Assembly (NCBI GenBank): GCA_025201805.1
Contig: MU619243.1
Span: forward strand, 124,001-188,000
Reading direction: 5' to 3'
Length of the DNA stretch: 64,000 nucleotides
Origin: Parasitella parasitica NRRL 2501
Taxonomy: Eukaryota > Fungi > Mucoromycota
Shown: piece after piece, positions 1 to 64,000 of the stretch
Numbering within the stretch: the first letter of the stretch is position 1
Layout: every line of letters starts with the position of its first letter
Position numbers and translations under genes: made by a program
The notes under the pieces: model-generated
The model's database searches: none
The model's input: the letters and a program-made list of their open reading frames with translations, nothing else
What the model was told of the DNA's origin: nothing

Positions 1-951
1 GCTTTACAAAACATTGTGAGCTGGATGCAACTCTTTTCTCCTCAAACTATGGACTTGGAAAATCTTGAATCATGTACGAGATATCATAACATGTTTACCA
101 ATAATCCCAACAATGAATCACGTCTTAAACCATACTTTGACTTTGGTTGCGCCGGTGATGTCAAGCAGTTCTTTACAAAGGAGTGCAATTCTGTGAATTG
201 GCAAGCCTTCGACAGTATCGTTTCTTTCGACAGCACTGAAAATTTAAAGTTTTGCAGCATGGTATTACCCAACAGCCCTCCTTTATCATCGAACGGTAGT
301 GATGTGCAACAGGATACAGGCATTCGTCGACTGGAGATGAGTCAATCCATTCTTTATACAATGGCATTTCCAGAGATGTCCAAAAGACTGCCTATATTGC
401 ACGAACTCATCTTGCATACAAATTGCTATTTGAAGGAAAACCGCTACTCATTAGAAATATTTTTGCCATCAACACAGCTAGACTTATTTTCTTTGATAAT
501 CGCCCCAACTTGCAATGTTAATTCTAAGACAAACCGCAGAAATTCTTACGGCCTGCACCTGTCAAATTCTGACCATAACTCTGACTCTGATCCCGATTCT
601 GATCACTACTATGACTCTGACACTGACTATGGCTATAGTTATGGTTATCGCTCAAGCCCTTATCATCGCCATTCGGTAAAGCAAGTCCAAAAATGTGCAT
701 TGGAAAACCAGGAATTGCTCACAGCCATGACTTCAAATTACACACTGAAAATAGAAACCCAAACAAAAACACACATCTCAGAAAGAGAACAAGGAAATAT
801 TGTTCAAAGATCCATAGATTCAGGCGTTCAGAATGCTATTACCGGAACAAAGGAGAACTTTTTGATCTGGGTAAAGTTTAAAGAATTGAAGAAATTCAAA
901 ATTTGTAGCAATGCAGTTGCTGGATCAGAAGGCTATGAAGTGCTTGAATGA
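1..951 (+). CDS. Hypothetical protein, 5'-truncated by the window edge; contains an Asp/Ser/Tyr low-complexity patch
   Basis: Frame is open from the window start to TGA at 949-951 (>310 codons). Contains SDHNSDSDPDSDHYYDSDTDYGYSYGY. No recognisable catalytic motif. Confidence 0.5.
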   Translation, partial: ALQNIVSWMQLFSPQTMDLENLESCTRYHNMFTNNPNNESRLKPYFDFGCAGDVKQFFTKECNSVNWQAFDSIVSFDSTENLKFCSMVLPNSPPLSSNGSDVQQDTGIRRLEMSQSILYTMAFPEMSKRLPILHELILHTNCYLKENRYSLEIFLPSTQLDLFSLIIAPTCNVNSKTNRRNSYGLHLSNSDHNSDSDPDSDHYYDSDTDYGYSYGYRSSPYHRHSVKQVQKCALENQELLTAMTSNYTLKIETQTKTHISEREQGNIVQRSIDSGVQNAITGTKENFLIWVKFKELKKFKICSNAVAGSEGYEVLE

Positions 952-1484
952 TCTCTATTATACCCAGTCTAATAAAAATCTATATGCAAACAAAGTTTGC
1001 CTCAATTTTAGATGTTTTTGGAAGAATAACATTATTTAGATCACAAAAGAAATGTCGGGCAGAGTTATTGAGACCAGAGTTGTAAAATGAGTTTTGATAA
1101 TGAACCTGCGCAGTTTCATCTTTATAATTGTGATAATCATATACGATATTTTAGATAATTTCCTCTTTGTCATAGTTCCCTAGTCTTATTAAATACAAGG
1201 CACAATTTTTTTTGCAGGGAAAACCACCAATATCGGTTGGAAATTACCAGAATTAACCAAACGTGTTTCTGATATTGTCTACATTTAATAATTTCGAGAG
1301 ATAGCTTCCGATATGAATTGGAGTAATGTTTGATAATTACATTATAGTAGAGGATTGAAAAACTTCCCCCGAGAACACCCCGAAAACAATCACATTGTTG
1401 TTACCGGGTTTGCTATAAAAACAACCTGGTGTTTCACCCTTTATATCAATTTTCCTCACAGCAAAAGAAAAAAGTTGCATTACT

Positions 1485-2237
1485 ATGAGAGCTTATGTTT
1501 ATGATATCCAAGATCCTGCCGATCAGCGTGCTCCTCATGATTTAGGTATCGAAAAATCTCAAGCAGATTTGGAAAAGGTTGGTGTCCTATACTGGCGTAT
1601 TGAGGGAGACGGTGCTCTTGACAAAATCGATGAAATTGCTAAAGAAAGAAGCTACAAAAACAGAGATACAGTAAATATACACTCATAAAATGAAAATGCT
1701 CTTTCACTTAGTTTTTTGTGTGCTAGATTATTGTGTCTCCTGATGCTATGGGATCTAGCTATGGGGAAAAAGTCAAGTCTTTCTTTGCCGAGTGAGTTTC
1801 ATCGAAATTAATAATATTTACATACACGTAATATTTAAGATTCATGTAGGCACCTTCATGAAGATGAAGAAATTCGGTTTATTTTGGATGGCTCTGGCTA
1901 TTTCGATGTTCGCGATCAACAAGATGTTTGGATTCGTATTTACATGGACAAAGGAGACATGATCATTTTGGTAAGTGGGGTTTGCATTTCTGCCATGTCT
2001 TATTGCTGATATGTCGCAATAGCCTTCTGGTATTTATCATAGATTTACTACTGATGAAAACAATTATATCAAAGCCATGCGATTATTCAAGGATGAACCT
2101 AAATGGACACCGCTTAATCGTATGTGGCCATGGCGATTAACATTTCCCCGTCCTAATTACATAATGTAGGTCCTGTTACCGCTGATAACATATACAGACA
2201 AGAATATGTCAAATCTTACAAGTTAAACGGTGCATAA
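1485..2237 (+). CDS. ADI1: Acireductone dioxygenase (methionine salvage), 5 exons
   Basis: Spliced translation gives MRAYVYD...GVLYW...[62 protein letters not shown]. These are ARD cupin metal-binding motifs. Introns are GT-AG; stop TAA at 2235-2237. Confidence 0.93.
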
Positions 2238-2274
2238 ACGATTGTTTTTATTTATTTAAAAAGATTACTACAAT

Positions 2275-3031
2275 TTACTTGGACATCTGTACATTCGGGT
2301 TAAAATAAAATACATGTTTGAGCTATCTACGACATACCATCATCTTGACAAATTCTTGATAATTGATCTGACCATCACCGTCAACGTCGGCTTCACGGAT
2401 CATTTCATCGACTTCTTCTTCGCTCATCTTCTCGCCAAGGGAAGTCATTACATGACGTAACTCTGCAGCAGAGATATATCCATTACCATCCTTATCAAAG
2501 ACCTTGAAGGCTTCTTCGATCTCTTCTTGGGAATCAGTATCCTTCATTTTTCTGAAAATTTATTATAGTGAATACAGATGTAGCTGCTTACCGTATCGCT
2601 GCCTCTTACCTAGCTAACATGGATAAGAATTCAGGAAAATCAATAAGACCGTTACCATCACTATCAACTTCATTGATCTATACGTAGTTTGTATAATATG
2701 AATGAGCTGGTTTCGTGCATTTTAAAAGGAACCATCTGTTTTTACCATATCTTGAAGTTCAGCCTCGGTGGGGTTCAAATTTAAGGAACGCATAACAGTA
2801 CCAAGCTCCTTTGTAGTGATGGAACCATCGCCATCCTTATCAAAAAGACTTGCGATAATGAATAATTTAGTTTTACGTGATATTTACCAGTAAAAAAAAA
2901 GCTTACTTGAATGCCTCGCGGAATTCAGTGATTTGTTCTTCAGTGAGTTGATCAGCCTGACGGATGTGAAATATGTTTAGTTTAAATCACGTTCAGCTAG
3001 CATCCATGAAAGAGAGTTTGGTGCTTACCAT
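2275..3031 (-). CDS. CMD1: Calmodulin, 6 exons; first exon contributes only the ATG
   Basis: Exons read M / [16 protein letters not shown] / [34 protein letters not shown] / [22 protein letters not shown] / [40 protein letters not shown]...EFVKMM / MSK*. Four EF hands. Confidence 0.96.
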
Positions 3032-3230
3032 GATTTAAAATTTTTATAAGGAAAAAGAAAAAGAAGAAGAATGAATTCAGGAAAAAAATTAATATTTGCG
3101 CAAGCATGTACAGTACTTTCTTTTTTGTTGTCATGATTTCGCGTGACTAAATGTGGTACAAATTTGATGAATAAGGTGCGTTTTGTAATGAAAAACTTGG
3201 ATATAAGCCCACCCTGTTTTGTTGCATATA

Positions 3231-4647
3231 CAGTGCTTCCAACAGTCAATATCGCACACGGTCAAAAATGATGTCGCAAGCCAATGAAAACCGATGTCGT
3301 CAGTTATTCAACATCAATTTCGCACTTTCCGGGAACCAAGTCGTATTTCTAGAAACCATGTCGTGCATTTGAAAATGATAAAAGTTGGCCATTTCATCTC
3401 CTGGGTCAGTTTTTTTCATTTCTTCAATTGTTTAAAGTTTAACATGAGTGCAATATTTTTATTTGAAGATGGACATGGAAATGTCGTTGATGAGAATGGA
3501 GGCCCTGAACCCATGGAATATATTGTTGATCAGAATGAATTTATTGTAGAATCGATTGCGACTCATAGTGAGTACTTGAAAAATATGCCTTCTTGTGAAT
3601 CTTCATTGGTTTATCCAATGTTGATAGAAAAGCCAAAAGACGAAGACATCCGTATGAAAGAAGCAAAGTGTATGAGCGCATCAGCTGCAGCGAAGCAGTT
3701 GGGTATTCACATTCGAACTGTGCAGAGATAGGTTAAGCAGTACAATATGCGTCCTGATAGTATTTTCGAGGTTTGTAAGCAGGTTGGTCGTAAATGTATC
3801 TTGAGCGAAGAGCATAAAACTGCTGTTATCGACTTCATTGATGCTAATGCTTCTGTTGCAGTTGTTGAAGTGACTGAGCATTTGTTGAATCGGTTCAATG
3901 ATCTTAAAGTTTCACGTAGCACTGTTTATAATTTCATGAGAAGTGAGTCCAATCTTTCTTTGAAGAAAGCTGACTTCCATTCTATCGAAAGAAACAGCCC
4001 AGCAAAGATTGAAGAGAGACATGATTGGGTTCGTAACTGGGAAAATACTGATATGAATTTTTTGACGAATTGCGTGTTTCTTGACGAGTCAGCTTTTGAT
4101 ATCAATATGAAACGCTCAAGAGCTTGGTCCAAAAAAGGTACGCGTGCCATTGTTACTCGGCCTACTACGAGAGCAAACACAACATCGATACTGGGTGCTA
4201 TCTCAGCTGCAGGTTTGATCAAAGTTGGCGTAAAAAAACCAAGACCTGCAAAGAAGAGAAAGACGGAAGGGTATGTAAGCTCAGGGACTGTAACTGGTCA
4301 CTACATAAGTTTCTTAAAAATGACTCTCGATGAAATGGACAAACATCCTCATATGAAGGGTCATTATATAGTCATGGATAATGCACCCATTCACACGCAT
4401 GAAAACATAAGGAAATACATTGAGTATCGAGGATATAAGTGTGTATATCTTCCTACATGCTCTCTGGAGCTTAACCCAATAGAACAGTCCTGGGCAATAG
4501 CAAAATGTAAGATTAAGTGCCATAGGTTTTTGCAGGAAGAAGAGAATTACAGAAGCGTGCAATAATGTAGAAAAAGTTCACTTCAAAGGTTTCATTTCGC
4601 ATTCTTACAAGTGTTGGGATAAATGTCGAAACAGGGAACCAATGTAA
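3231..4647 (+). mobile_element. Tc1/mariner-IS630 superfamily (DD34E) transposon with a disrupted transposase
   Basis: HTH SAAAKQLGIHIRTVQR. Catalytic motifs FLDES, VMDNAPIH and LNPIEQ, with 34 residues between the second D and E. In-frame TAG at 3729-3731, probably from TGG. After a frameshift near 4540 the frame RITEACNN...KCRNREPM* ends at 4647. Candidate left end TA|CAGTG at 3229-3235. Confidence 0.88.
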
Positions 4648-4855
4648 TGGCCACTGACCACAAACATCTCTCACGCAGCATGAAAAAAAAAAAAGCCTCG
4701 AGCACCCCAGTGAGCTTCAAAAAAACACCATAAACGCAAAAGGTGGTGATTTGAAGGTAAAAGGAGGTGACTTGAAGCTCACTGGGGTGCTCGAGGCTTT
4801 TTTTTTTTTCATGCTGCGTGAGAGATGTTTGCGGTCAGTGGCCATTACATTGGTT
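4637..4855. repeat. Long near-perfect inverted repeat (84-bp arms, 51-bp spacer)
   Basis: 4637-4720 is the reverse complement of 4772-4855 with one mismatch; the A12 and T12 tracts match. Confidence 0.95.
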
Positions 4856-7493
4856 ATATAATAGAAGCCAGTGATAGTAAGGCTTGCCGTTATCTACTGT
4901 GCAGAAATCAAGTACTCAACTAACCCAGTAAAGACGTTCTGTCTAGATGCACTATATTACTCTTTAAACTAATGAAGTTCATCTCCAGTATATATATTAT
5001 TTGTATGAATCTGGTCCTTTTTGCTATGTATCTGACATTATGGTCTGTTTTGATGAAAAGAAATTATGATCTTGAAGGAAGCAAGCGTTACAAAGATACC
5101 ATATAAATGTTTGTTATTCCATACCGTGATAAAAAGCACCAGTTTTATGTATACGGTATTAAAGACTGTCAAACCCCATAGCGACGTAAAAATTAAGCTC
5201 CTGCGACACACCCAGTTATTAAAACGTCTACTCCACGTTTCATTCTATTATCGTGAATCAAATTGTTTTATACAATAGGATGCATTTCATATATATAAAC
5301 TGTTCATATATACTATGTCTTCTACAATTTAGTAATCAACGTTTGAGATTCAGTACAAGCAAACCCGAAAAGATGTTTCTCCCAAGTTGTTGACCATATA
5401 CACCTTGGGTGGTTTTTATATATACTCAAATAGACGGGTATTACTTATTTCAATTAGCAATATCTCCTTGGTATTGTGCTAAAATCATTAGTGTTTCAAC
5501 TCCAAATCCATAGTCTCTGTTCCACCTTCATCTTAAATTTCACCTTGAGCATCTAGCTGCAATCTGCTAGACGCACTGGAATTGCTGGAATTGCTGGAGA
5601 TACAGCACAGCATTGAGCATGAAGGCTTCCAAAGCTATTATTATCAACAAGAAAGCTGCTACAGACGGTAAGAGTCGAAGCAAAATTATATATATTTTAC
5701 AAAAGAGTCTATTTTGAGTTTGCAAACATTCTGAGTATTTTCCATGCTGATATAGTGCATAATCAGTATAAGTAAAAAAAAAAAAAAAAAAGGATATTGA
5801 TTGAGCCTTACTCCAGAGCGTGGTACTATGCACGTCTGATCTTAGATAGGTCGCGGTACCTTTAGAATAGACAAGTTATGGACCAACAACTACTGCTGTA
5901 ATTTATGTCTTTGTCATAGCGAAGTGAAGATTTAGAAATTAAGTGACAGAGTCATCGCACACATTACGGTATTAGAAGAATGAGATTGAGCAGCTTGAGC
6001 ATTAATGCCCTTAAGTGAGCAGGAGAAATGTTTAAGATTTTCTAGTAGGAGCTTGCGAAGCGGCGCACAGGTCTATGAGAGAAACAAAGATGAATATCAA
6101 TAGTAGAGATTAAAGTATGGAGAACGTAGGTGTATATTTCAAAATTATCAGTTTGGATACAGTGATTGACCTCAATTTTCAGCCAAGAAATCGACATGGC
6201 CAACCTATATTTATGCTTTGTAGATGAGTATCCATTTGGATTTGGAGGCAAGACATGAACTAATAGGTAACTTGAAATGTCTCATATAAATCGATAGCTA
6301 ATATGCTGCTTAAAAGTCATTTTGATACAATAACTCTTATTGTTCAAATTAATTTAAATGAAGGGTCTTATGCGATAATAATAACATTGATTTTGTGACA
6401 GAAAAGTATGTACATACTGTACATACATTATATCAGCTCTCATAATTCGACTCTGCAATAGCCAACAAACAAAGCTAGTGGCAATTTTTCATGAATGCAA
6501 ATGCATGTTGTTGAAGTATTGACAAGAAATTCAGGAAGGATAGATAACAGAGTAAAGGACTAATGAGGGTTGTAAGATATTTGACAAAATAATGTTTTGA
6601 ATCAAATCCATTCATTGTAAAGAAGAAGCTAACGAAGATCTGAATTCTTGCAACCCGATTTAGCAATTTGTCGTTATTTTGAAGATTAGCTGCTTTGAAG
6701 AGTGAAGTTAAAAAACGTCGCTATAGAGAGCAAAATTGAGCAGCTGGTTTCAAAGAAAGGCATACAGGATCTCATGTTTTTGTTCGAAAGCTGACCGTAA
6801 CTGTATATATTTCAAGAGAACAGTGTGATCAGGCACCATAGTGCTTTTTTTTTTTTTGAGAAAATGAGGAACATCAAAGACAATACAATATACTTGTATA
6901 AGAGAAATGAGGTGCGGAAAAGGTTACATATGTAATACGACAAAAGATCCAGACAAGATCAAGAAGGTCTAGTCGACAAAACGTGTCCTCACTGTTTCCG
7001 GTAATGATTTATGCACGACTATAATTGACGTAGTCGTTACGAGCTCTGAACATTACATGGGAGATAATATACAATTACAAAAGTTAATACCACTAGCCCG
7101 GAATAGACAATGACCACATCCCTACCGAATGTAAAGGAATCATATAATATCTTGTTCACTTTAAATGACACTGATTTACTATTCAGAGCCCTTTTTCAGA
7201 AGCAGTTGCATGGTAACCGAAGCATTTCATCTTAAAGTAACACATGCACAAATGTTGGGGATTTAGCAGTTGATTATATTGAATTGCATTTTAAAATCCT
7301 AACAGAGGTCTTTTAGAAGGGCAGCGAGTCTATTTGTTATGGGTATCATTATTTCATCCTTTTATAATAGTAACAATAATAGTGGCGATAATGAAGGTGT
7401 GTGTGCGTGTGTACGTAAGCGCGTGTATATATGTATATAATATGGGCGGTTGTATGTATTAAGGGAATCGATTCTTATTCTTCTTGTTGTACT

Positions 7494-8635
7494 TTATTTG
7501 TGCTTGGCAAGTTGTTTTGTTGGAAAACGTTTGCGTAACATTGCAATCATCTGGCTGAACCACCAAACATTTAAGCATGTGGTCACGAAATTAGCAGCTC
7601 CATAAACAATCCAATCTACGTTGATAATAGGTCAACCAAAGTAATTTGTATACTACCATCACACTTACATCTCCATGGAACATCGTCCTTAACCGCATAA
7701 ATATCAACTATCCAAAAAAGACTAATCAATATCAGCCAACTTATTACGTTGATCCAGCAACTTACACCACATTTTATAGGACATGTAGGTACCAAACACT
7801 ATACGTGCACTGAAAAATGTTACCAAAAGCACAATACCATTTACCAATTGGATTCTTGAGCCAGTCCAACCCAATTTATCCTGTTGATGTGTTTGATTAG
7901 TGACCTTCCCTTCCTACAAATGCTGCTTTTCCCTTTTACCATGAACCAATGGAAGTTTAGAAATATAGTGCTGAGTTCGTACATGAGAAAGATGGCACCA
8001 TAGTAATTGACGAAAGGACGCTAGTCATCCTATATGTTAGAAAACGCTGTTACAAAGCATACAACGGCACGCTTACAAAGGAGAAGATGAAGACGGAAAA
8101 CGAAGCAATACCGTGAAACACCATGCTTATGCCTTGATCTTTATAAAAATAGATCGCAATAATCGTGTCCCATAAAAAGTAACTAAAAGATAGTAATTAA
8201 TTATAGACCCTTGATTTTATCGATTTTGCCTGTGTTTACCCGCAAGAAATAGAGTAGATATCAGCAGCCCATCTCACATAACCAAACACTCTATCGTTCT
8301 CAAGTGAATTGTCTGCAAATATAAAAAACGACCCAGCAACGACAATCAGACAATGTACCGTGGATACAACATGAATATGCCAATTTGGCCCATTGTACTG
8401 ATTTGAACATGAGCAACCAATACATAGACGCAACGCCAAACCATTTACTTACTCCTTTAAAGAATTGAAAGGTCTTTGGGAACAAGACTGGTGAGAATAT
8501 ACGGGAAATTTCATAAATTATCGCAAATACAACAGCTGAAGTCAGCACAGATTGCCAGTGGTACCGAAGAGTGGATAGAGATAGTTGATCCAAGATATCA
8601 CCAAACGTTGATGATGATACAGCCATGGATTCCAT
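7494..8635 (-). CDS. TLC (TRAM/LAG1/CLN8) domain membrane protein, TMEM56/TLCD4-like; multi-exon
   Basis: Spliced motifs WHIHVVSTVH, DRVFGY, GYFLWD, MVFHG, FLMYELSTIFLNFHWFMDKLG, NGIVLLVTFFSARIVFG and LNVWWFSQMI are characteristic of TLC proteins. Confidence 0.88.
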
Positions 8636-9958
8636 TCTTCTATAATTTTATGACAGAAACAAAGAAAGGAAGAAAAGAGAGAAAAATGAGAAAAGGAAAA
8701 GGGAGTGTCTTTTGATAAATGATTTTCTTATGCCCTTTTGTTGATTTAGTCAATTAATGATTTAACCTCAGATTTTGTGTGTACAAAGGTAACAGCGTGT
8801 GCAGGTTTACAAACTATGCAATCCAGCTGGTGGAGATTGGCTTTTATTACTGCCATCAAAGTAAATACCGAGAGATAAATACAAGCTTCTTTGTTTTTGT
8901 TTCCTCTATCATAAGTCCTGGTTTCCAATTCGTATTTCGTACCAAACATCCCAAAGAGAGCCCTGACGATGCAATGCTCAAAGGAGATCACTCTTACAAT
9001 GTCGTTATTGACATGTTCCTGACGCTTTACGGTGTTAGTGGTTTGGTAGACGACATTGATAAACTTTACCAAAGGGCTTTATGCAATTGTAATCTCATTT
9101 TGATGCACTATCTATCCTATATGGAACAACTTTTTGAAGAATATTGGTAAGCTTTTGTAACAAATTAATGCGTCAGTATACTACCAAAGCAATCAAATGA
9201 CATGAAGACTTTGGTCATAAGCGACCTCGATAATAGCTTTGTCAATGGGTTGCTTTGGGGCTGTATAACCTCTTCATATATTCCACTTTCTAATTTGCCT
9301 TGAGATACCGACTGGCATTGGGGAGCATATTACCGCACAGATGAAAGACTTGCCTGTTGCGTATGGGGTTTTTGAAAGCGAGTGAATTGTCTGCAGCAAC
9401 CATTTATCTGTAAATCAGACCCATGAGTCTAGTGATTTATATGTCTGCAGCAAGCACGTTGTGGTGACAATTACCATGGCAACCAAAATAAGCTTCATAC
9501 TTGAATACTACAAGAACCAGCAATTTTTTAGCTCTCAACTACCATGTTACTACATCTTGTAATATAAATAGCCATACTTCATCGTTTAAGTATAGAACCC
9601 TTTCTCTTTTGGAGTACTCTTACTCATGGTAATATTTATGAGTATATTCGAGTGAGTTACAAGATACATTTATCTTTTCTATATATTTTTTTAATAGTCG
9701 GAAAACGATATCATTGACATTTTTCAAAAAGGGTTGTTTTCAGACACACGGTTTTCACTGAGCACAAATTTCTAGCTCTAAGGCGTGTTGTTATGCATTG
9801 TTAATGGAACAATGCTTTTAGTTGACCTTTACCAACGGTCACCTTTTTTCTTTTTTGAAGATTCGTGATTCTCCGCAATGGCTTCCTTCCTTTTTCCTCT
9901 TGCACAATTGCAACTGCAACTACAACCACAAGCGCAGCAAGGCAATTACAACAAGATA

Positions 9959-10524
9959 ATGTCACAAATCTTACCTATTGACAAAAAGCAACTTCGCGCT
10001 TGTTTATTATGCTCTCTTATCAAGGCAAGTTTGGATTTACAAACCAACTGCTTTGATTTTACACTAAACCGACCAACTCTATATATAGAATGCTTCCCAA
10101 TTCCGTTCTAATGGATGCGAAAACTGTGAAGAAATTCTGCAAATGAGAGGCAGTGGTGATAGAGTGACTGAATGCACAAGTAGCAAGTTTGAAGGGTTGG
10201 TACCTCTAGAAAAAAAAAAGGGGGGGGGGAGGGAGGGAATTTGACTTCTCAATCAAATGTATTGTTTGTTTTTTTTTGTGTTTAGTGCGATAGCTTTAAT
10301 GCATCCAGGAGAAAGTTGGGTTGGCAGGTGGCAACGAGTTGGTAAGTGACACTTTGGACGGTGTATTTATTCGATCAGCATTTTTAAATAGTTTGATGAT
10401 AGATAAATTTCACCAAGGAGTGTATGCTATCGTGGTTTATGGAAGAGTACCTGAAGATGTGGAAGATGAGTTGGATCGACGTGGTGTGACATATAGACCA
10501 AGAGACGGCAGTGTCAAGGATTAA
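9959..10524 (+). CDS. SPT4: Transcription elongation factor Spt4, 4 exons; first intron is GC-AG
   Basis: LRACLLCSLIK / NASQFRSNGCENCEEIL...VTECTSSKFEG / AIALMHPGESWVGRWQRV / GVYAIVVYGRVPEDV...YRPRDGS. Zn-binding CxxC pairs present. Confidence 0.95.
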
Positions 10525-10635
10525 CAAGTTTTTTTTTTGTTTTTTTATTATGAAAAAGAGGAAATGAGTATTGTAATAAAGAAAAAAAAAATGGAGGGCC
10601 TAGATTTGTTTTCCTCGATATGTGTATATTCTAAA

Positions 10636-11855
10636 TCAACAACCTACGCTTTCGGTTGAAGAATCACCAGGATGCTGCCAACCCAAAATCTGAGATTGCT
10701 GTTGTTGCTGTTGCTGTTGCTGTTGTTGATGCTGATGGTGGTAATGATGCTGATGGAGGTGTTGATGCTGTTGATGATGCGGGTGTTGATGTTCTTTGTG
10801 AGACGTATCATAGGTGCTGTTGTCACGAATGAAATCCACCAAAGCAAACGGTTCCACATTTGCAGCAGCAACAGCAGCAGCAGCGGCAGCGGCAGCAGCT
10901 ACTGCATTATTATTAATAGAATTTCCATTTACAGTCGCGATAGGAGAAGGGGGAGTACTAGAGTGCATATTATATGATGGCTCTAATTGATTGTTGCTGT
11001 TATATTTTGATCCTCGTCGCTCATGTGTCTTTCGGTGTTGTGTTAAATTATCAGATCGACTGAAGGCTTTCAAACAACCAGGAAAGTTACATTTAAAGGG
11101 CTGCTCATGAGTGTGAATACGCATATGTCGCTTCAAGTGTTCCAAGCGTCTGAATCTACGATCACAGTCTGGGTGGCTACAAGCATGGGGCTTTTTCTGT
11201 TGCTTTGTGTTTGCACCTGTAGTAGAGGACGATGAAGTAGATGTCGTTGAGGATGAGTCTAAGAGGCGGCTTGATGGCGTGGGACTCTCCGTAGTGATAG
11301 TGTTGGTGCCCGCCATTGAAGATAGGTACTCTTGCTGCTGATAGTTCATGAAATTATGCTCCTGTTGTTTGGATGGTGTTGGTAACAATGGGTATGGACT
11401 ATGATGATAGTACGGGTGCATAAATGCTTCTTTTTCTTCTTTGGCCAAAAATGTATTAGATGTGGGAGTAGCCGCAGAAGATGTAGTCGAAGTAGATGAA
11501 GATGCATTAGGATCTTGTTGCTGCTGCTGTTGCTGTTGCTGCTGCTGCTGCTGTTTTTGTCTCGCAAAAGCCTTCTTCTCATGAGTACGATAATGTGCAT
11601 GAAAATTGTCTGATCGACTGAATCTTTTGCCACATCCAGGATGAGGACAAATATGAGGACGTTCCCCGGTGTGAACCAGCATATGTCTCTTCAAATGTTC
11701 GAACCTTTTGAAGCTCCATAAGCAATCAGGAAAATTGCACATATGCTTATTTTGCTTAGAAGGTTGCTTTCTAGTTGATGCTCTGTCAGAGTTATTATTG
11801 TTGCTGTTCGCATCCATTCTTTGTTGCTGTTGCTGAGAAAGCGGAGGAGGGGCCG

Positions 11856-11888
<33 letters not shown>

Positions 11889-12228
11889 GCGTCTGCTGAG
11901 ATAACTGAGAATTGGGAATAGGTGAAGAATGATGCATATGCTGAGGTGGAGATGGATTCATTTGCTGTTGGTACACATGTGACATATTGGATTGATTCAT
12001 CCAATGATGATAGTCTATGTTGTATGTTGGTCGAGGATTGTAATGATTAGAGGAATAGCCTAAATCGGCTGATTGTCTTTTGTCAAAAGGATGGTGCTGT
12101 GATAGAGCTGGAGTGAGTGGCGGAGAAAGGACAGGGTCCTCATGGTGATGTTGATGATGATGCGAAGAAGGAGGAGGGCAAAGAGAAGACCTTCTTGACA
12201 TTGATTCAGCAAATAGATTGGCGTTCAT
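10636..12228 (-). CDS. C2H2 zinc-finger transcription factor with two separate finger pairs and polyQ/polyH/polyA tracts; intronless
   Basis: Pair 1: [47 protein letters not shown]. Pair 2: [47 protein letters not shown]. First ATG at 12228. Confidence 0.9.
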
Positions 12229-13271
12229 AATAAATATGTTTAACAAGAAGAAAGAGAGAGAGAGGATATGAACAGGTCCAGAGAACCAAGGGCTATTTAT
12301 TGTAAAAGAACCACATATGTCGATCGATGATGGCTTGTACCTATATTTGGTTATATTGCGTTAAAAGCCTGCCCAACCTGTATACTTTTGCATGAGGTCG
12401 ATTCTAAACGAATCTTGAAATATACATGTAGATTATATATAGTATATAGATACATGTATAATATGAGTGTATGTTGCTGTTGATACAGTAGTTTATTGGA
12501 AAAGCTCAAAAGAAAGAATATACAACATTTGTGTGTACATGTTATCATCCATTAGACTTACTCCTTAGTTTTCTCGTTTAATTGCAGGTTGTTGCATATT
12601 CGTCATTTTTAATCACGCTTTTCTCTATGATACTACAGCACTACAAACTGTTTATTGAGCAATACTTATGTGCGCCTATCGATAGCTTTGATTTTATTTG
12701 AACGCTACGAGCAACAACGTATAAGCAACGAAAAAAATAAGCAATTCAAAATGCACTGTGTTATGTAGTGTTTATGTATACAAATCAAAATGTTTATTTT
12801 TAGTTGAAGAAGAATAAATTATCATTTGGTCGTCTTGCTGTTACTTTCCCTAAACATACAGAAGATCGACTTGCATATGGATACATGAGAGCAAAAGAAT
12901 TGAATTTGTTGTTTCTGTTGATTCCTTTTTATATAGCACTTTACCGACATCTTGTCATCCATCCCTACCAACAGGAATGCTTGTAACCTCTGTTATCTCC
13001 TATACATTTTCTTATAGCTCTCCTCTTTTTCCTTCTCTCTCTCTCCTTGTAGAATACGCGCATATTATACATTAGTCTATCTTTTGTTATTTCTTTACCC
13101 CTTAATTTCCAGAGATTCAGTTGTCAAAATCTTTAACACAAAAATTTGCATAAAAGCTTTCATACTATCACTTATCACCGGTCACGAAGTGATTATACCC
13201 ACACATTTCCAAGAAAATGGCGTAATCCATCGATTAATAAGCTTTCCTTTCTTCTTCTTACATTATACAAA

Positions 13272-15154
13272 ATGGCTTCCACTTATCCTCCAAAAGTATC
13301 CAATGAAGAACTACAAAACACTGTATTGGTGGCAATTGACTGGGCCCTGGCTCACGGCCTCATTGTGCGACCCACTGTGGACAAGCAGTTAACCAACAAC
13401 GCGGCTGTCACTCATGCCCCTTTTGCCCTGTATCCTACTCCTTTTCCCCGTAAAGAGTTTGAAAAAGCTAGAAGCATACAGCAACCTTGGAACACCCTAA
13501 TCCACAAAATGAGCCAAGACGATCAATTGATCTCGGAGACTATGGAAACGTAAATGGGAACGAAATGTCGCTTCGTTGGATATACTGATAACCTTCTTCG
13601 TCTTAGGTTATCCAAATTAGATAATTTCATGGATCAATTGTATCAGATCTACCAAACTGTTAAGAATGAGGGCATTGCTCAAGTAAGTATATTCCTTGGA
13701 TATTGTATGATGAGCAATTAATCAGTTAAAAAAACACTATTCAAGACAGCAAGCCTGGGTATTCATCGCAATGACTACTTGTTACATACCGAAGCAGGTG
13801 CTGATGCAAAGATGGCTAAAATCCAGCAAGTAGAATTTAATACAGTATCAGCTAGTTTTGGCAGCTTATGCACTAGAACAAGCGAGCTTCATCGGTAAGT
13901 CATCTTCCCAAGCTGTGTGTATGTATACACAAATGTTGGAAAACTTACGCAAATATACCAGTTACCTTTTGTCTTCTTTGAAGGGGTATGCAGGAGATCA
14001 AATTGATATGAACCAGTTGCCTGAAAATAATGCCATCGATTCTCTTGCCAATGGCTTGGCTGCTGCATGGAAACACTACGGTAACCCCGAGTAAATAACT
14101 ACATGTCTCCTTGATTTTTGGTTTGTTTGTGTCTAAATTTTTTTTAGTGCACGTGTGGTTATGATTATTCAACCGGGTGAACGAAACGCTTTTGACCAGC
14201 GTTGGATTGAATACAATTTGTTACAAAAGTAAATGCAGAAATCTAAACATTTGGGCCGAGCAACTTATAGATTCATTTTCATATCATTAGCCATGGCATC
14301 TCCTTAACAAGATTGTCGCTTGAAGATCTAGCCTCTCGAGCTCAATTAAACAACACAACAAAAGCATTGGTCATGTAAGCTGCGCTTGTTCATGTAATCA
14401 ATCTCTCAAAACATGCAATTTAATCTCGAAAATCAACAGTGATGGTTTTGAAGTAGCAGTGGCCTATTATCGTGCTGGCTACGGTCCCGAGGACTATCAC
14501 ACCAAGAAAGAATGGGATGCTCGTTTACTCATTGAAAGATCATTAGCTATCAAATGCCCTACTGTTGCATATCAATTAGTTGGATCTAAAAAGGTGCAGC
14601 AAGTGCTAGCTGAAGCAGGGCGCTTAGAACGTTATGTTGATAAATCTACTGCTGACGCTATCCGTGATTCCTTCACAGGTTTATACCCTCTTGACAGTAG
14701 TCCCAAAGGTTTAGCAGCCTATCAGCTAGCTCTATCTAAACCTGATGGTTTAGTTATGAAACCTCAACGTGAAGGTGGAGGACACAACATTTATGGTCAA
14801 GACATCTTGGCTGAGCTGAAGCGATTGACTGCCGAGGAAAGAAATGCATATATTTTAATGGATCTTATACGTAGCCCTCCTCTTGATAATTTGATGATTC
14901 GTGAGGGTGAAATCATTACAGGCGATGTAGTTAGCGAGCTTGGTATCTATGGTATTTATCTTGCGTAAGTTTTGCCTCATTCTTCTTTTGTTTGGTTTTT
15001 GAAAAAAGACTTGCTAATATTTTGTTTTAGTGATGGTAATAAGGAAATTATGAATATGGAAGGTGGTCATTTGTTGCGCACCAAGGCAACTACAACGCGC
15101 GAAGGAGGCGTTGCAGCTGGCTTTGCTGTCATCGATAGTCCACTGCTTGTATAG
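13272..15154 (+). CDS. GSH2: Glutathione synthetase (eukaryotic type), multi-exon
   Basis: DWALAHGL, HAPFALYPTPFP, LGIHRNDYLL, QQVEFNTVSASF, QPGERNAFDQR, YYRAGYGP, QLVGSKKVQQ, MKPQREGGGHN, VSELGIYG, EGGVAAGFAVIDS. Confidence 0.95.
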
Positions 15155-16059
15155 ATGCTTTATACTATAATTGATTAACATAACATTATAAAAACGGCTT
15201 CAATTATATGAATTGAACAACTTGTATACGAAAAACATAATTATACTTGCTAACCGGAACCCAGAAAACAGCGCATTACAGTAAATGATAACTCTTAAAA
15301 GAAAGAGCTAATTTTTTAAGTGTCTTGTATGTATATCCTTCAAATATACGATATGCACAACGGAAACCGCAACTGAAAACGACCAATAGATCAATGTGTA
15401 ACACCTTATCATCATTGGCGAACAATTAAGTACTATATTGTTTCAATTCTATTATTTAGTTTTTAGATATGTTACATTGTCGAAAATGACTAATGGCCAA
15501 ATCAGATAGCTCTGATCAAGCCTGTATCCGCCCGACATAAATCAATTCATAATACTTTATTCTTCATCACAATCTACAGGCGTTTATATGCTAATTTTGT
15601 GGATTTCTAGGGCATACGGATATTTTTTATTGGAACACGTATTTTCTTTGATAACATTCAGTCTGATTTATCAGAATGAGAAATTATTCAAATAAAACGG
15701 TTGTGGATTAATCAGATAAAGATCTCGTTTATTACATGGAAAAAATGATGGTTTATATACTAGTGAATCTAAGTGGACTGATGGGAGGATAAGATACAAG
15801 TGTGAGACATGGTGTGATTTAGAGAATGGAACAATAGGTTGTATCTATTGTCCATGAACATGTCATGTTGTGTTATAAATAAGGAACATGATCCATTGGG
15901 ACATGTTCCTGAATTGTGTTCAGGATTGAGTTTACTTGAGTTTGACTTCCGGTTGGGAAATTGACACATCAACCATGAGCAAAATTCAAAAGTCTAGGAA
16001 AAATCACAACAATATTAAACACCGTGTATACACCGAATAAAAAGGCTGCAAGTCCAAAG

Positions 16060-16600
16060 AAGAATTATGAATACTGGACAAAATTTGTGGAAGCTGATGT
16101 TTTTAAACACTTGGCTCCCACTTCAGGATCCAAGCAAATCAACTAGATACCGGCTCGGCCACATTTATAAATTCGTTTACTCGAAAAAAAAAGACCACAG
16201 AAGACAGGTTCAGAGTTTTGGAGATGGTTAATCTTGGAAAAAATAGTCTTTATCAATGCTCAACAGCGGATGGTGTGGAGCAAGCCTATTCGCATCACAC
16301 TAATGCGCGCTCATTCTACTACAATCAATCCACGACCAAAAAAAAAAAAAAAAAAAAAAAAAGACGTTTGGAGCTCTCTTTTAGAAAAGGCTCTGATAGA
16401 CTAGCAGTTTACGAGAGAAAGAGTTCTGGTGCAAAGGAACCGATTATGTTTGTCGGTGATCGTGGGCACGGATTCGGCACTCGCATCAAGGGACACAGAC
16501 GATTTAGTAGGTTCTGGAAAGCGCACACAATTCAACAATTTAGCCCTATCTTTTTCGTACGGGAAACAGATACTGGGCTCGCCTTTTGATGGAGGCAATG
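16060..16600 (+). pseudogene. Probable Fanzor (eukaryotic TnpB-like) nuclease remnant
   Basis: RSFYY...RRLEL...DRLAVYERK...PIMFVGDRGHGFGTRIKGHRRF resembles, from memory, the segment before RuvC-II in Mucorales Fanzor-like proteins. Interrupted by an A-run; the downstream Zn-finger/RuvC-III region is absent. Confidence 0.6.
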
Positions 16601-16940
16601 CTTTTTGAAAGCAAGTAAACAAATATAAAAAGTGGGGGTATCTCGATTTTAATCGAGCGGTGATCTTTGGTTTTGACCATTCATACCATTTTTTAATTTC
16701 ATAGTTGTATCATTGTTTATTTCAGACGCCTTTATTAAAATGAAAAGTTTCTTCGCCAAAATGCATTTTAGTAACATATAAAAGCTCACTGCGAGATTTC
16801 TCAACTAGGCATCTATGATTGGTCCACAAAGACTCCTTTATTAGAAGCAGCCCATCTATCTAACTTTTTGGTACAAGGTTTTTGAAAAAAGAAAAAAAAA
16901 ACAGCCTTTTCTTTCCGTATCACTAACTTGATTGTTTAGC

Positions 16941-18372
16941 ATGGCAACAGGCACAGTGTATTCAAAAAGCTCAACTTGGTGGTCACCAAAGACGATCATG
17001 CAAATATTGTTTGTGAATTTTGGGCTATTCTTTCAATCTATTTGCTGCGTGTTGGGTCAACTATCTTCAATCTTTATATACCCCATTTCATTTAAGGTTT
17101 ACAGACAGATTATTGCTTATACAATGCACACATGGTCTCAAAATCTGGTTGCGTTGGTTCAATGGTTTGCACCTGCCAATGTTATAATGACATTTGATGA
17201 AAGTTGTGGTCTCATCGAAGATGTTGTGCAAAGAGATATTAATACAGGAAATGTACAAGGCTTAATTTTTCCAAATAGAATTATTGTTACTGCAAATCAT
17301 CAGGTTTATAATTGAAGTAGACTTCCTTCAAAATATAATTTACTCATTTCGCCTTCAGATTTATGCAGATTGGATTTATATTTGGTGTATTGCTTATCTT
17401 GCAAAGGCTCATGGCGCATTAAAGATTATTCTCAAGTCAAGCTTAAAGAATCTGCCCGTGTATGGACAGTAAGTTTAGCCTTTTATAAATTACCATTATA
17501 ATAATATTCATTAATGTAACGGCCTAGGGTAATGAGGATAAAGACATCTAATCGATGTTTAATCAATACTAAATGGCTTTATGTTTAGGGCATGAGATTT
17601 TTTGATTTCATATTTTTAAAACGTAAATTAGACGTGGATAAGGATAATATCATATCAAATCTAGAAAGATCAAAGAAAGGAAATCAATCACTATGGCTGG
17701 TTTTATTCCCTGAGGGAACTGGTACTTATTCCGAATTTGCTTTTTTTTATGTTTGTTTGTTAGATAACAAGCCTTTATGTTAGTTGTATCACCCTCTACT
17801 CGTAAGAGATCAAAAGAGTTTGCCGAATCAAATGATATGGTAAAATTTAGTATTTTTTTTTTTTTTTTTTTGAAGTCAAGGTACCGATAAACTGATATCC
17901 GATACAGCAAGATAACAGATACACATTATTGCCAAGATCAGCCGGCTTGAGGCTCTGTGCCACTACTTTGGCTGACAGTATCGATTACATTTACGATTTC
18001 ACTATTGGATATTCTGGAGTGGAAGCAGATGATATCCCTGAGCAAGTCTACACCATTCAAAGCATCTTCTTCTTTAACTTTTATCCCAAAAAGATACATA
18101 TTTACGTACGTCGATTCAGAGTGGACTCAATCCCTGTTGAAAGTGAAGTAGAGTTTAATCAATGGAACCTTGAACGATGGAAAGAAAAGGATGAGCTACT
18201 GGATCATTTTTATAAAAATCAAGTATTTTCGCACACTTTATCCGATCGAATTATTAATGTGCCTATTAAATTGAACAGTTCTTGGCTGAATCTAGCTCAA
18301 ATCTGGATCTTTATAGTGCCTTATCTTTTAATCTTGAAGAATATCTTTTTATTTAACAATACTTCTGCATAA
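16941..18372 (+). CDS. Lysophospholipid acyltransferase (LCLAT1/CST26-like PlsC family); needs a 1-nt exon at 17528
   Basis: Motifs ANHQIYADW, IILKSSLKNLPVYG-Q-GMRFFDFIFLKR, LVLFPEGT, LLPRSAGL, IYDFTIGYSG, WKEKDELL. Confidence 0.9.
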
Positions 18373-19064
18373 TGATTTATATCTAATAAATTCTCTATCC
18401 ATATCGTAGTGAAAATTTAGAGATAGACTTCAATTTCCTAATCCGGATAACAAACAAATAGATATACAAACATATTTCGACACAATCTTTCTGATAAGCA
18501 TAGTTCTTGTGTATAGCACAACATCTAGATATGCTTGGCAAAACAATTGTTATTTTTTCAAGAGACAGTGTGCTGAATCAATATGATGCTAATTCAGATG
18601 AATGGTTGCCATGGTGAAAATTCGATTGTACAGGTTTCAACCGCTTTGGGATTTTGGATCCAAGGAAACAATAATTTCCTAATCCGTTTGAAAAACAAAA
18701 TGATACAATGATAAAAGATAAATAGACATAATAACAACAAAGATTAGAAAAAAGGGTACTAAGAAGCCTTCCAATGAAATAATGATACAGATTTGCTACC
18801 AATATCAAGATGAAATATGGCTCATCTGGGCACGCCATAGATAAACGCAATGAGTAACCAATCAAAACTATCTCGAGTGATTGGGAGAAAAAGTCGCCTC
18901 ATCGCTTGTTAATATGATTTGCGCATTTGTATAAAAGGAACTGAGTTTGACATGTTCTCTATATTTCTGTTATATTTGACCATCATCTGTCAATCTCAGT
19001 CTTCTTTCTTACACCACCCCTTTGTCTCTTACATTCTATCCCCTAATACATTTTTTTGTTGTCA

Positions 19065-20696
19065 ATGTCAATCCAGCCAAGAGTCCCTATACCTCAAGGA
19101 GGAGCATCACTCATGCTCGCCTTCCAAAGCAAGCAGAAAAATATCATTGTTGTAGGTGACAGCACTGTTGCTGCCAGCCGAGTTTTGTCATGTCTCGAAG
19201 CAGATGCTATTGTCTATCTGGTCGCAAGCAGTGATTACATGTGCTCAGAACTAAAGTACAGAGTAGATCACCAGCAAGTTATTTTGCTCGGTCATGAATT
19301 CGAGTCTAGCATGTTGAAAAATCACTGCTTTGATTTGGGTTTCATCTGCAACATACCGTCCGAAACATCACCGGAAGCCATTGTGCGCCAGTTCCGTCAA
19401 CATCGCATCCCCGTTAACATAACTGATCATAGCGACCTCTGTGATTTCTTTATGACCTCAAATTACCGAGATCAGTCTCTTCAAATTGCCGTTTCGACAA
19501 ATGGACAGGCATCGAAATTATCCAGCCGGATCCGTCGTCATATTGCATCAAACCTGCCTGCAAAGCTGGGAGACGCTATCAACCGAGTGGGCGTATTACG
19601 CAAAAAGATCCGTGCTTCGGATCCCAGTTCTGCTGCGAGCATTCGACGTATGAAATGGGCGGCGCAGATTTGTGAATATTGGAGTATGGAACGTCTAGCG
19701 CAGCTGTCAGACAAGGATATGGAAGACTTATTAGATGCATACCACAATGATGAAGGCTACGAGAGTCTAGATGCCCACTCGCCAGTTGCTACGTCTGATA
19801 AATTTGGCTTGGTAAAGCCTTCGGTTCCTACTGGGAGTATTGCGTTGGTTGGATCTGGTACTGGCGACCCTGAGTTATTAACAATGGCAGCTCACAAAGC
19901 CATCAAAGAGGCGGATCTCGTCCTCGCTGACAAAATTGTACCTGCAGAAGTTATTGCATTAGTCACATGCGATCTGAAAATTGCTCGCAAATTCCCTGGA
20001 AATGCTGAAGCAGCTCAGCAAGAATTCAACGAAATGGCACTCAAGGCCATCAGACAAGGCAAAAGAGTTGTTCGCCTTAAGCAAGGCGACCCTTACTTGT
20101 TTGGTCGTGGCGGTGAGGAGGTCTTGTTTTTCCGCAAACACAATATTGTTCCTCGTGTCATCCCTGGTATTTCGTCCACAGTTGCCGCGGGTTTGCTAGC
20201 CGGTATCCCTCTAACACATCGCTCTGTCGCTTCCCAGTTCTTGGTTACTACTGGCACTGGCGCTCGTAACTCTTCTGCTCCTTTACCGACATTTGATAAA
20301 AATCGTACCGACGTATTCTTGATGGCTATTCACCGTTTGGAAGCATTGACAAAAGACCTCGTGACAAACCAACAATACCCAGCAGACATCCCATGCGCTA
20401 TTGTAGAAAGAGCTAGTTGCAAAGATCAGCGTGTGGTGTGGGGAAAGCTTTCCAACATTGTTCAGGTTCTAGAGAGTTGTGGTGGCAGTCGTCCTCCGGG
20501 ATTACTGATCATCGGATATGCTATCAATGTCTTGAAGCATGAAAATAAGGGCCCGGAAGGTGTTGCTGCCAACCTGATGACCGCCTCGGGGCTGGCTTCT
20601 GATGTCGTCTATGGTCAAGAAATGGCTAGTGAAGATATCATTGAGGGGAAGAATGCCAATCTTTTAGGCTTGCATGATCCAGAAAGTGTATTTTAA
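19065..20696 (+). CDS. MET1: Uroporphyrinogen-III C-methyltransferase with an N-terminal Met8/CysG-B-like domain (siroheme synthesis); intronless
   Basis: N-terminal PVNITDHSDLCDF...LQIAVSTNG. C-terminal LVGSGTGDPELLT, VRLKQGDPYLFGRGGEE, IPGISS, IPLTHR. Confidence 0.92.
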   Translation: MSIQPRVPIPQGGASLMLAFQSKQKNIIVVGDSTVAASRVLSCLEADAIVYLVASSDYMCSELKYRVDHQQVILLGHEFESSMLKNHCFDLGFICNIPSETSPEAIVRQFRQHRIPVNITDHSDLCDFFMTSNYRDQSLQIAVSTNGQASKLSSRIRRHIASNLPAKLGDAINRVGVLRKKIRASDPSSAASIRRMKWAAQICEYWSMERLAQLSDKDMEDLLDAYHNDEGYESLDAHSPVATSDKFGLVKPSVPTGSIALVGSGTGDPELLTMAAHKAIKEADLVLADKIVPAEVIALVTCDLKIARKFPGNAEAAQQEFNEMALKAIRQGKRVVRLKQGDPYLFGRGGEEVLFFRKHNIVPRVIPGISSTVAAGLLAGIPLTHRSVASQFLVTTGTGARNSSAPLPTFDKNRTDVFLMAIHRLEALTKDLVTNQQYPADIPCAIVERASCKDQRVVWGKLSNIVQVLESCGGSRPPGLLIIGYAINVLKHENKGPEGVAANLMTASGLASDVVYGQEMASEDIIEGKNANLLGLHDPESVF

Positions 20697-21205
20697 ATCC
20701 ACTATGCAGCTTGAACCTTGATTTGTTTCTAAATATACCACTGTTTCTATTATTTTGTCTATTCCACACTCTTTACTACTGTTTAATAATAAATACATTT
20801 GCCTTTGCAATAAGCAAAGCTTTTTACTGTCAGTAATGAATCATATACACACACCACCTCTGCTAAAATGCCTCGATAGCATCACATTTCGAGTTGGGGA
20901 TTAATCTATTTTCGATACAAATTATGCAGCAGGACACTATTTACTAGAATATTTTGAATTCAATGCAGACTTGCTTTCCCAATGATGGTTATTGTTGGTG
21001 CCTTGAGCTATGCTTCACTAGTAATAACCGCTAATTAGGGTGTTTCTAACTATTCTTAGTAGATGAGCTAGTCTAAATATCTTGACATTGGCAACCGATT
21101 TCGAAAGCTTCAAGTAGCTATGCTACTAATGATTGTGCTTTCAATCCATGGATAAATCAAGCATCCATTTGCGTCGTGGCTTATACACAAGATGTCACAT
21201 TGCAG

Positions 21206-21264
<59 letters not shown>
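21206..21264 (+). repeat. Poly(A) tract of ~59 nt, 80 bp upstream of the URA7 ATG
   Basis: Uninterrupted A run seen directly. Confidence 0.9.
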
Positions 21265-21267
<3 letters not shown>

Positions 21268-21344
21268 CAAAAGCTGAAACGCTGTCAAATTCTACTTGGA
21301 TTCTCTTTTTACATCAAATTTTCTTGAAAAAATTAACGGATAAA

Positions 21345-23111
<1,767 letters not shown>

Positions 23112-23338
23112 ATATAATATTTTAGAGATAACCACCTTAATTCAATCAAAATCCCTTTTTCCAAACAATCATTTATTAGATTTTTTTTATTTTTTCTTCT
23201 TCTTGTTTAGACATTTCCTATCCTTTAACCATTTGTTTTTTTCCTTTTTTTTCTTTTTTGTTTTTCGTTATAAAAAAACAAAAAAAAAACAAAAAAGTCG
23301 CTTTATTCTGGCGTTCGAAATAAACTGCATGTATATTT

Positions 23339-25047
23339 TTACAATTCATCCTCCATCGCTTCATCGCTCGGTATAATTGAAGGGCCAACAAAACTCAATG
23401 CTAGCTCGACATCCTCTTGGTTAATCTCTGACAGCTGCTTCTTTAGCGATAAAAGACCAGCTTTGCGAATGACAGCCTGAAGATCTGCGCCAGTATAACC
23501 TTCCGTTTTCGAAGCAATCGCCTGCAAATCGACATGCGCATCGAGCTTTGTTTTTTGTGCCAGCACTTGCAGAATTTGGAAGCGCTCCTCCATATTGGGC
23601 GCTCCAACATAAACAAGCCGATCAAGCCTTCCTGGCCGTAGGATTGAGCTGTCAATGGATTGTGGATGGTTCGTTGCGCCTAGCAAAATCACGCTCTGAT
23701 CAATCTTGTCTAGATGGTCGATCTCAATTAGGAATTGAGAAATAAGCTACGCAAGAAGGAGTTTTTTTTTTATAAATATATATAAATGTGTGTATTTGTG
23801 TGATCATCATCCAGAAAGCCAGAAAACTTACTTTTCTGCCAACATCTCCAGAACTTTCACGGGAGGAGAATATCGCTTCCAATTCATCTAAAAAGATGAC
23901 ACACGGACTACATCGAATGGCTGTCTGGAATATCCTTGAAACTGCCTTTTCTGATTCTCCCACTTCGCCTTTGACCAAGTCGGGTATACTCACTGGCAGA
24001 AAATTGGCTGACGATTCTGTAGCTACTGCCTTTGCCAGGAGAGTCTTGCCTGTACCGGGAGGCCCGAACAATAAAACACCCTTGGACGGCCGAATACCTA
24101 ATCGTTTATAGGCATCAGCGTGTTTGTATACCCACACAGCCGACTCTTCCAGCGCATTTTTAGCTGCCACTAGGCCGCCAATGTCACGCCAATACACTGG
24201 ATCCGGCTTTTCTGCCATTGCAGAGTTCTGAAATCCGCTGACTCTAATCTGGTCAAATGTCTTGTCGAAATTACCAAGTTGCACTAGAGTTGTATTAGTA
24301 AAAAGTTCTGCCAAATGCTGCTCTTCTGATGCCGTACCCCTTGACTGCTTGTTCATGATCGCATCCTCTTCAGCCAGTACAGCCCATCGAGAAAGATCAG
24401 CCGCTACAAATGCGTGGGCTTTGAAAGACAGTTGTTCTATATCGTATTGGGTTACGTCTGTGTTTGACGGGGAAAACGATTCATATATATGGCGCATTAT
24501 ATGTTTTCTCTCGACAGGCGTAGGTATCTGCAAGTTCACTTTGTCGTGGAACATGGTCCGAACACCCAGTGCAATGTGATCGGGGCGTCGTGTAGTAGCC
24601 ACCAGCATGATTGCGCTTTGCTGAATTAAAGACTGCAAAATAGCTGCTAAAGTCGGATCTTGTGTGCTCTGGCCACGGCGAGGAAAGAACAAGTCCAAGT
24701 CTTCTATCAGCAACAAGCTCTTGGTGGATGCCGAGGCTTTCCAAACCAATCGCTTGAACCCTTTGCTTAGCTGACCACGATGGCTGGCTGCTAACTCGCC
24801 GATGAGGGCCGTGTAGACGGTTGCATTATGAGTATCAGCCAGGTGTCGTATGATGAAAGATTTGCCGGTGCCTGAGTCTCCTGCAAGCAGAATTACCGAA
24901 GGAGAGCTACCTTGCTCAAATGTCAATTGAAATGCTTGGCTCAACCTACAGGCGATATGGCGCGCAGAGTTAGAAACAACGGTGCACAGCAAGCCTGTAC
25001 AATTACCTAGCCCCTTCTTCCCCGTAGCACAGTGACGGGTACGACAT
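23339..25047 (-). CDS. Type II (two-domain) AAA+ ATPase of the Cdc48/Afg2-like group, lacking an N-domain
   Basis: ATG at 25047, first intron 25006-24946. D1 has GDSGTGKS with a degenerate Walker B (LIEDLD). D2 has [27 protein letters not shown] and [18 protein letters not shown]. Confidence 0.85.
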
Positions 25048-25231
25048 GGTTGTTATGTGAAAAAAGGAATGAGAAGCGTGAGCAAAAATTTTCAACTACA
25101 ACAATGGATTAAAATGACACGGCTGTCATTCAAAGGCCCTGAATTGGGGGTGGTGGTGCTGCTTTTTTTTTTTTTCGCTCTACTACCGTACACAATCTCC
25201 AAGCTTAGAAAGCCAAGCATTGCTGCACATT

Positions 25232-26502
25232 ATGGACCTCCATAGCTTGTTGAATAGCCAAAAGGACACCAAGCTTTCGCTTTCTGACCTGCACAAGTTG
25301 CTTGAAAAACGAGACAGTGGAGCCATTTTCGAAAAGATCCAAAACAGCACCGCGTACGACTTTCCTGCAAACAGAGCCGACACCTTTGCGTTCTTTGATA
25401 CGTTCATCCAAGTTATCCTCTCGATTGTCCATGACGACGACCCTTACAGCGCACAGCTATCAAAGTCTCTTGTTATTGATTCGCTTCGAAGCTGCATCAA
25501 TGGCTTACTGCGACAAAATGGCATTGAATGGCTGATGGAATTCCCAAACTTCTTTTCCACCAAGACCTGGGTAGTTTTGCGCGCCAACATCACGATCCTC
25601 GTGTACCTGTATGGACTTGTGCTGGCTATATGGAACAAACCTGAGATCGCCAGACGTCGCGATGACTGGTTGCGGGGCATTTTGCAGTTTGTGCACTCCA
25701 ATTCAGCCATTGTCATGCTGCATTTGTGGTTGAATTGCTGCTGCGTGCTTGGTGACGATGCAAGCAACACGTCTGGAGGCTCTACTACAGCCGAGGAATT
25801 ATACTTGGACAAGCTGGAGTCGGCCTACAGCAGTAAAAAGCTATCGAGCGAGGCGATACGGACAATGTTTCTAATGCTTCCTGAACTCCAAGTCGATATT
25901 TTGGCAGAGCAGGTCAACCACCAATTGGGCGGTGCATTAACAAGACCGCCATTCACAAAAGACGAGTTTATAGTAGGGAAAATAAGCCTGGACAATGCTT
26001 GCCAAGCTAGGTCGAATCGGTATACATCCATCCGTAAAATATACCAGCAGAGCCAAGTAAAAGCAGGTAACGTAACCAGGCACTCTTTTCGAGTGTCATC
26101 ATTGCTGATCCCCAAGTGTGTGTAGCCCCTGAGGATGTAAAAGCCAACAACGCACCAAATCCGCTGTTAAGTAGAGACCTACTCACCAATACACCTTCGG
26201 ATAAATACATACAAACAGAGTCGATCAGAAAAGCCACCCTATTCTGGATTCAGAGAATGAGCTCACTGAATCCCCACGAGTTTGATTTACACCTAAAGAG
26301 TGCCATTCAATCGCATTACCCTACCGATAGGAAAACGATCCTCGACTTGGTACTAGCTGATTGGACTGCAAGAGACAGATTTCATAGACATTTAGGATTT
26401 GTTATTGACGTTGTGCTGGCACAATTACAAAAATCTCGGTACAATCGACGAACATCGCCTTACTACGCATTTGTGCAACTATTCAACATACCAGACGACC
26501 AT

Positions 26503-26536
<34 letters not shown>

Positions 26537-28305
26537 AGCAGCAACAGCAACAGCAACCCTCAGATATCACCTTAAATGACAATAGCTCTTCCTCGTATCA
26601 AACAAAATCAGGCGCTTATATTGATCTCTCTCAATTCAGCAATTGTTCAGATGTTGTTTTGATGGATGGCTGTTGTGCGATATTAGAAAAGCTGACGCTG
26701 AGCGGAAACAGCAGCAATGTTGAAGATTGGGTGATAGACTGCTTGCAGTCAGCCAGCTCTGACATTATAAAACGATACGCAGAGTTCCTGGCGCAGGGAT
26801 TAGAAAAGGAATTGGTCACAAAACAACAGCCATTGAGATATGCTCAGTTTATGAAAGTATTGCTGAAAACTTGCGTATCGCAATCTGCTCATATTGTGCC
26901 TACATTACTGCAAACGTTCTCAGATAACGGCCTTGAATGGCTATTAAAGCGAAACACACAAGTAGCTACTATATTACTGCACTACTTTGACGATGGTCCC
27001 CAAGTGTCAAAGGACATTGTCGTGCGCATGATATTCACATCCAAAAGTAAAATCTACGTGGATCAATTACTGTCCTACTTGAGACAACAAATGGCAGGCA
27101 CGGATCCCAAACAGCTAAGGTCGAGAGCCTGGTTTAAGCACCATTTTTTGAGCAATCTGCTGTCACTGGTAGGTGAAGACAAAAAGGGCAAAAGTGTGGC
27201 GTCTGGAGTGTTCAGACAATTGCTCAAAACACGTAGTGATTTCGAATGGTACTTTGCAACCCCGTTGGTGCCTGCACAGCAGATAACATTCAAGTCATTG
27301 GATTTATGCAACACGCACGACATCTACGCTATTAAAAACACTGGGCTGGCAGCCATGTTGCAAGAGATGGTGCGTCTTGGGGACAACGCTAAAAAGGAGC
27401 GACTCATTCAAGTCTGGTTTGATCTGTGGACAGTACCCAAAGCCAACAACGACTACAAATTTACAGTCCCAGTGAGTTGGATTATACAATGTGCAGGGCT
27501 TTACGATCAGGCGCCAGTGCTGGTAAAGCAAATGATCAAAAAGCTCTTGCAGAGCGGTATTCGGCAGCATGTATCGGAGGACCAAGAGCAAGACATGATG
27601 CAGATGACGGCAGAAAGAAGGTTTTTAGAGCGAGTGATGGATTTGATCTTGCTGTCAGACGCGCCCGAGCCAGACAGCTTATTTGAATTGGTGTTGAATG
27701 TATACTACAATGAAGAAGGTAGCCGCACGTTTGAGGATATCAACTGGACGATCATCAACATTTTGATCGAACTTTCCGAGGAACTAGAAGTAGAGATGCT
27801 GGTATTAGCATCAGCGAGCAATCTGCCTCCGCCGCGGCCAAATCCCAAGAAAATCTACAAGAAACGCAGCAAAAGATTCAGCAAAAAGCACCAAATGAGC
27901 CGTTTAAAGCTGGGGGCTACGATGAAAAAGCACGAGGAGGAACTGGAAAAGTACTTTCAGGAAATCAGCGACAACACGTCCAAGATCAACAATGCAATCA
28001 GAGCACTGACTACACTTGTGCAACGGGTATTCAACTTTCTTATGCGGCTACTGAACGATACCTCGTCTACGGCTTTTGTCGATTCCAGTAACAAGTGTCT
28101 TTCAATCAAACAAGACATTCAACAAGACCTAGTGGACATTGCGTTGTTTTATGACCCTTTAGCAAAGTTAGATAAACTCATAAGTGAGCCAGAGGATTTG
28201 CATGAAGATATACAAACGGTGATAGAATTAAGCGTTGAATGTTTGAAGAAAAAGGCAGATCAATCATTGTATGAAGCATCGCAAAAGATATTGCTTGATA
28301 CTTGA
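25232..28305 (+). CDS. Large (~1004 aa) Leu-rich, probably alpha-helical protein of unknown function; 2 exons
   Basis: Two long ORFs are joined in frame by a 59-nt GT-AG intron (26067-26125). Contains a polyQ tract and a basic NLS-like KKIYKKRSKRFSKK. No family recognised. Confidence 0.8.
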
Positions 28306-29021
28306 AACAAAGACACTGTTGCGTTATGTATGATCAATATAATCGAATGTCTAGTAGAATGATGCTCAAAGTTTGCATATTACAAACAAGTAAGAATTTG
28401 AAGACACAGACCTCGACTTGTAAAAATACATAAGATCTGCAATCATTCTTTATACATTAGTCAATAACTAAGAAGGGACGTCTTTGCAGAGCAAACACAA
28501 CCGATAAGTATATAAAGAGATGTTTTATTCATCTAATAAGAACCACCTAATTTTTATAAAGTCCTGTCGTAATTTACCGAGTCTTTTATTTTAATTTCGA
28601 GATAAAACAGATACACGATGGCAACCAACAACGGATAATCGACATCACAAAATGCAAAGTGGCATTCCCTGGTAGCAATACAATGACCAATATAGCATGT
28701 TCTTGTCTTCCAAAATCATCTAGGCCTAATCTTAATTATAATGGCATGAACCCTAGATTGAGTCATCCAACTACAGATAGGATTTGGGTAAAAAGAGGGT
28801 ATTAGAAAAGGGGGCACCTTTTGGATTATAGATATTTAGTACTACCGATTAACAGTTGGAGGGACACATAATAGTAGTCTTGGAACATCGCAACGAAGAC
28901 ATTATATTAGTACTACTTGATGTCATACATTACACCCAACTAAATTAACACAGTATCATAACTTGCAGTATCACTTCCCTTGTCCTCCTAAAAATATATT
29001 TTCTTTACAATTTCACTATTA

Positions 29022-29062
<41 letters not shown>

Positions 29063-29304
29063 GAAACAAATCTATCTTTGAGACGCAATTTCCAACTGGG
29101 ATTTCAACTTTAATGAAGAACTTCAAACATTTGACCGGTCGAGCATTGATATAGGGTGGGCGTTATTCAAAAGTAATTACTATCACAAATATAATGAACA
29201 ATGTAATATAAATATATATTGAGAAATGATAAAAAATGAGTTAACAAATATAAACGGAAATAGTTTTTTCTTGGTTATTTTTTTTTTTTTTTTTTTTGGT
29301 TTTT

Positions 29305-32300
29305 TTAAGCGTAAGGATTGGCAGCAAATACACGGATCAAAGGAGGAGTCCTGACCATTTCAATAGTAAGCATGACTCTGATTTTATCCAATGCCTTGAT
29401 AGTTTGTGAAGATTGTTCAGAGCTATAGCCAGTGCTAGCAGACAAACGAGAACTAATGATGGAAGCTCTCTTTGATGCAGACTTCTTGTTTCCTGTCAAA
29501 GTATTGGAGATGATTCCAGCTTTGGCGGCTGCAAGAGCAATAGCTTCAAATTGTTTGTCATTTTCCAGACTCAAATTGCTGCTGCTGTTGGTAGAACTGG
29601 AAGTGTTTGATTGAGATTGTTCAGGGTATGCAGATAATAATTCTTCTTCCTCATATTCATCATCTGAGAGACTCCATTGTTGTTGTAGGCCTGTAGAGGG
29701 GATTACACCTTGCTTCCAAAACATGGTCAATGCGCGATCATAGGGGTCATATTGATGGCGCCACAAGGGCAAATTGGCTAAATGGATACGTCTTTCCATT
29801 CCAAATTCAGATAAAGACACATCAAAGTAGTCTTCACTAACAGCAATTACACGAGCTTCGCCATACACGGTGGTAGTGACCTGAGTGCCTGTAACTACAG
29901 TTTGATGATTCACATGGGGCTGCTGCAAATCTTGTTTATGTACAAAGTATAAAGCAAGAGATAAAAGTTTGCTTTGTTCACGGGCTGCCAAGCTGGCTTC
30001 TTTCTTTACGTTGCAGTGTTGAGCAAGTTTTTGGACTGTATCACGATCCAGGTAAAAGTGTTTATCTACAAAGATGTATAAATTAAATTCGTGAAAACTA
30101 TTGAGGGGTCAATAAATTACAAAAAAAAAAAAAGAAACGTACCACCTGTTAATGCAGATTCCAATTGACGGTGCACCACAATATCTGTATATCTACGCAA
30201 AGGTGCAGTGAAATGAGTGAATAAAGGCACGCCAGTGGCAAAATGGGAATATTTCATAATGTCGAATGTTCCGGTGCAAAAGTATTTGGGTGGTTGCATG
30301 GTTTTCAAAACCAAAATCGATACCAATTGACGAAGTTCGTCATCCCGGATATCTTGAACTGATTCTTGAATTGTGATTGCGCTAGATATATCTAACTCGA
30401 CGCCTAAATAACGTAAAGTGTAATCCTTCAGCTCGTTCTACGTATATAATGTTATTCATCTTTGCATGCCAACTCCTAATTATCAAAACTTTACAATCTT
30501 TCTGCTATCAGGAGGTGCTTGACGGCGTAACAGAGCTTGATCTGGGTATTGACTGGATATCTTTTGAGCAACACACTTGTTTGCCATGAATAAGAATTCC
30601 TTTACGATTTTAGCAATGTTAGGCCCAGAGTTCGAAATAGTGACTTGAGTAGGTTGGTTGGGATTATCAAATGTAAGATTTTGTCTTGATAAAGACATGG
30701 CATCTTTGGTATATCTTGCTTTGAAAAGACATTGTGCAATGCTGTACAACATGCGAACATCATTGTCAATGTCGTTGTCCTCATTTCCGTCAATGATTTT
30801 TTGAGCCTCTTCGTATGTCAATTGAGCGCTCGATCTAATTTTTGAAAGCCAAATATTAGACGTTAAACATTTTTTTTACCATACATAGTGAAATGGCTTA
30901 CTTGACAACCGTTTTTCCATACCAAGTATCTAGCAGCATGCCATCGGAGCTAAGCTTCCAAATAACAGAGAAAGCAGGTCTGCAGCGGCAGGTGAGACAA
31001 CGCACTTAAAGACACACAATTTACTTACTTGAGCTCATTCAACTTCAAATTGGCAACATCTATCAGTTCCATCGGTAGCATGGGTACTTGCTTTTGATCC
31101 AGGGCTACATGGACAGCTCTTGCTCTAGCCTCTTTGTCCAATGGAGAATGGGGTTTGATAAAGTATGAAATATCAGCAACATGGACACCCATTTCGAATG
31201 TGTCATCTCCGAGACGAACAATAGATAAACCATCTTCAAAAAGTGTACTTCCAGCAGGATCAATGGTTATCATACGATGCTGCTCCAATGTCAAATCACG
31301 GCGACTTTCATCCTGAGGAGATGTGAATTGGAAAGGACTGGGAGGAACGCATTCCATGACAGCATCCGTGAAGGGTACATCAGATACATTATTGTCTGCC
31401 AAAATAGCCTTGATTTGAACGTCCAAATCCGTGAGGATACCCAATTCTCTCTCCAAAGTACCAAAAGGATGTAATGAGGTGATAGGCCAGCGCTTGATGG
31501 AGCCAACAAACAGACGATTCTTGTAGTCGTCGTTATTGTCCACAAAGTCTTGGGGCACTTGTTCAATGGGGATAGCGATCAAAGGCACACGTTTATCGGT
31601 AGCTTTAAACCAAACAATACGAGGCACTTCCTTTTTTCCGCCTTCCTCTTCTTCTTGCTGCTGTATTGCAGCTCTTTTGTTGTTGGGTCTCATCAGTGTC
31701 AAAGTGCCAGAAAAGACTTGGTTTTGAGCTCTTTCCAGGATAGCTACAACAACACCAGCATATTTTGGCTTTACGGCATCAATTTCCTCGTCACCGCCAA
31801 ATATGATTTCATTTTCATCCTCTTCGTCAGGCAAACGAGTTTTGACTTGGCCATGATTTCTTGCCAACTTGGCATCTTCCTTTTCCTGTTTTTCGCGAAT
31901 TACTTTGTCGACATTGACTAGCCGAACAGCAACTACGTCGCCTTCAAGTGCTCTGTTGCGATCACGAGACCCACAAATATAAATGTCACCGCCATCCAGC
32001 TCGTCGCAAGAGACGTATGCATCACTGCGATTTCGCTTGTTTACACGCAAGATACCACGTACCAATTGTCTTGCTCTGAACAAGGGCGTCAGAGCAGAGA
32101 AGGGCAAATGAGCAATGAAGAGAGGTCGACGCTGGTGAGGGTTGGCATCATCTCTGGAGAAATTGACACGAGTAGGGGTGAAAGGTACCAGGGAAAAAGA
32201 TGATCTGTTACTAGCATTTGCATGGCTGTTGACAGAAGCGTTGCCTATAGTTTAAAATGTTAATATTGGTGGTGCCCTGTAAAACAAAAAGCAACATTTC

Positions 32301-32788
32301 TGCACATACTGTTTCTCCACTCATCATAGTTGCGAGACGAGCGGCGATTCATGGACTTTCTGTTATCCGGATTTCCAGCACTGCCATTGTTATTGTTTAA
32401 AGACAAACTCAACGATTTGCTGTTCATGGAAGCCCTCTTGTTGATGCTGCGGTCCATTACAAACGACTCGCCGTTTTCATTCAGGACAGGCAATTGCTGA
32501 AGTGAGGCACGCTTTTTAGCGCTGTTGTTGCTATCATCACGTCTATTAAAGGTCCCCATCAGCTTAGCCTCGGCTTCGGCTAGGGCAGCCTCCCTTGATG
32601 AAAAGATATTCTCATCGCTAGGCCGTCTCTCTGGTCTGGCGTTACTACTCGTAGTGGCAGCGGGGGAGGGCGCTATGATAGGAGGTAGCGTTTTCAATGT
32701 GTTGATAATGTCTTGCAAAGAGTCGACGGTCATTTCTTCCTTGAGAGTGTGTAAACCCGCAAAGCTTCTTCGGTTCCTGCTACTGCTA

Positions 32789-32833
<45 letters not shown>

Positions 32834-33144
32834 GGATTCAACAAGGAGTTTGTAGACTTTGAAGAAGATACGACAATGTCTGAATTTAGCGCAGAGCGAG
32901 ATCCCTGATGTCGAGGAGCAGGCATCATAGAGACAGGCTTTCTGTGTCTATTGCTACTGTCAAACTGATTGGCGCTTGAAGCGTGAAATGTACGACGTTT
33001 GTCAGAGAAAGTTCTCGAGGAGATCTGCATATGATGTTAGGGAAGGTTGACTGAAAGACAGGCAGGCTCTCTTACCTCTGGAACATCGAATAGACCTCTG
33101 GTGCTTTCAGGAGCAGTTTGCTGTTCTAGCGTCTCATGGTTCAT
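29305..33144 (-). CDS. SSD1: Ssd1/Dis3L2-like RNase II (RNB) family RNA-binding protein, probably catalytically dead; multi-exon
   Basis: RRPLFIAHLPF...GILRVNKRNRSDAYV...DIYICGSRDRNRALEGDVVAV, KRWPITSLHPFG, HFTAPLRRYTDIVVHRQL. Disordered Ser/Asn-rich N-terminus. Catalytic motif reads DPAGSTLFED. Confidence 0.85.
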
Positions 33145-33298
33145 TTTTTTTGTTTTTTTTTGTTTTTCTTTGGGGCAACAATAATTCAAAAAGGAAAGAA
33201 TGGAAAGGAGGGGAAAAAAGTGAGGGAAAAGAGAAGAGGAAAAAGGAAAAAGGAAAAGAACTATGTTGTGCTATATGTATGGTTTTTTTTTTTTTTTT

Positions 33299-33308
33299 NN
33301 NNNNNNNN
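33299..33308. other. Assembly gap (N10) following a poly-T run
   Basis: Ten n characters. Confidence 0.99.
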
Positions 33309-34769
33309 AATTTATACAATGTGCTTGTTTGTGCACCAGATTTGTTTTTTTGGGTTTGCTCCACACAATTTCATTCGCCAAGCAATAAAAAGGGAGTCTT
33401 AATGCCATGTTACACTTTCATCAGTTTTGCCACTTTTGCCTCAATCTCAGGTTATTTTGAAACCATGTCTCCAGTGTAAACCAACATGAGTGGCAGTAAC
33501 CTGTGATGTATCAAAAACAAGATGGAGCTACATAAGGATTCTGCCTGTACTCTGTGGCTCGCGTACGTTAGGATGGTTCTCGCCACATCTCTAAGCGAGA
33601 AGCAATGACCGTAGTCTAATTTATCACAAGCTGAACTCCACAATCTACCCTGTGTCGGATAGATATAAGCATTGCATAGCAGTATAAACCATATCTTTGT
33701 AGTAATTACATACTTTATTTAGAGCGTAGGTGATACAAAATAAAATCGGCATCGCTTTTGGTTTCATTTGATGATGGTTTACTGCCGAGACTTTTTTTTT
33801 TTTTGCTGCACGTTGAAATATTAATAGCTTAACCACTTGAAGAATGGGTAGGCTACAGAATGATATATATATACATATAATATATATCTGATGTTGGGCC
33901 AAAGACAATCATATACTCTCATGCTGTGTTATCCTGCAGACTCTAAATTAATACACAAACTAACAATCAAAGCGCTTGCAGCAAAGCAAATCAAGCCTAT
34001 CCTATTTCTCGCAGACTTCAGATCAAGACGCACTGCTGTGACCATTAGAGCCCCTTATTAAGGAACACAGCTGTAGAAACCAAATGATGTATTCCTCTCT
34101 CGAAAAAAAAAAAAAAAAGAGTTGACCTAGCATTTGCCATTCTGTTTCCCAAGTTTTGTCGTTATCGTGTATTGGCCTTGATACAGATCAAACATTTTTT
34201 GTTTATTACAGAAAAAAGGGGCTCGTTACCACAAAAGTTCAATCACTTGAGTAAACAAAAGTGCTTGATGAAATCCCTGTTTCCAAGGCTATTGAGCTGT
34301 CAAAATCAAGCTGTTGTCTACCTGATTGTTTGCTGAATTTGGAATCGACCAGGCCTTTTCATTAAACATCAACACATGAAAAATGTTTATGGATTTAGAC
34401 AGTAAAGATAGGCACTGCATCGTGTACGTTTAGGTTTATTACGCAGATGCTCTCGAGAATTAATTCCACATGTAGAACCTTGATTCTCAGTAGTTGCTGG
34501 GTACAGTGTTCCCAAAGCTTCACCATAGTGTTTTTACTATTATTACAGAGCATCTTTGACAAAAGAGACACACAAGGTTTTTTATAAAACAGCTTCGTAC
34601 GCATGTCGACGGTATACAAAATGCTCGTTTTTCACCCGATAATATCATAGAAAAAAAAAGTGCGTTGGAGTTTGGCCGCTCTTGGCAGACAAGCATGCAA
34701 GGGCGTCAGCTAGCATTAGAAGACCATGATCTGCAACATCGCTCAAGCATCAGATGTGACAGCCGGAAA

Positions 34770-34775
34770 ACGCGT
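34770..34775. promoter_or_regulatory. MCB-like element (ACGCGT) upstream of MCM6
   Basis: ACGCGT ~130 bp upstream of the MCM6 ATG. MCB boxes drive G1/S genes in fungi. Single copy only. Confidence 0.4.
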
Positions 34776-34836
34776 TTGTAAAGTCTTTTTGTGACCAAAC
34801 TCTTTTCGACAATTTTTTTGCTATACTCACTCGTGT

Positions 34837-34840
<4 letters not shown>

Positions 34841-34873
<33 letters not shown>
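34841..34873. repeat. (TC)n microsatellite in the MCM6 5' region
   Basis: About 16 TC units seen directly. Confidence 0.95.
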
Positions 34874-34876
<3 letters not shown>

Positions 34877-34904
34877 AGCAACAGATACAGAGACCATATT
34901 CAAC

Positions 34905-38108
<3,204 letters not shown>

Positions 38109-38593
38109 TATGTATTTGCTTTTTTCTCCCTTCTTCCTATACATCCCCTTCGTCTATCTATCATTATTTTTTAATTTTTTTTTTTTTTACTATTACTATA
38201 TTACCGTGAATTAGGTGTAAATATTATTAATTTCTGCATTTCCCAAAGGGATGAAGGGATAAAAAAAAAACAAAAGAATTGTCAGTTATTTACTAATAAA
38301 GATTTGTTTTATTATAATTTATGATTGTAACGTCAAATTCTTGAAGGGACCAACCTATCCCTTCGTAAAATAATAAAAAAAAAATCAAATGTGTAATTAA
38401 CATTCATGACTCTTATGAATGGAGAAAAATGTAACTATACTAAGCTTTGATTTCAAAACTATAAATACAGACACATCTTTGACCAATTCCCATTTTTTCA
38501 TTATCCTCATCTAATAAGATCTTTCTTATCACTACAACAACTCTACTCTACTCTACTTGTTCTTTAAACATTACTACTTCTTTACTCTTCAAA

Positions 38594-39040
38594 ATGGTTC
38601 GTGCTATTATCTTCGTTTCTGCTCTCGTTGCCTTGGTTGCCACTGTTTCTGCTGTCCCCCGTCCTGATGCTCCTTTAGTTGATGTTGATGCTGGAGACCA
38701 CATTGGTACTGGCGATCTCAACTTTGATGATGCCTTGCAAAATGTCGTCAATGCCAACGATCTCCAAGTTCAAGGTATTTACTTGTTCATATTGCTTTAA
38801 TATTTTGATGCTCACATCCTTTCTTATGCAGATGTTGCTTATGATGTCAATGCTGTTGCTCACGATGATGATGATGAGGGTCACCATGATGGCTGCGATC
38901 ATCACCATGGTGGTCTCTTGCATGGCCTCCTCAAGCGTGAAGCTCCCGCTGGTACTGTCAGAATCGCCAGACAAAACCGTGGCAAGAAGATGATCAGCAA
39001 GAAGTCTGCCAAGAAGGTTGCCGGTGCCATGGTCAATTAA
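38594..39040 (+). CDS. Small secreted protein (129 aa), Asp/His-rich, with a Kex2-type site and cationic tail; 2 exons
   Basis: Signal peptide MVRAIIFVSALVALVATVSA. Intron 38775-38831. Exon 2 reads DVAYDVNAVAHDDDDEGHHDGCDHHHGGLLHGLLKREAPAGTVRIARQNRGKKMISKKSAKKVAGAMVN*. TATAAA near 38460. Confidence 0.85.
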
Positions 39041-39656
39041 ATGTTTGTTCCCTGATTTACATTCATCCTTTCTTATAGAACTTCATTTTTTTTTTTTCCA
39101 TTTTATCTTATTCTTTTTTTAATCATATTAACATGATCATCTTTATACTACATCTAAACATAAACAAATTAAACCAACATTAATAAAACCAACATTACCT
39201 ATATTCTTTCTGCGTAGTACTGTTTGTATTGCTGAATTATAGTTGCCATAAATTGTATCACAGCAGCTATCAATGTTTGAAATGTTCATTGGGATATCTT
39301 TTGGTATGCTGATTTTAACTATTCTTATCACATATATCAAAAAATTACATCACGTATGATATCACCTTGGATATTTTGTTAAATAAATGCGTAAATAAAC
39401 ATTTAATATGCACAGCAAATATATACTGTTACAGTAGAATTATTGTAAACCAGAGGGTTAACACAGAAATATATATCTCAAGAGTCAGAAACGCATACAT
39501 TTCCTGAGAGCTTTTCCAAATCCATGGGTTGGAAACAACAACGTCTCTCAAATGCTACTTTGTTTAGAATTGGTGTAACGAGTCTTGGGATTTTGGCTTT
39601 GGTGTTTTCTTAATGATATCCTTTTTATAAAATTAACCTATTTATTATTACTTGCA

Positions 39657-40310
39657 ATGTACAACACAACCAGATTCTACCATTATCTACCCTCTGGCGA
39701 ATTCGCTTGTGATGAAGAACCTGAATACCAGCCAAAACAAGATGGAGCGGTTATTAAGTCGTTGTACCAGATGGAAGGTATTCCAGATTATGAGCCTTCG
39801 CCCGAGGATGAAGATGATGGTTATTTTAATATAGCAGTGGCTATGGAAGAAATTGATTTAAAAGCAACGCCTCTACCTAATATGATTTGGACACCAAATG
39901 AAGTACCGGATTTTGGAGCAAGAGCCATATTTGATTTCGTCAAGATGTAATAATGATGAGCAGTTCGTCATTGAGATGGCACTTTTTCCAATGTGTTCTT
40001 TCCAGTGTTACCCCAGTGTTTTTATTTAAAAGAATTTGTTCTGAGGATTAATCTATCTCTTTCTCTACTTTCAACTTTAATTTTTAAGCCTACAAAATGG
40101 TTACTACCTGCAGAACTTCAAACGAAAACATCAATGAACAAAAGTCTCCCTCAAGAAACCATCATAGGGGTCCAAGAGGGGCACACAAAAAGCCCTCTCA
40201 AGAATTAAGAAACCTGGCTATCCAATATTGTGATACGATGGGCGATAAGACAATCTCTCAGGCTGCTAGAGAACTGGGTGTCAGTCGCGCTACCCTTAGT
40301 ACGTAGTCTG
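39657..40310 (+). pseudogene. N-terminal remnant of a Tc1-like transposase (HTH)
   Basis: Acidic leader MYNTTRFYHYLPSGEF... and an HTH, KTISQAARELGVSRATLST*, ending in a stop. No DDE domain follows. Confidence 0.45.
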
Positions 40311-41479
40311 GATAAATCAAATTTGCACTATTTTTGTACTTTCAAACTTCATTGATGAGAAACATCTACATCGACTTGAGCGTAAAATTAAAAAAGAAGG
40401 TTCAAGTTTGATTGGCCTGCTCAAACAAGTCAAATACCACTACCGTATAAACTTGAAAATGGTTAAATTACAAATCCATCAAAGTATCAAAGTATCAAAC
40501 TGCATAACCGTACTAATAAGGCATTTAATTGCATGTATTCGTTAAACTATGCGTATACACAATGGCAGTTTATTTCTGAATCTAAGTTTAAACCAACGTT
40601 ATCATTCTGTTTTTCTTTTAATTAAATATCTTTTCAAAATCATAGCATATTACAATCTCTGTTTTTATAACTTCGCATTTTCATTTTATGTTACATCTGT
40701 TGAGTTAAGTAAGCATATCCAATATCAAAGAAAGAATATACAGCCGGGACTCGTCATAACGGACGGGATGGTGTATAAAAACGTGTTTGGTATAGCGAGG
40801 TATAACCCTATTCAGAATTTGATATATTATGAAACTTAACTTTTGTTACTAAAATTAGCCACAACCTCCACCATAACAACAACTTTACTTTCTATTTTAA
40901 GTACTTAGCCTTATAATCACAAAAAAAGAGACTCTTGAGCTGACATTAAGCATTATTATAAGCATCAATGGTAATAGGGCTTCTCTATCACTAGCAATTA
41001 GCAATTTATGTATAATTCACAAATAGCAAGGGGTTATTGCAGCAAAAAATTGTATCCATTAATTATCCTCTTCTGCTTCCAACTTGATGAGCCATACCTG
41101 TTTGATCATATTACTATGAAGAAAGGTATACTTATGAATCAAAAATGCTTACTTTATAGAGCTGTGTCATGTACTAGAATTGATATTGACGTGATAGCAT
41201 CTCCAGATAGATATCTTTTACAGCTTAAAAGCAAGAAATTTAGCTTCGTGTGCCATTTTTTGATTAATTTTTATAATCAAAAGTGCCCTGAAAACACCAA
41301 AAATAGTATCAATTGAGAAAAAACTATATTATATATGATTTTGGTGCAATTTGAGCATGATTTTTTTTTCGATGCAAAATGACGGATTTTTTCGATTTTT
41401 TCCTTGTATCCACCCATTCAAAATCATTGATTATGCATTATCCTCGATTTTGACCTCAAAAATGCAACTTTTTACTATA

Positions 41480-42110
41480 GCATATATTGGAGGAAAATGA
41501 TCGTAAAAGGTCATTCCTTGATCTGAAAGACTGCAAATGCGCTCTGATTAAGCAGAATGTTGACTTTTCCTTCTTAATCTGTTTTTGAGGTTTTCTAAGA
41601 AGAAATACTGCCACAAGCATTCGGGAATTATGAAATGATACTATCGTGTAGAGCGTCCAAAAATACAGCTATTACCATAGACTCATAGCGGTGGTATGCA
41701 TAGTATCAAAGGATGATATCTTGCCTCAAAGGAGTAATTTTTTTTTCAAATTGTCCAAATGGAGTTTCTGAAAGAATTTTTTCTTCCTGATTTTGGAAGC
41801 GTTTAATCTCCGCTATCAAAGAAAATTGGCGCTTTTTTGAAGAAAGCGTTAGCTTTGAGAAGCCATAGCTTACCCGATTAAAGGGATAGTCAATTACAAC
41901 CTAGTTTTTTTAAATGATGTGCTTCTTGGCTTTCTAATGGTAGTACGTGCATGTCTGCAACTGGCCTGACAATCTCACGCTCCGATTTTGAAAAATACCT
42001 TTCCGAAAAAAGTCAGGAAAGCCGCTACGTCCATCTGATATCAACTTGAAAAGTACAATAACTTGCTCCAAGCTATGCAAATATGTGATCAAAAGGTGCC
42101 TTATATTCTA
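41480..42110 (-). pseudogene. Highly decayed transposase-like remnant
   Basis: Short frameshifted fragments on the minus strand (RTTIRKPRSTS, VFLDALHD) are reminiscent of Tc1/IS630 transposases. Many stops. Confidence 0.25.
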
Positions 42111-43140
42111 ATGCTTTATTTTGAATTACTCGTTTTTGTGTTTGAGATCACTAAACATTGTTATCTTACAGTCTTTGTCTTTTTTCTGACAACAACCCAC
42201 TGAAGTTCACGTAGCCAAAAAAAAAAAAAAAAAAAAAAATCAGGCGCCTAAAATCTACAGAACTAGCTTTACAAAGACACACATTTTTGAATCATTCCAA
42301 GATTATGAAAAAGGTGGCACAGGTTTAAATAGCTGTTCTACTGAGCAACTGGATATACAGAACCCTGCTTAGTACTTGTCTGTCAAGAACTTCTACACTA
42401 GAAGACGCCAGATCAACTGAAGGTATAAGAAAGTGCCAGAGAAAAGGAAATAACCTGCCACCAGGATAGCACATCCATTTATAAAAATAAAAAAAAACTA
42501 TCTGTTTGGAAATTTATGAAATCCCAAGGACATAAATGTGTTTATCTTCAACCTTGCTCTCCGTTACTGAATCTAATTTTAGGTTTTTGATCCAAAGTCA
42601 ATAGACAACCGCAATCTTTTTTAAAGGCTACCTTGAACTTAAATATATGATGTATATAGCTTATATCACAACACATTCTCTTTGTATATTCACTGTAAAT
42701 GAAACAAAGCAATTACTCTTTTTCTCTGAAATTAAAAATTCCTACTTGAGGAAACATTTCTCTTCTCTCAGAAACTTCTTGCCTTTTATCAGAAACAAAA
42801 GGTTTTTCTTACCAGAAACCCTAATAACTATTATCCCAATCTCCATGATCTTTATCATTTACTTGAACTTTTTTTCAGAAGTGGTAAAAAAGACTGTAGT
42901 GGACGCTTTTGATTATAAGGATGTATAGTTGACTATACCAAATATTTGGGCCATTAAGGAAGTCGCTTAGACGTGACGTAATGATAAAGGGAAGAAGGAT
43001 GCGGACTTTGCCCTCGCGACACGTAAGTTACTTTCAGTGTATATAGGATGTTCTAAGTGATATCTCCCTTTTTTTTTTTTTCTTTTATAATCAAACTTGT
43101 CAATAGACTAACAAACAGTTAATTATATATAATATCAAAT

Positions 43141-44806
43141 ATGCCGCCTAAATCTGATTGGGAAAAGTGTAAGTCGTGCTCACTGAATGCTGGAAAATGA
43201 ATGAGTATTTAGTAACATGTTTGGAATTATACAGACGAAAAGAATATCGAGGATAAAGAGGAGGAGAAGATTGTTGGTAATGCCATGGATATAGGCAATC
43301 ATCTAGCTTGCATTTATTAAAGAATTTATTATGTTTACAGCTTTGGATGAAGGAGATATTAAACTTTTGACAACCTATGTAATTATATTCACAATTTATC
43401 GACTATAAGCAAGTAATGTGTCCTAATTTGATAATATAGGGTCAAGGTCCATATACCAAAGAATTAAAATCTTTAGAACAAGACTTGAAGGATATTCAAA
43501 AGCGTGTAAATGAGCATATTGGTAAAGTTTAGATTTGGACTACTCATAAGCCGTGCAACTCACACCAAGTCAACATTTTAGGTGTCAAGGAATCCGATAC
43601 AGGTCTTGCTGCGCCTAATTTATGGGATATTCCTGCTGATAAGCAAAGAATGTCAGAAGAGCAGCCTTTACAAGTTGCTCGTTGTACAAAGATTATTCAA
43701 GGAGAGAACAACGAAGATCCAAAATATGTGATCAATGTCAAGCAAATTGCAAAGTTTGTTGTAGAATTGGTAAGACATGTGTCTCCTACAGATATTGAAG
43801 AAGGCATGCGTGTTGGGTAAGACTACAAGCAGATTGGGCTAGTGGCGGTTGATATTTACTAACAAGCATCATAGTGTTGATCGCACAAAGTATCAAATTC
43901 AAATTCCTTTACCACCCAAGATTGATCCCTCTGTTACCATGATGCAAGTTGAAGAGAAGCCTGATGTCACTTATAGTGATATTGGTGGTTGTAAAGAGCA
44001 GATTGAACGTCTTTGTGAAGTTGTTGAATTACCACTTCTCCAGCCAGAGAGGTTTGTCAATCTTGGTATCGATCCTCCCAAGGGTGTGCTATTATATGGG
44101 CCTCCCGGTACTGGTAAAACTCTGTGTGCTCGTGCAGTCGCCAACAGAACAGATGCTACTTTCATTCGTGTTATTGGTTCTGAACTTGTTCAAAAGTATG
44201 TTGGTGAAGGTGCTCGTATGGTTCGTGAATTGTTTGAAATGGCTCGTACAAAAAAGGCTTGTATTATCTTTTTTGATGAAGTAGACGCTATTGGTGGTGC
44301 TAGATTCGATGATGGCGCTGGTGGTGATAATGAGGTACAACGTACTATGTTAGAGTTGATTAATCAATTGGATGGTTTCGATCCAAGAGGCAATATCAAG
44401 GTTTTGATGGCTACAAACAGACCTGATACTTTAGATCCTGCTCTTCTGAGACCTGGTCGTTTGGATCGTCGTGTTGAATTTGGTTTACCTGATTTGGAAG
44501 GCCGTGCTCATATCATGAGAATTCATGCAAAGAGTATGAGTGTAGAGCGTGATATTCGTTATGAGCTCATTGCAAGATTGTGTCCTAATGCAACTGGCGC
44601 TGAATTGAGAAGTGTGTGTACTGAAGCTGGTATGTTTGCCATCCGTGCGAGAAGAAAGGTTGCTACCGAAAAGGACTTTTTGGAGTCTGTCAACAAAGTC
44701 ATTAAAGGCTATCAAAAGTTCTCCAGTACTCCCAAGGTAAACTTTAAAGCTTCAATATCATCACTATATACTAACTTCGATTCTGTAGTACCTTATGTGG
44801 AATTAA
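43141..44806 (+). CDS. RPT1: 26S proteasome regulatory ATPase Rpt1 (PSMC2), multi-exon
   Basis: [102 protein letters not shown]. Last exon YLMWN*. Confidence 0.97.
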
Positions 44807-45540
44807 ATTGTTGTTTTTTTTTTCTTTATATACATTATATACATTTCAAATAATACGACAAAAAAAAAAATTTGAAAAACATGAAGTCTTGGTCTTGATA
44901 CAAGAATTATGATGGCCTTTGAGCGAAATTTAAAAATTTAATCGAACTATATTACCTTATGATGTTTTAAAGATTTGATGCAATGTGCAATCTCATATAA
45001 TGATTTAAACGGTACAATTGAGAAATTTGAATGGCTTTGGATACATGATTGTCCTTGATGTTTGTTTTGATATTTTTTTTTTTCTTCTAGTCATTGAGTA
45101 CAAGTTTTTATTTTTGCATGATATATGTATATCCTTCACCATGTTTGCATTAGAGTGCATTCACATGTAATGCGCATGTTGACACTGTACATAATTTAAC
45201 ACCAGTAAATCTATAAATGCATATTTACTTGAATCATTTGTTACAACACTTGCAATTTAATAAGACTGATAGAAAAAAATTGATTCGGCAATTAATATAC
45301 CATACCTATAGGTCGAAAGCATCTGAGAAGAGGGCAGATATCTTTCTGTTACAGAAAATCTCAAGTACATGATAGCATGAAGATCGGTCCGAGATGTTGT
45401 AACACAAATGAAATATTATTGATGAGAGATCTAATAGCTGAAGGTAGAATAATCAAGGCAACATTTAAACTGAAAATTTGATACAGTATATTTACTTTAA
45501 ATGGTTGAATGGCTTTTTTTTTTTTTTTTTTTTTTTTTTT

Positions 45541-45550
45541 NNNNNNNNNN
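45541..45550. other. Assembly gap (N10) following a poly-T run
   Basis: Ten n characters. Confidence 0.99.
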
Positions 45551-45835
45551 AGCCCAATATATACGATATAAGTATCTATACTTTATTTGTAATAGCGACA
45601 TAAAAATTGAAAAAAATGATTGTGGTAATTATAGCGTACACTTATCATATACTAAATACAGAAAAATGAATAATTTAGGAAGTCATATGCAAACTGTAGA
45701 GATATTTAAACAAAACTGCATACAGTTTCCGTTTTGAGGGGCTGCGAGAGCATGCAATTATATCTATTTATCTAAGCTGTAGTAATAAATACGCAAGAAA
45801 CCGCGGCATAAAGAAGGTGTGATTGATGAGGAGAT

Positions 45836-46918
45836 TCAGGATACAGTAATTGTACCAGATGGCGGGGGAGGGTTACATCTAAATTGACTGTACCAGACAG
45901 GTTTTTCGCCAACGGTTGAGCAAGCATTAGTGGCATTATTTTGGCATTTTCTTCTTGTGAAAGATTTTAATGAAGGTCTGAACAGCTTCCAGAGCTTGTC
46001 AAGCCAAGAGGTGTTTGAAGCAGCAGTGGCAGCAGCTCCTTTTCGTGGTTGAGCTAATTGAGCCGATTGATTTTCATCCAAGATGGTAGTCCATATTACA
46101 GAAGATGAAGGAGAGTGATAGGTTGTGTTGCAGCTGCTCTTCTCTAGGATAGTGCTACTATTTGATCTGAAACGATGCAGCTTCCTTTTGAATTGTATTG
46201 CAAATCTACTATTACTGCTTCGGCGCTTCTTTTGTGACACCTCGGTATCCTGGTGCAATGTCGAAGGCGATGCTAGTGAAACACTGCTTGCTGTCTGTTT
46301 TTGACTTATGAAAGAGCTTGTTATACTATTATTATCATGACTATGCACATAAGAGTGAGTTTTGTGTTGCCCGCGAGGAGGGGGAGTGAATAATTGACGA
46401 TGATAAGCACGATTTGAAAACGTGAGGCTGGATTGGTTTGACAATCTTTGACGCGACCCTACTGTATGTACAGATAAGCTAATCAAGGAAGATGAGGCAT
46501 CTGTGGTGGAGCACCCTCCAGGATAATCATGTTCTGCTGTAGGTAGGAACTGCGAATCGTTGTGATATGGAAACGGTAATAGGCGGGGTGATTCTAAAAC
46601 CCTGTCTTGTTGTTGTTGTCGATGACGAGGAGCTTTCCTTTGTGAAGATAAGTTTGATTCGTGATAACCAGACATTTGAGACAGTTCATTCCAATAACGG
46701 GCCAAGGGCATGTTTGAAGGCTCAGCTATACCAACTTTTGACAGGTTTTCTAATGTCAATGGATATACCTTATGATCTACGCTGCTACAACTTGTGCCAT
46801 TATCATTTCCCTTTTTGCCACGATGGTGTGAATAGTAAGATGATGAATTATGTAACAGATATATATCATGGCTGACATTATCACCCAAATGCTTTTCAAA
46901 AGATTTGATTCTGTTCAT
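45836..46918 (-). CDS. Ser-rich, largely disordered hypothetical protein (~360 aa)
   Basis: Intronless ORF from ATG 46918. Short ordered-looking islands YPLTLENL, WLDKLWKLF and PVWYSQFRCNPPPP. Confidence 0.65.
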   Translation of the reverse strand: MNRIKSFEKHLGDNVSHDIYLLHNSSSYYSHHRGKKGNDNGTSCSSVDHKVYPLTLENLSKVGIAEPSNMPLARYWNELSQMSGYHESNLSSQRKAPRHRQQQQDRVLESPRLLPFPYHNDSQFLPTAEHDYPGGCSTTDASSSLISLSVHTVGSRQRLSNQSSLTFSNRAYHRQLFTPPPRGQHKTHSYVHSHDNNSITSSFISQKQTASSVSLASPSTLHQDTEVSQKKRRSSNSRFAIQFKRKLHRFRSNSSTILEKSSCNTTYHSPSSSVIWTTILDENQSAQLAQPRKGAAATAASNTSWLDKLWKLFRPSLKSFTRRKCQNNATNACSTVGEKPVWYSQFRCNPPPPSGTITVS

Positions 46919-47739
46919 TGACGGGATGGGGTGCGAAAATATCAATAAAGCAAAGAAGAAAGTGCTCTTCTTTTAGACGGATATCATTGAGCGACTCTTT
47001 TATACAATTTTATGTGTGGCGCTAAAACGAGAAGTGATAATCTCATATCAAATTGTAACCATCAAATACTTAGAACGAGAGGTGTGCATCTAACTCTATA
47101 ACGGGGCCTGTGTGCATAAATGAATTTCTGGGTCCTTCAGAGCACTTTTATAGATATTGTACCACTCTTCTGTTACTCATCGTTGCTCTTAGTAACCTTT
47201 ATCTGTCGAATGATCGGTTCTTACATGTTCGAGACACTGTATAATCCGAAGAGCTTCCGAAAGATGAAACTTGGATGTTATCTTACTTTTTCTAGGGTAA
47301 AGAAAAAACCACGACTTATCATCCATTTGCATATGATTTAAATGGAGTCTGGATCGCAAGGAGCATAAATCAATTCTGCATCAATCTGATGCACGTGGGA
47401 TGGGGGCAAGTTTTTCAAGATGTGCTGTGATGTACTAAATACTCAGGGTTCCACCAACAAAAATTAAGGCTGAAAATTTTACTGTATAATTTCTCCGTCT
47501 TCTTTATATAGCCAAAGATTGTATATAAATATTACTTGCCCATCGTAATCCATTTATTCGTGATACAGTTCACTGATCTGCCCTCAACTCGTAGACCAGA
47601 TTCGCCTTTATCTTATTCCCGTGGTGGCCTGTGCTCAATCAGCTTCGATACTGCGTTATACCATTATACAAAATACTTGTTTTATATTATCTACAGTGAG
47701 AACGGTAAATTTTCTCACTTTGAGAAAATTAAAACGATT

Positions 47740-49000
47740 AGAATAAAGTTTTATTATGCATTCTTTCAAAGGTGTTTGAGTGATTGCTTGGTCTGTTTGC
47801 TCGGGTGTCTACAGAAGGAAATATCTCTTTGAAGCCTTCCATAGTCTGCAGATCGTAGCGATGATCAGCCAAAATATCATTGAGATCAAGCAGGCAATGG
47901 CCATACATTTCATCAGATATAGCAAATAGAGGATTGTTGGCATTGGCAGGGTTTTTCTGGTATCTGTATAGATAGTCTCCTGCCATATGTTCTCTATGAT
48001 CTACCCACAGCAGATAAGGATCGGAATAAACTACTGAAAGCAATCAGAATGCAAAACATTATGCGAAGAGAACTTGGCGTTTGGAATAATGCAGCCTCAG
48101 TCATTGCAGCAGACCATTCAGTGTCATCAGCTAATAAGCCCCTCGCACGTGCAGCTGCTTGATATGAGCTATGTAGATGTCCTTCAAAAGTTCTAAAGAA
48201 CATGAAGGATGTAGCGCCAGGGACATGTAACAACAGTAACCTCAGGTGATAATAGTTGATATTTCTCTGGGATACGGTATACATTCTTCCAACTGTTCCG
48301 CTAAAACCTTCCTTTCTTGGAGCCCAATACCTGGGATGTCCTTCTAGATGAAAAGTATATCTTTCACTAAAGTTGACATATAGTGTTTCCTTTGCAATTT
48401 CGTCATCAGGATTATGGGCGATATACTTGAACCATGCAGTTAAAGTGCTCTCTGACATTGTACGTTCCAATACCTTAACGGGTTTTTCATTTTCATCGAA
48501 TTACACCAAGTGATCTCCTGCTAAATGCACATCGAACCTAAGGTACGAAGGAAATTCCTATGCGTTGCAAAAGATAACAATTGCCAGCATGCTTAAGTAG
48601 CAGAAACAATGTTATTGATATCCTCGAGGGTCCTTGGTTTGTCATCATTACCTGAGAATAAAAACATATGGCGATGAGGCAGCCCTCTTCTTTGAAATTC
48701 TATTGTATAACAATAGGGCACAACTTTGCCTAAGATTGATCTCTTCACAATGTCATCGAGCAAAGCCTCTAGCTTCTGGCTAAACAATCGGTACAAAGAT
48801 GAGGCCTGTCTGATGGTCTTTGGTTAGCTAACAGCTTGGTGACAATCTCGGGTCAGGCAGGATTACAAGTAAAAGTTATGAATAAGCCAGGCTTGAAAAA
48901 CCGACGAACCAAGTTCATTGCATCCTGATATAGTTGTGCCATAAAGCGATGCCCTCCTACAAACGATGAAGGCAAGATTACCTTCCTTCCTATAGATGAT
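47740..49000 (-). mobile_element. Helitron Rep/helicase pseudogene fragment
   Basis: MAQLYQDAMNLVRRFFKPGLFITFTCNPA*PEI (Rep motif, W replaced by TGA at 48853-48855), YTIEFQRRGLPHRH, GRMYTVS..YYHLRLLLLHVPGATSF..AARARGLLADDTEW. Frameshifted; helicase domain absent. Confidence 0.88.
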
Positions 49001-49271
49001 ATTCCTTTCTTTTTGGGTATGTATAATGAGTCTTAGAATGGTGTGATAACTCCAAGAATCCTCTTTTTGGCCACTAAATGTAGTTGATTGAATAGATAGC
49101 ACATCAATTGCTTACTACCTTCGTGTTCTAGTTTACCATTCTCTTGTTCATTGTTCATTATTCATTGTTCATCAGCAGCTTCTTGCTCCTCGCCATCCTC
49201 ATTTTGTTCCTCACCGTCCTCTTCTTGTTCATCGTCGCCCTCTTCGTTCTTTATATTTTTTGAGACTGAAT

Positions 49272-50135
49272 TTAAGCTAACTTAGCGTATTTACCATAAG
49301 TAGTGATGGAATTTACTTCATATTCTGTGTTTACATCTCTAAGAGCTTTAATTTTTTTATTGAATAGCTTGAAACTTGGCGAAGATCTGGTAAGAAACTT
49401 TTTCAGCTTCGCAGTGGTGCGGCGCGTGGATGTCAGGTTATTGTAAATGCTAATCCAATATTTCATTAAATGCAATGCTCATATGGCTCCAACATCAATC
49501 AATGCAATACTCTTTTCTTTCTTCGCAACAAATTAATTGAATGTTGCTTTCGAAGTTGTCTCTAAATACCTTTCAACGATCTGTCGTTTTTGTAGAGTCT
49601 CTTTTTGTTGATCTCTCTAATGTTAAAGCCTCTTATGTTGGAAGCAACAAAAAACTTCATTCCCGGGCTGGTATTATTAAATTCGATAGCGTCAAGACTC
49701 CACCTCACACCTTTTTTGCAGCTTCTTTTGATCGTCGGATTAGCACATCAGGGATTCCATTGCGGTACCACACCAATCCCTCATCTGCTCTCTATTAGCA
49801 CACCGAGTCTTTGGTTTGTTTGGAGAAGTTAAGTATGCAGCGGTATTGAAATTTACAAACTTTTTATTTTATTCAGCATACAGCTCTGCAAAAACAAAAA
49901 AACGATTGATTATGCATTTTAACAATAATCTTTTCATGTTACCTTCTTCATGGGTGGTGAGTTGTGAGTTGCGGCATCTGGCAAGTCTGGAGTTTTCGAA
50001 GCTTCTGGTGATTGATGCCTTGTTGATACTTGAAGTAATTGATCCGTTGTTGTAGCTTCGGGTGACCGGTGACTTGTTGGGTCTGATGTACTGGATTTCG
50101 CATTCAAAAAGAGGAAAATCAATAGTTTTAAACAT
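49272..50135 (-). pseudogene. Decayed ORF of unknown, probably TE-associated origin
   Basis: Several short colinear minus-strand ORFs broken by stops, lying between Helitron and Tc1 relics. Confidence 0.3.
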
Positions 50136-50199
50136 TTAAAGGTTGAGTTTCATCCTCATAGAAAGCAAAACCTGTAGAAGAAAAATAAAACAGAAGTGA

Positions 50200-50770
50200 T
50201 TTTAAGGGGAATTTTCAGCAAAGTGGCATTTTATACAAAACAAATTGCATCTTTATCGACGAGGCGGGCTTCAATGCCAACTTGATTCGAGGAAAAAAGA
50301 TGGCCAAAGAAAGAATAAGATGCTGTTGTAAGGACCCAGACAAAAAAAGCAATCAATTTTTCTGTGTTGGCTGGAATTTCTTACAGTGGTATCGAAGATA
50401 TATTGGTGAAGCAAGTACTTGGATGCATTACCGCCGACATCTTTGTTGATTTTATCAAACAAATCATTGCAAGCATTGACAGAGACAATACTCCTCCGGG
50501 GTATTTCATTATGGATAACGCTAGAATTCACACAGCTTCAAAAGTAAGGAAGAACTGGCCACCATGTCCATTTTTTGCTCGGCTGTAGTCCATCCCTTAA
50601 TCCAATTGAGGAGTGCTTTTCTAAGCCAAAAGGACTCGTTAAAAGAAAGCCTGGACTCACAACAGCAGAGCTCGTAAAATACATTGGAGAGTGCGGTCTG
50701 GAAATAGCCCAAGAAAACTGCCATGGTTCGGTTGAACATAATTTAAGTTTTTTGAGTAGACAATCCCTTG
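50200..50770 (+). pseudogene. Tc1/IS630-type DDE transposase remnant
   Basis: NCIFIDEAGFN, YFIMDNARIH and SPSLNPIEECFSK occur in frameshifted frames. Confidence 0.85.
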
Positions 50771-50799
50771 TCAGCAAGGTTGGGAAAATTCTTGAAAAC

Positions 50800-51132
50800 C
50801 TCATCTCTGATAATGCCTAACGTAAACTGAGAGTCATCGTCCACCAGGCGGGTGATGTACTTGGTGTACTCTTCGGTGAGTTTTACGAGCGATTGAACTC
50901 TTCCTCCTCAGCACTTGCTTTGTACAATTCTTCTTTCCATATAGCGATTGACGACATGAATAACTGTGGACCAAGGCTAATTAATAACTTTTGCGATTTT
51001 AGCAATGGACAAATCTTCATCAAGATGCTTTTCAATGACAAGCTTCTTTACATGGTCACTAATGCGAATGTTTCTTCTTGTTCTTTGTTTTTTTGAGGAA
51101 GAAGTAGCAGAGTGATCATTATTAGAAGACAT
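50800..51132 (-). pseudogene. Tc1-like transposase N-terminal HTH remnant
   Basis: MSSNND...ISDHVKKLVIEKHLDEDLSIAKIAKVIN*PWSTV, an HTH with an internal stop. Confidence 0.55.
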
Positions 51133-51899
51133 TTGAATAACGGTAGTACCGTATACTGTATCGGGTTGCAAGTTCTTTTTTATTTTTATTTTTATTTTTA
51201 TTTAGACTGATGCTTGATAAAAAAGCTGTTACGGCAATTGATTTCAGAAATAAAACGAATAAAGAACAAATGTAGGCTACCACTTGGGCAAAAAAACTTT
51301 TTTTTTTCATATTAATCAAATTAGCTTAGTTCTACATCACTATCGTTATTTTTGGTTTAGACTTTATTCTTCTTTCATGGTTGACTCTCGCCAAAAACTA
51401 ATGATATTTATCTTTTTGAATGCGAAATCCGATGTTTGGCGAAGTTTCATCAGAATTTAATAATAATAATAAAACTTTAATGAATTGGTCTTTCGTCGTC
51501 AGAAGAGTCTGACAACAAGTACTAAGCAGACCTTGAGACGTCATTACATGGCTCGGTGGCCAAAGAAAAGGAAAAGTGGGCAGAGGTGCAGGAATTAGCA
51601 ACTGAGCACCGGTGCCAGAATTAACAACTGGGCACCAGAACCCATTTTTCCTTTTCTTTAAGATTTAAACAATCTATTGTTTGTTTTTGTCTTAACCAGG
51701 CTTCTTTTTGTCTAGATCCGGACCTTCTATTATTCAAGCTACATCCAAAACATCTACCTGGTACTGACTAGATGTCTAAGTTGATATTACGCGACCAAGA
51801 GATTATTAATGTTGTAGTAACAACACTAATTGGTAAGTCATCCTTCGTCCTTCTGCCGAGAGCGAAATGAAATATATATATATTTATTTGTGTTTCATG

Positions 51900-52036
51900 T
51901 AGGGACTGAGGCACTCAACCCACAGGCTGGCCAGAATGGCATTAAATCAGATGTTATTTATGCACCATCAATAGTATCTGCTAGCTTCCCACCTATGCTC
52001 GTAGAAATTCATCATACTGTGACCAAACTTTCATAG
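51900..52036 (+). pseudogene. Fragment of a PD-(D/E)xK-like repetitive ORF family
   Basis: KSDVIYAP...PPMLVEIHHTV resembles the D...E motif of a repetitive Mucorales ORF family (recalled). Truncated. Confidence 0.3.
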
Positions 52037-53734
52037 TTTTCGCTGATGATATGAAGAATAAAGATACGGTGACAATCAAGGGCCGCGTTTCTGGTGTCGC
52101 TGAGGTTCTTCAAAAAGGGCTTTAACTGAGGTCGAGAACCTTTGGATCTGTGATAGTAGACATTCACGAATTCAGAATCTCCAAGGTTAGATTATTGCTG
52201 TATGCAAACATTGAAAAGGTTTCTATTCCCAACATTTTAAACTGCATATATTAAAGGTGTGTAACAGCTGCATAAAAAAAGAGCTAAAGCAAATACAACT
52301 GTCCAAATAGAAACATCTCCCAGGTATATTAGATTGTAAACTCTGCCATATACTCTGGGATCTAGATATAAATACCCGCAAAAACATGCTAGATATTTCG
52401 CTTTCTGTTTAGGAGGGAAAAAGAAGATCTTTTGTCTTCAAAAGAGAAATCACTGTAAAGAACACGGTTTATTCTAAAGGACAATTTAGATATTTATAGG
52501 TAGATGAATATGCCGGCGTCTTTTTAGTAAGGATTCATGGAGTAAGTTGGAGTTTCTTGACTTGAAAAAAGATAGCCTCACACTCTGAATGGTGCTCTTA
52601 CACGTGTATACGGTTGCTCATGCATATTTCTGCAAAATGAAAGAATTGTGTTGAATTGTACCGCTCATACCAGTAAATGATTTAGTGCACCGCCAAAATA
52701 GGCATGTGATGGATCCTATTGCAAGAATAATACCAATGCAAAGAAGCGCAATCGCATGTATCGATTAAAGAAACCCCGCGATTTGTATCTTGATATACTG
52801 GATACAATTGGAATGCCAATACTAAGGGCAGCTACAGCAATGAACACGATAAATCGAATATCTTGAAACTGTTGGGCATCATAATAAACTTTCTGCGTTA
52901 CTTTTTTTTTTCTCTTCAATTTAAAGGGATATCTACATTTGGAATTTGTAATGAAAAATAAATTGATTTGACCCCAGCATCCTATTGTTCCAAAAATACG
53001 AGTGTGCAATTTATGCAATATTGTAAAATGCAGTATTCCAGGGGTAACATGCCCACTGTTTGTACAATATGCAGTGTATGTATGGCTTTTTAGTGAGTAA
53101 TATAACTGGGTTTAGTCCTTATCATGTTATGTAAGATGAAATTAGCGTGGTATTTTTTTCATCGCAAACGTATTGCATGGCTGCACTTATAAATTATATA
53201 GAAACAGGTCCACGCGACTTCTGCGTAGATTCTACCCTTAGACAAGAAAAACGTTAATAAATATTCTTTGCAAACCTTAATTAACTGTGAATATTGAAAG
53301 GCTTCGGTCTCAGCCGAACTTTCTCACAATGGGATAAAAATGTCCTTTAAAGGGGAATAATACTCATTTTGGTATAAACATATAATTACGAATGATGTAG
53401 TATCATAGAAGAATTTAATAGATGCTATGGCATGTCTTTGAAAAGGTAAATTTTGAGTTTCTGATAGTTCAAACCTTTCGGGATCCTGACATGTATATTT
53501 GAAACGTTTCAAAAATATCATAAGCTCCATAAAATGTGGGAAGAACGGGAAATTTTTGAAAAAGCCAAGATTCGCCTGAAAACGGACTTGATGGACTTTC
53601 CAAATCAAATCAAATCAAGCGAATTAATATATACTTGGAGCAGTAACTAAACAAATAAAGGGGTAAGACGTATAAATAGCTACTGCACTTGGAGCGAGCC
53701 CTTTTATTTCCTGTGAATTCTACAATACTCAGCC

Positions 53735-55811
53735 ATGACAGATCTAGCAAACAGTCAGCAGACTCCTGCTTCAACCAAGAGCGAATCCATTGCCGAAATA
53801 GCTCCTGCGGATGTTACGGTTAAAGAAGAGATCACTATTGATCAGTTGGAGAACCTGTCATATAAAGAAGATAGCAAATTAAATCATGTTTTGTTGAGGT
53901 ATGCTTGATTCTTGTGCATTCTACATTGACATTTAAACTTTTTCCCTTTTTGCAGAAAATTGGACAGGAGATTGCTGCCAGTGCTGTGTGTTCTGTATCT
54001 CCTCAGTTACATCGACAGGTAACAACCACGATTGCTGTATGTTTTGTAAGCGCACTTTACCTAAACTGATTATCTCTACAGATCAAACATTGGTAATGCA
54101 AAATTAGGTGGCCTTGAAATCGACTTGCACATGTCCACTTCACAGTATCAATGGTCCTTGTCCATCTTTTATATTTCTTATGTTTTCTTTGAACTTCCCT
54201 CCAATATCATTATGAGACGCTGGCGCCCATCGCATTGGCTTGGTATCTTGATGTTGTATGTATCTTTTAGTGCCTGCTAACCAGAGTAATCTAACTTTTT
54301 ATTATAGCCTCTGGGGAGTTGTCGCAACTGCCATGGCAGCGAGCAGCAGCTTTGCTAGTCTTGCTGTGTGCCGATTTCTGCTGGGCGTCTTTGAAGCTGG
54401 TAAATTATGAATTAAGCAAATGGCTGCTAATAATCTATACTAACTCTTGATTGCTTTAACTGGTCATAGGCTTTTTTCCTGGTGTCATCTATTTTATGTC
54501 TTTGTGGTATACAAGAAAAGAATACGGTCGTCGTATCGGTTTCTTCTGGTCATTTGGTAGCTTGGCAGGTGCCTTTGGCGGTTTGATTGCTTTTGGTATT
54601 AGCCAAATCAAAAACGATAAATTAGCTACATGGCAATGGTACATTGAAAAGAAGCAAAATACGGACTTCAATTTTACTAACAGGGCTTCGTAGGCTCTTT
54701 ATCATTGAAGGCATACCATCTGTCATTTTGGCTGGCTTCTCTGCTTGGTATTTACCAAATAAACCAGAAACAGCTAAATTCCTCACAGAAGAAGAGCGAG
54801 AGCACGTTGTAAACAGATTAGCATTAGGTATTTTTAATACACATTTTGATTGTATAGGGTATATGTATTCAACAAGTTACTAACAACCTCATGTATGCAT
54901 ACAGATGCTGGTGCATCCAATGATCATTCATGGTCGTGGGCTCAGGCTGCTTCCGTATTCACAGACTGGAAAACCTACTTTTACATGCTTATTTATGTTA
55001 CAGGCACTAGTGCGTTACAAGGTGTCACTCTCTTTTTGCCTTCTATTGTAGCTGATATGGGAACTTGGTCTAAACCTGTGGCCCAAGCATTGACTGTACC
55101 TCCATACTTGTTGGCATTCTTTGCCACACTTGGCATCAGTTGGAGTTCAGGTACGTCTATATATAAACACAAAGATCAAGTTAATACTACCAATCTCTAA
55201 TATACTACACTAACAGACAAGTACTTTGAGAGAGCCTATCATCTGGTTGGGTTGAACATGATTGCGTTGTTGGGTTTCTTGCTGTTGATGTTTCTGCCTA
55301 GTGAAAATATAGCTGGAAACTACATTGGCGCTTGTTTAGTCACCATTGCAGTTTATGCAAATGTTGCAGTCAAGGTGGCATGGTTCAATAACAACTAGTA
55401 AGTTTCGATTGCACTTCTATCACAGAATATATTTATGAAACATCAATTGTAGTGGTGGTCTTACACGTCGTGCTGTTGCTTCAGCTGCTATTGTTAGTGT
55501 TGGAAACATTGGTGGTGCCATCGGTGGACAAATTTATTATGGTAATTTATGATATCTGTGAACATCTCGTGTATTGAAAGTTTTATATTAACTTTATGGT
55601 AGACCCTCCCCATTACTTTGCTGGGAATGCAATTGCATTCAGTTGCATGGGTGCCCAAACTGTTCTCGTTATTATTCTTCGTATACTACTTGCCCGTGAA
55701 AACAAGAGAAGAACTAAACTTTCACAAGAGCAAAGAGAGCTTGAAATTCATAAATACGGCGGCATGGATCTTGTAGGAGATCGTCATTACAGTTTCAAAT
55801 ATGTCTTGTAA
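53735..55811 (+). CDS. MFS transporter, anion:cation symporter family (Dal5/Tna1-like); multi-exon
   Basis: RKLDRRLLP, SYIDRSNIGNAKLGGL, LSIFYISYVFFELPSN, RFLLGVFEAGFFPG, WYTRKEYGRR, WLFIIEGIPS, LTVPPY, ENKRR. Confidence 0.92.
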
Positions 55812-55940
55812 TATATAGCCACATTATTTTGTTTATTATAAAATTGTACAATAATAATATACATTATTCACCCTTTTAAAATATTTATTGTTATAAAAAC
55901 CAAAGTATAATACACACAAAAATCAAGGCATCTTTTTTTT

Positions 55941-58900
55941 TTAGATATCTCCAAGTTCTAGTTCACTATATTTGGAACCTTGGACATCAGTGCGAGCAGC
56001 TTGTTCTTTACAGTTTTGCAAATGCAAGAGAGTAGCACGGAAATGGCGACGAACATAATCAGAGACAGGGCCATCATGCTCTACAAGAGACGAGGAGTTG
56101 GACGTAGGAGGATGTTGATCAGGGTTGTCCATATTGCTTAAATTGGTATTGATAAGATCGATCAAGCCATTCAAATACTTGATAGTAACCTAAATGCAAA
56201 ATATATATCAGTAAGTCTTGCTTGGATACCAATTATAATAAACCTACGGCTTCATTGCCCTTCTCAAAGTAGTAAATATAGCGGTTTAAAATTTCAACAA
56301 ATAGCTCGACATTGGTGACAGGATCCATACAGCTATCGGCAATCTTCAAGGCCTTCTGAAGACATTCAAGAGCACGCTTACCGTCTCTGAATAGAGGAGC
56401 CTTTTCTCCTTCAGGGAGATCAGGTTCAGAGATACCGCGCTCAGTAGCCCACCAGAGATGGGACGACAGATAAACACCACGACATTGATCTGGCTTCTTC
56501 AGGAGCTTACTGCTATGCAAGGCAGCCTTTGTAATCAAAGTATCGTAATTATCAACAGAGAATACGCGTGTCTGTTGAAGTGCACCAATGATGCAGGTGA
56601 TTGCCTGGAACTGAGCACGAGATTCAGAAATGGATTCCTCATAGATAGTGAAGGCTTCTACAAAGAATTCGTATGCGATTTCTTCAAAACCGCATTCATC
56701 GGCACTTTGACCAGCTAACAAGAATAAATGAAGACAATTGTCAGCAACCTCGCACTTGTGATATAACGTAGAAATCACTTGATGGATGAAACGGAAGAGA
56801 GCAGAGGTTTTTTTCTCCCAAATCTCGTCTTGTTCTTCCTGGAGCTTGTAGCGTCTAGCAAGTTTTACAGCAGAAACAATGAGAGGCGGGAAAGTGTAGC
56901 GAATGCGATCGCCACCATCACCAAACTGTTTTCTAGCAGCAGATAAAAGCAAAAATTGGGTATCTTCCTTTTCCGATTTAAATAGATGAATCATTCTAGC
57001 AAGGAGGCCTTGTTTTTCCACGTATTCTTCTTGCTCGAAGCTCAACTCCATGTTTCTTTGACGTCCACCGCCATTCATCTGTTGTGATGGTGCAGCAGCA
57101 GAAACAGGTACATCCTTTTGATCACGCAATAGAACATCACAAAGTTCAAGAATGCCGTGTACATCCTCTGGTATATCAATGACGGTGGCATTTTTCAAAA
57201 TGCTATTCACTACTGCATAGGCAGTCTGTTGGCGAGTAGAATATGGCTGAAGAGCTAACAAAGGCTGATGATTAGCTAATGCCAACAGATACAAGGCTGA
57301 ACTGTAATGTTGAATAGGAGCCAACAGTAATCCTAAAAGATTTGCTTCGGTTGCCTTGGAGTGAAGATCAGGTGAATCAGAAAATTCAAGAACTTTGTCT
57401 TTAGCATAGGCAAGGATTTGATCGACATAATCAATTTTCTCGGGATAGCATGACAGAGAAAGGTTGATCAATGAGACCAACAATGCAGTTAGGTCTTGAA
57501 TCGACAAATCAGGGCGGGCCTATAATGTGCTTTTGTTTAACCAACGAAACATGCATTGCACAGTATAGTCTGTATACCTTGACAAGTTCAACAATCTGAC
57601 TCCAAAAGACAATAAAGAGTTCGACATCTTCAGGAATACCACGTACCCTCTTGACAGCATCTTCTTCTTTCTCTTCAGCAAGATCTCCAGTTGAAGCTGG
57701 CTTCTCTTCTGCAGCTCCACTATCTTCTTCAGGCTTCTTGTCTTCAGCCTCGACATCATCTGTCGTTTCCTCAGCTCCTAAAGGTTCTTCACTAGCAATT
57801 TCCTCATCTTTGCTGGGTACTTCTTGCTCCTCTTCTTTTTCTTTTTCTTCTTTTTCTTCTTTTTCTTCTGGCTCTACCTGTTCTACTTTTTTATCTTTTT
57901 CAATAGTCGCCTCTTCTTGTTTTGGCTCCTCCTCATCTTCTTCCTCGGGTTGAAGTCCTTGCAACTTTCTCTTTTTTTGCTCGGCAATACGACGAATGTT
58001 TTCCTCTCTTTGTCTCTTTGCTTCGTTGGGCTCTTCTCCTTCAGATTCACGAGTGGCAAAAGCAGCTAAACGATCAATCAAAGATATGATGATTTGTTTG
58101 ACGTTGACTTTGGGATGCAGCTGAGCGGTTGCCGACAGGAAGGGTTGCAAAGTACGAAGGTGGAAATCATCAGGGAAGACTTGAGTGATGACTTCCATCA
58201 AATATTCCTGAGCAATGACATCCCGGCAACTAACAGTTTGGTCCAAAATACCGGGAAGGATATCCTAAGTAACTATATTAGTTGACAACACACCAGCAGC
58301 TACCAAAAGATAGAAATTATTTACCTTTTGATAGATTTTAAGATCAACGCCATCCAATTGACTCAGGCGGACAAGATTAGTGCCCACCAAGATGCGCAAC
58401 TCCTTACGCTCTGCTTCTCGCTTCTCGCGATCACGAGAATGTCCCTGGTGCTGTAATCTAACCCAAAGCTTATTCATTTCGGTGAAGTTGGTCAAGATGA
58501 AATTGATAGACTCAAATACATTGCCCTCGGGTCTACCAAAAGTCAGTGTCACTTTCTTATACTTGCAACGCATCATAAAAACATATGCTGCTTACCCAGA
58601 ACCTTCGCCTACTGGCAAAAAATCGCGAGTCATACTGCTAAGATAGTATCTTAAAAAGAGACCACGAATTGGATGCTGGACACCTCTCGTCATTTCCATC
58701 ATATCACGCATGATTTCACGGACAGGAGCATCGGGCATACTCATATAAGCAGCACCAACAGTGATCATTAAATAAAGACGGGGCACGATGTTTCCAGCAT
58801 ACTGAACAAGTTCGTACAAATCTGCCAAATGATGACGACCAGCAGTATGGGCCTCTGTTAAAAAGGCCGTTAAATGGCGCATAGCATCAAAAATGGACAT

Positions 58901-59222
58901 ATCTAATCGATCCGTAATCTTTAGTTCCAACAGCAAGAATTAAAAACAAAAAACTCACAAAGTTCATAATAGTTTTTGGGTGTTAACGCAGAAGTCCTCA
59001 ATTCAGCAAGCATATTGGAGCAATGCTTCAACCCGTCCATAAGCTTATTGTTTTCCTATAACCAAATCTCGTCAATAAACCTTTTCTGGCCGCCAAAAAA
59101 CACACACAACTTACCAAACATTTTTTCATAAGATGAGCCTGTACTTTGACTACATTTAACACTTCATCAAGAAGTTTAGCTTGATCCTCTATAGGAACAG
59201 GACTCATCATGGAGTTGCTCAT
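55941..59222 (-). CDS. VPS35: Retromer subunit Vps35, multi-exon
   Basis: [101 protein letters not shown]. Confidence 0.97.
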
Positions 59223-59887
59223 TTTTTTTTCTTGGCAATAATTGTATAAAAAAGAAACAACAGGTCTTTACATAAAGTTGAAGCTGTTTATCCATCAACT
59301 CCGAGAGTGGTACACCACCATTAACAAGACGTCATCTGGGTCATGCTCAAGAACTTTTTTCATGGAATGAGTTTTCAGAGTCTGTTTACGGGTACGCATT
59401 GCAGCCCTTTGGCTACTTTAATTTAGTCCTTGGCGAGCCAAAAGGCATACAAAAGACATTTGGCAATTCTAAAGGTTAGAATCCGCAATGAAGGCTATAA
59501 GGAAACAATGGCGAGGACAGCTACTTGGTTCAAATTCGACAATTCATTTAGATTAATTGATGAGGATGTGTTCACCTATGAACTCTGTTTTACTGCGTCC
59601 TTATTCTCTTCAAACTTGACACTTTTTATTTAGATCAATGTAGTCTTTGGAGCCGTGTACATACTGGTCATACCTCAAGATTGCATGCATTGCAAATGCT
59701 GCTTGGTATCAAAACATTCAATAGAGTTGGATGTGCACACCTATCCATACTACTTGTTGCTCTTGTTTCACCAAAGCACATTAATTTCCAGTTGAAAGAG
59801 CGAATCTTGGCAACCATAATACAGTATTGCTTAAAAACCAAGGATTATACTTTATTTTATTATTACTGGACATGATGAATTAAGTTT

Positions 59888-61171
59888 TTATTTCTTTTCA
59901 TCTTTTTTGTTCTTATCCATGTCTTCCAAAGCCTTTTGGATTCGCTCATCGTTTTTATCAACTCCAGGTAAAGATCCCAAAACTGTCGACAATATTTCAT
60001 CATCTTCATTTTTCTCTCGTCCTTCGTTCATAGACATTTGCAGTGCTCTTTGAAGTGCATCGTCTTCATTTAAATCTTCCATAGCCTCGTCCTCGTCCTG
60101 AAGTGGAGCAGCGCCAGCATCATTCATTGACATTGCTAAAGCGGCTTGAAGCTCGGCATCTTCATCAGTTTGATCTGGTTGTGTGTCTATTGCCATAGCA
60201 GAAGAAGATTCTGCTCCCTCTTGCTTTGTATTTGTTCCATTTTTTGCTGCCTCTGCTTCCTGGCGTGCTTTTTCTTCCTCGAGCGAAATACGCAAGGCCT
60301 AAGGCAAAAAAAAAAACAAAAAAAACTCTAGATTAGCCATTCATTCACGTCTCAAATGTATTGCGGTTCTATTACCAAAGCAAGCTCGGGATCAAGGCTA
60401 GGGTCAATGCCAAACTCGAAGTCGCCACCGCTGCTAGCACCATAGTTACCAGCTCCACCATCCTCACCAGCGATAATAGAAGTAGAAATAAGCATATCAC
60501 TCAAAAGATGAGGTCCAGGAGGAATGGTGACAAGATGACTGTTGTCGCTGTTGTTTACATTGCTGATAAAAGCTTCCAATCGAGAGGTATTCTCAGCTTC
60601 TTGGCCAAAATTGATAATATCCACCGCAACGTTGTTTTTTTTGAGTTTCTTGGCAAGTTTGACGAGTGCCTTTTCGTCGCTCTCAAGAGGACTACCTACA
60701 AATACAATAATTCTCTGACGTTGATTTCTGTTTTGTCTATGTTTGAGAGCAAGCTACAAGACACAATTTCAATTGAGCTTTTTTCAATCTATAATTCCAG
60801 CTGATTGCTATATACTTACAGATGCAATTTGTATGCTGGTCAAAAAGTTGGGTTGACCACCTGCTTTAACGGCGTGCAAGGCAGTGAGGATTTTACCGAC
60901 GTCCGTAGACAATGTAACAAGTACCTCAGGGCCTTTGCCAGCTGCAGTCATAAGTCCAACAGTATTTTCGGGATTCGACTGTGTCTTTGATGAGAAGATG
61001 AGGTTGACGGCTTCATTCTGTGCAACTAGTCTAGTAGGAGAGTAGTCGCCGTTACGCATCCATTCGGAATTGTCGACACTGTTGTGATAAATATCAACAA
61101 TTAGTTATGATTTAATTTTCTCTACTATCTATAAAAAATATTTACACAATCATTGAGGCTTCCATAACCAT
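59888..61171 (-). CDS. RPN10: 26S proteasome ubiquitin receptor Rpn10, multi-exon
   Basis: [75 protein letters not shown] (UIM), plus further UIM-like ALAMSM and ALQMSM. Confidence 0.96.
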
Positions 61172-61485
61172 TTTGAAGAAGAAGAAAAAAACTTGTAATT
61201 AAATGTGAATAGTAAAAAAAGAAAAGGAAGGTGAGGCATACAATTTAACGCGTATGCTTTTTGATTCTTTCCAAGTTACGCATCCTCTTCATGCGTCATC
61301 ATTCATTACTGAGCTCAAATGCTTCCATTCAAAGCTATTGCACTGTTACAATATCTGATATAAAAAGGCATCATGCTATACGCATTTTGGCATTGCATAT
61401 GCTTATACTTCGTTCTTCACTTAGCCTCTATACCTTTTAGTTTTTTTTAGAATTATAAGATCGTTTTTATATATATAATCCATCA

Positions 61486-61990
61486 TGCCTAAAAACCTTC
61501 AACGCAACATAATGTATACAACTGTAAAAACTTGAGAAGAAGAGGGAAATATTTTGACATTAGAGCAACTTGAGCAGAGACTTATTGATGATTTCCCAAA
61601 AAATGCAATTGTAATTTCTATAACCCAAAAACATACAACTCAAAAGCTGTGTTTAACCCTTAAAAGAACAACCCTTTGGAAGAAAACAACAACTGAAGAA
61701 TAGTAAAAGAGCGAAAGGGATTACTGTATTGGCCTTTCACACAAGGGTGTTAATTACTTGACAAACTGTATTTTTGTTGATGAAAGTGGATTTGATGCTT
61801 ATATGGTACTCGGAAATGCAAGGTCAGCCAAAGAAAAGAAAGTCCATGAAATCACAAAAACATGAAAAGAAGCAAGAATATTTCAGCAAAAAGGATTGAA
61901 TCTTTACAAGCTGTTGTGATGGTTCTACATATAGGTTTATCTTTGCTGAATTCATCAAGCAGCTGCTGGAATGAGTTGATATGGAATACC
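61486..61990 (+). pseudogene. Tc1/IS630-type transposase remnant
   Basis: LTLEQL...KLCLTLKR and GVNYLTNCIFVDESGFD, with stops and frameshifts. Confidence 0.7.
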
Positions 61991-63641
61991 CACTGATTTA
62001 TCAGAAAAAGTTAATAGAAATTAATCAGGTAAAGATCCGTTTATAATATTCCAAATAGAGAGTTTATATACTTTCTATGAACTAAGGGAAGCGATGTGAG
62101 GATAAAGGTTTTAGTGATGAAATCCGGGAGATGGGGTAGATTGCATCTATCCCAACAAATTTCATGTCATATTATATTATGATCTAATGTTTTATTCTCC
62201 AGAATGAGTTTATATTATATCGAATAAAATAATTTTCTTCATCAAAGTTTTTATTCTTAAATACTAAAAGTTTGATAAATTATTTTTGTTGGGTTTGACT
62301 AGACACATTTTGTGGGTTTGAATAGATTATTTCTGTCAAATTCATTTTCATGATTTGTAAGGTGCCCCCAAATATTTTGTGAGTTTGATTTGAAAATACG
62401 ATACCATAAACATTTTCTAACTCTGTTTATTTCAAGTCCTATTTCAATGATAGAAAAGCAATGGTGTTTGGGATGACTATTATGTTAGTGAATACTAACA
62501 AAAGCCGTTTTGAAGGCAAAAGTATTTCAAACATTTCTACCGTACTTCCTTACAGTTTTGAAACTTGAAGCATTGAAGCCCACATATTTTAAGCGCCGTC
62601 TTAATATTAAAAAGTCGTATATTTAAACCTCCGCTTGACTTTCCCTTCAAATGATCTTCATTTCATCGAGATTAATTACGCAAAACCAAGACTCATACGA
62701 TATATACAATATAGTTATATTATTCATTTCAACGTACCCCAAGATTTTCACATAATGAAACAAAACCGACCAATTATAGTTTTGATTTGAAAACAAGATG
62801 GTGTTTCATGTTACTTGCGAAAAACTATCTTTACACATAACAAATGGAAAAAGATAGTGGCAGCTTTTGTGGATTCAAAAACCTATTTTGCAGCTTTGGA
62901 TATCTTTTAGACGGTATCTTCTGGGCGATATTATCATATTCAAAGAAAAATCACTACGACATCATTGCTTATTGCTGATTACTTTAGATAGAAGATTCAC
63001 ACTTATACGAAAATGTACAGACAAGATCATAATATTATATGACGTGGCATCTGGGATATATACTACAATTTACCTTATCTCCCGGATTTCATCACTAAAC
63101 TTTTATCCTCAATCCTCGCATCGCTTCCTTCAGTTCATAGAAAATATATAAACCCTCTATTTTGATTATAATAAACGGATCTTTACCTGATTAATTTCTA
63201 TTAACTTTTCCTGCTAAATCAGTATGTAGTGTTATTTAGATGTCGATTACAAAAATGTTTATGCTTTGAAATGAGCTCTTGTTTGCTCAGTTGAACTTAT
63301 TGTTAACCAGAGCTTTTCTTGAAGCACGATTCTTGTTGCTACAGCTTCTGAATTTTCATTAGCTTCCTGAAGGACAGTAACACAAAGCACAAAGATAATA
63401 TTATTTTAATCATATATTACTTGTGTGTCGATTGAATATTATGTTTGAAGACATACAATCAATAGATTTCTAGACATAATGTATATCTGAGACGATGTCA
63501 CATCAGTATTTTAATGGATGCAGTCTTGTGTGCCTTAAATTCGCGTGTGAACCATTGTGTTTTTTTAAATAAATTGGACGTACGTGTGCAACAAACACAA
63601 TACGCAAGACTTTTTAGTTTTAATATTATACAATTTTACGA

Positions 63642-64000
63642 ATGGCTTCACTAACACCAATTGTGCAAGAATTTTGGCGCAATCTATGTCTCAATGCTTT
63701 CAATGACAATACACTTGCAAATGACTTTATTCTGTTCTTTGACGGCTGCAAAACACCATCCACTGTTGGCCAATTGATATGGAAAACGACCAATCCAGAC
63801 TATCAATACAATCTTCAACAATTGGGCTGCAATCAATTAGAAGACGATACATTCACCTTGCCGTACGAAACAATGAACGTTTTTATGAGCGAAAAGAGAC
63901 AAGCACGTTCAGAGTGGCATGTTAAACGCCAAGTAGAGTTGAAACAGCATCTGCAGAAAACGTTGAAAAATGTCAGCACACCTTTATGTTTAGATGATAA
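63642..64000 (+). CDS. Hypothetical protein, N-terminal part; runs off the window end
   Basis: ATG 63642 opens 119 uninterrupted codons (MASLTPIVQEFWRNLCLNAF...) to the window end. Confidence 0.6.
   Translation, partial: MASLTPIVQEFWRNLCLNAFNDNTLANDFILFFDGCKTPSTVGQLIWKTTNPDYQYNLQQLGCNQLEDDTFTLPYETMNVFMSEKRQARSEWHVKRQVELKQHLQKTLKNVSTPLCLDD

What the first reader, a model, noticed from the sequence alone, without database searches (positions are those of the whole stretch)
17461..17594. A one-nucleotide microexon (G17528) is needed to build the acyltransferase ORF
Seen: the upstream exon ends TAT GGA CA|gtaagt (donor 17469) and the downstream exon starts tttag|GGC ATG AGA TTT TTT GAT (acceptor 17588). 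Direct joining shifts the frame by one base. Midway lies ggcctag|G|gtaatg, an acceptor at 17527 and a donor at 17529 around a single G. This gives introns of 59 and 60 nt, the typical size in this window, each with a branch-like TAA motif near its 3' end. Including the G gives ...PVYG-Q-GMRFFDFIFLKR, matching the family pattern PxxGxGMxxFxFIFLxR. Retaining either intron hits a stop (TAA 17470-72; TAG 17586-88). One-nt exons are extremely rare. Inference: splicing must be sequential and intron-defined, and skipping would act as a frameshift/NMD switch.
Basis: partly seen in the sequence, partly recalled or inferred. Interest (0 to 1): 0.82.

Follow-up and report, generated by a model that had tools for sequence, protein, structure and literature searches.

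The report
Conserved one-nucleotide exon in acyltransferase
A fungal lipid acyltransferase gene carries an exon one base long (G17528) between two ordinary short introns; a cDNA contig confirms the spliced product, and the same layout occurs in distantly related fungi, where gene annotators often mishandle it.

Summary
A spliced transcript contig from a public run matches the gene without mismatch.

Every single-intron placement of that gap is non-canonical (AG..TT, GT..TA or TA..AG). Only 59 nt + G17528 + 60 nt gives two GT-AG introns, both the size of the gene's other introns (55-68 nt).

The same layout, NN|GT...YAG|G|GTA...YAG|G, sits at the same codon in nine other loci:
- an old paralogue in the same genome;
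- Mucor, Sporodiniella, Phascolomyces and Rhizopus (Mucorales);
- Bifiguratus, Jimgerdemannia (Endogonales), Diversispora (Glomeromycotina) and Basidiobolus.

The intron sequences and lengths in these loci are otherwise unrelated. This argues strongly against an assembly error or a single odd intron.

The window is Parasitella parasitica, and NCBI's 375-aa model already encodes the Q made by CA+G. One-nucleotide exons are known in plant APC11 and VPS55, Fusarium CYP621A and 13 Coprinopsis genes. This is therefore a new, unusually deeply conserved member of a known kind. Splicing order and any skipping or NMD switch remain untested.

The parts
16878..16939 (+). 5'UTR intron (62 nt, GT..AG) just upstream of the start codon
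   Evidence: The cDNA contig skips 62 nt here, GT..AG after a +2 shift. Sequence read.
16941..17303 (+). Coding exon 1 (ATG to ...ANHQ, 121 codons). It carries the first half of the NHxxxxD motif.
   Evidence: ORF and translation. Covered by the cDNA piece 16938-17299. 100% identical to P0158.
17304..17358 (+). Intron 1 (55 nt, GTTTAT..TTCAG)
   Evidence: cDNA joint skipping 55 nt, GT..AG.
17359..17468 (+). Coding exon 2 (110 nt). It encodes IYADW...LKNLPVYG plus CA, the first two bases of the split Gln codon.
   Evidence: cDNA piece 17355-17467.
17469..17527 (+). Intron A (59 nt, GTAAGT...GCCTAG), phase 2
   Evidence: Sequence. It is part of the 119 nt missing from the cDNA. A homologous intron is present in nine other loci.
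17528..17528 (+). One-nucleotide exon: G, the third base of codon CAG (Gln-158 of the 375-aa protein)
   Evidence: The cDNA keeps exactly one base between exon 2 and exon 3. This is the only AG-N-GT in the gap. AG|G|GTA is conserved in all ten loci.
17529..17588 (+). Intron B (60 nt, GTAATG...GTTTAG), phase 0, with TACTAAA 16 nt from its 3' end
   Evidence: Sequence, cDNA, homologues.
17589..17721 (+). Coding exon 4 (133 nt): GMRFFDFIFLKRK...LVLFPEGT, holding acyltransferase motifs II and III
   Evidence: cDNA piece 17587-17720.
17722..17783 (+). Intron (62 nt, GTACTT..GTTAG)
   Evidence: cDNA joint skipping 62 nt, GT..AG.
17784..17839 (+). Coding exon 5 (56 nt): (V)VSPSTRKRSKEFAESNDM
   Evidence: cDNA piece 17783-17838.
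17840..17907 (+). Intron (68 nt, GTAAAA..ATACAG) containing a T18 run
   Evidence: There is a gap between cDNA pieces 17838 and 17907. The joint row was dropped by the tool at the repeat. Sequence.
17908..18372 (+). Last coding exon (154 codons plus TAA) with the Acyltransf_C domain. The 3'UTR continues beyond 18500.
   Evidence: PF16076 at 52 bits; cDNA piece 17907-18500; 100% identical to P0158.

Best explanation
The gene (+ strand, CDS 16941-18372) encodes a CST26/LCLAT1-type lysophospholipid acyltransferase of Parasitella parasitica. The codon after the conserved Gly of the P-x-x-G-X-G-M motif is split by two complete U2-type GT-AG introns lying one base apart. Intron A (17469-17527) is in phase 2 and intron B (17529-17588) is in phase 0. 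G17528 is therefore a constitutive one-nucleotide exon supplying the third base of CAG.

What is shown:
- The mature RNA keeps exactly one base.
- The layout is ancient. It is shared by two Mucorales paralogue lineages, Endogonales, Bifiguratus, Glomeromycotina and Basidiobolus.
- The lone base is always G, which fits both the AG|G and the G|GT consensus. The codon is therefore always NNG: TGG, CAG, ATG, TTG, CTG or ACG.

What is inferred:
- Fungal short introns are recognised across the intron (intron definition), so exon length is not limiting.
- The signals overlap. The acceptor AG of A lies at positions -3 and -2 of the donor of B. The two introns therefore probably cannot be engaged at once and are removed one after the other.
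- Either order leaves a normal substrate for the second step.
- Using the outer sites alone (120 nt removed) would give a frameshifted, prematurely terminated mRNA.
For: RNA evidence:
- a spliced contig with no mismatches skips 119 nt between 17467 and 17587 (ambiguity 2). Four other introns of the same gene are removed in the same contig.
- the three single-intron placements are AG..TT, GT..TA and TA..AG. The 59+1+60 reading gives GTAAGT..TAG and GTAATG..TAG.
- the four frame-preserving canonical single introns (131, 128, 137 and 161 nt) all disagree with the cDNA joint.

Comparative evidence:
- the own-genome paralogue on contig C10 has GGC AT|GTAAGT..64 nt..TTAG|G|GTAAAC..78 nt..TTTTAG|GGT ATG.
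- the same layout is present in Mucor ambiguus, Sporodiniella, Phascolomyces, Rhizopus delemar, Bifiguratus, Jimgerdemannia, Diversispora and Basidiobolus ranarum. Intron lengths range from 51 to 208 nt.
- in an eight-locus alignment only the splice signals and exon flanks are invariant (mean column identity 38%).
- the shuffle probability of AGGGTA is 0.001-0.10 per locus.

Protein evidence:
- NCBI protein P0158 of Parasitella parasitica is identical to the exon-by-exon translation and has ...PVYGQGMRFF...
- in annotated Mucoromycota and Basidiobolus proteins residue X is W, L, M, Q, T, S, A or R, all of which have an NNG codon.
- PF01553 at 66.8 bits and PF16076 at 50.4 bits.
Against: - No splicing intermediate, lariat or mutational test was available, so two separate splicing events are inferred rather than observed.
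- The RNA evidence is one assembled contig from one run. Its library type is only guessed as RNA, although its five removed introns show it is cDNA. It may come from the same project as the genome.
- Contigs hide minor isoforms.
- The Rhizopus delemar locus has in-frame stops in exon 2, so it may be a decaying copy or a poor assembly.
- In Bifiguratus a 7-nt exon (GGTATGT) is an in-frame alternative used by the annotators.
Confidence: 0.92

Rival explanations
1. One non-canonical 119-nt intron (GT..TA at 17469-17587, or TA..AG at 17470-17588) is removed in a single step. The internal AGGGTA is incidental or an intronic element.
For: The cDNA joint alone cannot distinguish this from the two-intron reading. 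The tool's own placement was AG..TT with an ambiguity of 2.
Against: - GT..TA and TA..AG are not recognised intron classes (established knowledge: GT-AG, GC-AG, AT-AC).
- At 119 nt it would be about twice the length of every other intron in the gene.
- AG|G|GTA is retained at an intron-compatible place in all ten loci, although the flanking intron sequence is not alignable.
- Each half has its own consensus donor.
Confidence: 0.03
2. Assembly error: the genome really has one more G in the G run at 17588-17590. A plain 120-nt GT-AG intron would then give the same mRNA.
For: ACA + GGGCATG would be identical to the observed cDNA. No DNA run was laid to check the homopolymer.
Against: - The same one-base deficit and the same internal AG|G|GTA occur in nine other loci from eight independent assemblies and a second contig of this genome.
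- A three-base run is not error-prone.
- A 120-nt intron would still be twice the local norm.
Confidence: 0.01
3. The one-base exon is real, but it is also a regulated switch. Use of the outer sites alone (skipping G17528) produces a frameshifted, NMD-targeted transcript that tunes acyltransferase levels.
For: - The skipped form reads ...PVYGQA* here, and stops within about 20 codons in 7 of the 10 loci.
- The layout has been kept for a very long time although intron loss could have removed it.
Against: - Only the inclusion form was seen, at high word depth.
- Long retention is also expected from simple inertia.
- In 3 of the 10 loci the skipped frame stays open for at least 20 codons.
Confidence: 0.1

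Closest known systems
Arabidopsis APC11 single-nucleotide exon, and the land-plant APC11 and VPS55 1-nt microexons (PMC4674806; PMC8831610)
   Same: A constitutive one-base exon between two GT-AG introns. It is needed for the reading frame, usually missed by annotation, and conserved over very long times (across land plants).
   Different: Different kingdom and gene. The plant APC11 base is A. The plant case was verified with reporter constructs and RT-PCR, whereas here the support is one cDNA contig plus comparative evidence.
Fusarium CYP621A one-nucleotide exon (PMC12940212, 2026)
   Same: - Fungal.
- The lone base is G, boxed by AG and GT.
- The combined intervening sequence is about twice the median intron length.
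- The base sits inside a conserved motif.
- Confirmed by SRA reads.
   Different: - That case was shown within one genus (20 orthologues) and supplies the middle base of a Gly codon.
- The present case is in an acyltransferase and supplies the third base of a variable codon.
- It spans Mucoromycotina, Glomeromycotina and Basidiobolus, and two paralogue lineages.
Ultra-short exons in the long-read annotation of Coprinopsis cinerea (PMC12230235): 13 one-nt exons in 13 genes
   Same: It shows that fungal spliceosomes tolerate 1-nt exons and that omitting them breaks gene models.
   Different: That is a genome-wide count in a basidiomycete. The text read here does not report conservation or this gene family.
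Stwintrons, especially the [D1,2]/[A2,3] type behind one-nucleotide intron shifts (PMC5587772)
   Same: Two fungal U2 introns whose ends lie one base apart, presumably removed by consecutive splicing reactions.
   Different: - In a stwintron the internal intron interrupts a splice signal of the external one, and the alternative internal introns overlap by one G.
- Here both introns are complete in the primary transcript.
- Here they are separated, not overlapped, by one G, which stays in the mRNA.
Recursive (ratchet-point) splicing at AG|GT sites in Drosophila long introns (own knowledge)
   Same: An acceptor lies directly next to a regenerated donor, and the intervening sequence is removed stepwise.
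   Different: - Ratchet points leave zero nucleotides and occur in very long introns.
- Here one base is retained and both introns are very short.

Membership tests
One-nucleotide exon (1-nt microexon between two U2-type introns) | The mature mRNA holds exactly one base between the flanking exons | tested here: met
   The contig skips 119 of the 120 intervening bases. The joint is ACAG/GGC.
One-nucleotide exon (1-nt microexon between two U2-type introns) | In the genome the base is preceded by AG and followed by GT, each closing a complete canonical intron with the outer sites | tested here: met
   GTAAGT..CCTAG|G|GTAATG..TTTAG, with introns of 59 and 60 nt. This is the only AG-N-GT in the gap.
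One-nucleotide exon (1-nt microexon between two U2-type introns) | No canonical single intron gives the observed mRNA | tested here: met
   All GT..AG pairs in the region were enumerated. The four frame-preserving ones remove 128-161 nt and contradict the cDNA.
One-nucleotide exon (1-nt microexon between two U2-type introns) | The layout is conserved in homologues while the intron sequence diverges | tested here: met
   Ten loci have NN|GT..YAG|G|GTA..YAG|G at the same codon.
One-nucleotide exon (1-nt microexon between two U2-type introns) | Two separate splicing events shown directly (intermediates, lariats or splice-site mutants) | not testable with these tools
No contig covers either intron (bin 17484-17540 has depth 0).
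Stwintron (spliceosomal twin intron) | An internal intron interrupts the donor, branch site or acceptor of an external intron, which becomes functional only after the first excision | tested here: not met
   Both introns have an intact donor hexamer and YAG in the unspliced sequence. Removing either one does not create a missing signal.
Zero-nucleotide recursive splice site | Juxtaposed AG|GT with nothing retained | tested here: not met
   One G lies between AG and GT and is retained in the cDNA.
LPLAT/AGPAT acyltransferases, CST26/LCLAT1-like subgroup | PF01553 and PF16076 domains above Pfam's gathering scores | tested here: met
   P0158, identical to the gene product, scores 66.8 bits on PF01553 (cut-off 23) and 50.4 bits on PF16076 (cut-off 26.5). 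The last exon alone scores 52.4 bits.
LPLAT/AGPAT acyltransferases, CST26/LCLAT1-like subgroup | Catalytic NHxxxxD motif and the EGT motif | tested here: met
   NHQIYAD spans the exon 1/2 junction, and FPEGT ends exon 4.
LPLAT/AGPAT acyltransferases, CST26/LCLAT1-like subgroup | Acyl-CoA:lysophospholipid acyltransferase activity and substrate | not testable with these tools
   No assay is possible. The assignment rests on homology only.

The most novel reading that the evidence does not exclude
This one-base exon arose before Mucoromycotina, Glomeromycotina and Basidiobolus diverged. It has been kept by selection rather than inertia, because obligatory ordered two-step splicing, or occasional use of the outer sites alone (frameshift and NMD), sets the level of this acyltransferase. 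That would make it the most deeply conserved 1-nt exon known in fungi and give it a regulatory role.
Probability: 0.1. Interest if true: 0.75.

Novelty: new member of a known kind. Interest (0 to 1): 0.55.

Why it matters
- It adds a transcript-supported fungal example of the smallest possible exon.
- It shows that such an exon can persist across fungal subphyla and through a gene duplication. This parallels what is known for plant APC11 and VPS55.
- It is a natural test case for how an intron-defining spliceosome handles an acceptor and a donor that physically overlap.
- It explains a systematic annotation failure. Of the homologues inspected, many public models are split in two, skip an exon, drop three conserved residues, read an intron through or go out of frame at exactly this codon.
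- A simple rule could repair these models and find further cases: an intervening sequence about twice the normal length, a one-base frame deficit, and an internal YAG-N-GTA.
- Earlier notes on this genome flag a 1-nt exon in VPS55 and a 2-nt exon in an MFS transporter, so such exons may be less exceptional in Mucorales than assumed.

Tried and rejected
- Single canonical intron: all GT..AG pairs around the site were enumerated. The four that keep the frame (17458-17588, 17469-17596, 17460-17596, 17436-17596) are contradicted by the cDNA joint.
- Stwintron reading: rejected, because no splice signal is interrupted.
- Tandem intron duplication as a recent origin: introns A and B show no evident similarity to each other, and the layout is ancient. 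The origin remains open.
- Branch-site scan: a strict NYTRAY pattern found a motif in only about half of the 20 half-introns. Branch sites therefore add little either way.
- Third own-genome homologue (L003, 31% identical): its sequence around the equivalent motif is too different to place the codon, so it was not pursued.
- The search of earlier findings by place returned nothing for this locus.
- Paper searches found no report linking microexons with Mucorales or this gene family.
- Joined frames were checked only inside local scripts. The database protein P0158, identical to the model, served for the whole-protein Pfam scan.
- Limits reached: the single read-laying run and all twelve encoding-contig look-ups are used. 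Intermediates and the genomic structure in Mortierellomycota and chytrids could therefore not be examined.

Full report
**What is in the sequence**

On the + strand a gene runs from ATG 16941 to TAA 18372.
- Exon 2 ends ...CTG CCC GTG TAT GGA CA at 17468 and is followed by GTAAGT.
- At 17523-17534 the sequence reads CCTAG G GTAATG.
- At 17584-17594 it reads TTTAG GGC ATG.
- Joining 17468 to 17589 loses the frame by one base and reads ...PVYGQA*.
- Keeping G17528 gives a CDS of 1128 nt in frame.
- The two halves are 59 and 60 nt.
- Retaining intron A meets TAA at 17470-72. Retaining intron B meets TAG at 17586-88.

**The RNA test**

The look-up of sequencing runs returned one run holding 70% of the sampled words, which is what a spliced transcript would give. 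Laid on 16800-18500, it yields one contig of 1837 nt with no mismatches in six pieces.
- The contig lacks a 5'UTR intron (62 nt), intron 1 (55 nt), a 62-nt intron and a 68-nt intron.
- Between 17467 and 17587 it lacks exactly 119 nt, with a placement ambiguity of 2.
- The run's library type is only guessed as RNA, but a contig with five introns removed is cDNA.

The three ways to place a single 119-nt gap have ends AG..TT, GT..TA or TA..AG. None is a known intron class. I enumerated every GT..AG pair in the neighbourhood. Four keep the frame open, removing 128-161 nt and deleting conserved residues, and all four disagree with the cDNA joint. The only reading with canonical signals is GTAAGT..CCTAG | G | GTAATG..TTTAG.

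**Comparative evidence, which settles the rivals**

*Own-genome paralogue.* A six-frame search of the window's own genome with the last exon found a paralogue on contig C10.
- It is 40% identical over the last exon in that search, and 36-74% identical across exons by tblastn.
- At the same codon it has TAT GGC AT|GTAAGT..(64 nt)..AATTAG|G|GTAAAC..(78 nt)..TTTTTAG|GGT ATG AAA.

*Other genomes.* A profile-free search of the protein library with the last exon gave relatives. Their genomic loci were fetched, and organisms were taken from source names. Every Mucoromycota locus, and Basidiobolus, shows the same layout.

| Locus | Organism | First two bases of the codon | Intron A / B (nt) |
|---|---|---|---|
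| L004 | Mucor ambiguus (syntenic, siroheme synthase downstream) | CA | 53 / 55 |
| L008 | Sporodiniella umbellata | TG | 51 / 52 |
| L005 | Phascolomyces articulosus | TT | 128 / 185 |
| L010 | Rhizopus delemar (orthologue of the paralogue) | AC | 59 / 78 |
| L006 | Bifiguratus adelaidae | CT | 51 / 59 |
| L007 | Jimgerdemannia flammicorona | TG | 125 / 87 |
| L009 | Diversispora eburnea | TG | 208 / 140 |
| L016 | Basidiobolus ranarum | TG | 75 / 85 |

- In all ten loci (including the window and L002) the middle reads YAG|G|GTA.
- In an eight-locus alignment only the exon flanks and the splice signals are invariant, and mean column identity is 38%.
- In dinucleotide-preserving shuffles an AGGGTA leaving two intron-sized halves appears with probability 0.001-0.10 per locus.
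- An assembly error would have to recur in nine further loci. An incidental motif inside one odd intron would not survive this much divergence.

*Where it is absent.*
- The gene of Furculomyces (Harpellales) and a metagenome contig are intronless.
- Saitoella has GGA TGG GCA ATG uninterrupted, with an intron further on.
- The family's ancestral residue at the split codon is evidently Trp (G-W-G-M). In Mucorales it has drifted to Q, L, M, T, S, A or R, all of which have an NNG codon. This is what a fixed lone G would enforce.

**Identity of the gene and of the window**

- NCBI protein P0158 (Parasitella parasitica, 375 aa) is 100% identical to the exon-by-exon translation and contains ...LKNLPVYGQGMRFFDFIFLKRK....
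- The window is therefore P. parasitica, and the public protein model already contains the residue made by CA+G. I could not see how its CDS is written.
- P0158 scores 66.8 bits on PF01553 and 50.4 bits on PF16076.
- NHQIYAD (NHxxxxD) spans the exon 1/2 junction, and FPEGT closes exon 4.
- It belongs to the CST26/LCLAT1-like branch of the lysophospholipid acyltransferases. The substrate is not known.

**How annotators fare**

Public models often fail at exactly this codon.
- Mucor ambiguus is split into two genes of 110 and 202 aa.
- A second P. parasitica model starts right after the site.
- Jimgerdemannia and R. delemar go out of frame.
- Diversispora and Apophysomyces skip exon 2.
- Sporodiniella and Linnemannia use a downstream AG and drop G-x-R or G-M.
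- Bifiguratus uses a 7-nt exon.
- Geosiphon, Funneliformis, B. ranarum and Mucor flavus read intron B through (W/L followed by V-x-K...).
- Many models named 'acyltransferase-domain-containing protein' get it right.

**Mechanism**

Shown: one base is kept. Both flanking introns are canonical and of normal size. The arrangement is ancient.

Inferred from established knowledge of splicing:
- Short fungal introns are paired across the intron, so a one-base exon need not be 'defined'.
- The AG of intron A lies at positions -3 and -2 of intron B's donor. U1 at donor B and the 3' splice-site factors of intron A compete for the same nucleotides, so removal is probably consecutive.
- Either order leaves a normal second substrate.
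- After removal of A, donor B sits in CAG|GTAATG, a better context than AGG|GTAATG. This mildly favours A first.
- G is the base that satisfies both AG|G and G|GT, which explains why it is G everywhere.

Only the inclusion form was seen, and contigs cannot show rare forms.

**Comparison with what is known**

One-base exons have been described in:
- Arabidopsis APC11 (PMC4674806);
- land-plant APC11 and VPS55, with deep conservation and pervasive misannotation (PMC8831610);
- Fusarium CYP621A, which its authors call the second example and the first in a fungus (PMC12940212);
- 13 genes of Coprinopsis cinerea (PMC12230235).

It is not a stwintron, because no splice signal is interrupted (compare PMC5587772). 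It is not a zero-nucleotide recursive site either. I found no report for Mucoromycota or for this family.

**Verdict**

This is a real feature, correctly read by the first stage. It is a new and unusually deeply conserved member of a known, rare kind.

- The spliced model was searched exon by exon, by reference.
- Read laying received 1701 letters.

Noticed in passing
same genome, other pieces (earlier notes s1-685864, s1-703571): First-stage notes flag a one-nucleotide microexon in VPS55 and a probable 2-nt microexon (GG) in an MFS transporter of this genome. VPS55 carries a conserved 1-nt microexon in land plants (PMC8831610). A fungal counterpart at the same codon would be remarkable and should be compared.
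   Followed up: no
window 16878-16939: A 62-nt GT-AG intron in the 5'UTR ends one base before the start-codon context (ag|cATG), with a CACTAAC branch motif. The cDNA contig confirms it.
   Followed up: partly
P0197 versus window 17592-18372: A second protein labelled Parasitella parasitica (209 aa) is only 79-95% identical to this gene and begins just after the microexon. Two assemblies under this species name seem to differ substantially, or P0197 is a different copy.
   Followed up: no
window 19056-20696; L004 4542-6182; L008 2880-4222: A siroheme synthase / uroporphyrinogen-III methyltransferase gene (an uninterrupted 546-aa ORF) lies directly downstream of the acyltransferase. This synteny is conserved in Mucor ambiguus and Sporodiniella umbellata.
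   Followed up: no
L010 538-648 (Rhizopus delemar, 1.7-kb contig): The exon 2 equivalent has two in-frame stops (ILVDWM*FWFLGYLYKANG*LK...). It may be a decaying copy or a low-quality contig. It still keeps TTTTAG|G|GTAAAT.
   Followed up: no
L007 598-826, L016 1393-1558, L009 about 1923-2036: In Jimgerdemannia and Basidiobolus the exon 2 equivalent is split by an extra intron after IYADWIY(I/L)W that Mucorales lack. In Diversispora the tblastn match is interrupted at the same spot, which may be the same intron.
   Followed up: no
window 16340-16365 and 17855-17872: A 26-base A run lies upstream of the gene, and an 18-base T run lies inside the 68-nt intron. The reads tool dropped the joint row at the T run.
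   Followed up: no
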